A DNA stretch of 63,166 nt from Thermoproteota archaeon (GCA_013154235.1 JAADCV010000100.1:1-63166), one strand, 5' to 3'; counted from the first letter of the stretch, positions 1 through 63,166 are shown. Numbers and translations are program-made. Notes: generated by a model from the sequence alone, not told the origin.

Positions 1-504
1 ATAAGGAGGAGGTTCGACGAGCTTAGAGCTAAGCTAGACTCCGTTAGCTACTGGAAGAAGCTTCGCGAGATACTACCTATTTTGGAGAGGGGCGATACTG
101 TTGGAGCTGTCGCTATCGATCGCGAGGGTAACTTGGCTGCAGCTGCTAGCACTGGGGGTGTATGGCTCAAGCTCCCTGGTAGGGTAGGCGACTCGCCTAT
201 CTATGGAGCTGGGTTCTACGCTACCAGCAACTGCGCTGTGTGCGCTACAGGACTAGGCGAGACGATAGTTAAGGCGATGGCTTGCCTCAGCGTAGCGCGC
301 GCAGTCGATGCTGGCTCTAGTGTAGAGAAAGCATGTAGAGACGTTGTCGAGGCTCATAGTCGTAGGTTTGGCTCTGGAACCATAGGGCTGCTAGCTATGG
401 ATAGGGAAGGCAGGGCTGTTGCTGTGCATAACACGGAGTACATGCCCTTTGCGTGGCGTTCCGAGGAAAAAGTTGTTGTGTCTATGAAGGGGCTGAAGGT
501 CTAG
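1..504 (+). CDS. Isoaspartyl peptidase / plant-type L-asparaginase (Ntn hydrolase), 3' part; 5' end outside window
   Basis: Frame open from nt 1 to the stop at 504. GDTVGAVAID..LAAAASTGG..KLPGRVGDSPIYGAGFYA matches the Thr-nucleophile segment of this family. Confidence 0.85.
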   Translation: MRRRFDELRAKLDSVSYWKKLREILPILERGDTVGAVAIDREGNLAAAASTGGVWLKLPGRVGDSPIYGAGFYATSNCAVCATGLGETIVKAMACLSVARAVDAGSSVEKACRDVVEAHSRRFGSGTIGLLAMDREGRAVAVHNTEYMPFAWRSEEKVVVSMKGLKV

Positions 505-1205
505 AGCTCCTCCTCAACCTTCTCCATTGGTTTTGCCTGCACGGTCTCCCTGATCCTATTTATGAGCTTGAGCGCTTCCTCGTAGCTAACATGTGTTGCG
601 GTCTGTATCACGGTGGATAGCGCTCTCTTTATAGCGTCCTCAATGCTTTGACCTGGCTGGATCTCGAGCTTCACCTTCTCGAATATTGCAGGCGTAGGCT
701 CGATCACGGCACCCCTCTTTAGGACAGCTAGGGTCTCGTTCACTGGAGTAACTATAACAGCACCGACCTCCCTATCGCCTAGGAGCACCTCGTAAACCAC
801 GTCTCCGTCAAAGGTCTCTCCAAGCTTCCTAAGGCTGTACTCAACAGCTGCTGTAGAAACCTCAGCAGCCTTAGCCACGAACTCCTTAACTACTTTATCT
901 ACCTCCTCCTGCGGTATCCTCCTAAATGCTTCGATCTGCAGCGTTTCCCATTTCCATCTTATCTCCTTGTTCTCCTCGTCTATCTCGTACTCTATCCTAA
1001 CCCTAACCACATCTCCCTTATCTATCTTGAGCTGCTCGACTAGGATCGTGTAGAGTAGCCTATTGAGCTGGGCAGCGGCGTAGGCTACCCGCTGCGCCCA
1101 GGATTTATCTCTACGAACATAGTCTCTCATCTGCGCGAATAGCGTCCTACGGATCTTGTCTGCGTACGCACCCGCTATAACGAGCCCTGAGCTCAGTAGA
1201 GGCAT
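501..1205 (-). CDS. Conserved archaeal hypothetical protein, 234 aa
   Basis: Long ORF with ATG start and coding-like composition, tail-to-tail with the asparaginase gene. No motif I can name with certainty. Confidence 0.6.
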   Translation of the reverse strand: MPLLSSGLVIAGAYADKIRRTLFAQMRDYVRRDKSWAQRVAYAAAQLNRLLYTILVEQLKIDKGDVVRVRIEYEIDEENKEIRWKWETLQIEAFRRIPQEEVDKVVKEFVAKAAEVSTAAVEYSLRKLGETFDGDVVYEVLLGDREVGAVIVTPVNETLAVLKRGAVIEPTPAIFEKVKLEIQPGQSIEDAIKRALSTVIQTATHVSYEEALKLINRIRETVQAKPMEKVEEEL

Positions 1206-1331
1206 TCTAACCCCCTTATTCGACTCTAACTACTGTCTCCTACACCTATATAGATTACCTTTGGGTAGCGCGTGAGGTAGCGATATAGAGCCTATATCTT
1301 GCTCTAGCAACGTATCGGTGAGGTAAACATC

Positions 1332-2156
1332 ATGGCTAGCGCAGAGGATGAGCTGAGGAAGCTAGCTGCGGATCGGCGTAGGGGATCGTGGGAGCTGCTG
1401 AAGTCTGTTATAGATGTTCTTAGCGCTGCCTGCAAGAGTGGCGAGTATCTAGATGCGGATAGAGTTAGCAAGCTGGTTGCAGCCATTAATCCAGCGATGC
1501 AGGCTCTCCAGGCTTTAGCTAGCGCTATCTCTAGGTCTCGAGACGTGTGCTCAACTATCGATAGGTGGCGGAGCTACATGACTACAGCTCGCCGCAAGCT
1601 CGTTGAGAACGCCACACACTTCCTAAAGCCCTCGATTGTCACGACAATCAGTAGGAGTAGCGCAGTACTGGACTACCTGCTTAGAGCTAAGCCAGCTAAG
1701 GTCATACTGCTGGAGTCTAGGCCCGGCGAGGAGTCTATAGATGTAGCGAGATCGCTATCATCGCACGGGATCGATGTTGAGGTTGTTCCTGACTCGTGCA
1801 TGGCTAGAGCGGTGGAGCGAAGCGAGGCTGTTGTCATAGGTGCTGACGCTATCACCATCCATGGCGAGATTCTTAACAAGGTTGGGTCGCGTCCGCTAGC
1901 TATGGTTGCTCGCTGCCTATCGAGGCCATTCATAGTACTAGCGGAGAGCCTAAAGATTAGTAAGTCGAGCTGTCGGGAGCTCGAGAAGCTAGTTAGATGG
2001 AGAGTCGCCACAGCGTGGGGAGAGACCTCCGTAGAGGTGTTCGAATGCGTCGAGCCTAAGTACATTAGCTACATCGTTACTGAGGCTAGCGTTATCAAGC
2101 CGTTTAAGGAGATGATCGAGCTCGTTGCCAACGAGCTAGCTGAGAGGCTTGGCTAG
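1332..2156 (+). CDS. eIF-2B alpha/beta/delta-like family protein (initiation factor 2B-related / sugar-phosphate isomerase family)
   Basis: VILLESRPGEES..GIDVEVVPDS..VVIGADAI..G.ILNKVGS..LA is the typical IF-2B family C-terminal Rossmann-like core. Confidence 0.7.
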   Translation: MASAEDELRKLAADRRRGSWELLKSVIDVLSAACKSGEYLDADRVSKLVAAINPAMQALQALASAISRSRDVCSTIDRWRSYMTTARRKLVENATHFLKPSIVTTISRSSAVLDYLLRAKPAKVILLESRPGEESIDVARSLSSHGIDVEVVPDSCMARAVERSEAVVIGADAITIHGEILNKVGSRPLAMVARCLSRPFIVLAESLKISKSSCRELEKLVRWRVATAWGETSVEVFECVEPKYISYIVTEASVIKPFKEMIELVANELAERLG

Positions 2157-2160
2157 ATCC

Positions 2161-3387
2161 ATGAAGAGGCCGAGCTTCATAATTCCATCGCTGTACAGCG
2201 CCTCGATAGCTATAGCTAACATGGGCTCTACCCTAAAGATAATAGAGTTAGGGGGTGGCACACAGCTAGTAGGCCTCTCGTATCTGCTATACAACATTGG
2301 GTTCACGATATCTTCGTGGACCCTCCCATACGTGTTCCGGGGCTCCTCGAGGAAGTCAATGCTATGCATGTGTCTAGGACTGCTATCAGCTACGTTCCTC
2401 GGGATCGCCTTAGCCCCTAACGCGTGGCTTGTAGTAGCGCTTCAGCTTCCCTACGGCTTCATAGCATCCTTCACGTCCTCCGTCCAAACATCGATTTTCG
2501 TTGAGCTCGTGCGTTGCAAGCACCGTGGAGTATACACAATGTATCTCTTCGGAGGGCTTGGATTCGCTGCTGGCGGGGTAGCTGGCGGTATTGCTAGAAG
2601 GCTCCTACCGCTATCTAACGTCATAATGCTATCGTCTCTCTTCACGGCCACGGCCTCGGTAATGGCTATAGCGTTCCTACCCCCAACGCTAGGTGTTGTG
2701 GAGGCCTCTAAGGTTGTAGCTGAGAGAGGGATGCTAGCTGTAGTCGTTGAGAAGGCTAGGCTCCTATACATGTTATTCGTCAAGCCTAGAGCGTGCTTAC
2801 CTAAGGCGCTGAGGTTGGCCTTCGGACGCACCATACCTCTATTCCTTCTAGCGAGCTCCACTGTCTACGTTGCGATAATGATGTTCTTCTCGGCGTTCCC
2901 CGTGTATCTAAGGCGCGTCGCTAAGCTTCCCGAGTCGCTTATGATGGTGCTGCCAGCGGTTTCGGGCTCGACCTCCACAGCCATATACGCTATAATGTCT
3001 AGGCGCGACATAGAGTACACAAAGCTCTGGAGGGCTCACATACTAGCGCTCTTCGCAAGATCAATCCTATTCGCATCACCTATATTCATAGGCTACGCGC
3101 TTAGCAACCCAGCTGCAGCGCTATCGTTCTACTTCTTCGTTGGTCTTACGTGGGCCTTCATAGGGAGCGTTCAAAGCAACGTGATGGTTCATCTAGCTGA
3201 GCCCGCTAGAAGAGAAGAGAGGCTAGGACACTTGAACGCAGCGATAAGCATGGGCAGCATAGTCGGCTCCCTAGCAGCGTCGAGTCTAAGCGGCTTAGGA
3301 TTCAACCCTATCTTTGCTGCAGCTTCATGCATAATAGCTATAGCGGCAGCCCTAAACATAGCAGCTCTAAGAACTATCGCTAGGTGA
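2161..3387 (+). CDS. MFS-type membrane transporter
   Basis: About 400 aa, roughly 12 hydrophobic segments. ATG at 2161 chosen over the TTG at 2149 used by the ORF track. Confidence 0.65.
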   Translation: MKRPSFIIPSLYSASIAIANMGSTLKIIELGGGTQLVGLSYLLYNIGFTISSWTLPYVFRGSSRKSMLCMCLGLLSATFLGIALAPNAWLVVALQLPYGFIASFTSSVQTSIFVELVRCKHRGVYTMYLFGGLGFAAGGVAGGIARRLLPLSNVIMLSSLFTATASVMAIAFLPPTLGVVEASKVVAERGMLAVVVEKARLLYMLFVKPRACLPKALRLAFGRTIPLFLLASSTVYVAIMMFFSAFPVYLRRVAKLPESLMMVLPAVSGSTSTAIYAIMSRRDIEYTKLWRAHILALFARSILFASPIFIGYALSNPAAALSFYFFVGLTWAFIGSVQSNVMVHLAEPARREERLGHLNAAISMGSIVGSLAASSLSGLGFNPIFAAASCIIAIAAALNIAALRTIAR

Positions 3388-3389
3388 GC

Positions 3390-3440
3390 TCAGTGGGTAA
3401 CCGCTTCATCACAAGCTCAAGTCCCCGAAAAACTCATCAT
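3390..3440 (-). ncRNA. C/D box sRNA candidate 1
   Basis: Minus strand 5'->3': C AUGAUGA (3440-3434), 13-nt guide, D' UUGA (3420-3417), 4-nt spacer, C' GUGAUGA (3412-3406), 12-nt guide, D CUGA (3393-3390). Box C contains the UGA stop of the DtxR-like gene. Confidence 0.65.
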
Positions 3441-4096
3441 CGCCTACAGCACCTAATGATCCTCGCGAGCTCGTAATCTACACACGCCTTTTCACCGCTT
3501 GAAGCGATCTCTACCTCTATGCACTCCTCGTTCTTACCTACAACCAGCAGCTCGGACCCTACACCTATGCCTAACCTCTTCGCACGCTCGATAAGTCTCT
3601 CGCTAACAAAGCATAGCACCCTACTCACTATACAGTGCTCCCCTACCCTCATGCACGATAGAGGATCATCATTGATCGTCTCGATGTTACTCGAATCAGG
3701 ACTAGGAATAGGGTTCCCGTGCGGACACCTCTCGGGCCTTCCAAGATAGTTGTAGAGCCTGTAGAAGAACTCGTCAGGCATGTGCTCCAGCATATGAGCT
3801 AGCTTGTGGCACTGCACCTCATCGAATCCAAGCACTTTGTGTAGGAACACCTCGGCTACCCTATGCCTCCATATCACCTTCCTAGCTATGTTCAAGCCCT
3901 TAGGCGCTAGTCTAAAGCCTCTGTAGGGCTCCCAAACAAGGTAACCCTCTCTAGCTAGCCTCTGCAGAACCTTTGTCACGGTAGCTGGGGTGACCCCAAG
4001 TATCTTAGCAATGCTGCTTGTTCTAGCTACCCCATACAGCTCCTCTAGCCTAAGTACCGCAACCAGGTAGTCCTCGAGTACGCTACCTCCTTTCAT
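3437..4096 (-). CDS. DtxR/MntR-family metal-dependent repressor with C-terminal FeoA/SH3-like domain
   Basis: N-terminal wHTH (EDYLVAVLRLEE..ARTSSIAKILGVTPATVTKVLQRLAREGYL), metal-site region (HMLEHMP..CPHGNPI), FeoA-like tail. ATG 4096 chosen; divergent from feoB. Confidence 0.85.
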   Translation of the reverse strand: MKGGSVLEDYLVAVLRLEELYGVARTSSIAKILGVTPATVTKVLQRLAREGYLVWEPYRGFRLAPKGLNIARKVIWRHRVAEVFLHKVLGFDEVQCHKLAHMLEHMPDEFFYRLYNYLGRPERCPHGNPIPSPDSSNIETINDDPLSCMRVGEHCIVSRVLCFVSERLIERAKRLGIGVGSELLVVGKNEECIEVEIASSGEKACVDYELARIIRCCRR

Positions 4097-4102
4097 ATCA
4101 AT

Positions 4103-4124
4103 AAGTTTAGACGCACCTAACCTT
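4103..4124. promoter_or_regulatory. Candidate DtxR-type operator (imperfect inverted repeat AAGTTTAG-N6-CTAACCTT)
   Basis: Arms match in 7 of 8 positions. Lies in the 68-nt divergent spacer and overlaps the feoB TATA-like TTATATAC (4123-4130) by 2 nt. Confidence 0.5.
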
Positions 4125-4164
4125 ATATACTTTGCCACGCACCAGACCACGGGCCGCCAGAGCT

Positions 4165-6276
4165 ATGCTAGAGCTCAGCAACTCCTGGGAAAAGCTAAGG
4201 AAGTGCAAGCGCATCGCAGCATTAGCTGGCCAGCCCAACGTCGGCAAATCAACGCTCTTCACGAGGATAACGGGAGAGATAGCCCACGTGGGAAACTTCC
4301 CCGGAACAACCGTCGAGATAAGCGTGGGGATCGCGCATGTAGATGGAGACGAAATCTGCGTAATCGATCTCCCTGGAACCTACGGTCTATCAGCCTCGAC
4401 TGAAGAGGAGCGTGTCGCTAAGAGAATCCTTCTTAGCGGTCTCCCTCAGGTGACTATAGTGGTGGTCGACGGTATCAGCATCGAGAGAACGCTCTATCTA
4501 GCTATCCAGATTCTGGAAATGTTCCCACGTGTAGTCGTAGCGCTCAACAAGTGGGATGTGCTTCACAAGAAGGGGGTTCATATCAATATCGAGAAGCTCG
4601 CTAGGTACCTAGGGTCCCCGGTTATACCTGTATCCGCCATAACTGGCGAAGGGGTTAGGGCTCTCCTCTTAGAAGCTCTAAAGGAGATGAATAGGGTTCC
4701 CCGGAAGCCTCTTGAGGTAGATTATGGTCCTCTAGAGAGGTTCGTCAGGGAGCTCGAGGACGTTGTTAGCAAGCTAAATCTCTACCCTTCTGCGAGCCCT
4801 AGATGGATTGCTATAGCGATACTGGAGGGAGACGAGGATGTTGCTAACGATTTGCGTAGAGCTAGCGAGAATCTGTATAGAGAGGTTATTGCAATTGTTG
4901 AGAGAGCTAGAAAGGAACTTGGCGCGAACCTACCCGAGGTCATCGCTAGACAGCGCTACGCATTGGCGGAGAGAATCGTTAGGGATTGCGTTGTTAGAGT
5001 CGAGGTTAAGGAGAGCGCGTTTCCAGCTATAGACAGAGCTTTTCTCAACCCTGTTATAGGTCCGATCCTATCGGTTGCGCTTCTAGCTACAGTATTCTTC
5101 GCGGTGTTCTCAATAAACACAGGCTACCCCCTAGTGTTGATACTTAGACACGTTGGTGCATCGAGTGCAGCTGAAGCTCTGGAGAGCTATAGCTTATCTG
5201 GACTCGTAGGAGAGGCGTTCCGCATCCTAAGCGCGTACACAGCTAGCTCGCTGAAACACGTATGCGGCTCAGCGTGCTCAAACCTGATAGCGTACGGTGT
5301 CGTAGGCGGTGTAGGGGTAGTAGTTAGCTTTCTACCTCTAGTCTTCACAATAATGGTCGTGCTAGCTGCCCTCGAGGACTCTGGCCTAGGCCCTAGAATG
5401 GCTTCATCGCTACACAGCCTCTTCAGCGCCTTCGGGTTATCGGGACGCGCTGTCTACCCTATGCTAACAGCGTTTGGATGCAATGTTCCTGCCGTGCTAG
5501 CGTCTAGGGCTGCCATAGATCCCGTGGAGAGAGTTGAGATAGCCATGAGCATAGCGTTCATTCCATGCCAAGCAAGGCTCGTTGTTCTGGCTGCGTTCGT
5601 AACGTTCATATTCTCTTCGTCACCATCGCTCCAGGCAGTAGCAATGGTATCTGTCCTCCTGGGAGGCGTCTTGCTGTACCTTGCGACAGCTAAGCTCGTA
5701 AGAGTGCTGCATCGCGCATCGCCATCTCCAGAGCTCCTCCTAGAGATACCACCGATACACAGACCCTCGTTGAGGGTGATATGGTGGAACTCGTGGGAGC
5801 AAACAAAGCACTTCCTAAAGAAAGCAGGTGTTCTAATATTTGCGCTAAGCGTGGTCTCGTGGATACTCCTCCACTTCGGCTCTATGGGATACGTCGGCGA
5901 TTTGATAGAGAGGAGCTTCGCTGCGAATCTAGGGAAATTCCTAGCGCCACTCTTTGCCACGATATACGGGTTACCCCCATCTTCAGCGTGGAAAATGGGG
6001 TTCGCCACGATCGTAGGCTTCTTCGCTAAGGAGGGTATCCTCGCAGTCTTCGCGCAGCTAGGGAAGGGAAGCATAGCTGCAGCCATAGGAATGAACTCAA
6101 GGCAAGCGTTTGCAGCTCTACTCTTCTTTATGTATTACCTACCATGTCTAGCTACAGCGGTAGTGATGCACCAAGAGCTTGGGAGCATTAAAAAGACTGT
6201 TGCAGCTGTAGCCTACATGATTGGGATTGCTCTAGCTATCTCAGCTGCAGCCTACGCAGTACTTAGGTTTCTATAG
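4165..6276 (+). CDS. feoB: Ferrous iron transporter FeoB
   Basis: G-domain motifs GQPNVGKSTLF, DLPGTY, NKWD followed by a polytopic membrane domain. ATG 4165 is about 35 nt downstream of the TATA-like box. Confidence 0.9.
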   Translation: MLELSNSWEKLRKCKRIAALAGQPNVGKSTLFTRITGEIAHVGNFPGTTVEISVGIAHVDGDEICVIDLPGTYGLSASTEEERVAKRILLSGLPQVTIVVVDGISIERTLYLAIQILEMFPRVVVALNKWDVLHKKGVHINIEKLARYLGSPVIPVSAITGEGVRALLLEALKEMNRVPRKPLEVDYGPLERFVRELEDVVSKLNLYPSASPRWIAIAILEGDEDVANDLRRASENLYREVIAIVERARKELGANLPEVIARQRYALAERIVRDCVVRVEVKESAFPAIDRAFLNPVIGPILSVALLATVFFAVFSINTGYPLVLILRHVGASSAAEALESYSLSGLVGEAFRILSAYTASSLKHVCGSACSNLIAYGVVGGVGVVVSFLPLVFTIMVVLAALEDSGLGPRMASSLHSLFSAFGLSGRAVYPMLTAFGCNVPAVLASRAAIDPVERVEIAMSIAFIPCQARLVVLAAFVTFIFSSSPSLQAVAMVSVLLGGVLLYLATAKLVRVLHRASPSPELLLEIPPIHRPSLRVIWWNSWEQTKHFLKKAGVLIFALSVVSWILLHFGSMGYVGDLIERSFAANLGKFLAPLFATIYGLPPSSAWKMGFATIVGFFAKEGILAVFAQLGKGSIAAAIGMNSRQAFAALLFFMYYLPCLATAVVMHQELGSIKKTVAAVAYMIGIALAISAAAYAVLRFL

Positions 6277-6639
6277 AGATGACTTTCTCTTCAACATCTC
6301 CTCTAGCTCCTTTATCCTCTCCTCCACGCTTCTAAGCTCCTCTTGAAGCTCCTTCAGATCCTCTTCTAGAGCCTTCTTGTACTCCTTCAGCATCTCTAGC
6401 TCCTCCTCTGGAGTTGGGGGCGGAGGAGGCGGTCCGTAGTACATTGGCGGAGGGTAGTACGCAGGATACGGGTAGTAGGGTTGCTGAGGCGCTTGGTACT
6501 GCTGCGGCTGCGACTGCTGTGAGGGTTGCTGTGGATACTGCTGCGGATACTGCGGAGGGTACTGGGGGTAAGGTGGTGGGGGAGGTGGCGGAGGAGGCAT
6601 CCAGTACCTAAACCTTCTCCACCATCCAAACCATGCCAC
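6271..6639 (-). CDS. Low-complexity protein: Trp/Arg N-terminus, Pro9 plus P/Q/Y tract, C-terminal coiled coil (DUF5320-like)
   Basis: GTG start preceded by GGTGA-N6. MAWFGWWRRFRYWMPPPPPPPPPYPQYPPQY... then EEELEMLKEYKKALEEDLKELQEELRSVEERIKELEEML. Confidence 0.6.
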   Translation of the reverse strand: MAWFGWWRRFRYWMPPPPPPPPPYPQYPPQYPQQYPQQPSQQSQPQQYQAPQQPYYPYPAYYPPPMYYGPPPPPPTPEEELEMLKEYKKALEEDLKELQEELRSVEERIKELEEMLKRKSSL

Positions 6640-6650
6640 GCTCCATCACC

Positions 6651-6887
6651 TCACTTAGGTACTTCTACTCTAGCACTCTCTAGAGTCTTTAGGGCTGTCT
6701 CAAAGGCTCTCCTCCATGTTTCTATCACAGCTCTATAGAGCTCTATCGTCACCGCGTAGTAGTATGGCACTAGCATCCACTGCATCGCCACGTACATCAT
6801 TGCCATTGGATCGTAAGGCGGCGGCGCTAGATATGGGTAGTAGGGGTATGGGTATGGCGGGTAGGGCGCGTAGTATGGGTAGCTCAC
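6651..6887 (-). CDS. Low-complexity protein: Tyr/Pro-rich N-terminus plus aromatic helical C-terminal half
   Basis: GTG start 4 nt after the upstream stop, GGTGG 7 nt upstream. MSYPYYAPYPPYPYPYYPYLAPPPYDP... Confidence 0.5.
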   Translation of the reverse strand: MSYPYYAPYPPYPYPYYPYLAPPPYDPMAMMYVAMQWMLVPYYYAVTIELYRAVIETWRRAFETALKTLESARVEVPK

Positions 6888-6891
6888 GGTC

Positions 6892-7164
6892 TTACCACCA
6901 TGGGTACGGGTAGTAGGGATACGGTGGATAGTACGGTGCTCTTAGCGGAGGTAGCCAGGGATAGGGGTAGTAGCTCCATCTAGCTACCCATCCTGGGGCC
7001 CCGAATAGCCACCAGCACGCTCCCCTACCGTAGAGCCATCCCGGCCTCATCCACGGTGGTAGGTGGCTCCAGGGACCTCTTCCTGGCCATGGTCCACTCC
7101 ATCCCCATCTGTATCCTCTTCCCCATCCTCCTCTCCAGCCCCATCCGAAGGGTATCCACGCCAT
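6892..7164 (-). CDS. Low-complexity protein: Trp/Gly/Arg-rich N-terminus, Tyr/Pro-rich C-terminus (DUF5320-like N-terminus)
   Basis: ATG 7164 preceded by GGTGA-N5. MAWIPFGWGWRGGWGRGYRWGW...YYPPYPYYPYPWW. The ORF-track start at 7275 would overlap the DUF134 gene and is rejected. Confidence 0.55.
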   Translation of the reverse strand: MAWIPFGWGWRGGWGRGYRWGWSGPWPGRGPWSHLPPWMRPGWLYGRGACWWLFGAPGWVARWSYYPYPWLPPLRAPYYPPYPYYPYPWW

Positions 7165-7197
7165 TTCTCTCACCGTTTCTGTGCTACTGCTCAGAAA

Positions 7198-7205
7198 CTT
7201 ATATG
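7198..7205 (-). promoter_or_regulatory. TATA-like box (CATATAAG on minus strand) upstream of the low-complexity ORFs
   Basis: AAAAACATATAAGTT in the 76-nt spacer, about 34 nt upstream of ATG 7164. Confidence 0.35.
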
Positions 7206-7240
7206 TTTTTCTGTCATGAATCCTAAGCAGTTTCACAGAA

Positions 7241-7591
7241 TCATTTCTCGCGAGACTGAATCGAGGGAATGACAATGGGCCTCATCTCTACAAGAGCTTG
7301 CACAAGCTTCTTGCGGGCGCTATCAAGCATTCTCCAAAGCGTTCCTCTAGAAACGTTCATTCTTCTCGCTGCCTCCTCCTGAGTCAATCCCTCTAGATAC
7401 ACGAGCCTAAGGGCTTCAAGTTCATCGGGCATTATGTACACAGGCTCCTTTTGAATTGGTTTTCCACTACTGTCTATCGGTATGAAAGTGGCGCCACCGA
7501 TCTCGAACCATATGAACCTAGGCTTAGGTCTTCTGCCTGGTCCTTGCCTCCCCCAGCACCACCTCCATGGTGGCCCCCTGGCCTCTCCCAA
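7241..7591 (-). CDS. DUF134-family putative DNA-binding protein (sigma-70 region-4-like HTH)
   Basis: GRRPKPRFIWFE..F.P.. then DELEALRLVYLEGLTQEEAARRMNVSRGTLWRMLDSARKK. TTG start; W/R/G-rich N-terminal extension. Confidence 0.75.
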   Translation of the reverse strand: MGEARGPPWRWCWGRQGPGRRPKPRFIWFEIGGATFIPIDSSGKPIQKEPVYIMPDELEALRLVYLEGLTQEEAARRMNVSRGTLWRMLDSARKKLVQALVEMRPIVIPSIQSREK

Positions 7592-7608
7592 GGCTCTCGA
7601 TCCTAGTC

Positions 7609-8490
7609 CTAGGTCTGCTGACGCGCTCTTATGTACTCCCTACCCCTATACTTAACTATGGTTAGGGACCCCCTCTCTAAGTACCTTCGCAGAACCTCCA
7701 TAGCCTTATCCCCATGTTCGCGCTTGAGAAGCGATAGTGCTAGGTCTAGGGGTACTGGGTGCAGCTTCGCTATCTCTAAGAGGCTTTCTATAGTGCTAGC
7801 TCTAGCGAGAACCTCGTCTATCTCCGCCAGAGGTAGCAAGATAACTCGGTGCTTCCCGAGGTACATCGATAGCCTCTCCGCGAAGATCCTCAGTCTATCG
7901 ACTCTAGGCACCCTAACCCACTTCTCGGCTGGAGGCCTAATCGGGGCGTTGATGTACACTACGTATGGCTCCACCTTTCTGAGGGCCTCAGCTAGAAGAT
8001 CAGCATGCCAAGAACCATCGTTTACACCATCGACTAGCACCGTCTCTATAGATAGGATGCCGCTAATCTCCTTGGATAGCTCTTCGAGGCCGCTGATAAT
8101 GGCGCTGATCCTTATAGCGTTATCAGGTCTGTTGACTCTGCGAAAGACGCTTGGCGTAGCAGCGTCGAGCTTCATGGAAACGAAGTCGAATACCGTAGAG
8201 TCCTCCCTAACATCGCGTCTCCACACCAGCGAGGCATTGGATATTAGCGCTACCCGATACCCAAACTCTCTCGAGACTAGAGTAGCCGCCTTACCTAGAA
8301 GGCTGTAGAGGGTGGGCTCACCGTCACCTACAAACGTTAGGTAGTCTACCCTATCAACATTCTCTAGAGCCCGCTCAACAACTCTAGCAACTTCCTCTGG
8401 CTCGCAGTACCTACGCCTAAGTATGCTAGTCCTAATGGTTCTACCTAGCTGACAGTATATGCACGAGTAGCTGCAGGTCTTCATAGGCAC
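7609..8490 (-). CDS. Radical SAM protein (COG0731-like); true N-terminus probably lies upstream of the called start
   Basis: CSYSCIYC (CxxxCxxC) at residues 6-13 of the called ORF. The conserved YGPVLSRRLGFSLGI segment is encoded in frame upstream (to 8562) without a canonical start. Confidence 0.8.
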   Translation of the reverse strand: MPMKTCSYSCIYCQLGRTIRTSILRRRYCEPEEVARVVERALENVDRVDYLTFVGDGEPTLYSLLGKAATLVSREFGYRVALISNASLVWRRDVREDSTVFDFVSMKLDAATPSVFRRVNRPDNAIRISAIISGLEELSKEISGILSIETVLVDGVNDGSWHADLLAEALRKVEPYVVYINAPIRPPAEKWVRVPRVDRLRIFAERLSMYLGKHRVILLPLAEIDEVLARASTIESLLEIAKLHPVPLDLALSLLKREHGDKAMEVLRRYLERGSLTIVKYRGREYIRARQQT

Positions 8491-8816
8491 AACGCTTATA
8501 CCGAGAGAGAAGCCTAGGCGCCTTGATAAAACGGGTCCGTAAGCCCTAGGTATATGTGCCGTGGTTTCACCTTGCGCTAGAGAGCTAGGGATGCAGAAAA
8601 AGGTTTAGCGCTTGACATCTACTAGACACCGTTGAGCGCGGGAATCATGCCTCATCACGCACCAGATAGTTCGCTCTCACAAAGTATCGAGGGGAACTCA
8701 GCGGATCCCCGCACCATCTCAATGCTTGCTGCTACGAGCAGCAGTGCCTTACTATGTAGAACAAGGTGCTGGTCGCATATACCCAAGCGGTTCCTCGAGA
8801 CCGCGGGCTACAGCTT

Positions 8817-9152
8817 CTAGCTCTTGATCCCTATCAGCATCCTGATACTCTTAGCGTCGCCGCGCTTCACGAGCTCAAGTAGTTCGTACTCGAGCCCTGG
8901 CCTACCTAGCTTTATGGCTATCGGCTTCAGAATTAGTGAGACTAGGGCGAAGTCTGCAGACGCCTCGTCTCCCCCATACCTCTGCTTTATGAACTCGTAC
9001 GCCTCCTTGGGGTTCTCTATTAGTAGCTCCACGAATTTCTTGCCGTACTTAGCCATACACACGTTGTCGAGCATACGGAGGAAGCCTGGTATCCTGCTCT
9101 CAGCCCACTGCCTTACGTACCTTACAAGCTCCTCGATCATGGTTATAGCCAC
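8817..9152 (-). CDS. Hypothetical protein, 111 aa
   Basis: ATG-initiated ORF with coding-like composition; no recognisable motif. Confidence 0.5.
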   Translation of the reverse strand: MAITMIEELVRYVRQWAESRIPGFLRMLDNVCMAKYGKKFVELLIENPKEAYEFIKQRYGGDEASADFALVSLILKPIAIKLGRPGLEYELLELVKRGDAKSIRMLIGIKS

Positions 9153-9407
9153 TCGTGTACACTATTCCTCTATGTCTCCATAGATACTTAAACGACATGA
9201 GTACAATAAATAAAGTTTGTTCTCACTGCATGACGTCCACGATGTGAACCAGTACAGGTATAGATGGTACTACTCGCATTCAACGTGCGATACGTTTACT
9301 ATAAGCTACGTGCCTACTGGAACACTAGCTTCATCGATACTGAGTCAAGTACCTTAATTATCTGTGAAAGCTGCCTGACAGATGAGCGCATCCAGAGGTG
9401 AGCATCT

Positions 9408-10112
9408 GTGTACATGCTGAAGATGATACACGAGTTCGAGAAGGTCGAGAGGAGGAAGCCTATAGACGGCACATACATAGTGCTCGTAGGTCTCTTCGTT
9501 GGCTGTCTAGTAAGCGCGAACTTCATAGCGATAAAGCTATGTAATATATTCGGCCTAGTAGTTCCAGCTGGAGTAATAGCGTACTCAATAACGTTCACGG
9601 TAACCGACATCATAAGCGACGTCTACGGCAGGAAAGCCGCTAGCTACGCCGTGTGGGCTGGATTCGCTGCAAACATAGTTATGGTGGCTATGGTGTTTGG
9701 AGGCTGGCTTCTACCACCTCTATCACCAGCCTTCCAGAGCAAGTACCAGGTGCTACTATCGACCCCTAGGATAGTAGCTGCTAGCATGGTCGCATACCTC
9801 CTAAGCCAGAATCACGACGTTCTAGCATTCCACTTCTGGAAGGCCCTCACAAAGGGTAGGCACCTATGGCTTAGAAACAACGCCTCTACAGCTGTTAGCC
9901 AGCTCATAGATACGTGCACCTTCATAACGCTAGCGTTCTACGGAGTCGTGCCGAACTCAGTGCTGCTAAACATGATCCTCGGCCAGTACCTCATTAAGCT
10001 GCTGATAGCGATCTGCGATACTCCATTCGTGTACCTAGGAGTGAAGCTGATAAGCGGGAGGAACGTCTCGTTTAAGGAGATTGCTCTTCGGAGCCCCTCC
10101 GTAACCTCCTAA
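9408..10112 (+). CDS. Queuosine/preQ0 precursor transporter (YhhQ/DUF165 family)
   Basis: VPAGVIAYSITFTVTDIISDVYGRK..A...VWAGF plus 6 TM segments. Start could be GTG 9408 or ATG 9414/9423. Confidence 0.75.
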   Translation: MYMLKMIHEFEKVERRKPIDGTYIVLVGLFVGCLVSANFIAIKLCNIFGLVVPAGVIAYSITFTVTDIISDVYGRKAASYAVWAGFAANIVMVAMVFGGWLLPPLSPAFQSKYQVLLSTPRIVAASMVAYLLSQNHDVLAFHFWKALTKGRHLWLRNNASTAVSQLIDTCTFITLAFYGVVPNSVLLNMILGQYLIKLLIAICDTPFVYLGVKLISGRNVSFKEIALRSPSVTS

Positions 10113-11445
10113 CGATTAGTGTAAAGCCCTTTCTACCTATGACCTCTACTTCCTCTCCAGGCTCTATGGTCTCGTCGCTTATCGCTGTCCAGTACTCGCC
10201 CTCAACCATAACGGTGCCTGGCTTACCTGGCTCAATCCTATCTACCGCTTTGCCGACCGCTCTCTCTGGACTATACCTAATTCTCGGCTTGCTCCTTATA
10301 GCACGAGCAGCCTTGTACATTATGAAGGTGAAGAATGCTGCTAACCCCCCTCCCACAACACCCACGATAGCCCTCACCTCATTTATTGAGGCTGCGAACA
10401 CGCTTCGGCCCGGCATTGCCGGAAGGAGTAGTAGACCGAATATTATAGCGGCAATCCCGCTAGCGCCCAGTATTCCGAAGCCGGGCGTTACGAAGAGCTC
10501 TATCGCTAGCATAACGCTTCCAAAGACTATCAGCGCTATCGCTATGTAGTTAACCTGCATGCCTCCAGCACCAACGATGGCTAGAAGCAGCATAACTAGG
10601 GTGAGTGGCAGAACTTCGTACCTACCGCTTAGCAGCGCTGCAAACGTTCCGAATACGCCTATGAACCAGAGTATGGATTGCACTACAGCGTTTCGAAGCA
10701 CGGCAAAGAACACTATGTTTATTGCTGGAGACACGTAGGTGTAGCCACTTATGTTTATTGTTACTGTTTTGATCACAACCCCATTCACCGTTATGTTGAC
10801 CTTCATTCCATTAACCTTCTTTATAAGGTCGCTTAGTGAGTATGCGACAAAGTTGGCTATCCCAACCTTAACAGCCTGCTTTCCGGTGAACACGTAGTTG
10901 TGGAGCACGAAGCCCTCGGCTGCAGTCACGTTTCTATGTCTAGTCTCCGCCCATAGTCGTATCTTAGCGAGGATGGGGTTTATGATCTTGCTCTCATTAA
11001 TGAACTTGACCTGCCCAGTAGCTGGATTATATAGGATTGGCTGCGCAGCACCTATGGTTGCCGTGGGACCAACAGCTATTATATGCATCGGTATGAGTAT
11101 TATGCATGCAGCGCTAAACGCCTTGTTAGGCACGTACCCTATTACGGGCACTCTAGCATTGAAGAACGCCTCGCCGAACTTGAACATCGTTGCTAGGTAC
11201 CCTCCATAGCTATCAACCTCAACGATTAGCGGAACCCCTTCGCTCTCCGCTAGCTTAAGCCCTTGATTAACAACGTAGTCGTATGCGGGCTCGTCTATCT
11301 CGCTCACGATACCCGATATCTTAACTAGGATCGCGTTTCGGTACCCACCTTTCTGAGCTGTAAGCACCACTGATGTAGCTACTGATGCAGCTATGAATGC
11401 TAGCATCATCAGCGTAAATACGTAAAAAGCTCTTTGCACCCCCAT
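10072..11445 (-). CDS. NfeD-type membrane-bound ClpP-class serine protease (long form, C-terminal OB domain)
   Basis: N-terminal ClpP-like domain, central TM bundle, C-terminal GTVMVEGEYWTAISDE..IEPGEEVEVIG NfeD OB-fold. Directly upstream of the stomatin gene. Confidence 0.8.
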   Translation of the reverse strand: MGVQRAFYVFTLMMLAFIAASVATSVVLTAQKGGYRNAILVKISGIVSEIDEPAYDYVVNQGLKLAESEGVPLIVEVDSYGGYLATMFKFGEAFFNARVPVIGYVPNKAFSAACIILIPMHIIAVGPTATIGAAQPILYNPATGQVKFINESKIINPILAKIRLWAETRHRNVTAAEGFVLHNYVFTGKQAVKVGIANFVAYSLSDLIKKVNGMKVNITVNGVVIKTVTINISGYTYVSPAINIVFFAVLRNAVVQSILWFIGVFGTFAALLSGRYEVLPLTLVMLLLAIVGAGGMQVNYIAIALIVFGSVMLAIELFVTPGFGILGASGIAAIIFGLLLLPAMPGRSVFAASINEVRAIVGVVGGGLAAFFTFIMYKAARAIRSKPRIRYSPERAVGKAVDRIEPGKPGTVMVEGEYWTAISDETIEPGEEVEVIGRKGFTLIVRRLRRGSEEQSP

Positions 11446-11464
11446 CCCTATCCACCGGACCCCT

Positions 11465-12280
11465 CTACGTTCCTCCTTCGCTCTTCTTTTTCAGCGCAGC
11501 CATGGAGGCTCCAATGGCTTCGGCGACGCGCTTCTCCGTGAGCGATCCAGCTATGCTTTCCGTAACTAGTATCAGGTTGCGCTCCTTAGCTATGTCTATG
11601 TATGTCTGCAGCTCCCTTAAGCGGAGGGCTATCGGGTGCTGCTCGTACACAAGCGCTGCTTCGCCTAGGATCTTAGCAGCTGTTCTCTCTGCCTCAGCCT
11701 CTATTATTCTAGCTCTTCTAAGCCTCTCCGCCTCAGCCTGCTTAGCCATAGCCCTAACGAGCTCTTCAGGGAGCTCGACGCTCTTTATCGTAACCATGCT
11801 GACCTTTATTCCCCACGGACTGGTTATCTCGTCCATTATCTGCTGGATCTTCTTGTTCAGCTCCTCCCTCTTGGTCAGCACATCGTCTAGCTCGCTCTGA
11901 CCAATGACGTCCCTCAGCACAGTCTGTGCGAGAAGCGCGACTGCATAGTAGTAGTCGCGCACCTTCATAACGGCCTTCTCCGGATCAACAACTCTGAAGT
12001 ACACCACAGCATCTACAGCCACGGTAACGTTATCCCTAGTTATCACCTCTTGTTTAGGAACATCGACTGTGAGCAGCCTCAGATCGACTACAAGACCTTT
12101 ATCAATGAATGGCACTAGAAACACTAGGCCCGGCCCCTTTATCCCTATGTACTTGCCGAGCCTCAGCACTATGAGCCTCTCCCACTCCTTAACGACCCTT
12201 ATAGCCTTAGCCAGTATGGGTAGGAATATCACGAGCAGTATAACGATGCCGACTATTGTCTCCACGGGAACTTGGTCCAT
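11465..12280 (-). CDS. Stomatin/prohibitin-homology (SPFH, band 7) protein
   Basis: RVVKEWERLIVLRLGKY..GPGLVFLVPFID..TRDNVTVAVDAVVYFRVVDP..LAQTVLRDVIG..WGIKV. Confidence 0.9.
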   Translation of the reverse strand: MDQVPVETIVGIVILLVIFLPILAKAIRVVKEWERLIVLRLGKYIGIKGPGLVFLVPFIDKGLVVDLRLLTVDVPKQEVITRDNVTVAVDAVVYFRVVDPEKAVMKVRDYYYAVALLAQTVLRDVIGQSELDDVLTKREELNKKIQQIMDEITSPWGIKVSMVTIKSVELPEELVRAMAKQAEAERLRRARIIEAEAERTAAKILGEAALVYEQHPIALRLRELQTYIDIAKERNLILVTESIAGSLTEKRVAEAIGASMAALKKKSEGGT

Positions 12281-12361
12281 TACAGTACACCCATCCTAGT
12301 GTCCACTAATGCACTACCTCTGCAGAAGATATAGAGCTTTGCTAGAGTCGGCAGCAGCTGA

Positions 12362-12775
12362 ATGATAAAAGAGTTTTATCTCCTCGATCCGCGATGCAGT
12401 GCTACGGGGGTAGGTATGCACGCAGAGCAAGAGTCTAGTGAGAGCGTTAGCAGAGGTGAGCAGGAAAAGAACCTTGTCAAGAGGCTCGAGGAGCTGCTTT
12501 CAACAATGAAGGACTGGGAGCGCAGACCCATAGTTGAGGTTGGTAGCGCTGTTGTGGAGCTAGTTAAACTCCCTAAGAGGCAAACTAAGAAAGGTACTGA
12601 ACCTGAGAGGCTCGCTCTTCATCTAAGGCTTAAGGATAGCTTCAAGGGGGTATTCATAGAGAACTTCAACGAGCTAGACGATATAGTTAGAGCTCTAACG
12701 ACAAAAAGCGTTCAGGAGGTTGCTAAAGCTCTAGACGAGCTAAGCCGCAAGCGCGTTATAGAGTACGGCCTCTAG
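12362..12775 (+). CDS. Hypothetical protein, 137 aa (start uncertain)
   Basis: ORF only; charged, helical-looking sequence. Confidence 0.45.
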   Translation: MIKEFYLLDPRCSATGVGMHAEQESSESVSRGEQEKNLVKRLEELLSTMKDWERRPIVEVGSAVVELVKLPKRQTKKGTEPERLALHLRLKDSFKGVFIENFNELDDIVRALTTKSVQEVAKALDELSRKRVIEYGL

Positions 12776-12793
12776 AATGCTCGAACGCTTCCG

Positions 12794-12844
12794 GTGATGA
12801 TGCTCTACCGACTGATACCTGATGAGGAAAACGAACCCCTCTGA
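12794..12844 (+). ncRNA. C/D box sRNA candidate 2
   Basis: C GUGAUGA 12794-12800, 11-nt guide UGCUCUACCGA, D' CUGA 12812-12815, C' AUGAGGA 12822-12828 (alt. CUGAUGA 12819-12825), 12-nt guide, D CUGA 12841-12844. Lies in a convergent intergenic gap. Confidence 0.6.
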
Positions 12845-12884
12845 TCCTATGCAGAGCCATGCATCTGTTTAGAACACACGCGCT

Positions 12885-14066
12885 TTAATTACTCAAAACC
12901 TTGTTTATGAGCGAGATCATTGATTCGGGTGAATGGACCCCGACAACGATTAACCCGTACTGCTTCTCACGATTCCATATTATGAAGCCGGGAGTGCCCG
13001 AGATACCGTATCTCAGCGCCTCGTTGGTGTCATACTGTATTATCTCTTTGGATTCGTTCACGTATTTCTGCAGCTGGCTTATCTTTAGTCCACTAGCTCT
13101 CTCTATGAGGCTGAAGACGTAGGCGTCGCTTATCTCCTTGTCCACGGTGTTCTCGTAGCACTGGTTCTTGACGAAGCACGTATCGTATAGCCGGCTGTAT
13201 ATATGCTCCATAACGTAGAGCACGGCTGAAGCGTTCCTAGTCGCTAGATACATTGCCTCTATGTATACATGCTGCTCTAGGGACTGCGGGTGAACTATGA
13301 GGTTCTTGAACACTATAGCTAGCTTACCTTCCTTCACGAGCTTGAGCAGCGAAGGCATTGTTTCGTGGTAGAACATGGCGCAGTAGGGACAGTGACTATC
13401 TTCGTATATGAAGAGGTACACTGGAGCGCTTCTAGATCCTAAGACAGGCGTAGCATTGTCAATTCTAGGCTCAACTCTAGTTTCCACAGGTATGCTCTCA
13501 TAGGGTAGGTACTGGGTTAGCCTACCCAGTAGGTACGATGTTAGGGTTTCCTTAGCTATGAGCAGCCCGCTAACGTTGTTGAATAGGTTATATAGCTCCT
13601 TAGATACCGATCCTCGAAGCGCTAAAGCTACGACGGGATACGAGTATGTCTCCACTTCTCGAAGTAAGCTTGGCTCCTTAGACACGTTTACTAGGCACAC
13701 CCCTACGGGTGCACTGAGCTTAGCGTATCTAGATAGAACGTTATCGAATACTCGCTGAACCATCTTCACGAACGTTGCGTTAGGCTTCGTCTTGAGGTAC
13801 AGGATTACTAAGAGGTTACTGCTCTTACCGCATACACTATCCAGCAGGCTCTTCATAGATCCTCGAGGCCCCGATAGCGAGACATATACCATCCTAGTCG
13901 TGGTAGTAACTGGAGTAGACGACTGAGCTGTGTGGATCGGAGCTGGCGTTGCTGTGTAGTACCAGTTCCACAGCCTGCCTCTAGCAACGATTAGTATTAC
14001 CGACGCTACCACTATACCTATTAGAACAGCCGCTATGACTGCAAAGGCAACCCTCTTAAGAGCCAC
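12885..14066 (-). CDS. Membrane-anchored thioredoxin-fold (DsbA-like) protein with CPYC site
   Basis: N-terminal TM anchor. ..YLFIYEDSHCPYCAMFY.. and C-terminal ..GISGTPGFII.. are typical of DsbA-like thiol-disulfide oxidoreductases. Confidence 0.7.
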   Translation of the reverse strand: MALKRVAFAVIAAVLIGIVVASVILIVARGRLWNWYYTATPAPIHTAQSSTPVTTTTRMVYVSLSGPRGSMKSLLDSVCGKSSNLLVILYLKTKPNATFVKMVQRVFDNVLSRYAKLSAPVGVCLVNVSKEPSLLREVETYSYPVVALALRGSVSKELYNLFNNVSGLLIAKETLTSYLLGRLTQYLPYESIPVETRVEPRIDNATPVLGSRSAPVYLFIYEDSHCPYCAMFYHETMPSLLKLVKEGKLAIVFKNLIVHPQSLEQHVYIEAMYLATRNASAVLYVMEHIYSRLYDTCFVKNQCYENTVDKEISDAYVFSLIERASGLKISQLQKYVNESKEIIQYDTNEALRYGISGTPGFIIWNREKQYGLIVVGVHSPESMISLINKVLSN

Positions 14067-14117
14067 TTTCCTCGCCGTTGCTTAACCTTCGACACTAGGG
14101 ATAAAATACGCGATTGC

Positions 14118-15671
14118 TCAAACCTCAACAGGCTTATGTGTATACTTACCTCTTCTAGCCTCCTCAATTATTTCCCTAACCCTTCTCTCTAGGCTCCTCT
14201 TCTTCCACTCTACGAACCTTAGGAAGAGCCTAATAGCAAACCTAACGAACGGATTCTCAGCTAGGTACTTCCTAGCGAGCTCTGGAGCCCATTTCAGCGA
14301 GTGCTCTAGACACATCCACATAACCTCGACGTGCTCGGGCTTAATGGAGAAGTTCAGCAGCGCTCTCTTATCCTTGAGCACGCCCATAGGCACGAAGTAC
14401 ATAGGCACTATCAGACTAGGGTAGTCACGCAGACGCTCGATTAGCCTCACTGTGGCGTCGAGATCCTCCTGCTTCTCCTCCGGTAGGTTGAGAATTATGG
14501 TCGCAGCCGGAACGATATCGTTGTCAGCCATTATAGCGAAAGCCTCCTCAACTATATCCGGCCAGGACTCCGCTGGGAAGGGCGCTGACTTTCCCGGCAT
14601 TATTATCTTCGCGAGCCGAGGCGACCCCGTTTCGATACCCGTTTGGACTCCTATGAACTTCTGCCCGGTACCACTCTTAATCAGGTCCATAACCTTGCTA
14701 ACTATCTTAGATTCGCGCTGCCCAGCAACGACTGCTGCCAAGCTAACGTGTGCCCATCCAATAGTCTCCACCCTAGTCGAGATAATAGCTTCGTGAAGCT
14801 TGAGAAGGGGCTCCTCGCGAGGAACAACGCCGTAGGAGCCGTAGAGAAGCACGTCCTCCGAGTGCAGCAGCGCATGGTTTATCCCAAACTTCTTGTTTAC
14901 CTCTATCTCCGAGACCACCATATCTATGGGGATGTACCTCAGCGGCCTGAGAGTAACGCTGCAGAACCTGCAACCCCTAGGGCACCCCCTCATTATCTCT
15001 ACGAGCCCGTTGACACTAGCTCCAACAATTGTCGGTATCTCCTCAACGCTGGGAACCTCGTGCGGTGCAACATACACGTATCTAGGCAGCGGCTCACCAT
15101 CGATTATCCTCTGCGCTATGTCAACTATAACCTTCTCAGCCTCACCATCTATCACCGTATCGACTCCCCAAGAATCCCATAGATCCTCGACGTGTAGCCA
15201 CTGCCACGCTGCTGGCCCTCCGATAACGATCTTACCCCCTCTTCTCTTGAACGCTCTCACGGGCTCAGAGTTCATCAGCTTTATGAAGTGCTTTCTATTG
15301 ACTGGCTCCCTCTTCGTTATTGCCCACCAGACGTTGCTTGGCGCGCAGAACGCGAAGAAATCGTGGTGCCCTATCATCAGCGCCTTAGCTCTAGGGAGGT
15401 GCTTATCCAGGTGATCGGGATCTATTATCTCTGCACGGAATCCAGCCCTCTTGAGCGCAGCCTCAACCTTCCTGAGCCCATAGGGAGCCACAATAGGTCG
15501 TCCAAGCTCATCAACCTTTGGCTTTGGCGCGCATATCCACATCCATAGTTTCTCAGGCATTCCTACCGCTGGCGCTGTCGTCATGAATCCTATGAATTCC
15601 TTCCCGTGGTGATCAGTCATCAGCGTGCGGTCGACAGTTATCACGAAGTCTATCGGCGGGTCTATCGACAC
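14118..15671 (-). CDS. Radical SAM protein with N-terminal B12-binding-like domain, 517 aa
   Basis: EIMRGCPRGCRFCS (CxxxCxxC) after a Rossmann-like N-terminal domain. Confidence 0.8.
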   Translation of the reverse strand: MSIDPPIDFVITVDRTLMTDHHGKEFIGFMTTAPAVGMPEKLWMWICAPKPKVDELGRPIVAPYGLRKVEAALKRAGFRAEIIDPDHLDKHLPRAKALMIGHHDFFAFCAPSNVWWAITKREPVNRKHFIKLMNSEPVRAFKRRGGKIVIGGPAAWQWLHVEDLWDSWGVDTVIDGEAEKVIVDIAQRIIDGEPLPRYVYVAPHEVPSVEEIPTIVGASVNGLVEIMRGCPRGCRFCSVTLRPLRYIPIDMVVSEIEVNKKFGINHALLHSEDVLLYGSYGVVPREEPLLKLHEAIISTRVETIGWAHVSLAAVVAGQRESKIVSKVMDLIKSGTGQKFIGVQTGIETGSPRLAKIIMPGKSAPFPAESWPDIVEEAFAIMADNDIVPAATIILNLPEEKQEDLDATVRLIERLRDYPSLIVPMYFVPMGVLKDKRALLNFSIKPEHVEVMWMCLEHSLKWAPELARKYLAENPFVRFAIRLFLRFVEWKKRSLERRVREIIEEARRGKYTHKPVEV

Positions 15672-15674
15672 GCT

Positions 15675-16046
15675 TCACACCTTCACTAGATCTACAGCTA
15701 CACTCCACTCTCTAAAAATATGGCTTAGCTCCTCCGCTACACCGCTTAGACTCTCCTCAAATATTATCTTAGCGTCGGAGATGGTCTTCCTAGATGCGAA
15801 CTTCTCTAGGGCTCTCCTAAGTAGCTGTGGCCTATAGTCGTCGATAGTGAGTATAACTATGCCCATCGCAACGTTGTTCAGCAGCGTATCTCGCACCTGC
15901 GGAATGACATCGCTTATCCTCGAGGCTCTAAACACAGCTATAACACCACGGTGCGCGGATAGCTGCGCATCTCGAACCTCCTTAGCGAAGGTGCTGCCCA
16001 CCTTACTCATGTCGTTAACCACGTACACTAAGCACCTATAGCTCAT
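15675..16046 (-). CDS. Hypothetical protein, 123 aa, likely co-transcribed with the radical SAM gene
   Basis: ORF ends 3 nt before the start of the downstream radical SAM gene on the same strand. Confidence 0.5.
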   Translation of the reverse strand: MSYRCLVYVVNDMSKVGSTFAKEVRDAQLSAHRGVIAVFRASRISDVIPQVRDTLLNNVAMGIVILTIDDYRPQLLRRALEKFASRKTISDAKIIFEESLSGVAEELSHIFREWSVAVDLVKV

Positions 16047-16103
16047 CGCTGCTTACCACCGCGTTACTTATCGTTGCGGTCCCGATATATGTAGGGAGGC
16101 TTC

Positions 16104-16463
16104 ATGCCGGCCAAGCTCTACCCAAATAGCTGCGTCAAGAGGATTCTAGCTGGTATCCCCGATGGCCACATGCATCTAAGGCTCGTGATAGAGCTGTGCG
16201 ATCAAGCGATAGTGCTTCATGAGGCGACCGTGGCTGCGATAGTGCGTGCCTACGCTTCTGTCGCTCTGCATCCTAAGCGGCGAGCGATAGAGCTAAGATC
16301 TAGGAGGATGAGCAAGGATGAGCGCAAGCCTCTGTTTGCAGAGCACCAGCTTCTGGAAACAGACCAGATAGAGTCCTCGCTGATTACGGAGCTAGAGAAG
16401 ATTCTTAGGGATGCAGAGTTAGTTAGGTGCGGATGTGCTGAGCCTGCCGACGCTGATAGGTGA
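16104..16463 (+). CDS. Hypothetical protein, 119 aa
   Basis: ATG ORF; no recognisable motif. Confidence 0.45.
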   Translation: MPAKLYPNSCVKRILAGIPDGHMHLRLVIELCDQAIVLHEATVAAIVRAYASVALHPKRRAIELRSRRMSKDERKPLFAEHQLLETDQIESSLITELEKILRDAELVRCGCAEPADADR

Positions 16464-16516
16464 TGATGCCCCGCGAAAGCGAATGAGGAAATCGATGAGG
16501 GTGCTCGCTACGTAGG

Positions 16517-16564
16517 ATGATGTGTTATCGGATTACTGAGAAGTGATGAGCCCTGGGAAGCTGA
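16517..16564 (+). ncRNA. C/D box sRNA candidate 3
   Basis: C AUGAUGU 16517-16523, 12-nt guide, D' CUGA 16536-16539, 3-nt spacer, C' GUGAUGA 16543-16549, 11-nt guide, D CUGA 16561-16564. Lies in a convergent intergenic gap. Confidence 0.65.
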
Positions 16565-16565
16565 C

Positions 16566-16883
16566 TCATCTCCTGCGAATAGATGCTAGGATCTCTATCG
16601 GGATAGCTAGAAGCAGTATCATTATCAGGAACAGTATGAGCTTTCCGCTGCCGGGCGTTAGTCGAGATGATTCCTTAACTAAATGAAGCGCGTAGTTAAA
16701 GTTCGATACGAGCGACGAGATCTCCCTCTTAAGCGGGTCTAGCGCCTTGAACGGGTTGAAGCCTAGCTTAAGTTCTTTCAGGATCAGCACTAGATTCACC
16801 ATGGCGATAGCGATCAGAACGAGAATGAATAGCGTTGCCTTAGCGACTCCGCTATCCCCTTTCACAACTATCGCTCCTAGCAT
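16566..16883 (-). CDS. Small membrane protein (2 predicted TM helices)
   Basis: Two long hydrophobic stretches flank a polar loop. Confidence 0.45.
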   Translation of the reverse strand: MLGAIVVKGDSGVAKATLFILVLIAIAMVNLVLILKELKLGFNPFKALDPLKREISSLVSNFNYALHLVKESSRLTPGSGKLILFLIMILLLAIPIEILASIRRR

Positions 16884-16947
16884 CTAGATTCTGACGGACT
16901 AGACTAAAAACTTACGCTGCGGAACTTCAAGAAGTCGAACGATTCAT

Positions 16948-17682
16948 CTACAAAAGCTTTATTCTACCTTTAAACTTTTCGAACAGCCTTCTATTGTGTT
17001 CCCTAGCCTCCGGCAGATGGCTGCTTACCCATATGGGGGGCTCAACACCTTTCTCTAGGAGTATCTGCACAGCTCTAGCAATCAGCGTATTACCAATGAA
17101 GCAGTTGAGTATCGTTGATACGGGGCTCACTTTGGTGGGAATGCCTAGGTCTAGTACGGCGTCTCCGCGAGGAACCTTGTTGTCTATGTATACCTCGACT
17201 ACCTCGTAGAGTCTCTTGCCAAAGCTATTCCTAGGCTCTAGGCTTCGTGAGTACTCTACAGATGTTATGCCTATAGTAGCTGCCCCTAGTTCCTTGGCCA
17301 CTATAGCCGCCTCCACAGGAAACATGTTTACGCCAGACGTCGAAACAACTATCACGACATCACCCTCCTTAACCGGCGCTGATCGAAGCAGCGCGCGAGC
17401 GTATCCAGGTATGCTCTCCATCATCGTGGACTTCTCCGCGCCATGCGATACGTTTATGTCCGTGTCTATGATTGGGCTCACGTTAGCTAGGCCGCCAGCT
17501 CTATAGAATAGCTCCTCGCCAAGCATCGCTGAGTGGCCAGCTCCAACAACATGTATTATCCTATCGTCCTCTGCAGCCCTAGCTATGAGCTGCGCAGCTC
17601 TCTCAATTCTAGACGCTTCTTCCGTAACTATCCTGTTCATGAGCTCGACTAGCGTATCGAGATAGGCTCTAGCGACGTTCAA
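16948..17682 (-). CDS. SIS-domain protein (UPF0309 family)
   Basis: IHVVGAGHSAMLGEELFYRAGGLA..VIVVSTSGVN..AKELGA..IGITS..GKRLYEV..VYIDN..PRGDAVL matches the UPF0309/SIS_2 pattern along the whole length. Confidence 0.8.
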   Translation of the reverse strand: MNVARAYLDTLVELMNRIVTEEASRIERAAQLIARAAEDDRIIHVVGAGHSAMLGEELFYRAGGLANVSPIIDTDINVSHGAEKSTMMESIPGYARALLRSAPVKEGDVVIVVSTSGVNMFPVEAAIVAKELGAATIGITSVEYSRSLEPRNSFGKRLYEVVEVYIDNKVPRGDAVLDLGIPTKVSPVSTILNCFIGNTLIARAVQILLEKGVEPPIWVSSHLPEAREHNRRLFEKFKGRIKLL

Positions 17683-17689
17683 CGCTGAA

Positions 17690-18664
17690 TCACGCTAGGG
17701 GGAGCTTTACGGCGCGCCCCTCTCTAGAAGCTATGTAGATAGCCTCAACCACCTCCTGCACCTCCAATCCCTGCGCTGACCCTGGATAAGGCCTGTCTCC
17801 TCTCTCTACGTGGTCTAGGAACGACTCAAGTTCATTGATGTACATAAGCTCGATCGGCTCGCTGAACTCTATGGTCTCTATCCTTCCATCGATCGAGGAC
17901 ATCGTGTAGGGTCCCGAGAGATAGCTCTCGACAGTTACCCTACCGCGCCTAGCCTGAACACCCCACTTCCTATAGCGGTGTCCGCCGCTCCACGACTGGA
18001 AGTAGTGCGACACAGCCCCGCTCTCATGAACTAGCGTTAGCGCGGCGTTGTCCTCTATCTCGATATCGCTTCTAACTCTCCAGGTTCGCGCGTGAACCTC
18101 CTTAATTCTGCCTCCGTACCACATGTATACGAATAGCACGTGAACCGCGTGCTCGTTTATCATTCCACCACTAATATCCTTCTTACCTATCCAGTCGTAA
18201 GGAGGTTTGTTGCCTAGCGCTACGTGCCACATGTACAGCGGTCCGCCAAGGCCCTCCACGATCCTGTATATATCTCTGTACATCTTGTGGAAGTACAGGC
18301 TGAAAGCTATCATGAGCTTGCCGCTATCGGCTTCAGCTATTCTTCTAGCGCTCTCTAGGTTCGTGGACATCGGTTTCTCTAGTAGGACGTATAGCCCTCT
18401 CCTAAGCGCGTAGATAGCTTGCTCCTCGTGAAACCTCGGCGGGGTCGCGATAATCACTGCATCAATTCCAGCGTTATCTATGAGGTCGCGATAATCGCTG
18501 TAGAGGTTCTCGACACCTAGCTCCCTAGCCTTAGCCCTAGCGCTTTCAGCAACATCGCAGACAGCGATTAGCTTAGCCCTAGCTCTAAGCCTATCGCTTT
18601 CAACGAGTAGCTTGCCGAGTGTCGAACCCATGTATCCGAAGCCTATTATCCCTAGCCTTATCAT
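17690..18664 (-). CDS. Gfo/Idh/MocA-family NAD(P)-dependent oxidoreductase
   Basis: N-terminal IRLGIIGFGYMG Rossmann motif; ..EKPM.. catalytic-region motif. Confidence 0.8.
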   Translation of the reverse strand: MIRLGIIGFGYMGSTLGKLLVESDRLRARAKLIAVCDVAESARAKARELGVENLYSDYRDLIDNAGIDAVIIATPPRFHEEQAIYALRRGLYVLLEKPMSTNLESARRIAEADSGKLMIAFSLYFHKMYRDIYRIVEGLGGPLYMWHVALGNKPPYDWIGKKDISGGMINEHAVHVLFVYMWYGGRIKEVHARTWRVRSDIEIEDNAALTLVHESGAVSHYFQSWSGGHRYRKWGVQARRGRVTVESYLSGPYTMSSIDGRIETIEFSEPIELMYINELESFLDHVERGDRPYPGSAQGLEVQEVVEAIYIASREGRAVKLPLA

Positions 18665-19467
18665 CGAGAACCACCAAAGATCTCGCGAAGCGACCTAAGG
18701 GTGTCTTCAGCAGCCCTATACGGATGACCTCTATAGGGAGGAACCTCGGCTACAACATAGCCGCTGTATCCAAGTTCTCGGAGCCTGCGCGATACTGCAC
18801 TCCAGTTAACATCTCCGGTCAGCGGTATGCCGAACCTTAGCTCGGCAATGCTAAAGTCCTTCACGTGTATCTGCGCAATCAGGTCAGCGCCGAGCACGTC
18901 TATCCAGTGCTCTGGCAAGCTGTGCGGAAGAGTGTTACCCACATCAAGATACACCTTAACGTTGTCCGCGCTAACTCTCTCAATAACTACCTTCATCTCG
19001 AGGGGCGAGCCAAGGATTCTATTCCATACGTTCTCGACACCTACGGTAACGCTGCTGCCTCGAGCTATTGAGCTAGCTCTCTTGAGGAAATCAACAAGTC
19101 TGCTTAGACACTCGTCGAACTTCATCTCCGAAAGCCCAGTACCGGGGACTACAAGGATAGTCCTAGCTTCAACTATCTCCGCAGCGCGGCACAGCTTTCT
19201 AACTATCTTTAGAGCTCCCTCCGCATCTCTCAGCGGGTTTACTCTCCAAAAGAGCCCCGTCGCAACACTCGGCACATCTATTCCCACATCGCTTGACGCC
19301 TTCCTAATGCTACGCCATAGCGCATCGAAGTCAGTGTCCGATAGCTGTAGTTGCTCTAGTGTGAGGGCGGGCTCAAAGCCGTCGTATCCAAGGGTCTTCG
19401 CGGCATTGATAGCGTCTTCGGTGCTTACCCCCTTGGGAAAGCTCCAGACGTTTATCCCGAACTTCAA
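18661..19467 (-). CDS. Xylose isomerase-like TIM-barrel protein (sugar phosphate isomerase/epimerase)
   Basis: MKFGINVWSFP.., ..GYDGFE.., ..VENVWN.., ..DVGN.., ..HVKD are typical AP-endonuclease-2/TIM-barrel motifs. TTG start with GGTGA-N4. Confidence 0.75.
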   Translation of the reverse strand: MKFGINVWSFPKGVSTEDAINAAKTLGYDGFEPALTLEQLQLSDTDFDALWRSIRKASSDVGIDVPSVATGLFWRVNPLRDAEGALKIVRKLCRAAEIVEARTILVVPGTGLSEMKFDECLSRLVDFLKRASSIARGSSVTVGVENVWNRILGSPLEMKVVIERVSADNVKVYLDVGNTLPHSLPEHWIDVLGADLIAQIHVKDFSIAELRFGIPLTGDVNWSAVSRRLRELGYSGYVVAEVPPYRGHPYRAAEDTLRSLREIFGGSR

Positions 19468-19523
19468 GTACTCACCGTGAAGCTAGGTTGTTGGGTCTAG
19501 GAATAAGATGCTCGCTAAGTAAT

Positions 19524-19541
19524 GTAGTTACGCGTTACTAC
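19524..19541. promoter_or_regulatory. Near-palindrome GTAGTTACGCGTTACTAC upstream of the sugar-enzyme genes
   Basis: 18-nt inverted repeat (two T:T mismatches) in the 87-nt spacer between the ceramidase-like and TIM-barrel genes. Confidence 0.3.
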
Positions 19542-19554
19542 GGCGCTTATGACT

Positions 19555-20847
19555 CTATGAGAGTGCCTCGAGAAGCATCTCCTCAACTCGGGGATACTCG
19601 CTAGGGTCTACTATCGAGACCATAGTCTCGTAGCACTGAATGTTCTCGTAGCTCTTGTGAGGAAAGTACCCTAGGTACCCGTTGGAGTACCCAACCACTA
19701 TGACCTCCTTACCCTTCTCCCTAGCGCGCCTCTTCGCCTCTAGCTGGTACTCCACGAACAACTCACCCGGAAAGAATATCGCTAGTATTCTATCCCCTAT
19801 CCTAACAACGCCTAGCTCCACATCGACAGTGCTCGGCACCCCCTCAGCGAGTCGCTTCAGCAGAACCTCTATTGCATACAGCTTGCTTAGAAGCGCTCTC
19901 AGAACACCCTTGGGAACGTTACTCCTTCTAGCGCTCTCAATCTCGCTAACCACACGAGATTTCATCTCTTCAAGCTCATCCTTTCTAGGGAGGCTCCTAG
20001 ACCTAAGGCTCTTTCTCAGATACGTGATGTCGAGACACCCAACACAGTTAACCCTACACCCCCTAGAGATCACCGACGATACGATTGCGCTAGAGAGCTT
20101 TCTGCCCATCCTAGCAACCTCATCAAAGCCGTATCCCATTCGGGAGAACCTAGTGCTAACGTTTCCAGCCGCACCATTACATATCATTGCCACACCACCG
20201 AGAGCCTCCTCAACTTCCTGCGCTGCAAATCCGAAGAAGTCCCCGGAGTAGAGCGTGTTTATCGCTCCTAGTATCGTGGGGTGGCACGCGAAGTTAGCTA
20301 CTATAGCCACGAGCCTCCCACGGCTCCAGACGCTCGCTAGCGCAACCTCCTCGTCTACCGGCCGCCTAGGGTCTATCCTATTTGTTGCAACCTCCTTCAC
20401 GAGCCCCCGGGACACCCTGAGCTCGCTAGCCTCAGCTCTCTCCATAGCTTCGAGAGCAGCGCTAGCGCATCTAGTAGCTACGAACCTTATGTATCTACCA
20501 ATATCGCTTCTCTTCAGGGATATGTCCTGCGTAGCCCACATACTCAAGCTAACTTCGGGACCCGCATGGGTATGCGTAGCCGCAACGAACACATCCCTAA
20601 TCCCCGTCGCTGACGAAACGCTCCTCCTAACCTCCTCGAGCAGCATTCCCTCGACTCTTATAAGATCCAAAACAAGGAGGAGGAGCTCGGTTCTTCCATC
20701 GTCTAGATAGAGAGCTCTAGCAAACAACGGATCGTGCGCTCCTACTGCTAGTCCCTTACGCTCAAGGTAGCCCGCCATCGGCAGGCCCGGCGGGGGAGTG
20801 ATATCTATTCTCGCTGCTCCGCACCTCAAAACCATAGAGGGCTTCAC
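19555..20847 (-). CDS. Neutral/alkaline ceramidase-like N-terminal-domain protein
   Basis: GAARIDITPPPGLPMAGY......GAHDPLFARALYLDDG...LLLVLDL resembles the neutral ceramidase family N-terminus. Function in archaea unknown. Confidence 0.5.
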   Translation of the reverse strand: MKPSMVLRCGAARIDITPPPGLPMAGYLERKGLAVGAHDPLFARALYLDDGRTELLLLVLDLIRVEGMLLEEVRRSVSSATGIRDVFVAATHTHAGPEVSLSMWATQDISLKRSDIGRYIRFVATRCASAALEAMERAEASELRVSRGLVKEVATNRIDPRRPVDEEVALASVWSRGRLVAIVANFACHPTILGAINTLYSGDFFGFAAQEVEEALGGVAMICNGAAGNVSTRFSRMGYGFDEVARMGRKLSSAIVSSVISRGCRVNCVGCLDITYLRKSLRSRSLPRKDELEEMKSRVVSEIESARRSNVPKGVLRALLSKLYAIEVLLKRLAEGVPSTVDVELGVVRIGDRILAIFFPGELFVEYQLEAKRRAREKGKEVIVVGYSNGYLGYFPHKSYENIQCYETMVSIVDPSEYPRVEEMLLEALS

Positions 20848-21074
20848 CTACACATTCCTCGGGACTTTGTTCTCGGTTGAATAGATAACCTTGAGACAAC
20901 AACTGTGGGTGCCTTCCATGTAAAGCTACAACCGCTCATCTAGACGCATTTCACAGATAATTCCCGGTAAGTAACTAAAGTACCTCGGAGGAAGCTATGA
21001 GAAGAATACACAAGAGTTGCCCAACTATAGGAGCAGGAAGCTAGAGAAGGTCGCTATAAAAAGGTAGCTCAGTC

Positions 21075-21407
21075 TCATATCCTAACCTTTATCACTCCCT
21101 TCTTAGCGAGGCTCGTCACAAGCCTCCAGAACCTCCCCTCCGTAAGAAACCTAGTGTCGAAGCCCTGATCCTCTAGGTACTCCTTTACGGCATCGAATAG
21201 CGAGTCTATGTTGCCCCTCGTTATCACCCCTCCGCAAACCTCCTTTATCGCTTCAGCAACATCCTCATTGCTAGGAAAAGGCCTCTTGCTTCCGCTCCTG
21301 CGGTGTCTCTCGAGCTCGCTACGCTCGTATTCCTCAACCTCTTTAAGAACATCCTCTGGAACCATGCTCATTAGCTTCTCGAGCTCCTTAACTCCACGGC
21401 TTTCCAC
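21075..21407 (-). CDS. Hypothetical protein, 110 aa
   Basis: ATG ORF, charged helical composition. Confidence 0.45.
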   Translation of the reverse strand: MESRGVKELEKLMSMVPEDVLKEVEEYERSELERHRRSGSKRPFPSNEDVAEAIKEVCGGVITRGNIDSLFDAVKEYLEDQGFDTRFLTEGRFWRLVTSLAKKGVIKVRI

Positions 21408-21466
21408 AGCTTGAGCACCTCAGCTTATAGCTACCTACCCCTATTTCTATACCGCGGTAAATAGCA

Positions 21467-21781
21467 ATGGATCCTCAGAACCTCGAGGAGTTTAGCGGAT
21501 ACGTTCTCTACGGCAGGGACGCTAAGGATCTTCTTGAGAGGGTAGTGAGATTCGCTAGAGGCTGCGAGAAGCTAGTCTTTGATACGAGGCTCAGCGAGTT
21601 AGCGCGGGAGGTCTGCAAAGACGCTGTTGAATTAGTGGAGTTCAGCAGCCGTAGAGATGTCGAGGATTGCCTTTCTAAAGGTAAGTATGCTGTGATACTC
21701 CTGAGACCCCCTATAGATGGTATTGAGAGTATAGCCCTCATTGTCGGTCGCGCTACTGAGAAGAGTAAGCGTAGGCACTAG
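21467..21781 (+). CDS. Hypothetical protein, 104 aa
   Basis: ATG ORF divergent from 21075-21407. Confidence 0.45.
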   Translation: MDPQNLEEFSGYVLYGRDAKDLLERVVRFARGCEKLVFDTRLSELAREVCKDAVELVEFSSRRDVEDCLSKGKYAVILLRPPIDGIESIALIVGRATEKSKRRH

Positions 21782-21839
21782 ACGCATACCTTTTCTAAGT
21801 CCTGCTCCCACTATACACGCAGCTGAAGTCTAGGCAAAG

Positions 21840-22262
21840 GTGGTTCGTGTGCCCAACATAGCGTTTAGAATCGAGAGCATAAGGGCGGAGAGATACAACT
21901 TCGATACCGTTGAGACTCTCGGAATAAACATGCAGATCATGCTCGGCAAGCCCGAGAAGAGCTCTGACACGACGTACAGCTACGGGTTTCTGGTTAAGGT
22001 GGACTGCCTACCTCCAATAGCCTCCATAGACATAAGAGGAACACTCTTCGTAACCCCGCAGTCTAAGGAGGAGGTTGAGATGATAGAGAAGAGCTCTAGA
22101 GAGGGAACCCCTCCACCACCACTGATAATGGCTGTCTACAGCTATGTGCTCCCCCTAGCAGCTCTACTGGCGAGGGAGCTAGGCCTTCCTCCGCCTTGCC
22201 CACCTCCCCAGCCTCAGCAACCTCAGTCGCCTCAGCGCATGCAGCCTGGCTACCACGTCTAA
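21840..22262 (+). CDS. Hypothetical protein, 140 aa, with Pro/Gln-rich C-terminal tail
   Basis: GTG ORF. C-terminus LGLPPPCPPPQPQQPQSPQRMQPGYHV. Confidence 0.45.
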   Translation: MVRVPNIAFRIESIRAERYNFDTVETLGINMQIMLGKPEKSSDTTYSYGFLVKVDCLPPIASIDIRGTLFVTPQSKEEVEMIEKSSREGTPPPPLIMAVYSYVLPLAALLARELGLPPPCPPPQPQQPQSPQRMQPGYHV

Positions 22263-22294
22263 GCCCAGCTGTCTGAGCCCTTAGGTGAAACCTC

Positions 22295-23185
22295 ATGAGG
22301 ATGCTTTCGGATTGCTTAGCTTGCTTAGCGGTAGTGAGAATGAAGGATGTTCACAAACTGTTCAACGATGAGCAAAAGAGGTACGAGGTAGCCTCGACAG
22401 TCATATCCATGATAAAGAATCTGGCGATCGATAGAGGAATCTCTAGCTCCCCAAGGGTTGCCACTGCCATATTTAGGTGGCTCAAGAGAGTCAGCGGTGT
22501 CAGCGATCCTTATGCTAGCGAGAAGAAGCTAGCTGACGAAAACGCTTTGAGAATCTATAGAGAACTGAGGCGCTCAGTTATAGAGGCTAGCCCCCGTGAA
22601 CGGCTCTACAAAGCAATATCCCTTTCAGCTGCTGGCAATGCTCTTGACCTGGGCGTAGCTACATACCATCCGCCTAGCGTGGAGGAGGTAGCTACCTTAG
22701 CTAAGAGGAAGCCGCCGGTAGGTGTGGAGAGTTGCATAGATGCGCTACTCAAGGCTAGGCGTATAGCTGTAATCCTAGATAACGCTGGAGAGGCTGTGCT
22801 TGACAGACTTCTTGGAGACGCACTACTGTCTCTGAATAAGGAGGTTGTAGCGATAGTCAAGTCTGGAGCCTTTCAAAACGATGAGACTATGAATGATATT
22901 AGGAACTCAATGCTATACGAGAGTTTTAGCGAGGTTCTTCCTACCGGAACTGATGCTGCTAGCATATTTCTAGAGGAGATCAGCGAGCGTACGCTAGAAG
23001 CATTGAGAAGCAGCGATATCATAGTATCGAAGGGAATGGCTAACTACGAGTACATTAGCGACGTCGAGGAGCTTCTGGGCAAGCCCGTTATATACGTGCT
23101 TATAGCTAAGTGCAGGCCCATAGCGCTGAGCCTAGGCGTTGAGACAATGACCCTCGTAGCGAGGCTATCACGCCCCACAGCTTAA
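22295..23185 (+). CDS. DUF89 / ARMT1-like damage-control phosphatase
   Basis: N-terminal CLACL, central ILDNAGE..VLD and KGMANYE motifs. Confidence 0.7.
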   Translation: MRMLSDCLACLAVVRMKDVHKLFNDEQKRYEVASTVISMIKNLAIDRGISSSPRVATAIFRWLKRVSGVSDPYASEKKLADENALRIYRELRRSVIEASPRERLYKAISLSAAGNALDLGVATYHPPSVEEVATLAKRKPPVGVESCIDALLKARRIAVILDNAGEAVLDRLLGDALLSLNKEVVAIVKSGAFQNDETMNDIRNSMLYESFSEVLPTGTDAASIFLEEISERTLEALRSSDIIVSKGMANYEYISDVEELLGKPVIYVLIAKCRPIALSLGVETMTLVARLSRPTA

Positions 23186-23224
23186 CAGCGTGACTAGAGA
23201 CAACAGTCTCGTGGGGACTAGGTC

Positions 23225-23611
23225 TTGAATGCTTGCGTTGAGGAGCAGCTGAGGATCATTAAGTCGGCGGGAACGCCGCTCTACCTAGAGGTCGTCAAGG
23301 CAATAGCGTCGCTATGCGGCGTGGATCCATACAGGCTTTGGGAGTGGATCGCATCTAGATCCTCTATACGTGCTGCTGCACCGCAAGTTTCGAGACCTCA
23401 AGCTCAAGCACAGCAGCGGGCTTCCGGTGCGTGCTGGAGATGCCCCGCGTGCGGAAGAACCTTCGAGTCTCCATCGAAGCTAGCTAGTCACATCCTCTAC
23501 TTCCTTAGAAAGAGAGATTATGCACATATAAAGCTGTATAAGGAGATTAAGAAGAAAGTGGAGGAAACCGGTAAGACATTTACGAAAGTCGTGGAAGAAT
23601 TTACTTGCTAG
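23225..23611 (+). CDS. Zinc-finger-like small protein, 128 aa
   Basis: CWRCPACGRTFESPSKLASH.. Cys/His cluster; TTG start. Confidence 0.45.
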   Translation: MNACVEEQLRIIKSAGTPLYLEVVKAIASLCGVDPYRLWEWIASRSSIRAAAPQVSRPQAQAQQRASGACWRCPACGRTFESPSKLASHILYFLRKRDYAHIKLYKEIKKKVEETGKTFTKVVEEFTC

Positions 23612-24119
23612 TTCTAGATTTTGCAAACCTTATCTTGTACGCTGTATAAGCGCTTCCACCAACTAGTAGGAGCGCTGCTCCCACAACCATGAAGAGAAGC
23701 GCTGGGAGACTCAGCCATGCGTACTTGGTCTGCACATAGTAGAAACTTAGTGTTAGCGCTGCAGTACAGCTCTCGTTAGCCCCGATCACGATTCTAGGAG
23801 CAACGAACCTCTCTAACCCACGTATAACGGTCTCGTTATACACGCGAACCTCCTTAACTACCCTACCCCTACCAATCTTCTCTACGATCTCCAGGTTCAG
23901 CGGTCTGCAATCCGTCTTAACAAACAACGTGATGTTTTTGGAGAACGCTCCGGTGATAGCCCAGATGTCGAGAGTGCTACTATGGTTAGGAGCTACAGAG
24001 TAAGTTTGCTCATACGTTCTGTGCACTGCGGAGGAGCCGCTCATGGCGGCGAATGACAGCACTAGCGCTAGCACTAGCAACCCTATGCCTATCAGCGCTA
24101 TCGTTAGATACCTGTTCAA
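23601..24119 (-). CDS. Membrane protein with N- and C-terminal TM anchors, 172 aa
   Basis: Hydrophobic segments at both ends flank a beta-rich ectodomain-like region. Confidence 0.5.
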   Translation of the reverse strand: MNRYLTIALIGIGLLVLALVLSFAAMSGSSAVHRTYEQTYSVAPNHSSTLDIWAITGAFSKNITLFVKTDCRPLNLEIVEKIGRGRVVKEVRVYNETVIRGLERFVAPRIVIGANESCTAALTLSFYYVQTKYAWLSLPALLFMVVGAALLLVGGSAYTAYKIRFAKSRTSK

Positions 24120-24171
24120 GGCTCACCATCTGTGTAAGGGGAGGCAAACTAAGTTTAAGAGCGTTAAGGCG

Positions 24172-24903
24172 TTAAGCGCGCCTAGCAATCCTAGCGAGCG
24201 CCCGTACAGCATCTATGAAGGAGCGCGGAGCCGTAACGATAACACCGTCCACTAGATCTCGTAAACACTCAATGAACTCCTCCACCTCTTCAATTGTAAA
24301 GACCTTTTGGTGCCCCTTAAGCATCTCGAAGACTATGCTCCTTTCGCTCTCGCTAGATACGACAAGGTACGGCACAACCCTAACCCCTCTTCTCCTAGCA
24401 CTACTGAAGACACTGTGCATCAGTTGCTCAGGGCGCCAGAGCCTCGTGACGAGCACAAAGTCTATGCTTAGCCCTAGGAGCCTCTCGCTTATCTCTGCGT
24501 ACCCTTTAGCTAGGCTAACTATAGCTCCTAGCCTAAGGTGCTGTACTCTTCTATCCGACCTAGCTAGCCTAACAGCGTCCTCCGTACCAATATCATCAAC
24601 AGCGCTTCCAAACACTGGAGGATCTCCGCGGGTAACCACAACGCCATCGATATCGAGCAGCACTGCTGCCCCGAGAAGCGATAGAAGTGCGTTAGCGTTG
24701 ACATCGCGCGTCCTCACGCTTGCAAAGGCTCTCAGCCCCGACAGCTCCTTCACAACGTGAGCTACCGCAACCGAATGAGCTCGAGGATAGCCTAGGGGCG
24801 CCTCAGGAATGAATACTGCATCAACAAGGTCTCTGACCAGAGACACCTTCTCGAGTATTCGCTCCCTTCTAGTGCTAGGCACGAGCTCTATCCATAGCTC
24901 CAC
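24172..24903 (-). CDS. Methylenetetrahydrofolate reductase-like (MetF family) protein
   Basis: ..SVRTRDVNANALLSLLGAAVLLDIDGVVVTRGDPP.. resembles the HLTCRD..L..GI.N.L.LRGDPP core of MTHFR; shorter than canonical. Confidence 0.45.
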   Translation of the reverse strand: MELWIELVPSTRRERILEKVSLVRDLVDAVFIPEAPLGYPRAHSVAVAHVVKELSGLRAFASVRTRDVNANALLSLLGAAVLLDIDGVVVTRGDPPVFGSAVDDIGTEDAVRLARSDRRVQHLRLGAIVSLAKGYAEISERLLGLSIDFVLVTRLWRPEQLMHSVFSSARRRGVRVVPYLVVSSESERSIVFEMLKGHQKVFTIEEVEEFIECLRDLVDGVIVTAPRSFIDAVRALARIARRA

Positions 24904-25000
24904 AAGGTAGCACCTACAAATGAAGAAAGGATTGGAGAACTACCTATCTCTCGCTTATAACAGTTAAAGAGGTTTTAACGTGTTTTGCCGTGCATCAACG

Positions 25001-26554
25001 CTACTTCTTAACTAGCTCAAAGCCCACCTTCCTCCTAGAGAATGGGTACGTCACGATACCGTACCACACCGCTGCGCTCTCAAAAAGCCCTGCTAGAGGC
25101 GCTAGTATCAATGCTGCTAGCCTTATCGAGTTCTTGACCTTGGCTGGGATAGGAAGGTGCCACGTATTTATCTTGCATCCCTCCCAGTACATGTAGAGCC
25201 ACACCGCCATCAACAGCCCTAGGAACGGCGTCATAGCTATCGTTGGCAGCGGGGTTGGCATAACGAGGTTCAGTATGCTTATAACAGCCGCTGGAAGACC
25301 ACCGAGCCAAAGCAAGTAGTTTAGCCCAACAAGAAACTTGTTCTTCGCATCTATGTCTCGATGCCTGAGGATATCTATTATGCCCCAGACCCATCGGCGA
25401 CGCTGCTTAAAGAAGTCGACTACGCTAAACGGGCTCTGCTCATAGAGCTTACCCCTCAGCCATCCCCAGACCCTACCTACTCTAGAGGAACTCATTAGTC
25501 CGAAGATGAGGTCCTCTGCCATAACGGGGCCGAAGTCCCATCCAACCTTATCCTCTAGATCCGTCCTTATCAGCATGTGCGAGCCGTGAACAGCGAATAG
25601 GGGTCTGCCGTACTCGTACTGGAATCTCATCAGCGTAACGTCTTGAAGAGGTCTAACGCTATCGAATATGCTTGGAAGAACGCTCTTACCCCAGAAGTTG
25701 CTGTACACAACAAGTCCCTGAGCAGCCATCTTTCCATGTTCTTGGGCCCCCTCTATGAACTCGACGATGCTGAGTATCGTATCCTCTCCAACCACACTCT
25801 CCTCATCCATTAAGTAAACCCACGTCCTATCGTTTACGTAGCCTAGCCTCCTTCTAACATCAAGTGCGTAGCACAGCGCTCTCGCCTTGAACAGCGTTCC
25901 CTTAGGGGTTCGGTAACTCCTAGGTACGTAGATTACCCTTAGCTTATCTCCGAGGCTCCTCTTCAGCTCCTCGAAGAAGAGCTTAGAGCTCTTAGGCGCA
26001 TCCTCCTCCGTAACAACCCATATCTCGAAATTCTTAAGGTATTGCGGGGCCCAGTGCATAACCGATAGAACTCCCCTTCTAACTGCATCGACCTCTACGC
26101 CCCTAGTCACTATCTGGAATATGACCTTGTACTGCTTTCGTTGCTTAACTCTCTGCAGCCCGAAATCCTTCGAGGGATCAAATCTGTATATCGAGTACAC
26201 TATTATCAGAGAGATCGGTAGGTAGAACAGCCAGACGTACTTGAGGTACTGCAGCCATGAGGGTGCGCTAGCGCTGTACGGCACTGGATTCAGTATTGCT
26301 CCACCTATCGTAGCTGCCGAGCATGCAACGATGAACAGCGTGAACTCTAGCTTAGAGTAGTTAAGTCTCTTATGAACGTCGAGGACATAGTTGCGCCAGA
26401 ACTCCCCCTCGAACGCCTCGAGTATCCTCCTTAGTATCTCCTTAGCTCTCCGTATCATCATCAATGACTCAATTTCGAAAACCTTATATATTAAGCTTAA
26501 ACCCTTAGCCCGCTCTATCTGTATAGATGCGGAGATGAGGAGTCTTACGGCCAC
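25001..26554 (-). CDS. Membrane-embedded family-2 glycosyltransferase with QxxRW motif (cellulose/chitin-synthase-like)
   Basis: YLMDEES.., MAEDLIFG, FFKQRRRWVWG motifs plus N- and C-terminal TM segments. Start (GTG 26554 or ATG about 26460) uncertain. Confidence 0.75.
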   Translation of the reverse strand: MAVRLLISASIQIERAKGLSLIYKVFEIESLMMIRRAKEILRRILEAFEGEFWRNYVLDVHKRLNYSKLEFTLFIVACSAATIGGAILNPVPYSASAPSWLQYLKYVWLFYLPISLIIVYSIYRFDPSKDFGLQRVKQRKQYKVIFQIVTRGVEVDAVRRGVLSVMHWAPQYLKNFEIWVVTEEDAPKSSKLFFEELKRSLGDKLRVIYVPRSYRTPKGTLFKARALCYALDVRRRLGYVNDRTWVYLMDEESVVGEDTILSIVEFIEGAQEHGKMAAQGLVVYSNFWGKSVLPSIFDSVRPLQDVTLMRFQYEYGRPLFAVHGSHMLIRTDLEDKVGWDFGPVMAEDLIFGLMSSSRVGRVWGWLRGKLYEQSPFSVVDFFKQRRRWVWGIIDILRHRDIDAKNKFLVGLNYLLWLGGLPAAVISILNLVMPTPLPTIAMTPFLGLLMAVWLYMYWEGCKINTWHLPIPAKVKNSIRLAALILAPLAGLFESAAVWYGIVTYPFSRRKVGFELVKK

Positions 26555-26670
26555 TGAAACGATGATGAACGCTAACTACACCGATCCACGTATCACAAGC
26601 TTACAAAACTATCTAGGGAACCTCATTTTTAAGTAGCTTGCTACGTGTTCTAGCTTCTTAGGTGTCTTAG

Positions 26671-27207
26671 TTGGCTACTGCGAGCAGCAGCGAAGAGATT
26701 ATAGAGCGCGTTAGCTCGATATGCAATAAGAGCCCAAGCGAAGTGAGGGCAGCAGTAGAAGGAGTTGGGATGAGTATTAGGATCAGAATACTGGAGCTTC
26801 TCTTAGAGCACGGTGCTCTAAGATTCAACTCGTTGCACAGAGAGCTTGGTGTATTCAAGGGAACTCTAAAGTGGCATCTTGAGAAGCTCGAGAGAGCGGG
26901 CATCATAGCTTCATTCAAGTTTCGAAACTCTAGGTACATATACATAAGGGGGCTGGAGTTTCGACTCATTAAAAAGCTCGTTAAGGACTATAGAAGGCGT
27001 AGGAGGAGAAGTAGGAGTAGCGATCTTGTGAACCTGCTTAGGGATATGTGCTTCAGCGATGATGTAGAGGATCTAGCGAGGAGGTACGGCGTTGAGGTGA
27101 GTGCTGTTGAATCTCTTCAGAGAATAGTTGTGTCCGCTTTTGGCAATGCTAGAGGAGATGATTGCTTCGTGCTACTGCAGTTGATGGCTATCTTCACTTC
27201 CTCCTAG
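26671..27207 (+). CDS. Winged-helix (ArsR-like) transcriptional regulator with basic RS-rich linker
   Basis: RIRILELLLEHGALRFNSLHRELGVFKGTLKWHLEKLERAGII. Possible later start at ATG 26770. Confidence 0.6.
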   Translation: MATASSSEEIIERVSSICNKSPSEVRAAVEGVGMSIRIRILELLLEHGALRFNSLHRELGVFKGTLKWHLEKLERAGIIASFKFRNSRYIYIRGLEFRLIKKLVKDYRRRRRRSRSSDLVNLLRDMCFSDDVEDLARRYGVEVSAVESLQRIVVSAFGNARGDDCFVLLQLMAIFTSS

Positions 27208-27384
27208 CGCGAGCTCTAGGCTCCCTACCTTAGAGCCCTCAACCCACTTAACGCGTGCAATGCCTCTCGTGTTAGGTCCGTAGAACCTGTAGATCCACGT
27301 ATCCTTAGATTCCATGGATTCCAGCACCACTAACTCTACCGAATCCTTGACGATTCTAGAAATCATGTTTGCGAGGGGCTTCAC
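27172..27384 (-). CDS. Small hypothetical protein, 70 aa
   Basis: ATG ORF with plausible beta-rich sequence. Overlaps the convergent 3' end of 26671-27207. Confidence 0.35.
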   Translation of the reverse strand: MKPLANMISRIVKDSVELVVLESMESKDTWIYRFYGPNTRGIARVKWVEGSKVGSLELALGGSEDSHQLQ

Positions 27385-27484
27385 CGTATCACCGGAAATA
27401 ACAGCTCCCTTGCGACTGAAAGCATCTCCACATATAGTTCTCGCGCCTAGCTATGTTACGCTAGGTACTATGTTGGGCATACGG

Positions 27485-27534
27485 ATGATGAGCCTTTCCC
27501 TCATCCGATTGGTGAGGATAGCAACCCGTGCTGA
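27485..27534 (+). ncRNA. C/D box sRNA candidate 4
   Basis: C AUGAUGA 27485-27491, 12-13-nt guide, degenerate D' CCGA 27505-27508, C' GUGAGGA 27512-27518, 12-nt guide, D CUGA 27531-27534. D box ends 42 nt upstream of the Fap7-like start. Confidence 0.55.
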
Positions 27535-27576
27535 CGCTGATAAGCTAGCTCTGTACGCGTATGAAGGGGATAGGTT

Positions 27577-28167
27577 TTGAAGGCGATAGGCATCTCGGGA
27601 ACACCCGGTGTTGGGAAGAGCACGGTTGCTGAGCTCGTATCTAAGAAGCTAGGCATCCCAAGAGTTGATCTATCGAGGGTAGTTATAGAAAGAAGGTTGT
27701 ATACAGAGTTCGACGAAGTGCGGGGTAGCTACGTTATCGATGAGGATGCTGTGAGGAAGTACCTCAGGGATCTCTATAGCAGTATAGGGCCTTTCGTGCT
27801 CGATAGCCACTACGCTGAAGTTGCTCCGCGAGAGATACTGGAGATTGTTGTTGTGATAAGGCTGGATCCGATGAAGCTGATAGATAGGCTCGTCGCTAGA
27901 GGCTGGCCTATGAGGAAGATAGCTGAGAATGTTGAAGCAGAGCTCCTCTCCGTTCCAACGCTGAACGCTGTTGAGGAGCTAGGCGAGGAGCTAGTTCTCG
28001 AGATAGACTCTACTGGTAAGAACGCTGAGATTGTTGCTAGCGAAGCTCTGTCTGTCATCTTCGGGGATCTCCCTATTGAGCTAGGCCACAGAATAGACTG
28101 GTTGTCGCAGCTTCCACCCGAGCGATTGGAGCGTGTTCTGAGGTTCATTGAGACACATCGAGGCTAG
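27577..28167 (+). CDS. Fap7/AK6-type adenylate kinase-like NTPase (small-subunit rRNA maturation factor)
   Basis: TTG start; IGISGTPGVGKSTVAE P-loop; size and layout of archaeal Fap7. Confidence 0.75.
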   Translation: MKAIGISGTPGVGKSTVAELVSKKLGIPRVDLSRVVIERRLYTEFDEVRGSYVIDEDAVRKYLRDLYSSIGPFVLDSHYAEVAPREILEIVVVIRLDPMKLIDRLVARGWPMRKIAENVEAELLSVPTLNAVEELGEELVLEIDSTGKNAEIVASEALSVIFGDLPIELGHRIDWLSQLPPERLERVLRFIETHRG

Positions 28168-28925
28168 CCGTTTAGGATCTTAGCTAGATACGCTCTAGCT
28201 CTAGGATCGTTTGCAGGCCTGGTGAATGTTGCTAGCCCAAGCACAGCCGCAAGATCTCTCGATGTGGTGTCTAGAGGCTCAAATAGAGATACGTACCCCT
28301 TGCCGAGAGCTAGAATGACATCGCTGTCCCCTATCCTCACTAGCGTATCTATAAATGGCTTGAGCTTCTCTGAGACCTCCCTAACTACGCATCTCTTTAC
28401 TCTAGCAACACCTCTCACCCTCAAAGATTTTAGAAATAGGAACAGTAGGTTCACTCGCGGCTCCAAAGCAACCGCTCCGCTCACCTCCTCTGCGCAGCCC
28501 ACGCAGCACGCAAGGCCTCCCTCAACGACGCTAAGGGCTTCCTCCCCTAGGGTTTCCTCGATGCTAACCGTTGCTACACCCAGCTCTTCATCGATCTCTA
28601 TACCGAGCTCGCGGAACCATGGACAAGATGGGCGCGATGCTAACGGTACTAGAAGCCCAACGTCTAACCATGTAGGCTCTGCAAGCTCTATGTAGTCGCA
28701 CACTGCTAGAATTCTCTCCATGGCATCGTCGCTGCACAGCACTGCGCTTCCCGCAGCAACAGCTACGCTTCTCTTCACGCCTCTAACCTTCGTCACTATA
28801 GTTGTTGGGTGCAGAACTACGTAGATAGGTGTTTCCCTAGCTATCTCGATTAGCGCTCTGACGTACTCAAAGCCACTCTTAGCACTCTCTATTTTCGCTA
28901 GAGCGCAGCCCTCACTAAACCTCAT
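28164..28925 (-). CDS. Hypothetical protein, 253 aa
   Basis: Long ATG ORF; no recognisable motif. Confidence 0.5.
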   Translation of the reverse strand: MRFSEGCALAKIESAKSGFEYVRALIEIARETPIYVVLHPTTIVTKVRGVKRSVAVAAGSAVLCSDDAMERILAVCDYIELAEPTWLDVGLLVPLASRPSCPWFRELGIEIDEELGVATVSIEETLGEEALSVVEGGLACCVGCAEEVSGAVALEPRVNLLFLFLKSLRVRGVARVKRCVVREVSEKLKPFIDTLVRIGDSDVILALGKGYVSLFEPLDTTSRDLAAVLGLATFTRPANDPRARAYLAKILNG

Positions 28926-29008
28926 TCTCTAACCCACTCCTGATACATAGCGATGTCAGAGAGCTTTGAGCTTATCTAGCTGCTACAGTAGTGAGGGGCG
29001 GTGGTGGT

Positions 29009-30415
29009 ATGAAGGCTCTAGAGCTATTCTTCAACCCTAGGGGCGTAGCTGTAGTCGGTGCAAGCTCTCGCCCTGGCTCCGTAGGCTACGTGATTGTCGA
29101 CCAGCTGAGGAAGAGGTTTAGAGGGAAGGTCTACCCAGTCAACCCGAAGTACAGCGAGATTCTCGGCTTGAAGTGCTACAAGAGCGTTGAGGAGGTTCCG
29201 GATCCCGTTGACCTAGCGGTTATCGCCGTTAGAGCAGATCTGGTTCCCAACGTTATGGAGAGCGTCGGTAAGAGGGGCATTAAGGCCGCCATAGTTGTCA
29301 GCGGTGGATTCGCTGAGGTAGGACCGGAGGGCGAGGAGAGGCAGCGCAGACTCGTAGAGATATCGCGCAAGTACGGCATTAGAGTTGTTGGCCCTAACTG
29401 CATAGGGGTGCTGGACAATCATAGCGGCATAGACACGTTCTTCCTACCCGAGGACAGGTTGAAGAGGCCGCCGAAGGGAACGATATCCATAGCTAGCCAG
29501 AGCGGCGCACTTCTATCCATGTGGATAGACTGGATGGCTATGAAGGGCATGGGGCTCTCCAAGGCTCTTAGCTACGGCAACAAGGTAGACATAGACGAGG
29601 TGGACGCCCTCGATTACTTCATAGACGATCCTAACACGCACGTCATCCTCATGTACATAGAGGGCTTGAAGCCCGGTAGGGGCCAGGAGTTCATTAAGAT
29701 GGCTAGGAAGGCTATTGCGGCAGGCAAACCAGTCATCGTGCTGAAGGGAGGAAGAACGAGAAAGGGCTTCGCAGCCGCTGCATCGCATACTGCAGCTATG
29801 GCTGCTGGATACGAGATCTATAGAGCGGTGTTTAGGCAGGTCGGAATAGTGGAGGTTGATGAGATGGAGGAGATGTTCGATGTTGCAAAGGCGTTCACGA
29901 TGCTGCCTCTGCCTAGGGGAGATAGAGTACTTATACTGACTAATGCGGGTGGAGAGGGTGTTCTTGCAACTGATTTCGCTGAGAGGTACGGGCTTAACGT
30001 AGTCGATATGCCTAAGGAGGTTCAGGAGGAGCTTAGGAAGCAGCTACCACCGCACGTTGTTGTGAGGAATCCTATAGATCTAACTGGAGATACTGACGAT
30101 GAGAGGTACAGGATAGCTCTAGAGACCGTTCTTAAGCATGGTGCGGTAGACTCCGTGGTACTGATAGCTCCTCCGCACCCACCTGCAATGACAGGCGCTG
30201 TCGTGAAGTATGCACGTGACTGCATGGATAGGTACGGAGTTCCTATAGTAGCTGTTGTTACCGGTGGCGTAATCGCTGAGGAGTTCGCGAGGAAGTTCGA
30301 GGAGGCTGGTATACCAGCCTACGGCTCTCCAGAGCGCGCTGTAAAGGCGCTAGCAGCAATGGTCAAGTTCGCGAAAGCGAAGAAAAAGGCTTCATCTAGC
30401 CAAAGCCTTTCTTAG
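29009..30415 (+). CDS. ADP-forming acetyl-CoA synthetase alpha subunit / CoA-binding protein
   Basis: FNPRGVAVVGASSRPGSVG.., ..VGPNCIG.., ..SQSGAL.. match the succinyl-CoA-synthetase-like alpha-domain pattern. ATG 29009. Confidence 0.8.
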   Translation: MKALELFFNPRGVAVVGASSRPGSVGYVIVDQLRKRFRGKVYPVNPKYSEILGLKCYKSVEEVPDPVDLAVIAVRADLVPNVMESVGKRGIKAAIVVSGGFAEVGPEGEERQRRLVEISRKYGIRVVGPNCIGVLDNHSGIDTFFLPEDRLKRPPKGTISIASQSGALLSMWIDWMAMKGMGLSKALSYGNKVDIDEVDALDYFIDDPNTHVILMYIEGLKPGRGQEFIKMARKAIAAGKPVIVLKGGRTRKGFAAAASHTAAMAAGYEIYRAVFRQVGIVEVDEMEEMFDVAKAFTMLPLPRGDRVLILTNAGGEGVLATDFAERYGLNVVDMPKEVQEELRKQLPPHVVVRNPIDLTGDTDDERYRIALETVLKHGAVDSVVLIAPPHPPAMTGAVVKYARDCMDRYGVPIVAVVTGGVIAEEFARKFEEAGIPAYGSPERAVKALAAMVKFAKAKKKASSSQSLS

Positions 30416-30748
30416 ATCCTCCACAAGCTTTGCGGGATCGCTGTAGCTCCTAACAATGTATAGGTAGGGGTAGCTAGGCAAGCTAGTATCGATCTCGTAG
30501 CTAAGCTCACCATTTTCAAGCTCTGCTGCTATCTCAAGAGCTCTCCTAAAGCTCTTTACAACGTTCTCAACATCCTCCCTGCTAGCTCCTTCCGGCATTA
30601 GTTGCAGAGATAGTGTTACCTTGGCTCCCTGCTCCGTGGGAGTAACCTCGATTATAATGTCGTCGACGTGAATCCTAACGCTCTCCTCCTTCTCATAGCT
30701 AAGGCCCAGCTCCCTCGCTACTTTAGCAACCTCCTCAAGAACATCCAT
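30392..30748 (-). CDS. Hypothetical protein, 118 aa
   Basis: ATG ORF, acidic. Confidence 0.45.
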   Translation of the reverse strand: MDVLEEVAKVARELGLSYEKEESVRIHVDDIIIEVTPTEQGAKVTLSLQLMPEGASREDVENVVKSFRRALEIAAELENGELSYEIDTSLPSYPYLYIVRSYSDPAKLVEDLRKALAR

Positions 30749-30804
30749 CTCCTACACCTCCCTCGAGCCTAGATCTTCTTAGCTTATTAGCCTATCACAC
30801 CCTC

Positions 30805-31881
30805 ATGGAGCTGAGGGGCGCGGTAGTGATATTCATAGTGATAAGGCTATTGAAGCGCGTGCTTCGAGAGCCAACGAAGCGGAGGTTAGTGCTAACTCTG
30901 GTAGCGTTCACTGTATCCACGCTAGTGAGCGGCACGCTATTCTATCTAGTCGAGGGCGTTTACGGTCCCCAGAAGGATCTAACCTGGAGCCGCTCGATAT
31001 ACTGGGCCATAGTGACTATGGCTACCGTCGGGTACGGCGATATCGTTCCTAAGACCTTCTGGGGACGCGTTGTAGCTTGCGTAACCATAGTCGTTGGAAT
31101 AGCAATGTTCTCTCTATTCATATCGACGCTCGCTGACGTATTTATGCAGGGCAGCCTAAAGCGTGTGCTAGGGTTGGGAAGAGTGAAGAACGTTGATGTC
31201 GTGGTCGTAGGGGCTAACGAGGTTTGCCGAGAGGCGATAAACGAGCTCAGGCGTAACATGCCCAAGATAAGGGTGGCGTGGGTCATGGAGAAGAAGCCTA
31301 GAACCCCTCCAGAGGATGTTGACTTCGTGGTGGGCGACCCGACTGACGATGATACCTTGAAGAGGGCGGGAATAGAGAAGGCTAAGGATCTGATAGTTTG
31401 CGTGCTAGACGATTCTACAGCTATACACATTGTGCTAACAGCCAAGAAGCTAAACAAGGGGCTCCGCATAGCAGCGCTAGCGAAGAGCTCTAGAGCAGCC
31501 GAGCTACTGAAGGAGGCTGGCGTCTCCATTGTCGTTCCATTCAAGAGGCTCGGACGCGAGCTAGCTTCAGCGGTATTTGAGCCGAGTGTAGTGCACTTCC
31601 TAGAGGAGGTCACTACAGCTAGAGGGCGCGCCGATTTAGTAGAGATAGTTATAGATCCTTCTCACGCTGGGAAGGATGTTAAGGACATAATAAGGGAGCT
31701 TCAAGTAGCTGATAGAAACGCTAGGTACCTAGCTGTAATGCTTGCAAAGAACAGCGGCGAGCAGGTTTTCGCTCCAAAGGACGATACGAAGCTTGACCTA
31801 GGTGATAAGCTCGTTCTTGTAAAGGTTAAGGAAGGTGTGGAACCGCAAAAAGCTGCATCTGTGAGTCAGCAGCAACAGTAG
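30805..31881 (+). CDS. Potassium channel with C-terminal RCK/TrkA-N domain
   Basis: Selectivity filter TVGYGD between two TM helices; VVVVGANE Rossmann-like RCK domain. Confidence 0.85.
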   Translation: MELRGAVVIFIVIRLLKRVLREPTKRRLVLTLVAFTVSTLVSGTLFYLVEGVYGPQKDLTWSRSIYWAIVTMATVGYGDIVPKTFWGRVVACVTIVVGIAMFSLFISTLADVFMQGSLKRVLGLGRVKNVDVVVVGANEVCREAINELRRNMPKIRVAWVMEKKPRTPPEDVDFVVGDPTDDDTLKRAGIEKAKDLIVCVLDDSTAIHIVLTAKKLNKGLRIAALAKSSRAAELLKEAGVSIVVPFKRLGRELASAVFEPSVVHFLEEVTTARGRADLVEIVIDPSHAGKDVKDIIRELQVADRNARYLAVMLAKNSGEQVFAPKDDTKLDLGDKLVLVKVKEGVEPQKAASVSQQQQ

Positions 31882-31899
31882 TTATGTTCTTCAGACTCC

Positions 31900-32346
31900 T
31901 TACCTCCTTGATCTTGAGGATCTATACCTTCTGGGTCTAGTGTATAGCTGGTACCCACCGCCCCTGCTACCGAATCTAGGCTGTGCTTGCGGAGGTGCCT
32001 CAGGTCTATCCTCTGGAACCTCCTCGATTTGGGGGACCTCGGTGTCGTCGACTCTCTCTATAACGCTACTTCTACCGATATTCAGCTGAACTTCTCCTCT
32101 GTAGCTCGATACCCATGCATTAGAGATCTTGACACTATCGCCAGCCTCGAGCGACGCAGCCTTGGAACCCCATGCAACTAGCGTTACTCTACCACTATCG
32201 TCGCCCACTGTGTACAACCCTATAGTTCGATCTCCAGCTCTAGTCCTGATGGTTTTGATACCCTTTCTCTCGAGAACCCTTACCTTAACCTCCACATTCT
32301 CTTGACCGGGCTTTAGATCCTTTACCTTGGACTCGGAGTTCGACAT
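31900..32346 (-). CDS. ssb: Crenarchaeal single-stranded DNA-binding protein (single OB fold plus flexible R/G-rich tail)
   Basis: MSNSESKVKDLKPGQENVEVKVRVLE..GRVTLVAWG..GDSVKISNAWVSSYRGEVQLNIG aligns by eye with Sulfolobus SSB. ATG 32346 preferred over 32379. Confidence 0.85.
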   Translation of the reverse strand: MSNSESKVKDLKPGQENVEVKVRVLERKGIKTIRTRAGDRTIGLYTVGDDSGRVTLVAWGSKAASLEAGDSVKISNAWVSSYRGEVQLNIGRSSVIERVDDTEVPQIEEVPEDRPEAPPQAQPRFGSRGGGYQLYTRPRRYRSSRSRR

Positions 32347-32395
32347 CCGGGATCTATCTCTTCGGGTCTGTCGCACCATCCATCTACTTCGCCGT

Positions 32396-32403
32396 ATTTA
32401 AAT
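32396..32403. promoter_or_regulatory. Palindromic TATA-like element ATTTAAAT between divergent ssb and alba
   Basis: The only AT-rich element in the short divergent spacer. About 40-50 nt from both preferred starts (32346 and TTG 32444). Confidence 0.4.
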
Positions 32404-32410
32404 CCGGCGG

Positions 32411-32740
32411 GTGGAACCATTAACCAGTTGGTGCCTCAAGATCTTGAGGGAGAGTAGGTGCCTCGATAGGACGATCCTCGTAGGCAAAAAGGGGATAGCG
32501 AGGTACGTTCTAGCTGGTCTATACAAGGTTTTCATTGAGCAGTGCAGTTCCGTAAGGTACGCCGCTCTAGGCAAAAGCATATATAGAGCTGTATCGGCTG
32601 CAGAAGCCCTATCTAGGCTCTTAGGCTTTCTATACATAAAAAGGGTGCAGATCTCCAGCTTGATAGTCAGCGGCGAAGGCAAGACGAGGAGGGTCTCGAG
32701 GATAGAGATAGAACTGCATAGAATAGACGAAGAGCCCTGA
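32411..32740 (+). CDS. albA: Alba-family chromatin/RNA-binding protein
   Basis: ILVGKKGIARYVLAGL..AALGKSIYRAVSAAEAL......SRIEIEL. Start more likely TTG 32444 than GTG 32411. Confidence 0.75.
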   Translation: MEPLTSWCLKILRESRCLDRTILVGKKGIARYVLAGLYKVFIEQCSSVRYAALGKSIYRAVSAAEALSRLLGFLYIKRVQISSLIVSGEGKTRRVSRIEIELHRIDEEP

Positions 32741-32741
32741 G

Positions 32742-33641
32742 GTGCATCTCATGAACATGCTTCAGCGTCTGCGCGATGCCCTAGCGCCACAGAGTCTCGT
32801 TCTCTTACTAGGTAAGCCGCTCACAAGAGCTATTCTCGGGATTAGCTGCGATGCTGGAGCTATAGATCTAGGTAGCGAGAGATGCTACTGCGTGAGGTCG
32901 CTAGCAAGCGACGAAGAGCTAGAGAAATGCGTCGATATACGTTTCTCGTTCGCACCCGTAGAGAAGCCGCACATTGCAGGATCCTTGATAGACGCTCTCA
33001 TAGCGGTAGCCAAAAGCGCTAAAGGGAGACAGCTAGCGATCGCTTCTACAGATCTATCTATGTTACTAGAGAGTCAGCTGAAGATGAAGGTATTTCCGGT
33101 GGATCCCTCGCTTATCGATAGACTACTCAAGCCTAGACACGATTCGGAGGCGCTGAGAGCGCTTAGCGAGGCCTCACGAGCTCTTCAGATAGCTACCAAC
33201 CTGCTTTCGTCTAAACCAGTTGCTGTTGATAGCAGCGAAAGGTGCACGATTCGCGTGGATAGCAGCTGCATAGAGGTTTACTGCTATGACGACCTTGTCG
33301 GCGGATACATCGCGCTTCCAACAAGCCTTACCGATAGTGATAAGGTGTATAGAGCGCTACACCTTGCTGTAAGAAGCGGACTTCGGGATCGAGAGGCAAA
33401 CACTCTACTATCATCGCTAGCAGCTCTCCTAAGCAGGTCAGGACTCGAGGTTCGAGATATTTCATTGCTTCGCCTATGTACCGAGGGCCCTGCACCGTAT
33501 ACAGGTAGCATAATCGAACCGCCGGACGCTCTGGGAATCAAGGTGATTGCTTTGGACAAGGGTAAGAGGGTTTGCATCGGTATGACAACAGCTATTTTGT
33601 CGAGCGGCGAGGTGCGTATCATAGCGCCTAGAGCTAGCTGA
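32742..33641 (+). CDS. Hypothetical protein, 299 aa
   Basis: Long ORF starting 1 nt after the alba stop; no recognisable motif. Confidence 0.5.
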   Translation: MHLMNMLQRLRDALAPQSLVLLLGKPLTRAILGISCDAGAIDLGSERCYCVRSLASDEELEKCVDIRFSFAPVEKPHIAGSLIDALIAVAKSAKGRQLAIASTDLSMLLESQLKMKVFPVDPSLIDRLLKPRHDSEALRALSEASRALQIATNLLSSKPVAVDSSERCTIRVDSSCIEVYCYDDLVGGYIALPTSLTDSDKVYRALHLAVRSGLRDREANTLLSSLAALLSRSGLEVRDISLLRLCTEGPAPYTGSIIEPPDALGIKVIALDKGKRVCIGMTTAILSSGEVRIIAPRAS

Positions 33642-33642
33642 G

Positions 33643-33873
33643 GTGTGGGTAATGGAGGAGCGCAGAGCGGAGGAAGGTAAGACCGCTGTTATAGATCTCG
33701 AGGAGCTTGGGAGAGCTATCGTTAGCTACGATGATGTTACCGACACACTGTACATAGTCCTAAGCGATGAAGAGGGCGAGGAGTCCCTGCTGCTACCTAA
33801 CGATATAGCTGTCCGAATCTCGCGCGGTCGTGTTGTATCGATAACTGTGAGGGGGGTTAGGTACCGAAGTTAA
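33643..33873 (+). CDS. DUF2283-like small protein
   Basis: ..YDDVTDTLYIVLSDEEGEES......V.I..GRVVSITV pattern. Confidence 0.55.
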   Translation: MWVMEERRAEEGKTAVIDLEELGRAIVSYDDVTDTLYIVLSDEEGEESLLLPNDIAVRISRGRVVSITVRGVRYRS

Positions 33874-33969
33874 TACTAGTAAAAACCGGTAAGTACATTA
33901 AGGGCCTAGCCTAAGCATCAAGATCAAATGTATTTACCGAACCGTAACTGACTGTTAGGAACACAATCC

Positions 33970-33977
33970 TTTTATAC
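33970..33977 (+). promoter_or_regulatory. TATA-like box TTTTATAC upstream of the AbrB-PhoU gene
   Basis: About 30 nt upstream of GTG 34007; consistent with a near-leaderless transcript. Confidence 0.4.
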
Positions 33978-34006
33978 ATCTTTAGGCACATTGATTGCGG
34001 TGCTGA

Positions 34007-35071
34007 GTGTTGTCTAGGATTGCAGAAACGCGCAAGGTACAGCGCTTCGGCAGATCGACACTAATGGTTTCACTACCATCGGAGTGGGTCAAGAGCGTTG
34101 GGCTGAAGCCTGGAGACCTAGTTAGGATAGAGGTTAGGGACGACGGAACGCTGATGATAGTACCCGAAGCGCTTATAGAGAAGAGAATGAAGGGGAAGGA
34201 GGTGACCATAGTTGTCGATCATACAACCCCGGAGGAGGTTCTCGTCAGAAGCATCTACGCAATGTACATAGCGGGATACGATAGAATAAACGTGGAGTGC
34301 GACGAGCCTTACATACTGAGCCAGCAACTGCACGCGATACGAAACATTGTCAGGATGCTGATTGGAGCTGAGATAGTTGAGCAGACAGCCAACAAGGTAT
34401 CCATACAAGTGTTCATAGATGTTGAAAAGTATGGGCTCGAGAACCTTGTGCTTAGAATGATTAACGCATTAAAGAGCATGCTCGACTTCCTAATGCTCTC
34501 CATAAAGAGCGGAAAGCGCGAGCATCTACGCGAGCTCATGGAGCTAGAGTACGAGCTCGATAGGGTGCACGCGTTGGCTGTTAGATACACCTACGTTCTC
34601 AGCATGATGGGCGGAACCCCCTTCCTTACTGAATACAGGGCTCTCATAAAGGACTTTGAGGATATAGGCGACTCGCTAACTTGCGCTGCACAAGCCTTCG
34701 AAGATCAGCCCGAGATACTGAGCAAGATAGGGACCTCACTGTCTTACCAGCTCGATGAGCTAAAGGAGCTGCTATTCTATGCGTTCGATGTTATATACGA
34801 TGCGCTGACGAAGGAGGATGTTTATATAGCTACGAAGGCTGTCGACATAGCTATAGAGGTATCGAAGTTTGTATCTAAGCTAGAGAGCGAGATACTGCCG
34901 AAGTTCAACACCGCCGAGGAGTACTCGAGGATAAAGACATTCTTCGACAAGATGCAGCTTGTATGCAACCATCTTCAGGGAGCCGCGGAGCTATCCTTTG
35001 ATATTGTGTTGGGTAAGAGAAAGGAGCGAATAGACTTGCGTAGGAAGCCTAAGCTCACTCACTCCCGCTAG
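34007..35071 (+). CDS. AbrB/SpoVT-domain plus PhoU-domain regulator (archaeal PhoU-like)
   Basis: N-terminal KVQRFGRSTLMVSLPSEWVKSVGLKPGDLV swapped-hairpin domain, then two PhoU-like helical repeats. Confidence 0.75.
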   Translation: MLSRIAETRKVQRFGRSTLMVSLPSEWVKSVGLKPGDLVRIEVRDDGTLMIVPEALIEKRMKGKEVTIVVDHTTPEEVLVRSIYAMYIAGYDRINVECDEPYILSQQLHAIRNIVRMLIGAEIVEQTANKVSIQVFIDVEKYGLENLVLRMINALKSMLDFLMLSIKSGKREHLRELMELEYELDRVHALAVRYTYVLSMMGGTPFLTEYRALIKDFEDIGDSLTCAAQAFEDQPEILSKIGTSLSYQLDELKELLFYAFDVIYDALTKEDVYIATKAVDIAIEVSKFVSKLESEILPKFNTAEEYSRIKTFFDKMQLVCNHLQGAAELSFDIVLGKRKERIDLRRKPKLTHSR

Positions 35072-35729
35072 ATCTCTCCAGCACATCCCTTAGGTACGGT
35101 GATAGCGAAGCTACTTTCTCTAGTTTATCCCTATCAACCTTCAGGATCCCCTTCTCGATCAGCCTCTTTAAGCATCTTCGTAAAACCTTTCTTATTAGCC
35201 ATCTCTTGCTGAGGGTTCCGAACAGCTTTATAGATGCCTCTCTAATGCTTCTATACCTCATTACAGCATCCAGAATCCTAAGGTCTTCTTTCGACAGCTC
35301 GTTTCTTAGATATCTATAGGCTATGCGTGCAACATCAATAGGACTGAGACCTAGGTATACATCCTCGGGGTTAAGGTCCGTAAACGTTTTCTCCACTTCG
35401 AACTCTATGATCGTGACCGTATCGTCCGGAGATATCTTCCTTCCATAGACTCTCTCCAGATCCTTCAAGAGCTCGTCTAGAGACTCATATCCATCCTTTC
35501 GAGCATCTTCCTCAGTAAGCTCCCTAACCTTCTTATGCACGACCCTAACTATACGAGCTTTAGCTATAGGCCTTCCACCGCCGTGAATTATAACCTCGCT
35601 GTACCTAGGAATGACCTTTCCTAGCCTTATGGTGCTCCTCTTCCTCCCACTTAATATGAGATCCACGAACCTCCCTTTGACCATTATGTGCCTTCGCAAG
35701 AAAACCTTCTCGTCGCCCACGCCCTTCAC
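35055..35729 (-). CDS. ASCH-domain protein with C-terminal helical extension
   Basis: RFVDLILSGRKRSTIRLG....YSEVIIHGGGRPIAKARIVRV....ELTEEDARKDGYESLDELL. Confidence 0.6.
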   Translation of the reverse strand: MKGVGDEKVFLRRHIMVKGRFVDLILSGRKRSTIRLGKVIPRYSEVIIHGGGRPIAKARIVRVVHKKVRELTEEDARKDGYESLDELLKDLERVYGRKISPDDTVTIIEFEVEKTFTDLNPEDVYLGLSPIDVARIAYRYLRNELSKEDLRILDAVMRYRSIREASIKLFGTLSKRWLIRKVLRRCLKRLIEKGILKVDRDKLEKVASLSPYLRDVLERSSGSE

Positions 35730-35796
35730 CCTCAGATCAGATTCCGTTTAGAGGATATAGGTCGCTGCTGGTATAGGCTTTCGCGAGGTAGAGGGC

Positions 35797-36519
35797 ATGA
35801 GGATTCTCGTAATTAGCGATATACATGGAAACGCTGATGCACTTCTAGCTGTGCTCAACGCAATCAAGAGCTTCGACAACGTTATCGTGCTAGGAGACCT
35901 TGTTGACTACGGTCCGGAGCCCGAGAAGGTGATCGATATAGTTAGGAGCCATGGGTACACCGCAGTGATGGGCAACCATGATTACGCTGCAGCCTTTAAC
36001 GAAGACTGTAGATGTGGGCCAGCAACAAAGGACCTGAGTATCTACACAAGGAAGAACATAACGCTCAGAAAGCTCAGCAAAAACGATTTAGCATACCTAT
36101 CATCGCTGCCTAAGATGCTAGAGCTTAGCGTAGGCGCAAGAATGGTGCTCTGCGTTCACGCAACCCCGCGCGAGCCCCTGTTCAAGTATCTATACCCCTG
36201 GTCACCGCCAATGGAGATAAACGAGGAGGTGCTCTCTGTAGCCGGTAGCTATAGCGCTGTTCTAGTAGGCCACACGCACCACCAGTTCTTAAGAACCCAG
36301 AGAAGCATATGGCTGATCAATCCCGGTTCTGTAGGACAGCCTAGAGATGGCGATCCACGTGCCTCCGCAGCGTTAGTGGATGAGGAGGGGGTGAAGTTCA
36401 TTAGGGTGAAGTACGATATCGATACGGTTCTTAGGAAGCTGAGGGACGAGGTCAAGCAAGACGATGTGTACTCGAGACTAGCTAGCATACTGCTCAGAGG
36501 ATGCGTTCAGCTCACATAA
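35797..36519 (+). CDS. Metallophosphoesterase (MJ0936/YfcE-like)
   Basis: ISDIHGN, GDLVDYGPEP, GNHD, GHTH motifs in canonical order. Confidence 0.85.
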   Translation: MRILVISDIHGNADALLAVLNAIKSFDNVIVLGDLVDYGPEPEKVIDIVRSHGYTAVMGNHDYAAAFNEDCRCGPATKDLSIYTRKNITLRKLSKNDLAYLSSLPKMLELSVGARMVLCVHATPREPLFKYLYPWSPPMEINEEVLSVAGSYSAVLVGHTHHQFLRTQRSIWLINPGSVGQPRDGDPRASAALVDEEGVKFIRVKYDIDTVLRKLRDEVKQDDVYSRLASILLRGCVQLT

Positions 36520-36520
36520 G

Positions 36521-37237
36521 TTATCTCATACCTGGCGGCACGCAAACTACTGGAACTATTGCTAGAGCTGCCGCAACATTCTCACTGAACTCCTTTTCGC
36601 GGAGTATACTGAGCGAAACTCTAAGCATATCGATGTATAGCAGGAATGGTTCCCCTTGACTCCTCGAGATCCTCCAATACCTCTTAATATCGCTCGATAT
36701 TCTGCTACGACGCTCCTCAACGATTTTCTCCGCATTGACTAACCCTGATCTCAGAAGCTCTATGGATTCCGTTACGCACTGCTCGTAGAAATCAAGAACC
36801 GTATAATCTGCGATCCTCAGATGCAGCTTCCAATCCTGGACCTTCATCGAGGAGAGATCGGTGAGCACCTTAGCCGCAGCGAGCTTTTCGTAGACCGCTA
36901 TGGTTTGCCTACCGATCGCTATAAGCGGCGATATGTATGTAGATGCTAGGACCAGCGCCTCCGCAGCTGTCTCCTCTAGTCCTAGGGCTCTCCCAAGCTC
37001 GTTAGCGAACCTCTCCAGCTCGCTTACAGGATAGACTAGCTGTCGAAGAGGTTTACCTAGATACCTCTCCAGCTTGCTTCTGTAGCGAGCTAGTAGCGTA
37101 GGACCTACGCCTAGATCCCTATATCTGAACCTAGCTGCTAGCCACTTAATGCTCTCCTCGCAACCATCCTCATCAAGATGCGCGGCGATTACCCCACGAA
37201 GGTTCTTGACTATAGCTGCGTACCTAGCGAACGACAT
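36521..37237 (-). CDS. Hypothetical protein, 238 aa
   Basis: Long ATG ORF, helical; no motif recognised. Confidence 0.5.
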   Translation of the reverse strand: MSFARYAAIVKNLRGVIAAHLDEDGCEESIKWLAARFRYRDLGVGPTLLARYRSKLERYLGKPLRQLVYPVSELERFANELGRALGLEETAAEALVLASTYISPLIAIGRQTIAVYEKLAAAKVLTDLSSMKVQDWKLHLRIADYTVLDFYEQCVTESIELLRSGLVNAEKIVEERRSRISSDIKRYWRISRSQGEPFLLYIDMLRVSLSILREKEFSENVAAALAIVPVVCVPPGMR

Positions 37238-37241
37238 TATC

Positions 37242-38048
37242 TCACTTCACTAGAACCTTCCCACAGCTTTGCCATCCTAGCTTTCTGAGTATCCTAACAA
37301 CTTCGTTAACAGCTGATATAACCAGATCTCGCGGTACCCCACTAACTCCAGCAGCTACTATCAACACTCTCTCAGTTCTATCGCTTACACAAGTCTCAAC
37401 GCTATCCCTATGAGGATACAGATGCATAACCACGCCTCTAGAATCAACCATTATTGGCACGCCTCTAGGCACGACACGCTCCTTACCACCAATGGGCTTA
37501 AACAGCTCTCCCCCGCTACTCATTACTATACGTAGAGGGGGCATCGCCCTATCGAGGTCGTATATACCTATAGCTACAAGCGTTCTAGCTGAAGCAATAT
37601 TGCCAGCATCTACAACAGGGTTTATGCGTGGGAAAGCACCCCTTATAGCTCTACGCAGCAGCGCCTCGCTAGCTGGCCTAGTCTTTGTAGGATCAATTCC
37701 TATTCTCCAGAAGAAGCTTCTGTAAGCCCTAACTACGGGATTTTCCTTCAGCGACTCTAGATCGTATCGCTCTCCAACCTCTTCGAGCAGCGAACTGATT
37801 TCCTTGTCGATAACCTTTTCGTCTAGCTTCAGCTGCTCCGAAGGCTTCCAAGCGACTGTGTACGCAACGTGAACTCCTATACTCTTACAATCGCTATCGA
37901 TATCTAGAACCCTTTCGAGATCCTCGCATACGGGATCCACCTCCAAAGCCCTACCCCGTGAAGAGGTCTTAAAAACCGAGTTATGAGTTCGCTTGAGGAG
38001 CGAGGTAATGGCTGGAGTAATCAAGGGTATAGCTAGAGCTCCACGCAC
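37242..38048 (-). CDS. B3/B4 tRNA-binding-domain protein (PheRS-beta B3/4-like)
   Basis: IDPTKTRPASEALLRRAIRG.FPRINPVVDAGNIASARTLVAIGIYDLD. Start uncertain because the called ORF overlaps the divergent neighbour. Confidence 0.65.
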   Translation of the reverse strand: MRGALAIPLITPAITSLLKRTHNSVFKTSSRGRALEVDPVCEDLERVLDIDSDCKSIGVHVAYTVAWKPSEQLKLDEKVIDKEISSLLEEVGERYDLESLKENPVVRAYRSFFWRIGIDPTKTRPASEALLRRAIRGAFPRINPVVDAGNIASARTLVAIGIYDLDRAMPPLRIVMSSGGELFKPIGGKERVVPRGVPIMVDSRGVVMHLYPHRDSVETCVSDRTERVLIVAAGVSGVPRDLVISAVNEVVRILRKLGWQSCGKVLVK

Positions 38049-39372
38049 TATCTATGCTGCCTTCGCTCTAGAGGCGCTGATATCGGGGTTCTACGTAGTT
38101 ATAACAAGGAGCCTCGCACCGATATTCTTTGCTGTATATGGGCTCCCGCTCGTCGATATAGTCAAGCTCAATCTTCTCGCTAACATTGCAGCTCTAGCTC
38201 TCGCACTAGCTATCTACAGCTACGGAAACATCTTTGTCTCTGGAAGAACGAGGGCAAAGCTAGCGCTGTTCCATGGTCTAGAGCGCGTGTGCTGGGCGAT
38301 GATACCTCTATCAGCGTTCTACGCGCCCTCGCTACTCCCGGTAACGTACGCTGCTGCAGTATGCGCTACCGTTCCAACGAGCATACTCATCAACGTCTCC
38401 ATAATAAATAGCGTGGATAGCCAGACCGTGAAGAGGCTGTTCGCGCATAGAAGTGCGCTAGGTGCTGTGTCTAGCGTTATAGGGCAAGTCACTATGGTTG
38501 CTGCGCTCGCTCTAATCCCCTCGTTCTCCAAGTACCTCTACCTCTACCTGCTAGCATCTGGAGTAGGGCTCATAGCAACCACGATAGTCGCGTCAGCACC
38601 CATAGTGGGAGTAGAGAACGTGTATAGCGAGAGCGAGGAGGAGGCTCTGGTTAAGGCATCGACCTCCTTCACTTTCTTCGTAACACTGCTAGCGTCCACG
38701 TCAATACTTGGGGTGGTATGGGGGCCGCACCTAATCAAGGATCTTCGTGCCCCAGCGTTCGTCGCAGCATCGCTAGGTCTTGTACAGACAGTTACAAGCA
38801 TCGGTGCATCTATACTATGGCAGCGCGCTAAATACACCATGTATCGGGCGGCTGTTCTAGGCACAGCAGTCACGCCTATACTCGTAGCGCTTGTCCCTAA
38901 TCCCTACGCACACCTAGGGATAGCAGCACTCTATGCTTTTACCAATACTGGAGCCAACTTCCTAGCTAGCTTCATATTCGCAGACGTATCTAGAAGGGTG
39001 GGCGTGTTCAAGTCATCAACGATGCTCACCAGCGCTTGGGTACTATCGCAGGTCGTTGGTTTAGCCCCTTGCTATCTAGCGCTAGCTGCTGGTGCGCCAA
39101 CGTGGGTCGCATTCGCTGTATGCATAGGCTTCGTCGCGCTCTCAAGCTTTATCGCATTTACAGCCCTCCCAGAGGTAGCCCTGGTACCGCCTCACATAGC
39201 TAATCTCTACGCTAGAAACCTCTACCAGCTCTCTATAGCTAGCTACACCTTCGTAATGTTCACGGTCAAGAGCTACGCGCTGCTAGCTGTAAGGCTCCTA
39301 GCTTTAGCGTTCGTAATTCTCTTACTGTTCGTAATTTATAGGGTTCTCTACTACTTAGCGTCGGCTGGATAG
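38008..39372 (+). CDS. Polytopic membrane transporter (MFS-like)
   Basis: About 12 hydrophobic segments; ATG 38008. Confidence 0.6.
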   Translation: MAGVIKGIARAPRTIYAAFALEALISGFYVVITRSLAPIFFAVYGLPLVDIVKLNLLANIAALALALAIYSYGNIFVSGRTRAKLALFHGLERVCWAMIPLSAFYAPSLLPVTYAAAVCATVPTSILINVSIINSVDSQTVKRLFAHRSALGAVSSVIGQVTMVAALALIPSFSKYLYLYLLASGVGLIATTIVASAPIVGVENVYSESEEEALVKASTSFTFFVTLLASTSILGVVWGPHLIKDLRAPAFVAASLGLVQTVTSIGASILWQRAKYTMYRAAVLGTAVTPILVALVPNPYAHLGIAALYAFTNTGANFLASFIFADVSRRVGVFKSSTMLTSAWVLSQVVGLAPCYLALAAGAPTWVAFAVCIGFVALSSFIAFTALPEVALVPPHIANLYARNLYQLSIASYTFVMFTVKSYALLAVRLLALAFVILLLFVIYRVLYYLASAG

Positions 39373-39376
39373 AGCG

Positions 39377-40018
39377 ATGAGTGCATCGCCTCTAGCCAAC
39401 GAGACCCTGATAAACGTGCTGCGGGAGGCGCTTCGAAACACTATCCGTGACCTACTGGCGATAGCGCCGAAGGTTTTCGTAGCTGCGCTGGTGGTTGCGC
39501 TGATTGCGGTCGTGGGGATGCTGATTGTTCGCATGGTTAAGAGGATCCTTGCATCGCTACGCGTGGATGACCTCGTGAAGCCTGTTGTCGAGCGGTACCA
39601 GATACCAGTATCCATAACCGGTATAGTCGTGGCACTAATCGAGGTTGGACTAGCTATTCTAGCGATATACGCAATAACCTACAGTCTATTCCCGAGTTTC
39701 GTGACCTACGTCAACGCATTCATGAACTTGGTTGGCAAGGTGATAAGCGTTATCGTAATGATATTCGTTGTTGTAATATCACTAACGCTAGTGGTCGAGA
39801 GAATGCGTATAGAGCGTGGTCTCAGAGGATTCATGCTTCTTCTAACTCTTCTAATATCACTAACGCTAATCATAGACGTGACCAACATAAGTCCGGATCT
39901 CAAGAAGGCGCTAGCCTGGGGGCTAAGCTTAGGGATAGGCCTATCGATAGGTGTATTCACAGCATGGTACTTCTTCGGCGAGCTGCTCGAGAAGAAGTGC
40001 CGTAGCGACCAACGCTAG
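39377..40018 (+). CDS. Membrane protein, 213 aa
   Basis: Five or so TM segments; follows the previous gene by 4 nt. Confidence 0.55.
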   Translation: MSASPLANETLINVLREALRNTIRDLLAIAPKVFVAALVVALIAVVGMLIVRMVKRILASLRVDDLVKPVVERYQIPVSITGIVVALIEVGLAILAIYAITYSLFPSFVTYVNAFMNLVGKVISVIVMIFVVVISLTLVVERMRIERGLRGFMLLLTLLISLTLIIDVTNISPDLKKALAWGLSLGIGLSIGVFTAWYFFGELLEKKCRSDQR

Positions 40019-40671
40019 CACTCCACCACCCTCTCAATGCATTCAGGAGGAACATACTCCACTGTTCTTACGCTAGACGAAGCCTCGTAAACGCGTATAC
40101 CCTTGCTACGTAGGCACTCAGCATCGATCACTAGCACAACCACGTCGTTCCCGTGCCTCTTACCCACGCTACACGCGTCCCCGAGCGTTGTAGATAGGTG
40201 CACGAACATCCTCCTCATGGGCTTCACGCCCTCGCGCAGTATTCTAGTCAAGGCTCTTCGCGTAGTCCCGTGATACAGCACACGAGCACTGCGATCCAAC
40301 GGATACTCTATTTTTAGGCCTAGACGAGACGCGTGCCCGTACCTAGCGCGAATGAGCCCGTTTCTAACCTCGTATCTCCCCTTAGGATCCGTTAGCGCTA
40401 CCGCCATGATATGCAGTGGCTGCACCCACCTGTACTCATCTCTATTCCTCCAACGCTCTCTGATCGCGCGAGCAAGCTCATCGATGGGAACCCATCCACC
40501 GTCATCAAGCTCTAGCCCAGCACTCTCTGGGCAGTGCCGTAGAAGAAACGCCATTAACTTACTGAGCTTAACCCTTCTCACGCCGTCAATCACTAGCTCT
40601 GCTTGTTCACCACAGTGGTAGGGAAGCTCCGTGAAGCTACCGCACTTCCTACATCTATAAACGGACTTCAT
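40015..40671 (-). CDS. kptA: RNA 2'-phosphotransferase (Tpt1/KptA) with N-terminal zinc-ribbon-like extension
   Basis: LSKLMAFLLRH.P, ..RYE......IRARYGHS, ..LYHGT......I...G.KPM.R..VHLS motifs. Extra N-terminus YRCRKCGSFTELPYHCGE. Confidence 0.8.
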   Translation of the reverse strand: MKSVYRCRKCGSFTELPYHCGEQAELVIDGVRRVKLSKLMAFLLRHCPESAGLELDDGGWVPIDELARAIRERWRNRDEYRWVQPLHIMAVALTDPKGRYEVRNGLIRARYGHASRLGLKIEYPLDRSARVLYHGTTRRALTRILREGVKPMRRMFVHLSTTLGDACSVGKRHGNDVVVLVIDAECLRSKGIRVYEASSSVRTVEYVPPECIERVVEC

Positions 40672-40700
40672 ACCCTAGGGGTATAGGTAACGGGGGTAAA

Positions 40701-41501
40701 ATGGTGATCTGCAACGAGATCGCAGCTCCGGAAGTACCTATAGAGAAAGCCATGATAGCTCTGTGCTATCCAGCGCCGTGGGATACCTCGTGCAAGGACA
40801 GGATTCGTGAGCTGAGAAGCTTAGGGATTACCTCTATACTATCCTATGGAAGGTTCCGCGTAACGCAATTCATATCGGTTGTAGGAAAAGGTCATGCAGC
40901 TGTAGTCCTCCTAGCTAGGCACTCGAAGCACGGGATTGTCGCTGTAAAGGCTAGAAGGCTCGATTCTAAGCGCAGCAGCCTTGAACTCGAGGGAAGGCTT
41001 CTAGAGATAGCTCGCGAAACGTGCTTCGTTCCGTCGGTATACGCGTATACGCGCAACTTCATAGTGAGAGAGTTCATCGAAGGCCCAACGCTCCAAGAGT
41101 ACCTACGGAAAGCTCGCAGAGATCGCGAGTCTAGGTCTACGCTCCGCATGCTGTTCTCGAGAGTAGCGCTCGGATTCGCTAAGCTTGACGCTATAGGTAT
41201 AGATGTTGATGAGGTCTCGAGACCACTAACGCAAATAGTTATCGAGTGCGGCGATCCAAACAAGCCAAAGCTTATCGATTTAGAGAGCGCGAGGCTCTCG
41301 AGCCGACCTAGCAGCCTCACAAGATTTCTAGGATCCCTAGCTAGAGCAGTAGACGGAATCCCCATCTTCGAGCTGCTGGGTCTAAGCCTAGAGGAGTTTA
41401 GGGCGCTTCGCGAGCTAGCTAGCGAATATAAGAGGTCCGTACACTCAACACAACGTGAGAAGGTGGTGAATCGCATCATATCCTTGCTAAAGGGCGCGTG
41501 A
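40701..41501 (+). CDS. Protein-kinase-like (RIO/Bud32-like) protein
   Basis: GKGHAAVVLLA.....VAVKARR.., ..FIVREFIEGPTL.., ..IDLES are kinase-like subdomains; assignment tentative. Confidence 0.5.
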   Translation: MVICNEIAAPEVPIEKAMIALCYPAPWDTSCKDRIRELRSLGITSILSYGRFRVTQFISVVGKGHAAVVLLARHSKHGIVAVKARRLDSKRSSLELEGRLLEIARETCFVPSVYAYTRNFIVREFIEGPTLQEYLRKARRDRESRSTLRMLFSRVALGFAKLDAIGIDVDEVSRPLTQIVIECGDPNKPKLIDLESARLSSRPSSLTRFLGSLARAVDGIPIFELLGLSLEEFRALRELASEYKRSVHSTQREKVVNRIISLLKGA

Positions 41502-41550
41502 TGAGCACGGCTGTATCTGAGACCCCGATGATGTGAACCCGTGTTTCTGA
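41498..41550 (+). ncRNA. C/D box sRNA candidate 5
   Basis: C GUGAUGA 41498-41504 (contains the UGA stop of the kinase-like ORF), 12-nt guide, D' CUGA 41517-41520, 7-nt spacer, C' AUGAUGU 41528-41534, 12-nt guide, D CUGA 41547-41550. Confidence 0.75.
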
Positions 41551-41553
41551 TAA

Positions 41554-42474
41554 TCACTCGTACTTGTAGTACGGCTCTCTGAGCTCGTTAACCTCAACAA
41601 ACTTTGCTATAACACAGTCCAACACTCTTCCTTCATTACTCTTAAAACAGTTGAATAAATCAATCGACGACCTCAATGCAATACAGGGAAGCAGCTTTCC
41701 ATCAGGAGAAAGCCTAACGCGATCGCAGAACATACAGAACCTTGGGTTGCCAAACCACGCAACAATCTCAACCTCAACTCCGTTCTCTAGAACATAAACC
41801 GGTCTAGCATGAAGCTGCCTTGTATACACTCTACGAGCGCGCGCCTCTAGGCGCTCAACTATATCGTTTAGAGATCTATGATACCTCGAGAACACATCTA
41901 TACCCGACCCCACGGGCTCGAGCTCAATGAGCCTTAGTCTAGCCTCGTATCTCGAGGCTAACTCAAGCAGTCTCTCGAGATCCTCTATGGTGAAGCTCTT
42001 GAGAACAACTGTGTTTATAGTTATAGGCGTTAGCCCATAGAGATACGCCTCCTTAATACCATTCAAGACCTTCTCTAGAGCATCAACGCCAGTTACAGAC
42101 CGGAAAACATCTCTTCTCGTACTAGGAAGACTTACGCAGACCCTCCTCAACCCAGCCTCCGCAAGCTTACCCGATAGCTCTGCCAGGTAGAACCCATTTG
42201 TCGTCATAGAGACCTCCTTAACGTTCTCAGAAAAGACTCTAACTATATCAACAACATCCTCTCTAACGAGAGGCTCGCCACCAGTTAACTTAACTCTTTC
42301 TATACCAAGAGCTTTGCACGCTCTACCAACAACTTCGTAATGATGGGGAGACAAGAGCTCACTGCAGCTCCTAGGCATTCCCTCATTATGGCAGTACACG
42401 CACCTAAAGTTGCAGCGAGATGTCACCGATACTCTAAGGCTCTTAAGTGGTCTACCGAAGCGATCTCTTAGCAC
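41554..42474 (-). CDS. moaA: GTP 3',8-cyclase MoaA (molybdenum cofactor biosynthesis)
   Basis: LRVSVTSRCNFRCVYCH radical-SAM cluster, KLTGGEPL, C-terminal CxxCxxxRL..DG second cluster. Confidence 0.9.
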   Translation of the reverse strand: MLRDRFGRPLKSLRVSVTSRCNFRCVYCHNEGMPRSCSELLSPHHYEVVGRACKALGIERVKLTGGEPLVREDVVDIVRVFSENVKEVSMTTNGFYLAELSGKLAEAGLRRVCVSLPSTRRDVFRSVTGVDALEKVLNGIKEAYLYGLTPITINTVVLKSFTIEDLERLLELASRYEARLRLIELEPVGSGIDVFSRYHRSLNDIVERLEARARRVYTRQLHARPVYVLENGVEVEIVAWFGNPRFCMFCDRVRLSPDGKLLPCIALRSSIDLFNCFKSNEGRVLDCVIAKFVEVNELREPYYKYE

Positions 42475-42535
42475 CAGGCGTCAGCACCCCTGCACTATAC
42501 CTAGGATCGATTGCTGCATCTATAAGGGTGTTACT

Positions 42536-43858
42536 ATGATTAGAAGCCTGGGCGTAGCAATACTGTACTTCTCGAGAAGCGGTAAGTATGGTGCATACGC
42601 TCTAGCTGCAGCTCTCGAATCGAGGCACAAAGACCTGCACGCTCTCCTCATAGATCTCGATAGGGAATCGTGTGTTGTAGAGAGACTGCGGGAACTCGCT
42701 AGGAAGTTCCGCAAGCTGATAGTTGGCGTGTCTTTCAACAGCTTGAAGCTCGATTACGTGCGACACCTAGCCTCAGCCATAAAAACTTTCATTCCTAACG
42801 CTATCCTTGTTGCCGGAGGCCCGCATCCCTCAGCTGATCCCCTAGGAACGCTAACAAAGCTAGGCTTTGATCTAGCTGTGGTAGGAGAAGGAGAGGAAAC
42901 AATGCTAGAGCTTGTAGAGGATATGCGCAACGGAGGCGAGGGGCGTGTCTGCGGAACTGCATACATCGAAGGTAGCTCTGTAGTTGTTAAGAGGAGGTCG
43001 AGATTCGTAAACCTAGACGAGTTCCCTCCGACTCCCACATGGAGAGGGATATTCGGCCCAATAGAGATAATGCGTGGCTGCGCCTCTTGTTGCCGCTTCT
43101 GCCAAGTATGCTACGTTTTCGGAAGGCCGCGTTACAGATCCAAGTACGCCATCCTTAGCTACGCTAGAGCTATGTGGAGCAAGGGTCTCCGGGATCTCCG
43201 CTTTATAGCCCCGAACTCATTTGGCTGGGCAAGCAACGATGGTATCAAGCCTAATCCCTCAGCACTCCTAGACCTCTTAGAGTCTTTGAGAGCCGAAGCC
43301 GATAGATATGGAGGAAGAATATTCCTCGGCACATTCCCAAGCGAGGTTAGGCCTGATTCTACGGATCCAGAAATGGTTAAAGAGCTTCGAGGCTTAGTTG
43401 ATAACAAGAGAGTTATAGTGGGTGCGCAGAGCGGTTCGGATAGAATGCTCAAGCTGATGAATAGGCGCCACAGTGCGCAGGATGTCATTGATGCCGTAGA
43501 TGCGCTAATCAAAGCAGGCTTTGAGGTAGACGTAGACATAATATTCGGACTTCCCGGCGAGACACACGATGATATTCTCGAGACCTTAAAACTGTGTAAA
43601 GCGCTCGTAGACATGGGAGCGCGAATACATGCACACACATTCATGCCCCTACCGGGAACCCCTCTCGACTCTGCACCGCCGGGTTCCATCCCTCACTGGG
43701 TTAAGAAGGAGATAGCGAAGCTTGTAGGCAAGGGAAAAGCTTATGGGTATTGGCGTGAGCAAGAGGTTCTTGCACGCGTTCTCGTCAGCTTCCGAGAGTC
43801 CAAGCTCTTTTACACCCTACATGAACAGAGAAAACGTATAAAAACGGTAATTTGCTAA
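42536..43858 (+). CDS. B12-binding-domain/radical SAM protein (MJ1487-like)
   Basis: N-terminal Rossmann-like domain (VGVSFNS..VAGGPHPS), EIMRGCASCCRFC cluster. ATG 42536 avoids overlap with moaA. Confidence 0.8.
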   Translation: MIRSLGVAILYFSRSGKYGAYALAAALESRHKDLHALLIDLDRESCVVERLRELARKFRKLIVGVSFNSLKLDYVRHLASAIKTFIPNAILVAGGPHPSADPLGTLTKLGFDLAVVGEGEETMLELVEDMRNGGEGRVCGTAYIEGSSVVVKRRSRFVNLDEFPPTPTWRGIFGPIEIMRGCASCCRFCQVCYVFGRPRYRSKYAILSYARAMWSKGLRDLRFIAPNSFGWASNDGIKPNPSALLDLLESLRAEADRYGGRIFLGTFPSEVRPDSTDPEMVKELRGLVDNKRVIVGAQSGSDRMLKLMNRRHSAQDVIDAVDALIKAGFEVDVDIIFGLPGETHDDILETLKLCKALVDMGARIHAHTFMPLPGTPLDSAPPGSIPHWVKKEIAKLVGKGKAYGYWREQEVLARVLVSFRESKLFYTLHEQRKRIKTVIC

Positions 43859-43887
43859 CATCTGTCCAAGACCTCTGCGCAAAATTG

Positions 43888-43901
43888 TGAACATATGTTC
43901 A
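43888..43901. promoter_or_regulatory. Perfect 14-bp palindrome TGAACATATGTTCA upstream of glnA
   Basis: Self-complementary sequence read directly. About 100 nt upstream of glnA ATG and 30 nt downstream of the preceding stop. Confidence 0.4.
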
Positions 43902-44002
43902 TGAAGTAAATCACGTGCCCAGCTGCAGCCATTAGACGAACGTCCATTATCTAAAGCCGCTCAGCATATCAACCTATCCTTGCAACCCCTAATCCGAGGT
44001 GA

Positions 44003-45391
44003 ATGGATACGGCAAGCGTAGTGAGCAAGATACGTGGATCAGAGGTTGAGTGGATAGACCTGCACTTCACCGATCTTGCCGGGTACCTTAGGCACGTAAC
44101 TATTCATGCATCGCTCGTAACTGAGGATGCCATTAAGAGAGGGCTGGGAAAGCTCGATGGAAGTAGCGTGAAGGGGTTTAGCGATATACACGAGAGCGAC
44201 CTTGTACTAAGACCTCTTGAAGAGACCTTCGCGTTAATTCCCTGGAGCAAAGGGCTTGCCAGATTCATATGTGCTGTTCACTCACCCGATGGATCCAGAT
44301 TCCCTAGAGACCCTCGGTGGATAGCAGAGAGAGCTGAGCAGTATCTCGCTGAGCAAGGACTTAGAGCTCTCGTAGCAGCAGAGCTCGAGTTCTTCATATT
44401 CGACTCAGTAAAGGTCTCTATCCAGCCGACAAAGCAGTGCTACGAGATAGTATCTAGTGAGATCGAGGGAACTAACTTCTTCAACAGGGTTAAGGAAGGA
44501 TACTACGTGCCTACGCCACACGATAAGTACCTAGATCTAAGGATGGAGATCTGCGACCACCTAAGGAAGTACTTTGGCATACCCACAACAGTCGCTCATC
44601 ACGAGGTCGCCGCCGCTGGCCAAGCAGAGATAAATTACGAGGCTGACTCGCCAGCGCGCTCAGCTGATGCAGTTCAAACAATAAAGTTCGTTGTAAAGAA
44701 CGTTTCGTGGAAGCACGGGCTCACCGCAACATTCATGCCGAAACCCATTGCCGGAGACAATGGGAGCGGAATGCACGTCCACGTATCAATCTGGAGAGGC
44801 TCTGAGAACCTCTTCTACGATCCTAGCGATGAGTACGCCGAGCTAAGCCAATTCGCTAGATACTTCATAGGGGGACTCATAGAGCATGGCAGAGCGCTAT
44901 CAGCTATCGTTAGCCCTACGATAAACAGCTATAGAAGACTCATACCCGGGTACGAAGCACCGGTTTACCTCGTTTGGAGCCGCGCTAACAGGAGCGCAGC
45001 TATAAGAGTGCCCTACTACTTCAAGCGGGACGAACCCTCCAAGAAAAGAATTGAGTTTAGGCCTCCGGACCCCAGCGCTAACCCCTACCTAGCGTTTGCA
45101 GCTATAATCATGGCTGGAATGGACGGCGTTAAGAAAGCCATAGACCCTGGAAGCCCCATTGATGAGAACGTGTATAGACTAGATGATAGCGTTAGGAAAG
45201 CTATGGGCATAAGGACTGTTCCTAGATCACTTGAAGAAGCCCTAGACGAGCTTGAAAGCGATAACGAGTGGCTCAAGCCGGTGTTCCCCAGGGAGGTCAT
45301 AGAGACCTACATAGAGATGAAAAGACTCGAGTGCAAGAGATTTGCACAGGCGGTGAGCCCAATAGAGCTCTTCATGTACCTAGACGTGTAG
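44003..45391 (+). CDS. glnA: Glutamine synthetase type I
   Basis: 462 aa; ..KPIAGDNGSGMHVHVS.., ..NSYRRL.PGYEAP.., ..RIEFR.PD.SANPYLA motifs. Confidence 0.92.
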   Translation: MDTASVVSKIRGSEVEWIDLHFTDLAGYLRHVTIHASLVTEDAIKRGLGKLDGSSVKGFSDIHESDLVLRPLEETFALIPWSKGLARFICAVHSPDGSRFPRDPRWIAERAEQYLAEQGLRALVAAELEFFIFDSVKVSIQPTKQCYEIVSSEIEGTNFFNRVKEGYYVPTPHDKYLDLRMEICDHLRKYFGIPTTVAHHEVAAAGQAEINYEADSPARSADAVQTIKFVVKNVSWKHGLTATFMPKPIAGDNGSGMHVHVSIWRGSENLFYDPSDEYAELSQFARYFIGGLIEHGRALSAIVSPTINSYRRLIPGYEAPVYLVWSRANRSAAIRVPYYFKRDEPSKKRIEFRPPDPSANPYLAFAAIIMAGMDGVKKAIDPGSPIDENVYRLDDSVRKAMGIRTVPRSLEEALDELESDNEWLKPVFPREVIETYIEMKRLECKRFAQAVSPIELFMYLDV

Positions 45392-45447
45392 AGCTAAACA
45401 CCTATAACCCGTTTTCCCACGCTTATACCGAGCGGTGGACTCAAGGC

Positions 45448-46263
45448 GTGAAGAGATACAACCTTGTGTACGTGATATTCGCGCTAGCTGTGCTAGGATC
45501 TATAGTAAAGATCTTCGGGGGATTCGAGTACGGGTCGCGTGCACTATTCATAGACGCGCTAACATCCATGGCCAACCTCGTAGCCCTTGGACTAACAGCG
45601 CATTTTCTAAAGATGAGCTTAGCACCCCCAGACAAGGACCATCCCTATGGTCACTACCGAGTTGCTCTAGGAGGGCCATTCTCAACGCTGATAGCATACG
45701 CGTTTGTTGGAGGGATCGCTGTAACCGATCTAGTCAAAGTATCTCCGTATCACGTCTCGATATACGCTGCCATCTGTGCCGGGATAGGGCTATTCTTGTA
45801 CCTAGGAGCCATTCTGCTCTCCCGGAAGCTAGGAGGAGCACTATCAACCTACGCTGTATTTACGTGGACTGAGGTTCTCGAAAGCTCCATAACTATTGCA
45901 GCAGCGCTTGGAGGAGCGATCTTCTCCTACCTAGTCGACTACGTAGGCGCTATAGTGATAACAGCCTTCATATTCTACGAGATAGTGGAGGAGGGACGCA
46001 AGTTTCTAGAAATGATTAGCGACATAACGCAACCGCAGCTGATAGAGGAGATAGTAAGCGAGTTGAGCAAGCGTGGGCTTAGAGTGAAGTGCGTAAGAAT
46101 ACGAAGAGTCTCGCACAGCGTGTACCAAGGAGATATAACTATAGAGCTAGACCCCAATACCCCCCTAGATAAGGCTCATCAAGTTGCCGACGAGATCGAG
46201 AACCTTCTCAGGAACAAGTATCGCGTAGAAGCCGTGGTTCACGTAGAGCCGAGATCCTCTTAG
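45448..46263 (+). CDS. Cation diffusion facilitator (CDF) family metal efflux transporter
   Basis: Six TM segments plus cytoplasmic C-terminal domain (..VRIRRVSH.VYQGDITIELD....L.KAH.VADEIE....VHVEP). GTG 45448 chosen; the track start 45268 lies inside glnA. Confidence 0.75.
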   Translation: MKRYNLVYVIFALAVLGSIVKIFGGFEYGSRALFIDALTSMANLVALGLTAHFLKMSLAPPDKDHPYGHYRVALGGPFSTLIAYAFVGGIAVTDLVKVSPYHVSIYAAICAGIGLFLYLGAILLSRKLGGALSTYAVFTWTEVLESSITIAAALGGAIFSYLVDYVGAIVITAFIFYEIVEEGRKFLEMISDITQPQLIEEIVSELSKRGLRVKCVRIRRVSHSVYQGDITIELDPNTPLDKAHQVADEIENLLRNKYRVEAVVHVEPRSS

Positions 46264-46298
46264 TACGGCATATACAAGTTTTAGCGCTTATCCAACAG

Positions 46299-46305
46299 TT
46301 TATAT
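46299..46305 (+). promoter_or_regulatory. TATA-like box TTTATAT upstream of the TFS paralogue
   Basis: About 50 nt upstream of ACG 46354. Predicts a transcript that includes GGTGA (46343-46347). Confidence 0.35.
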
Positions 46306-46380
46306 CCGTGCATAGCTCTAGCTATTTCGAGGAGCCGCGGTAGGTGATGAGCCACGTTCTTCTGTCCGAAGTGCGGTTCA

Positions 46381-46683
46381 GTGATGAGGAGCGTAAAGGG
46401 GAAGCTCGTATGCCCACGCTGCGGGTTTACACGTGATGCAAGCCCTAAGGACCTGGCGTCGATGAGAAAGGTGATCGTGTTCGAGCGAAGAATAGAGGCT
46501 AAGATAATCACCGTAGGCTTACCTCCAGGAGCGATACTTAGAAGCGATGTAACGTGCCCACGCTGCGGGCACAAAGGCGTGTATTACTGGCGTAGACAGC
46601 GCAGCAGTGCAGAAAGCTCGGATCTTATAGAAAGGGTCTGGAAGTGTCCCTCCTGCGGCCATGAATGGGTCGAAATAGAGTAG
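46381..46683 (+). CDS. TFS/TFIIS-type zinc-ribbon protein, second paralogue (N-terminal Zn ribbon extends upstream of the called start)
   Basis: C-terminal CPRCGH..VYYW...Q....KCPSCGHEW ribbon. In-frame upstream codons 46354-46380 encode TFFCPKCGS, the first CxxC of the N-terminal ribbon. Confidence 0.75.
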   Translation: MMRSVKGKLVCPRCGFTRDASPKDLASMRKVIVFERRIEAKIITVGLPPGAILRSDVTCPRCGHKGVYYWRRQRSSAESSDLIERVWKCPSCGHEWVEIE

Positions 46684-46742
46684 TCGTGTCTCTCGCAAGC
46701 TATCTTTATATGCCTTCCCTCGTTCATAGCGTTGGGTGCGCG

Positions 46743-47345
46743 ATGAAGCGGGTGAAGCAAGTAGATACATCATGTCCTCACGGAATATACGTATACGATC
46801 GCGAAGCTGACGAGTGGGTGCTGGTAGCTACAGAAGGAGAACCCTTTAAGCCAACTAGGGATGGTATCTACGCTATATATTTCGATAACACCAAGTGCCC
46901 AGCATGTCGGAGGTACGATCCAATATGGTTTAACTACGTTAAGAAGTACTCGCAGAAGAATCCTCAAATGAACTTCGTAATAGTTCTATGCGAATGGTTT
47001 GCTCGGAACTGCAAATCTGAAGCAGCATCAAAGACGTTTAAGGAGTTCGACGTGCATGCGTCGCCCACTACCGTATTCCTCTACGTTAAGGGTGGGAAAG
47101 CCGTCTATAAGGAGAAGTACGAGGGAGTTCTCTACGAGTTCGAGCTATCAATGATAACAGACGGCTTCGCGGATCGCGCTGAGCGTAGCTTGCGTGGAGA
47201 AAAGGTTCAGCCACCCATAAAGGCAACAGCTTCATCAGCGCTTCAGCAACTAATATCAGAGCTGCTGAAGATGATTATAGAGAAGGAGATGAAGCAAGGA
47301 GCTAAAAGCGAAGAAACTAAAGAGAGCCCCGAGTCGGGAACCTGA
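46743..47345 (+). CDS. Thioredoxin-fold protein with CPAC site
   Basis: ..IYFDNTKCPACRRYDPIW.. and ..ASPTTVFLY.. (cis-Pro-loop-like). ATG 46743. Confidence 0.6.
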   Translation: MKRVKQVDTSCPHGIYVYDREADEWVLVATEGEPFKPTRDGIYAIYFDNTKCPACRRYDPIWFNYVKKYSQKNPQMNFVIVLCEWFARNCKSEAASKTFKEFDVHASPTTVFLYVKGGKAVYKEKYEGVLYEFELSMITDGFADRAERSLRGEKVQPPIKATASSALQQLISELLKMIIEKEMKQGAKSEETKESPESGT

Positions 47346-47421
47346 TTCGCTATCCGATGAGGAGGTTCCTGCCGGACGGCTGATACCATGATGAATGAGG
47401 CCGCGACCTGAGGTATCTGAC

Positions 47422-48300
47422 ATGCGTGCTCTTTTCGTCGGGAACTTAACTATCGATGTTCTAGATAATAGGGTTCGTGTGGGAGGATCTGGATTCTATG
47501 GTGGTGTAGCACTATCGGAGTACCTAGGTGTTGAGACGTACGTGCTTTCTTCGGCTAGCGAGAAGTATGGACCTCTTTTTCGAAGTGTTCTATCGACTTA
47601 CGGGATTAAGCTTCTCGAGGTGAAGTGCCACTCTGTCGCCACCTTTAGGATAAGCGGTAGGAAAATGTGGATCCTCGATAGTGGGTGTTGCATACCTAAG
47701 TCTAGCATCGATACATCGATATCGGTAGTGCGTCCCGATATACTCTTGCTGACTCCAGTATTCAAAGAACTTGCGATTAGCGACTCTCTAGAGGTGTTAA
47801 GCTCCTTTAACGGGGTTAAAGCTGTTGATCTGCAGGGCTTCGTTAGAGAGAGACTTGACTCGCGCTTAGCTTGCGTTTGGAGGGAGCAACTCAAGGATGT
47901 TGTTATGAACTCGACGGTTGTTCATGGAAACATAAAGGAGTTTTGTATAGGGGCAGACGCCGCTGATGTCATGCGGTGGCTTAGGGATTATAGTAAAAGA
48001 TGCTCCGCATTAATACTGGCTAGCCTCGATGAAAAAGGGTGCTACGCAGCATATCGCGGAAGGGTATACCTCGTACCAGCCCCACCAACATCAGCTATCG
48101 ATGATGTGGGTGCGGGGGATATACTGACCGCCGTAGCTGCATACTACCTAGCTCAAGGAGTAACCCCGCTAGAGGCTGCATGCCGCGGGGTTGCAGCAGC
48201 ATCGTTAAAGGTGGAGAACCCCTATAGCGCATGGTTCGATAGAGAGTCCATAGACACTGTATCAAAATCCTTGCTGCATCTAATTAAAGAAATCGTCTAG
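47422..48300 (+). CDS. PfkB-family carbohydrate/nucleoside kinase
   Basis: N-terminal FVGNLTIDV and C-terminal AIDDVGAGD anion-hole motif. Confidence 0.8.
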   Translation: MRALFVGNLTIDVLDNRVRVGGSGFYGGVALSEYLGVETYVLSSASEKYGPLFRSVLSTYGIKLLEVKCHSVATFRISGRKMWILDSGCCIPKSSIDTSISVVRPDILLLTPVFKELAISDSLEVLSSFNGVKAVDLQGFVRERLDSRLACVWREQLKDVVMNSTVVHGNIKEFCIGADAADVMRWLRDYSKRCSALILASLDEKGCYAAYRGRVYLVPAPPTSAIDDVGAGDILTAVAAYYLAQGVTPLEAACRGVAAASLKVENPYSAWFDRESIDTVSKSLLHLIKEIV

Positions 48301-48355
48301 ATGATGACTTCAGCCTACGCTGACGAAGCTACGTGATGAGTACGACGGGGGCTGA
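48301..48355 (+). ncRNA. C/D box sRNA candidate 6 (best)
   Basis: C AUGAUGA 48301-48307 (abuts the UAG stop of the PfkB gene), 12-nt guide, D' CUGA 48320-48323, 9-nt spacer, C' GUGAUGA 48333-48339, 12-nt guide, D CUGA 48352-48355. Confidence 0.8.
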
Positions 48356-48375
48356 GTCACCGCGTGGGTTTTTCA

Positions 48376-48723
48376 TCATTTATCAGCTCTTAAAACCTCG
48401 ATCATCCCGGCTCTCGCTCTCGCACCCACCTCTACCGCTAAATGTATCGCCTCATATACCTCGCGCCTAAGCCTTCTAGGGATACCAATAATGTTGACTA
48501 CCTCAACTCTAGCTTCCCTAACGCGGTCTACGCAAGCATCGTTAACTGGTAGGACGCAGTTAATCTCTCCAGCTACACCCTTCTTGCTAGCTAAGAACTC
48601 CTTAAGCTCCTCGCAAGAGCTGAATATCTCTACATGCTCGACTCCCAGAACACCACGCAGTAGTACGCCTACGATAAGCTTACATACGTCAACTACTACC
48701 AGGATTCTTCTCTCTAGCTTCAT
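48376..48723 (-). CDS. Hypothetical protein, 115 aa
   Basis: ATG ORF immediately downstream of, and slightly overlapping, rpoL. Confidence 0.5.
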   Translation of the reverse strand: MKLERRILVVVDVCKLIVGVLLRGVLGVEHVEIFSSCEELKEFLASKKGVAGEINCVLPVNDACVDRVREARVEVVNIIGIPRRLRREVYEAIHLAVEVGARARAGMIEVLRADK

Positions 48724-49012
48724 GCTCCCTCATCGCTGCCTCGAACTCTGTTAGAAATCTGTTCGCTAGCTCTCTAGCCTCACTTAGAACCTCTTCTAAA
48801 ACCTCGATCGGGTGCCTAGTTCCGTCGGTGAGTATCACAACCTCTGGGTCTGACACCAGCGGATGATCTATTATGTAAGCAGCGTAGACAACACCCTTCT
48901 TCCTGATAGCCAGCTTAGCGATGAGATTCGGAAGCGAGTGCTTGTCTGGATCCCTCACGTAGAAGCGCAGCTCGCGATCGCTGCACTTCTTCAACTCTAT
49001 GTCTACGGGCAT
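48689..49012 (-). CDS. rpoL: DNA-directed RNA polymerase subunit Rpo11 (L)
   Basis: ELRFYVRDPDKHSLPNLIAKLA....V.YAAY.IDHPL...PEVVI.TDG. ATG 49012 preferred over 49063. Confidence 0.85.
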   Translation of the reverse strand: MPVDIELKKCSDRELRFYVRDPDKHSLPNLIAKLAIRKKGVVYAAYIIDHPLVSDPEVVILTDGTRHPIEVLEEVLSEARELANRFLTEFEAAMREHEAREKNPGSS

Positions 49013-49072
49013 ATACACACCTAGCACTAGCTCGTAGAGAGACTCAAAAACTCTTTCTCTCAATAGCCTGGG

Positions 49073-49123
49073 TCAGCGAGTGCAAGGATCCTCATCTACT
49101 CGGTGGGCTCAGGCATTCATCAC
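49073..49123 (-). ncRNA. C/D box sRNA candidate 7 (weaker)
   Basis: Minus strand: C GUGAUGA (49123-49117, contains the UGA stop of the upstream ORF), 12 nt, poor D' ACCG, C' AUGAGGA (49095-49089), 12-nt guide, D CUGA (49076-49073). Confidence 0.4.
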
Positions 49124-49728
49124 CCTTCTTCTGCATACTCTAGAAATCTCCTAATAGCTTCCTCGATACTGACCACAAGCTCTCCATCCTCGTTAAGAAG
49201 CCCGTACTCAAACGCTCTCCTAGCTACCTGGTGAGGCTCTAGCCCCGTAAGGATGCTGCAGGCTGCCGCGAAACGCCTTGTAGTATATGGCAGGGGGAGT
49301 CTTGAAGCCTTCTCTATGGCTTCCCCTAGCTCTCTAGCGTACTGAACTAGCGTATCCATATCGGTGTCAGCATATATCATGTCTCCTTTCACTGTTGCCG
49401 GAATACCGTTCGATCTGAGAACCGCTGCCAGAACGTCTAGAGGTACAGCTCTCTTAGCGAGCTTCGCAAGCTCATCAGCCTTAACGCCATGTTTAGGACT
49501 AGCACGGCTTCTCCTAACTAGGTTAATTATCTCCCTAAGCCTAAGTACGGTTCTCTGAACCTCAGGCTCGAACCCTATGACCCTAAACCTCAGTTTGCCT
49601 CCCCTAACCTCAGCAATAATGGTTGCATGCGAGGAAAGCTCCTCATCGATCCTCTCCAGAAGCTCTGTGCAAAAATCCTGAGAACCGCACTCTATATGGA
49701 CTACCTTCTCTACGATTCCTCTCTTCAA
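49120..49728 (-). CDS. Conserved archaeal hypothetical protein, 202 aa
   Basis: ATG ORF between csl4 and rpoL, 4-nt overlap with csl4. Position typical of the archaeal exosome/RNAP neighbourhood. Confidence 0.55.
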   Translation of the reverse strand: MKRGIVEKVVHIECGSQDFCTELLERIDEELSSHATIIAEVRGGKLRFRVIGFEPEVQRTVLRLREIINLVRRSRASPKHGVKADELAKLAKRAVPLDVLAAVLRSNGIPATVKGDMIYADTDMDTLVQYARELGEAIEKASRLPLPYTTRRFAAACSILTGLEPHQVARRAFEYGLLNEDGELVVSIEEAIRRFLEYAEEG

Positions 49729-50309
49729 CTCTTCTTCGAACCCCTCCTAGCGGTAACCATGTAGTCTATAGATATCTTGCGTGTCTCAACGTTTCCACAA
49801 GCACTGCAGATAAGCGTTCCATCTCGCTTAGCTAGCACTGCACCACACCTAGAGCAGTGCGCTAGTATCACACCCATTCTCGGCTCCTTCGTGCTCAGCA
49901 ACAGCGGTACATAGCTATTCACAACTCTAGCCCTAATCAAGTCACCTAGTTTTACTGCATCGTATATGGTCTCAAGGCGCTGATCGGAGATCTGCGATAT
50001 GTGTAGCAAGCCCGTTATGGGGTTCTTGAACGGTGCATAGATATCGAATCCTATCACTTTAACTATAGCTACATCCTCCTTCACAGCAGCGACAATCCCA
50101 ACAACCGCATCGCCCTGCTTAGGTAGCGCGCTCTTGCGGACAAGCGGTTTGACACTGACTCTCCTCGAAGCCATGTCGAACACGGGCTCTCCTATAATCG
50201 CAGCTCTAACAACACCCTTATCGTCAAGGTAGGTTCCTGGCCCCGGCATGAACTCTTCCTCGACGCATAAGGGTTCGCCTGGCATCACTATTCTCTTGCT
50301 CAGCGACAT
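49725..50309 (-). CDS. csl4: Exosome complex RNA-binding subunit Csl4
   Basis: N-terminal VMPGEPL..EEF.PG.GTY, central S1 domain, C-terminal Zn ribbon CSRCG....LICSACG. Confidence 0.85.
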   Translation of the reverse strand: MSLSKRIVMPGEPLCVEEEFMPGPGTYLDDKGVVRAAIIGEPVFDMASRRVSVKPLVRKSALPKQGDAVVGIVAAVKEDVAIVKVIGFDIYAPFKNPITGLLHISQISDQRLETIYDAVKLGDLIRARVVNSYVPLLLSTKEPRMGVILAHCSRCGAVLAKRDGTLICSACGNVETRKISIDYMVTARRGSKKS

Positions 50310-50928
50310 GGCTTCGCACCCTCTTCATTACGTATAGCGCTACTCTAAACCTATGAACTTTCCTCCTATGCCTTTCATACATAGCCGGTATAGCTATGTC
50401 TCTAACATCGATAATGCTAGGTTTAAAACCGTGGAGAACAGCCTCGCGGACAATGATTGCGTTGCTCTCCTCGTTAAACTTGTGGATAGTGTACACAGCC
50501 TCCCTAGCAATGCGCAGCGCTACCCTAAGGAACTCTATGTCTGCCCCGCGCCTGACGACGCCAAAGGGAGGATTCATCACGACCGTATCCACGCCCCTAA
50601 GACTGAGGAGCCTAACATCGCTAACAACGAGGTGAATAAAGGCGTTACCCCCAAGGTTCCTCGAGGCCACGTAAACTGCATCGCTATCTATGTCTATGCA
50701 GATCACGTCCCGAGCACCGAGTAGGAAAGCACCATAGCTGAGGATCCCCGTTCCGCAACCTAGGTCGGCTACCGCTCTCCCATAGATATCCCCAAGCATG
50801 TGTGCTGACCAGAGGAGTGCGCTAGCTGTATCTGGATCCGTGGGGTACTGCTCTAGCCTCCGCTTAGGGTTGGCGAAGCCCTGCAAGCGACTCAGCGCCA
50901 TGCTAAGCTCCTTCCGGCTTCTCACCAT
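50224..50928 (-). CDS. Class I SAM-dependent methyltransferase with NPPFG motif (METTL5-like)
   Basis: LEQYPT, DLGCGTGIL, VVMNPPFG. 3' end overlaps csl4 by about 60-86 nt. Confidence 0.8.
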   Translation of the reverse strand: MVRSRKELSMALSRLQGFANPKRRLEQYPTDPDTASALLWSAHMLGDIYGRAVADLGCGTGILSYGAFLLGARDVICIDIDSDAVYVASRNLGGNAFIHLVVSDVRLLSLRGVDTVVMNPPFGVVRRGADIEFLRVALRIAREAVYTIHKFNEESNAIIVREAVLHGFKPSIIDVRDIAIPAMYERHRRKVHRFRVALYVMKRVRSHVAEQENSDARRTLMRRGRVHAGARNLP

Positions 50929-51893
50929 GGGTACACATACCTATCTATTCTACCCTCTAAAGCCATTAGCGCCTCCCCTGGCGTGAGTACGGGCTTTTCG
51001 TATCTAGAGAGATCATCTATTGCTATCCTAGGGCATGCAGCTACCACAATGCAGTCGTAGCTGCACGGATCGATGTTGCGAATAGTGCTCTCGTCTATGC
51101 TGTACGCTACTGCAACGTGGATGCGCTGCGAACTCGATAGAGCACTTCGTATCCTGTCGATGACGGTGCTGCGGTGCTGGCCGAGAACGCCGTCTATTAC
51201 TAGCCAATGTCTAGCGTTAATGCATTTACTAATCTTCCAGAGCCTCACTCTAAGTATCTTTTCGACTAAGCTGCGCGCACCCTTAACGTTACGTTCGTAG
51301 GGGTCTATGCAGATAACCTTGTTAGCGCTAGTCATAAGCGCTGCTGAGACGCAGTGAAAGTCACCACCAGCAATAACCACTACTCTATCGCAGCTAGCTG
51401 CAGCAGGTGGTGCGTAGCAACCAAGTATCAACCCTACAAATCTTGCACGGGCAAGCCCGCTAGCAACTCTAGACGCCTTGAGATGCTGAGCTGTTGTTAC
51501 CACGCAGCAACTCTCTACATCCCTGCACACCTCCTCAATCCTCTCAGCCAGCCATTCAATGTTAGCGCCTCTCCACTCTAGAGGTATGTACAGCACTGGA
51601 ATGCTTGGGCTGTAGAATGGGTACTCTAGGTGACCGAAGTGCACTAGCGCTTCAGCTCCAACAGCTCTAGCACCAACCTCGTCAACTAGACAAGAACCGT
51701 AGCTAGGGTTCGCGCTAAGGGTAAGTATAACATTTTCGATTTGACTCTCGATCTCGCTATAAATGTAGCTAAAGCATCTCATTAGCGCTGGTGGAAGCTG
51801 TATCAAAACCTTCCTGTATCCTCCGCTCCTTAACCAGTTCACAACTCTATCAATTTCAAAGTCGTACTCTAGGCAAAAACTGGGATACGACAT
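50922..51893 (-). CDS. dph2: Diphthamide synthesis radical-SAM enzyme Dph2
   Basis: YDFEIDRVVNWL....Y..VLIQLP, ..NPSYGSCLVDE.., ..ALVHFGH. Confidence 0.85.
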   Translation of the reverse strand: MSYPSFCLEYDFEIDRVVNWLRSGGYRKVLIQLPPALMRCFSYIYSEIESQIENVILTLSANPSYGSCLVDEVGARAVGAEALVHFGHLEYPFYSPSIPVLYIPLEWRGANIEWLAERIEEVCRDVESCCVVTTAQHLKASRVASGLARARFVGLILGCYAPPAAASCDRVVVIAGGDFHCVSAALMTSANKVICIDPYERNVKGARSLVEKILRVRLWKISKCINARHWLVIDGVLGQHRSTVIDRIRSALSSSQRIHVAVAYSIDESTIRNIDPCSYDCIVVAACPRIAIDDLSRYEKPVLTPGEALMALEGRIDRYVYPW

Positions 51894-51895
51894 TG

Positions 51896-52408
51896 CTAAG
51901 CCTTAACTACCTCACGTATCACTATCCTAGTCTTTATGGGGAGCTTCGACGCAGCTCTTCTCAGAGCTTCCTTAGCGTGGTCAGCAAATCTGCTAAAGGT
52001 CCTAACCTCTATTATCTCAGTGCCGAGATCGACCCTTGCAGCAGTACCTACCGGTTTCCCAAATGCTAGCCTCATGCCTTCCTGAAGCCTATCAGCTCCA
52101 GCGAATGCCATCATCTTGTGCTCTCTCAGCACGTGGTGCGGGTACGTCCTTATTATTAACATGTAGTTCTCGTCCCCTATGTTCGTGCTTAGGTACTTAT
52201 GTGCCATTACTCTAGCCGCTTCAAGCGCGTTATGCCTTATAACTCCTTTCTCAAGAGAGACAAGCACTCCGACGATCTCTGGCTGTATATGTGGGTTACC
52301 CATTACGAACTTCGCTATCTTAGGCGGCGGGACTCCATGTATGTACTCCTTCCTAGTGTATGGAGGCCTATCCTGGTGAGTATAGCATCTAGCTGGCTTC
52401 ATGGGCAC
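51896..52408 (-). CDS. rpl10e: 50S ribosomal protein uL16 (L10e)
   Basis: [31 protein letters not shown].. is the canonical L10e N-terminus. Confidence 0.92.
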
Positions 52409-52445
52409 GCCTTGCTCACCCGCTGCGAGGTTGCTGTGCTGAGGT

Positions 52446-53204
52446 CTATAAGCGATTCACATCCTTATCCTTAAGGCACTGCTCTACTATTCTTCCAACT
52501 CTTCTAAGCATCATAGTTACGTAGCCTAGCTCTGCCCTAGTGAGCTTAGATATGCGAAGCATCCTCTTCATAGTCATCGACATGACCTTCTTCTGTCTAT
52601 CGTCGCTAGCGACGAGCTTCGCGAGAAGCTCTATGTATTTATCAGCGATTCTTATCGACTCCTCCGTAGCTATATCGAGGAGGTCTAAGCTAGATCTAGC
52701 TGAAAGCTCTCTGAACATCTCGTACAGGAATATCGCTACAGCATGGCTAAGATTAAGCGTTGGGTACTCCGGGTTTGCAGGTATGTGCGCCAACACGTGG
52801 CATCTAGCTATCTCCTCTCTAGTTAACCCAACGCTTTCACGACCGAACACTAGCGCAACGCTACTATACCTCCTAGCTATAGATGCTGCCTCCCTAACGT
52901 CTAGAGCCTTCCTCAGCACATCCCCTTCCTTACCCACGTGAGCTGAAGTACATACAGATAGAGCGACTCCACTAAGCGCTTCATCAAGAGTGCTAACAAC
53001 TACCACCCTACCGCTATCAAGGTAGTCGCTTCCGTGCGCTGCGAACCTCCTAACCTCCTCGCTGAACGGATCTATGCGGGGAGACACGAGGTAGAGCTCA
53101 TCAACACAGAAGTTCTTGCACAACCTCACTATGAACCCTAGATTCGCTTCACCCTCAGTACCAACAAGTACAACTCTCACCTTAGTTCTATCCACGGTTC
53201 GCAC
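52446..53204 (-). CDS. SpoU/TrmH-family RNA 2'-O-methyltransferase (TrmJ-like)
   Basis: [24 protein letters not shown].., ..[12 protein letters not shown].., ..IP.....[10 protein letters not shown]. An alternative GTG start at 53180 would give a GTGA start/stop overlap with the upstream gene. Confidence 0.8.
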
Positions 53205-53794
53205 CCCCTACCCACTAAACACCCTAACCTCTCAAAGAAGAAGCTCCTTTCCCAAGACAGAACAACCTCCCGGCATGATTTAGCAAGCAAGTTCACTAAC
53301 ACCTCATACCTCTGAAGCGATGATACTATCATCAGAACCGTGCACTCCCTCTTGCAAGACCTAAGCATATTCTTGAGGAACCTAAGAGGGATCTCAATAC
53401 CTTTTGCGCCCCCGGAATCCCATACGAATCCCTCATCACCTTCTATAGGTAGGTACGGAGGGTTGGAAACCGCGACATCGATTGCTCTCGACCTAAGGCA
53501 CTCACCGGAGTCGCACTGAACCACATCCACTAACGCATCAACTCCACACATTCTCGAAGTTTCAGCGCAGCACTGCGCAGCACAAGGAGATACATCTATG
53601 CATACGGAGATAAATCCGCGTTTCGCGAGCAACGCGCAGAGGATTCCGGATCCGCAGCCAATATCCGCTGCTGTAGCTAAGCTGCCACCGCGAGCAAATT
53701 CAGATATCTTCTCTAAAGCTAGAAAGCTATCATCGCTAGGATCATACACAGATCTAGTCAAAGCTATTCTTAGAGCTCCTAGATCCTTCAGCAC
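53177..53794 (-). CDS. HemK/PrmC-like SAM-dependent methyltransferase (NPPY motif)
   Basis: VYDPSDDSF, DIGCGSGIL, VSNPPYLP. GTG 53794 chosen because it removes an 85-nt overlap with ksgA. Confidence 0.75.
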   Translation of the reverse strand: MLKDLGALRIALTRSVYDPSDDSFLALEKISEFARGGSLATAADIGCGSGILCALLAKRGFISVCIDVSPCAAQCCAETSRMCGVDALVDVVQCDSGECLRSRAIDVAVSNPPYLPIEGDEGFVWDSGGAKGIEIPLRFLKNMLRSCKRECTVLMIVSSLQRYEVLVNLLAKSCREVVLSWERSFFFERLGCLVGRGCEPWIELR

Positions 53795-54609
53795 TCTCCG
53801 TTCTCTGCACAGATACGAGCTATCTCTAGGAACAGCAAGGGGTCTAGATCCCGAACCCTTAGACTCCTCCACCTCTCTTCACCAGATAGGATTCGGTAAG
53901 TGCTTGGGAAGCAGTTCCTAAGCGCTTTAGAAGCAAGCTTATTCCTATAGCTAAATAGGCACCTAGTAACCTTCTCTACGCATGCAGCATGCTCGTCGAA
54001 GTCCCTAATCCTCTCTAGTACGAGGGTAGCTGAAGATACCTCGGGCCTGGGAACGAAGTACTTCGGAGGAATGTAAAGCTCTATTCTAGCACGAAACAAT
54101 AGCTGCATTATGACACTGAGCCTACCAAAGCTATCCGTACCAGGCCTAGCAACCACCCTCTCCGCAACCTCACGCTGGAGAGTAACTACAGCAGCCTTAG
54201 CACCGCTACGCGCTATTGATAGAAGTAGCTCGCTAGATATGTGATAAGGTAGGTTGCCAACCACAACCTCTGCACGACTAGTCCTAATAGCGTCTCTAGC
54301 ATCAGATATTACTGGATTGAATAGCGGAAACTCGCGCGATACCATCTTCAGCAAGGGCACAAACCTATTATCGATCTCTATACCAACGACATCTAGACCC
54401 TCTCTAAGTAGGAAGACAGTTAGCGTTGCTGGTCCACACCCTATCTCGTAAACCCTTCGCGAGATAGGCTCTGCAACACGCTTAGCTAATCGAGCGATGC
54501 TTTGCAGTACCCGACGGTTTACGAGAAACACTTGGCTAAGCTTCTTCCTAGGCCTAATACCGTACAGCTTCAGTAGCCTGAGAAGATCTTTGACGTCCAT
54601 CTTTACCAA
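53788..54609 (-). CDS. rsmA: 16S rRNA (adenine-N6,N6)-dimethyltransferase KsgA/Dim1
   Basis: KKLSQVFLV....L..I, EIGCGPATLT, GNLPYHISS. Confidence 0.9.
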   Translation of the reverse strand: MVKMDVKDLLRLLKLYGIRPRKKLSQVFLVNRRVLQSIARLAKRVAEPISRRVYEIGCGPATLTVFLLREGLDVVGIEIDNRFVPLLKMVSREFPLFNPVISDARDAIRTSRAEVVVGNLPYHISSELLLSIARSGAKAAVVTLQREVAERVVARPGTDSFGRLSVIMQLLFRARIELYIPPKYFVPRPEVSSATLVLERIRDFDEHAACVEKVTRCLFSYRNKLASKALRNCFPSTYRILSGEERWRSLRVRDLDPLLFLEIARICAENGEC

Positions 54610-55265
54610 GGGTCTCTGTAACCGACTCTCTCGTAGAGAAACCTTAGATAGTTTAGAAATCTGTGATCAGGGTTTCTGGGGTAGGGCTCCACAAAGAGGT
54701 AATACCTTTCACCTCCTTGCAACTCCTTTATTATTCTATCAACAATGAGCTTCGCCGGATCGTTTATTCGGACCCTCTTCTGTATATCCTCGAAGGACTC
54801 GAACGGCTTTTTCTTTCGCTCAGCTAGGATCTGCATAAGGGTCTTCTTGCCAACTCCCGGGAGCAGCTCTAGACTATGCAGTCTGATGTTGATCGGCTCC
54901 GCAACATTAAAGAACTCCACAAAGACCCGCTCCTTCTCAACGACTATCTTGCGCACTATGCTAGGTAGGTTCTCCCTAGCCACTGTTGTTAGGTCAGCGT
55001 AGGTAATCCTATCGCTAACCCTATGACCCGGGGCATTAGGTGTTGTTGCTATAGGGACCCGCTCCCCTATAGTGGGGACAATGTTTGGGAGAGGCTCTAT
55101 CTCTACGAGCGTAAGCCATTTAGAGCCTATAGCCTGCGCTACGGGCATTCTTCGGTGCTGCGGATGCCTATCTATAGGGTTGCCGTAAGGCATGTAGTCT
55201 AGCACATATGCAAACTCATCGCGGACAAACGGCCCTCTTCTACCCCTTGGACCACCCCGCTTCAA
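54603..55265 (-). CDS. DUF655 RNA-binding protein (OB plus helix-hairpin-helix)
   Basis: DEFAYVLDYMPYGNP.., ..RLHSLELLPGVGKKTLMQILAERKKKPFESFEDI. Conserved position between rpoF and ksgA. Confidence 0.8.
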   Translation of the reverse strand: MKRGGPRGRRGPFVRDEFAYVLDYMPYGNPIDRHPQHRRMPVAQAIGSKWLTLVEIEPLPNIVPTIGERVPIATTPNAPGHRVSDRITYADLTTVARENLPSIVRKIVVEKERVFVEFFNVAEPINIRLHSLELLPGVGKKTLMQILAERKKKPFESFEDIQKRVRINDPAKLIVDRIIKELQGGERYYLFVEPYPRNPDHRFLNYLRFLYERVGYRDPW

Positions 55266-55337
55266 TACACATCACTCTGCGGAGCTCTAGAAGGAAGTTC
55301 GTAGGTATCCTATTTAGTGTGTTGCGCTAGGAATCCA

Positions 55338-55694
55338 CTACTCCAAAGTGCAGTACTCCTTAAGCATCTCTATAACTTTCGTCAAAACCTCCTCCTCAGG
55401 GACACTAGCCTCGAATTGTAGAAGCGTCCTGAGCTCATCAACAACTGTCGGAACGATATTTATTATCATGGCCGCGGTAACCTCCTTGAACCCTATATCC
55501 TTTGTGAGCTTCTCAAAGAGCTCCCCAACTCTATCGGGGTCGCATTTCGTGAACGCAGATGCATAATCGTACATAGACTCAACTATCTGCTCTACGCTAA
55601 GCCCGCTCCTCTTTAGAAGTTCTATGTATTCCTCTAAGTACTTCTTAGCGAGCGGAATAGGTATGTCCCTAAACGAGATAGTCTCGTAGCTCAA
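55338..55694 (-). CDS. rpoF: DNA-directed RNA polymerase subunit Rpo4 (F)
   Basis: 118-aa helical protein in the conserved eL21-Rpo4-DUF655-KsgA order. Confidence 0.7.
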   Translation of the reverse strand: MSYETISFRDIPIPLAKKYLEEYIELLKRSGLSVEQIVESMYDYASAFTKCDPDRVGELFEKLTKDIGFKEVTAAMIINIVPTVVDELRTLLQFEASVPEEEVLTKVIEMLKEYCTLE

Positions 55695-55704
55695 AACGAG
55701 CCCC

Positions 55705-56112
55705 CTAGGCCTTAGCTATCTTAGCGAGAGCCTCCCTAGCAAGCTTCTTCTGCTTATTCTTCTCCTCCATCACCTTTCTAAGGACATTCACAACCTCCTT
55801 AACACGCTCCTCTACAGAGAATGCAGGCCTCATATGCTCGGGAAGAAGGAATAGCGTCTTAGTCTTAGACCCTACTTTTAGCTGAACTATGTAAGCCCTG
55901 CCTCGCCTACCAACAACGGTCCCTACTTTCCCATAGTATCTGCGGTGAGGTAGAGCCTTATGGATAGCTGGATCCGCAATTATGTACACCTTGTCGCCCG
56001 GATGATAATCTATTAGGATCCTGCTGAGCGGAGGTACAGCTCCCTTCTCCCTAACTCTCTTCCTAAATAGCTTCCTTGTTCTGTGCCTAAGTCCTTGAGG
56101 TGCCTTCACCAT
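55705..56112 (-). CDS. rpl21e: 50S ribosomal protein eL21 with Lys-rich C-terminal extension
   Basis: MVKAPQGLRHRTRKLFRK....GA.P.SR.L..Y..GDKV.I..DP..HK..PHRRYYGKVG. Confidence 0.88.
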   Translation of the reverse strand: MVKAPQGLRHRTRKLFRKRVREKGAVPPLSRILIDYHPGDKVYIIADPAIHKALPHRRYYGKVGTVVGRRGRAYIVQLKVGSKTKTLFLLPEHMRPAFSVEERVKEVVNVLRKVMEEKNKQKKLAREALAKIAKA

Positions 56113-56156
56113 TTTCTAGCACCCGTTGCCGTTGAGCTACTCGCTAGAACCGATTC

Positions 56157-57446
56157 TTAAATCTGCTTCTGGACGTATACAACGTCTAGCTCGAGACACA
56201 CCGCCTTAGTATTTAGAACCTCGCTGAAGCTAGGAGTTGTCCTACCATCGTCACCGGAGATGAGCTCCTTTATGTATAGCCCTCCCTCAGCCTTTATCAG
56301 CGCCTCAAAGAGATTGCTATCCAACCTCATAGCTCTAACAGATATCACTTTCCTCCTTCTTAGAGCCTCTCTCTTCCTACGGAGAACTCTCTTAGGTGTC
56401 CACTGCTCAACAACTCTCCCCCGGAAGAAGCTCTCTAGCATAGATAGATCCTCTTCACTAACGCTTCTCTCTGTAAGGACGAGCGCTCGATATATCTTAT
56501 AGCCCCTACTACCCTTGACGTTCGCCACGACCTCTCGTCTAACGCTCATCTCGAGCTCGAAGCCTAGCCAGGGGCTGAAGCTGTTTATCTTTTCCTCTAC
56601 GATCCTCAGGTCAACGCTATGATCCAGCGCTCTGTGGATCTCTAGAACAAACGGTCTGCCGCTGCCAAGCATCCTAACATCGACATCCTCTCTGCCACCA
56701 CCGTGAAACACAGCTTTATCGCCTCTCGCTACCTCTGCTGCTGCTTGAAGAGCATCCTCTATAGCGAGAGGATATCTTCGCGATCCATCTTTTTCGATCC
56801 ACGGTACCTGAGATATTCTTCTACCAAGTTTCCAGTACGTTCCTAGAATGAGTAGGGAGGGCACCTCTACACGAACGCTCATAGTGTTCATGTCTAGGAT
56901 TATTGTTACGCAGGGGTTCTCAAAGTCTGGTTTAAAGCCATACCTATCACGCACAGCCTTACCTATAACTCTCTTTAGCTCGCTTCTCACGCTCTCCCAC
57001 GTTGTTAATCCAGTAGCTCTAGCAACCTCCTTCTCCTTCTCAACGATATCAGATGGTGGAACAACTCCAACAAGAAACCTATCTACACCTAGCTCGCACA
57101 GCTTCTCCTTAACTGCCTCCACGCCCCATTCTATCAAGTGCTCCAACCTGTTTCCGCATATGTAGCAATTCCCCGCGCCCGCCTCCGCAGAGATCCCTAG
57201 AGTCTCGAGAACCCTCCTAACCTCATCGCAACTCTTAGCCACGTCCTTTACATCATCAACGCTTACAGTACCGGCGGACAAAGCTTGATGAATCTCCATA
57301 GCTAGGCACGTCTTTATCGCTCTGCCGCGCTCTGCGTTATCAAATCCCTTGCCTAGCTGTGCAAACAGTCTCCCTAAGCATCTATCGCATAGAGGGTAGC
57401 GCCTAAGCACCTCCAGAGCCTTGCCAAGTACCCAGCAGAGCTCCAT
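56157..57446 (-). CDS. pus10: tRNA pseudouridine synthase Pus10
   Basis: N-terminal Zn module (CDRCLGRLF..CYICGN), THUMP-like middle, C-terminal synthase core (..GGREDVDVRMLG.GRPFVLE..). Confidence 0.85.
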   Translation of the reverse strand: MELCWVLGKALEVLRRYPLCDRCLGRLFAQLGKGFDNAERGRAIKTCLAMEIHQALSAGTVSVDDVKDVAKSCDEVRRVLETLGISAEAGAGNCYICGNRLEHLIEWGVEAVKEKLCELGVDRFLVGVVPPSDIVEKEKEVARATGLTTWESVRSELKRVIGKAVRDRYGFKPDFENPCVTIILDMNTMSVRVEVPSLLILGTYWKLGRRISQVPWIEKDGSRRYPLAIEDALQAAAEVARGDKAVFHGGGREDVDVRMLGSGRPFVLEIHRALDHSVDLRIVEEKINSFSPWLGFELEMSVRREVVANVKGSRGYKIYRALVLTERSVSEEDLSMLESFFRGRVVEQWTPKRVLRRKREALRRRKVISVRAMRLDSNLFEALIKAEGGLYIKELISGDDGRTTPSFSEVLNTKAVCLELDVVYVQKQI

Positions 57447-57453
57447 GGATTCC

Positions 57454-58806
57454 CTAGCCCTCTGTGTCTAGCTTTGACAAGTCTATTCCTAGCCTCCTTA
57501 GGAATCCGCGACGCTTGATATTCTTTATCATATGCCTAACCATATCGTAGTACTTCAGAAGCTCCTTAACGTCTTCAGGGCTCGTTCCTGAACCTCTAGC
57601 TATCCGGATAACTCTACGCCTATCAATTATGCTTGGATTCCTAAGCTCCTCGTAAGACATCGAATCCAGTATCGCTAGCCACTTACGCATCTTCTCCTCG
57701 CTAAGCTTCACCTGACTCTCATCTATCGGAAGAAGCGAGAATCCCGGTATTAGTTGCAGAAGCTTTGATAGGGGGCCTAGCTTACGCATAGACTTTAGCT
57801 GCACGTATAGGTCAGCTAGCGTTATCTTACCGGATGCTATGGCTCTACGGAACCTCTTCTCTAGCTCTTCGCGATGCTCAAGCTCCTTGAGCCTCTCTAT
57901 TAGCGCAGGCAGATCGCCAAAGCCTAGGAGCCTTCCTACGAATCTCCTAGGCTCGAATACCTCTATCTCCGGTATTTTCTCTCCAACACCAATGAACTTT
58001 ATCTGCGCACCCGTAGCTGCAACCGCTGATAGCGCCCCACCACCCTTTGCCGTTCCGTCAAGCTTCGTTATAGCTATTGATCCTATTGGCGTGAACTCAT
58101 GGAACCTCTTCGCTAGATCAAAAGCTTTTTGACCCATCGAAGCGTCTATTATCATCATTATCTCGTCGGGCTTTACGGCATCGGCTATAGCCTTCATCTC
58201 CTCTAAGAGCGCTTGTTCAGACCCATACCCATGCCTTCCCGCAGTATCAACTATGATTATGTCGCTACCCCTCGATATACACCAGTCGATGCACCTCCTA
58301 GCTATGTCTACAGGATCCTTAGACTTTGGATCTCCGCACATGGGAACATCTATCTGCTTAGCTAGCTGCGCAAGTTGATCGTAGGCTGCGGGCCGGTAAG
58401 TATCGGTGCATATTAGACATGGTCTGTACTTGTACCTCTTGTAGAAGTAAGCTATCTTCGCAGCTGTAGTTGTTTTGCCAGAACCCTGAACCCCCACAAG
58501 CATTATCACGTAGGGCGTCTTGCTAGGGAAGACCTGCGGCTTTCTATCACCACCAAAAAGCTGTGAGAGCTCATCGTAAACTATCTTCACGAACCACTCG
58601 CGCTTAGATACGTAGGCTGGCGGCCTCTCCTTAAGGGCTCGCTCACGAATCCTCTTGCTGAGCTCTAGAACAAGCTTCACGTTTACATCGGCGCGCAGCA
58701 GCGACTTTTGAAGCTCTTTAACGAAGTTCTCTACCGCTACCTCGTAAGGCTGCTTACCTTTGATGAACTCTGCGAGCGCCTTTCTAACACTATCCAAAAA
58801 CTTCAT
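57454..58806 (-). CDS. srp54: Signal recognition particle protein SRP54
   Basis: GVQGSGKTTTAAK, DTAGR, TKLDG G-domain motifs plus Met-rich M domain. Confidence 0.92.
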   Translation of the reverse strand: MKFLDSVRKALAEFIKGKQPYEVAVENFVKELQKSLLRADVNVKLVLELSKRIRERALKERPPAYVSKREWFVKIVYDELSQLFGGDRKPQVFPSKTPYVIMLVGVQGSGKTTTAAKIAYFYKRYKYRPCLICTDTYRPAAYDQLAQLAKQIDVPMCGDPKSKDPVDIARRCIDWCISRGSDIIIVDTAGRHGYGSEQALLEEMKAIADAVKPDEIMMIIDASMGQKAFDLAKRFHEFTPIGSIAITKLDGTAKGGGALSAVAATGAQIKFIGVGEKIPEIEVFEPRRFVGRLLGFGDLPALIERLKELEHREELEKRFRRAIASGKITLADLYVQLKSMRKLGPLSKLLQLIPGFSLLPIDESQVKLSEEKMRKWLAILDSMSYEELRNPSIIDRRRVIRIARGSGTSPEDVKELLKYYDMVRHMIKNIKRRGFLRRLGIDLSKLDTEG

Positions 58807-58832
58807 GGTTTTAATCTCGCCCAGCGCATACT

Positions 58833-59231
58833 TTACTCGCGAACCCTAACTATCAGCTTTCTCCCCATAACAACCCAGTACTCTACCTCCTTACCTGGCG
58901 CTAGCTTGTCAGCGATAGCTGGATCGCTAGGCTTCTCTACTTCGAAAGTCTCGTAGGTTTCTAGATCCATTATCTGCACTAGGTTATCGTACATAGCTGT
59001 CACTTGCCCAACCTTCTTCTCTATTATCGGAACCTCTACCCGCTGGTCGACAGGCCCAACGAGAGTCTTTCTGGATCCGCTGAACATCCCTATAGCCACT
59101 AGATGAACCTTAGCACTACCGTGCTTACCGGTCTTAGCCTTAGAGATCTCCACTACTCTACAAGGCTCTCCATCTATAACTACGTAGCTACCCTCCTTCA
59201 GCTCACCCAGCTCCGCGTAGGTTATACTCAT
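58833..59231 (-). CDS. eif5a: Translation initiation factor 5A (aIF5A)
   Basis: Hypusination loop [14 protein letters not shown]; 132 aa. Confidence 0.92.
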
Positions 59232-59297
59232 ACAAATCCACCCTCAAAGCAATGGTTTACAACGAGATAAAAGAGTTGTTGGAGCTCGACAACTACG

Positions 59298-59681
59298 GTG
59301 GCAGCTGTGGTAAGCATAGACTCTATAGAGGCTAGAGCTAGGGAGATGCTCCGCTCTAAAGAGCTCGATAAGATGGAGGTATACTACCTAGTAGAGACGC
59401 TATTCACCGAGTTGGGAGAGGCCATAGGATCCAAGCAAAGCAAGGAGGCTGCAAAGAGGGGAGCGTGGAACGTAGAACTCTTAGACGATGCCGTTGACTC
59501 CATAGTGGATGCGCTAGGAGGCAGCTACGCAGTTCTAGATCTATGGGAATCTGCTTGGGAGCTAAGGGTAGGTAATGGAGATGCTGCTGCAACTCTCGAG
59601 AAGCTCATAAATGTTATAGATCTAGTAAGACGCAAGAGAATAGGAAAGGGAGCCAGGCCAAGGAACTCGAGAAGACGCTAA
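59298..59681 (+). CDS. Hypothetical protein, 127 aa, basic C-terminus
   Basis: GTG ORF; no recognised motif. Confidence 0.45.
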   Translation: MAAVVSIDSIEARAREMLRSKELDKMEVYYLVETLFTELGEAIGSKQSKEAAKRGAWNVELLDDAVDSIVDALGGSYAVLDLWESAWELRVGNGDAAATLEKLINVIDLVRRKRIGKGARPRNSRRR

Positions 59682-59890
59682 ACGAGTCTCCTTCTTCTCC
59701 TTCTCACAATCTCTATAACGTTCTTCAAGCCCTTCCTGCTAGCTGCTGAGACTCGAAACTCTACTATCCTCCCGTTAGAGTCTAGTCCAACCTCAATGTC
59801 ATCCGATATGGGTACGTAGGTCTGCGGAGCCTCAAAACCAACCTTTATTATCAGTGTATCGATGTCAGGGCGATAGTCTATCGATGACAT
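59678..59890 (-). CDS. DUF2283-like small protein
   Basis: IDYRPDIDTLIIKVG.......D.IEVGLDSNGRIVEFRV. Confidence 0.55.
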   Translation of the reverse strand: MSSIDYRPDIDTLIIKVGFEAPQTYVPISDDIEVGLDSNGRIVEFRVSAASRKGLKNVIEIVRRRRRRLV

Positions 59891-59967
59891 GCTGATCCCA
59901 CTTGCTCTAGCTCTTTCAAGAGCAATACCTTATAAGTAGGGTGGTTCCTATACCCCTTGTGGGAATC

Positions 59968-60300
59968 ATGCGGTTCTGCCCTAAGTGCGGATCAATAATG
60001 GTTGTGGATAGAAGCAAAGGCGTACTGAGATGCCCTAGGTGCGGCTACACTATGGATAGCAAGGGTGGGCTGGTGCTGTCAAAGTCTATAACCCACAGCG
60101 TTAAGGAGAAGACCGTTGTAGTGGATGCATCAACTGCGAGCGTGCCTCCGGGAGCCGTGCTGCTGAAGGGGGAGGTGCGCTGCCCTAAGTGTGGTCACGA
60201 TGAGGTGTATGCGTGGCAGATGCAGACCAGGGCTGCCGACGAGCCTCCGACAACGTTCTACAAGTGTGCCAAGTGCGGTCATACGTGGAGGGAGTACTGA
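59968..60300 (+). CDS. tfs: Transcription elongation/cleavage factor TFS
   Basis: MRFCPKCGSIM....LRCPRCG N-ribbon. C-ribbon CPKCGHDEVYAWQMQTRAADEPPTTFYKCAKCGHTW with intact acidic DE tip. Confidence 0.9.
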   Translation: MRFCPKCGSIMVVDRSKGVLRCPRCGYTMDSKGGLVLSKSITHSVKEKTVVVDASTASVPPGAVLLKGEVRCPKCGHDEVYAWQMQTRAADEPPTTFYKCAKCGHTWREY

Positions 60301-60331
60301 AGTAGAAGAGTTGAAAAATGTTTTGGTTCCT

Positions 60332-61099
60332 TCAGCCTTTGAGATCGCGTATTATGACTTCTGCAACCCTTTTGCCCGATAGCAGCATACCGCTGAATAT
60401 GGGTCCCATCCTGGGCAATCCGTGTAGCTCAGCTACAGCCATCCCCGTAGCGTAGAGCCCTGGAACCACCTTCCCTGTATACTTAACCACGAGCTCCTCT
60501 CCACGAGCAGCGTCCATCGGTCCCGCTCCGCGCGGGTTCACTCCGAGTTCGGGAACCTTCTTACTAACTATCCTTATGATTGATGCGTCGTGCCCCGTCG
60601 CGTCCACTACAGCTCTAGTCATTATGCTCAGCGGATCTACGTGAAGCCCAGATATGTGTATCGCTGACCACTGAACAACTATTCCAGCTATCCGCAGAGG
60701 ATTTGTTCTGACTACGACGTCCTCTACGGAGGCGCCGAGCAGAATCTTCGCTCCGCTAGATATCGCCCCTGACGCGAGCTTCGCTATAAGCTCCGATGCA
60801 TCAGTAACTAGCAGCCCGTTGCGCTCGCTGTACCTAACACCAAAGTCGTCCAGAATGCTCTTAGCTTCCTTGAGCGACACAACCTTGTGGAACAGCATTC
60901 CTCCTCCTCCTATCCCTCCACCGAAGCTAAGCTTACGCTCCACGATGAGCACCTTGAGCCCAGCTTCCGCTAGATACTTAGCTGCAGTCATTCCGGAAGG
61001 ACCGGCTCCAACTATCGCAACGTCTACGCTGCTCAGCTCCGAGAGCTCTTTCGATGCCTCCTCAATAATGGTTCTCGTTATCAGCGCATCGAGCTCCAT
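60332..61099 (-). CDS. thi4: Thiazole synthase Thi4 family protein
   Basis: VDVAIVGAGPSGMTAAKYLAEAGLKVLIVERKLSFGGG..; 255 aa. Confidence 0.88.
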   Translation of the reverse strand: MELDALITRTIIEEASKELSELSSVDVAIVGAGPSGMTAAKYLAEAGLKVLIVERKLSFGGGIGGGGMLFHKVVSLKEAKSILDDFGVRYSERNGLLVTDASELIAKLASGAISSGAKILLGASVEDVVVRTNPLRIAGIVVQWSAIHISGLHVDPLSIMTRAVVDATGHDASIIRIVSKKVPELGVNPRGAGPMDAARGEELVVKYTGKVVPGLYATGMAVAELHGLPRMGPIFSGMLLSGKRVAEVIIRDLKG

Positions 61100-61117
61100 T
61101 GCAGATCGCCGAGCTAC

Positions 61118-61723
61118 CTATCTATGCGAGGGCTTAAGTTTAGCGGGTTGAAACAGGAGTAGCGACCTCTCGTCTCTAATAAGCCTACCTATGTCGAAAA
61201 CGTTGAGTATCGCAACATCGAGGAGCCTACCCATGTTCTTAGCGCGCTCAACACCATCCCTATCCAGCACCGCAACTCCAACACCGATGACAGAACCATC
61301 GCGTCCGTCAACAACCGCTACATAGCTACCTACCCGTACGGGCTCGCGGATACGCAGAACCGATGCAACAAGAACATCGTTTCCATAGAGAAACGCCTTA
61401 ACTCCCTGCTCTCCGATCTCCACAGCACACTTGTATTCGTACCCAATTCTCTTCAGCTCGTCGAATAGCCATGGACTAGGAACGAACCCTCCCCTAGATA
61501 GCCAGCCAGCAATTACTCCGCTAGCCACAGCTTTTGCAAGGATTGCCAGAGGGGCTCTCTTTGCGAGGCTCTTCTTCACGAGCATCACTGCCGTGCCTTT
61601 TGAGTACCTCAGGACCTCGTATCTCGTCAGCAGCTCGTGAAAAGCCTCATCGCCGTAGCACCTAGACACAAAGCTGCGAAGCGCTCTGAGCTCAGTTGGC
61701 CTAGCTTTGCTCAGCACGTGCAT
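61118..61723 (-). CDS. Nip7-like pre-rRNA processing protein with C-terminal PUA domain (UPF0113)
   Basis: ..GVKAFLYGNDVL..SV........G..V.V........IGVG PUA-like C-terminal half; N-terminal RPTELRALRSFV resembles Nip7. Confidence 0.65.
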   Translation of the reverse strand: MHVLSKARPTELRALRSFVSRCYGDEAFHELLTRYEVLRYSKGTAVMLVKKSLAKRAPLAILAKAVASGVIAGWLSRGGFVPSPWLFDELKRIGYEYKCAVEIGEQGVKAFLYGNDVLVASVLRIREPVRVGSYVAVVDGRDGSVIGVGVAVLDRDGVERAKNMGRLLDVAILNVFDIGRLIRDERSLLLFQPAKLKPSHR

Positions 61724-61761
61724 AATATCATCACTTCTCAGAGCCGGTGGAGGCTCATCAC
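61711..61761 (-). ncRNA. C/D box sRNA candidate 8
   Basis: Minus strand: C GUGAUGA (61761-61755), 13-nt guide, D' CUGA (61741-61738), 3-nt spacer, C' GUGAUGA (61734-61728), 13-nt guide, D CUGA (61714-61711). The 3' half overlaps ATG 61723-61721 of the Nip7-like ORF. Confidence 0.65.
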
Positions 61762-62433
61762 CTTTGTAGGCCTGCCGCAGCGCTGTATCTAGGGTACAGC
61801 TTGCTAGACGCCTTAATCACTGATCTAGATGGCACTCTGGCTAGGCTCCCTATAGACTGGGAGAGGTTCTATAGCTTGATGAGAGAAGAGCTCGGCAAGG
61901 AGATGAAGTTTCTCGAGTTCCTATCGAGGTTCCATGCAACACCCATCTTCTGGCGCCTGCATAAGGCGCTGGAGCTTCTAGAGCTCGAGGCGTGTGAGAA
62001 TATGGAGGTTTACAGCGATGCTAAAGCATTTCTCGAAGAGGCTCAGGGCCTAGCCGAGCGGCTAGTTATAGTAACTATGCAAAGCGCCTCAGCCTGCCTT
62101 AGAGCTTTGGAGAAGCTAGGCCTTGAAGATAGGGTCTGCATGTGTGTATCGAGAGAGGTTGCTCCCACAAGGCTAAAACAGCTCGCTTACGTAATTCATA
62201 GCCTAGGTCTAGATCCTAGAAAAACCCTTTTCGTAGGTGATAAGGTTATAGACGGCTTTGCCGCTTCATACAACGGGCTGAGTACTGTAGTGGTTCTTCG
62301 GAACCCGCGATGTAGAGCAGTGAGCGATACCGATGATATAATTGAGGATCTGCTAAGCGCTGGGGTAGTCGTAGTCGAATCCCTTGAGCAGGCTATCCCC
62401 ATAGTTAAAAGACTTGCACAGCGGACTATCTAA
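61747..62433 (+). CDS. HAD-superfamily hydrolase
   Basis: ALITDLDGTL (DxDG motif I), ..VTMQS.., ..FVGDKVIDG. The true start may be TTG 61801, which puts DLDGT at residues 7-11. Confidence 0.7.
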   Translation: MEAHHLCRPAAALYLGYSLLDALITDLDGTLARLPIDWERFYSLMREELGKEMKFLEFLSRFHATPIFWRLHKALELLELEACENMEVYSDAKAFLEEAQGLAERLVIVTMQSASACLRALEKLGLEDRVCMCVSREVAPTRLKQLAYVIHSLGLDPRKTLFVGDKVIDGFAASYNGLSTVVVLRNPRCRAVSDTDDIIEDLLSAGVVVVESLEQAIPIVKRLAQRTI

Positions 62434-62512
62434 GCATCTTCGCAGATATCCTTCATCTATATATCGCCCCACTCTAAGTAGTGTCCTAGGATTCGTACTA
62501 GAGGTAGTAACC

Positions 62513-62983
62513 ATGGAGGCATGCATTACTAAGGGAGTTAGTCCGCTAGTCTCCGCAATAATACTGACTCTCATAGTTCTAGGTGTAGGCGCCTACATAG
62601 TTGCCTACGCAATAACGAGCTTCAACTCTATGGTTCAGAGAATAAAGTTTAGCAACCAGAGGGTACTGTATCAAGTGTCTCAAGACCTAGCGATTCTAGC
62701 TGCCTACATAAACTCCTCGGCGTTACCAACAAAGCTCTACGTACTTGCTGCAACCGGGGGCTCGCCAGCGAAGCTCTTAGCTATATACGTCGACAACCAG
62801 CCGTACAACTCGCAGTGCTTAGTATCCGTCGATGGCTCGACCCCTACACTCATACCGAAGGAAGGCATTTACATACCTCCGCAGTCCTTCGTATCGATAA
62901 CGTGTCCAGCACCCGGCAAGACAGCTACCGTAACCCTCGTTTATGAGGGTGGAGAGGTGACTGTGCATGCAAGCGCCATCTAG
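62513..62983 (+). CDS. Archaeal type IV pilin-like protein (class III signal peptide, DUF361-like)
   Basis: MEACITKG/VSPLVSAIILTLIVLGVGAYIV is a prepilin-peptidase-type motif followed by a hydrophobic helix. ATG 62513. Confidence 0.7.
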   Translation: MEACITKGVSPLVSAIILTLIVLGVGAYIVAYAITSFNSMVQRIKFSNQRVLYQVSQDLAILAAYINSSALPTKLYVLAATGGSPAKLLAIYVDNQPYNSQCLVSVDGSTPTLIPKEGIYIPPQSFVSITCPAPGKTATVTLVYEGGEVTVHASAI

Positions 62984-63166
62984 AGCTGGCATAAGCACCG
63001 TAGTAGGAATGGTGCTCTTCGTACTGATAGCAATAGCGCTACTAGCAACAATATACATCGTATTCAACAACATGATGACTACCATCAACAAAGTAATGAA
63101 TCTAGCAACCTATAGGATAACTGAGTCAGAGCTAGCTAACTCGATCACTGGATGGTGGAGCCTCCA
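62967..63166 (+). CDS. Second pilin-like protein with class III signal peptide; 3' end outside window
   Basis: ATG 62967 then MQAPSRAG/ISTVVGMVLFVLIAIALLATIYIV.. Frame open to the window end; not in the ORF track because no stop is reached. Confidence 0.55.
   Translation, partial: MQAPSRAGISTVVGMVLFVLIAIALLATIYIVFNNMMTTINKVMNLATYRITESELANSITGWWSL

Follow-up and report, generated by a model that had tools for sequence, protein, structure and literature searches.

We analysed a window of 63,166 nucleotides from a Thermoproteota archaeon (GCA_013154235.1, JAADCV010000100.1:1-63166), the window being the whole stretch of DNA, and focused on a paralogue of TFS encoded on its forward strand. The ORF listing begins this gene at GTG 46381, and the public protein P0001 (99 aa) begins at ATG 46384; both starts, which stand side by side as an internal Val-Met pair (GTG ATG, 46381-46386), cut off the first CxxC of the N-terminal zinc ribbon. 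The codons at 46354-46380 read T-F-F-C-P-K-C-G-S in frame with the called ORF and contain this first CxxC (CPKC, 46363-46374). Read from ACG 46354, the full-length ORF spans 46354-46683 (+) with 109 codons plus a stop, a span consistent with the translation, the TFS_arch score and the AF2 model. It continues with the second CxxC of the N-terminal ribbon (CPRC, 46411-46422), the third CxxC, which begins the C-terminal ribbon in the translation and the family alignment (CPRC, 46555-46566), and the fourth CxxC (CPSC, 46645-46656). Between the last two lies a SAESSD tip (46606-46623), which in the alignments is invariant in the family and takes the place of the canonical SADE(P) catalytic loop. 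For all eight cysteines to be present, the ORF must start no later than 46363. The 100-aa product initiated at GTG had no exact match in a look-up, because the databases carry the 99-aa ATG form.

Direct reading of positions 46340-46389 gave GTAGGTGATGAGCCACGTTCTTCTGTCCGAAGTGCGGTTCAGTGATGAGG. In the frame of the TFS paralogue the codons are AGG TGA TGA GCC, then ACG TTC TTC TGT CCG AAG TGC GGT TCA and finally GTG ATG, which translate as R, two stops and A-T-F-F-C-P-K-C-G-S-V-M. The tandem in-frame stops TGA TGA (46345-46350) stand directly upstream, so that no upstream in-frame start is possible for the TFS paralogue of the window. No ATG, GTG or TTG occurs in this frame between the stops and 46381, and ACG 46354 is the sole near-cognate codon from the stops to the first cysteine. 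The first stop overlaps a Shine-Dalgarno (SD) sequence, AGGTGAT (46342-46348, +), which is a full, 7-nt match to the anti-SD complement GAGGTGATC and ends 5 nt before ACG 46354; counted from GGTGA (46343-46347), 6 nt precede the ACG (46354-46356), the proposed translation start codon. An ATG also lies within the SD (46347-46349). It is out of frame, the frame of the TFS paralogue being +1 relative to it, and we do not take it as the start, its frame relation being inconsistent among lineages. All coordinates that an earlier note on this DNA had given for the site (46299-46386) agreed with the sequence as read.

A TATA-like box, TTTATAT (46299-46305, +), precedes the SD and is a putative archaeal promoter of the TFS-paralogue transcript. 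The (A)GTTTATAT box is kept 55-65 nt upstream of the ACG in six lineages, among which the stretch between box and SD varies in length and content. From the position of this box we infer a leadered mRNA, whose leader of roughly 25-35 nt would contain the SD. Folding of 46326-46400 revealed no leader structure stabler than that of shuffled sequence (z = -0.30).

The 12-mer AGGTGATGAGCC, which matches the SD region of the TFS paralogue exactly, recurs on the reverse strand at 61752-61763. Here it stands 29 nt before ATG 61723, which belongs to a 201-codon ORF, and the triplets after it are TCC ACC GGC, not ACG. The chance expectation for such repeats of this 12-mer in 63 kb is about 0.008.

The ACG codon of the TFS paralogue across lineages

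Loci of the TFS paralogue were drawn from genome and metagenome collections and from exact protein look-ups. The species of the window was represented by three independent assemblies (L009-L011), and the sequence of the site was identical in JGI contig Ga0072504_101417 (137 kb), to which the window belongs, a Logan run and NCBI MAG GCA_054002435.1. A sister species at 72% protein identity (L001-L008/L017), for which Logan, NCBI and ENA together supplied eight assemblies, shared the arrangement. The segment TAGGTGATGAGCCACGTTCTTCTG was identical between the two species and is followed in the sister by FFCPRCGSVM; the changes from window to sister were mostly synonymous (TGT to TGC, CCG to CCA, GGT to GGA, TCA to TCT, GTG to GTA). 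The earlier note had allowed for a 1-nt indel after ATG 46347, and its arithmetic was verified: deleting A46350 does give MATFFCPKCG. However, the same layout was found in the three assemblies of the window species, in the eight of the sister species and in several further species from JGI, ENA, NCBI and Logan data. We therefore give virtually no credence to a sequencing or assembly error, whether indel or substitution, that destroyed a normal ATG start.

The family occurs in Desulfurococcales and Ignisphaera, carries the hallmark GVYYWRRxxSSAESSDxIEK and was not found in Sulfolobales. The earlier note had placed the ACG, behind GGTGA, where the initiator Met of a TFS is expected, and the alignment bore this out: ACG stands in the initiator-Met column, with canonical SD spacing, in at least nine lineages related to the window, down to about 44% protein identity. 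Besides the window, these are L016/L029 (84% identity), L001-L008/L017 (72%), L030 and L045 (61%), L018/L031 (58%), L012, L013, L014/L015 and L044; the lineages are phylogenetically related, and their counts are not fully independent. In 13 Ignisphaera-type loci the same column is filled by ATG, as in ATG TTC TTC TGC versus ACG TTC TTC TGT. A rough neighbour-joining tree united seven ACG lineages in one clade and placed L014 elsewhere.

Every ACG lineage carried AGGTGAT or a GGGGAT/GAGGTG variant 6-7 nt before the ACG, and the ATG-bearing relatives carried GGTGA(T) 5-7 nt before their ATG. An in-frame TGA was present one to two codons 5' of the ACG in five lineages, as TGA TGA directly upstream in the window, L016, L001 and L030/L045 and as a single TGA in L018. 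In L012, L013 and L044 an in-frame TTG or GTG lies 6-11 codons upstream of the ACG and could, as the sequence reads, be an alternative start there. Among related lineages without ATG in this column, the ACG was invariant, with strain L004 as the sole exception. In the window, ACG accounts for 1.1% of all codons and for 28% of those for Thr, and its constancy despite this low share among Thr codons suggests that the triplet is constrained at the nucleotide level.

Pairwise comparison of the FCPxCGS codons across eight lineages yielded 103 synonymous versus 22 non-synonymous differences. The Pro, Gly and Ser codons each occur in 3-5 variants among these lineages; in the encoded protein, the residues Cys, Pro, Cys and Gly do not vary even in lineages at only about 44% identity. 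The ratio indicates that translation in this frame covers the segment 5' of the called start, and that these upstream ribbon codons are under purifying selection. It speaks against decay of the gene, which the earlier note had offered as another alternative, and, together with a TFS_arch match that begins at profile position 2, it upholds the claim that a complete N-terminal ribbon is encoded. The possibility that orthologues genuinely lack the first CxxC did not hold either, FCPxCGS being encoded upstream across lineages.

A functional short form starting at ATG 46384 or GTG 46381, with FFCPKCGS as an untranslated relic of a decaying gene, is what the gene callers put out (P0001, P0002, P0007, P0022, P0023), and it is in line with an internal Met that is present in many members of the family. 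It is at odds with the purifying selection and the invariant residues upstream, and its start codons are themselves replaced in relatives. The internal Met has given way to Leu (CTA) in L030/L045 and L018, and because it is absent, the called proteins of these lineages start only at the second CxxC (P0009) or 35 residues further downstream (P0014). GTG 46381 corresponds to GTA in the 72% sister species, so that it is not conserved as a start. Furthermore, a ribbon left with only two of the four Zn ligands would fail to fold, and the glutamine synthetase described below poses the same problem, with a product 64 residues shorter and without a domain. The short form also gains something from strain L004 of the sister species, in which CCG replaces the ACG (2971-2973) in an otherwise intact gene. 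This CCG could be genuine variation, could mark a strain that has lost the full-length form, or could stem from faulty assembly; if real, strain L004 cannot use this start. On balance we regard the short form as very unlikely.

If translation began at ATG 46347 within the SD and shifted by +1 before the first Cys codon, the change in L004 (His replaced by Pro in the frame of this ATG) would do no harm. Such a shift would be in the manner of prfB, in which programmed +1 frameshifting is stimulated by an internal SD. As in prfB, a conserved frame is preceded by an SD-like element and an out-of-frame ATG; the identity of the intervening segment in the two species fits such a shift, and by our own reasoning CUU-C could in principle let tRNA-Leu re-pair on UUC. 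Unlike in prfB, the frame offset is not conserved. The ATG lies 7 nt before the ACG in the window, L016, L001, L030 and L018, where a shift of +1 would be needed; in L012 and L014 the distance is 8 nt, and the shift would have to be -1 or +2. This difference in distance argues against frameshifting. In addition, the SD-embedded ATG is absent in L013, no slippery site is conserved across lineages, and the ATG overlaps the SD (spacing -1), which would make it unusable by an SD-bound subunit. Nor is there such an ATG at the SD and ACG of two genes described below, the radical SAM gene and, in the L016 species, glutamine synthetase. Frameshifting thus appears highly improbable, and initiation at the ACG itself remains the preferred reading.

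Other routes were tried and rejected. For termination-reinitiation at an upstream ORF, the out-of-frame ORF from the ATG ends in ATGA on the internal Met in L012 and L014. This overlap does not occur in the window or in its close relatives, and we read it as a by-product of Met followed by a codon starting with A. TGA as a sense codon with an upstream start was ruled out, since the canonical TFS itself ends in TGA and the region upstream of the SD is conserved neither in sequence nor in length.

The metagenome of the window also contains a second related species (L045; JGI 3300005095, contig Ga0072504_101500) at about 61% identity, with the layout TGA TGA ACT ACG TTC TTC and without the internal Met, in which gene calling yields a 75-aa fragment of the paralogue. 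For the L016 species, the gene calls leave a gap at the TFS paralogue, between a cation-efflux gene and the next ORF (L047 3626-3970; L048 3338-3680).

SD-led ACG codons at other genes

We compared SD geometry across the 63-kb window. Of the GGTG-led 5'-proximal starts of long ORFs, 19 use ATG, GTG or TTG; their modal spacing is 6, and 12 of the 19 share the spacing of the TFS paralogue. Two GGTG-led 5'-proximal sites in the window are without an adjacent canonical codon, and both have ACG (46354 and 8562). ACG at spacing 6 was observed in the TFS paralogue of the window and in 6/6 matches in related loci. The pattern exceeds chance in the window, and two further genes show the same layout, in agreement with the view of the earlier note that a second case makes coincidence less comfortable. 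Under looser SD definitions, no SD-ACG genes were found in the window beyond the three reported.

The first of the further genes encodes a radical SAM protein on the reverse strand, and the earlier note had listed it as a second case at 8562-8560. The arrangement of SD and ACG was confirmed there, whereas the spacing of 6 nt was not: the SD AGGTGA (8567-8572, -) is followed after 4 nt by the ACG (8560-8562, -), giving AGGTGA-N4-ACG. From this proposed start the ORF extends over 7609-8562 (-) with 317 codons plus a stop, and the database call P0026 (291 aa) is 26 residues shorter. The frame is open from 8604 and contains no ATG, GTG or TTG before GTG 8490, its first canonical start, upstream of which lies a conserved, family-typical YGPVLSRRLGFSLGI segment. 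The nearest relatives P0027, P0029 and P0030 are likewise called short. An SD and then ACG at the aligned position were found in three of four lineages. In L026/L027 the layout is GGTG-N8-ACG (GGTGT and 7 further nt), and in L046 it is GAGGGTG-N7-ACG. L028 (about 60-146), which comes from the same MAG as L017 of the sister species, has ACA CTG in place of the ACG and no canonical start after an in-frame TAG; CTG or ATC may be the start in this sequence.

The second is glutamine synthetase. In the window its start region (43996-44011, +) reads GAGGTGA ATG GAT ACG, with the ATG at spacing 0 and the ACG at spacing 6. In the L016 sister species (L016 660-680, L047, L048) the sequence is TAG AGG TGA TCG TAT ACG AGC, that is, GAGGTGA-N6-ACG with an in-frame stop upstream and without an ATG, and no canonical start was found for more than 60 codons past the ACG. 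L048, a Logan assembly from a different run, repeats this start sequence. The database call for the L016 species, P0147 (396 aa), falls 64 residues short and does not include the Gln-synt_N domain. The SD-ACG layout thus seems common to three unrelated genes, for glutamine synthetase clearly so only in the L016 sister species.

Elsewhere in the window, an ORF of 524 codons at 25001-26575 (-) has GGTG followed by TAG TTA GCG TTC ATC ATC (26550-26590), and its first canonical start is a GTG 7 codons in, 24 nt from the SD.

The protein read from the ACG codon

Read from ACG 46354, the gene probably specifies a 109-residue TFS paralogue with both ribbons complete. This protein scored 71.7 bits against TIGR01384 TFS_arch (cut-off 64.75), with residues 4-109 covering profile positions 2-100 of 101. 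The AF2 model contains both ribbons (mean pLDDT 76), the Pfam match is to the TFIIS C-terminal ribbon, and PDB profile and fold searches matched RPA12, RPB9, RPC10, TFS4 and TFIIS, the fold search returning 7oqy_Y for TFS4. The catalytic Asp-Glu of canonical TFS is absent from the alignment of the paralogue: the SAESSD tip has Glu-Ser in the canonical Asp-Glu columns and is invariant in 23 family members. The canonical TFS of the window (59968-60297) has an AADEP tip, and the C-terminal hairpin of the paralogue is two residues longer than in that protein.

TFS4 of Sulfolobales is an RNA polymerase inhibitor paralogue of TFS (PMC5715097, PMC8448823), and its C-terminal hairpin is shortened and carries KKK (PMC5715097). 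The SAESSD family resembles TFS4 in that it is a lineage-specific paralogue of TFS, has both Cys4 ribbons and differs from canonical TFS in the tip of its C-terminal ribbon. Unlike TFS4, it has a hairpin longer by two residues, not a shortened one with KKK, and it is distributed in Desulfurococcales and Ignisphaera; against the TFS4 model NF047723 the paralogue reached 33.5 bits, with a cut-off of 120. The family is neither TFS1-like nor TFS4-like. By analogy, the paralogue probably enters the RNAP secondary channel, with cleavage stimulation altered or absent. The analogy with TFS4 also leads us to speculate that a weak ACG start may keep a potentially harmful RNAP-binding TFS paralogue at a low level.

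Proposed initiation at ACG and its likeness to known systems

We consider it likely, from the sequences compared here, that translation of the TFS paralogue starts at ACG 46354 and is anchored by the SD. In the proposed mechanism, a leadered transcript would arise from the conserved TATA-like box about 55 nt upstream of the ACG, and AGGUGAU in the mRNA would pair with the 3' end of the 16S rRNA. This pairing would set the ACG, 6 nt downstream, in the P site, where the initiator Met-tRNA would read it despite the mismatch at the middle position. The first residue would probably be Met, by analogy with E. coli, in which ACG initiates at 0.1-1% of the level of AUG and yields an N-terminal Met (bioRxiv 10.1101/063800). 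The same device would start the radical SAM gene here and the glutamine synthetase of the L016 sister species, and this recurrence suggests that ACG is apparently tolerated as a fourth start codon in this clade of uncultured Desulfurococcales. A point against it is that the 0.1-1% efficiency of ACG in E. coli is ill-suited to a housekeeping glutamine synthetase, unless start selection is relaxed.

It seems unlikely that a dedicated mechanism, be it C-to-U editing or an altered initiation machinery (for example a variant initiator tRNA or aIF1) that would take ACG with an efficiency sufficient even for a housekeeping gene such as glutamine synthetase, makes ACG a proper start in this clade; if it did, this would be a lineage-specific change to the start-codon set of Archaea. 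For the gene itself, C-to-U editing of ACG to AUG in the mRNA, or a dedicated initiator-like tRNA, would leave DNA data like those expected of direct initiation at ACG, and a strictly conserved ACG at an aligned Met start resembles the edited starts of plant organelles. ACG-to-AUG start editing in plant chloroplasts and mitochondria needs PPR-DYW factors. As in those organelles, a conserved genomic ACG stands exactly where homologues have ATG; unlike there, no PPR-DYW-type system was seen here. We know of no mRNA C-to-U editing system in archaea, and for this reason we rate editing or a special tRNA as quite unlikely. No archaeal editing system was found in the literature searched, and neither the window nor the related loci yielded a tRNA or a candidate gene for editing: scans of window 1-63166 gave no tRNA genes and no Rfam families above gathering score, and Rfam and tRNA scans of the related loci gave no matches. 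Direct near-cognate initiation is simpler and has a precedent (bioRxiv 10.1101/063800).

Should ACG indeed serve as a start in this Desulfurococcales clade, standard gene callers would be shortening or missing genes there systematically, as exemplified by a half-liganded zinc ribbon, a radical SAM protein short of 26 residues and a glutamine synthetase that lacks its N-terminal domain. A start of this kind would further imply relaxed or SD-compensated start selection in a hyperthermophile with eukaryote-like initiation factors. No report of an archaeal ACG start was found in the literature searched, among which these would be the first conserved natural ACG starts for Archaea. In ribosome profiling of Haloferax, about 30% of the putative alternative initiation sites were near-cognate, but these were set aside (PMC7261190).

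ACG lies outside the start set accepted by the ORF and gene-calling tools that we used. Bacterial and archaeal non-AUG starts under translation table 11 are GUG and UUG and, rarely, AUU, AUA, AUC and CUG; to our knowledge, ACG is not listed there. Like these starts, the ACG codons described here are SD-led and one base off AUG; unlike them, they would be read with a mismatch at the middle base. They also differ from the E. coli ACG reporter in being conserved at natural gene starts and not a leaky signal. In eukaryotes and viruses, initiation at ACG is known, with AAV VP2 and Sendai virus C' as near-cognate examples. As in those cases, the ACG is genomic and is presumably read by the initiator Met-tRNA with a second-position mismatch, and the archaeal factors aIF1, aIF1A and aIF2 are homologues of eukaryotic initiation factors. 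In contrast to them, the host is an archaeon, an SD 6 nt upstream apparently selects the codon in place of scanning and a Kozak context, and the arrangement is found at three or more genes of the clade. What appears to be new here, judged from the genomes compared, is the conserved, SD-led use of ACG as the start of natural genes in an archaeal clade.
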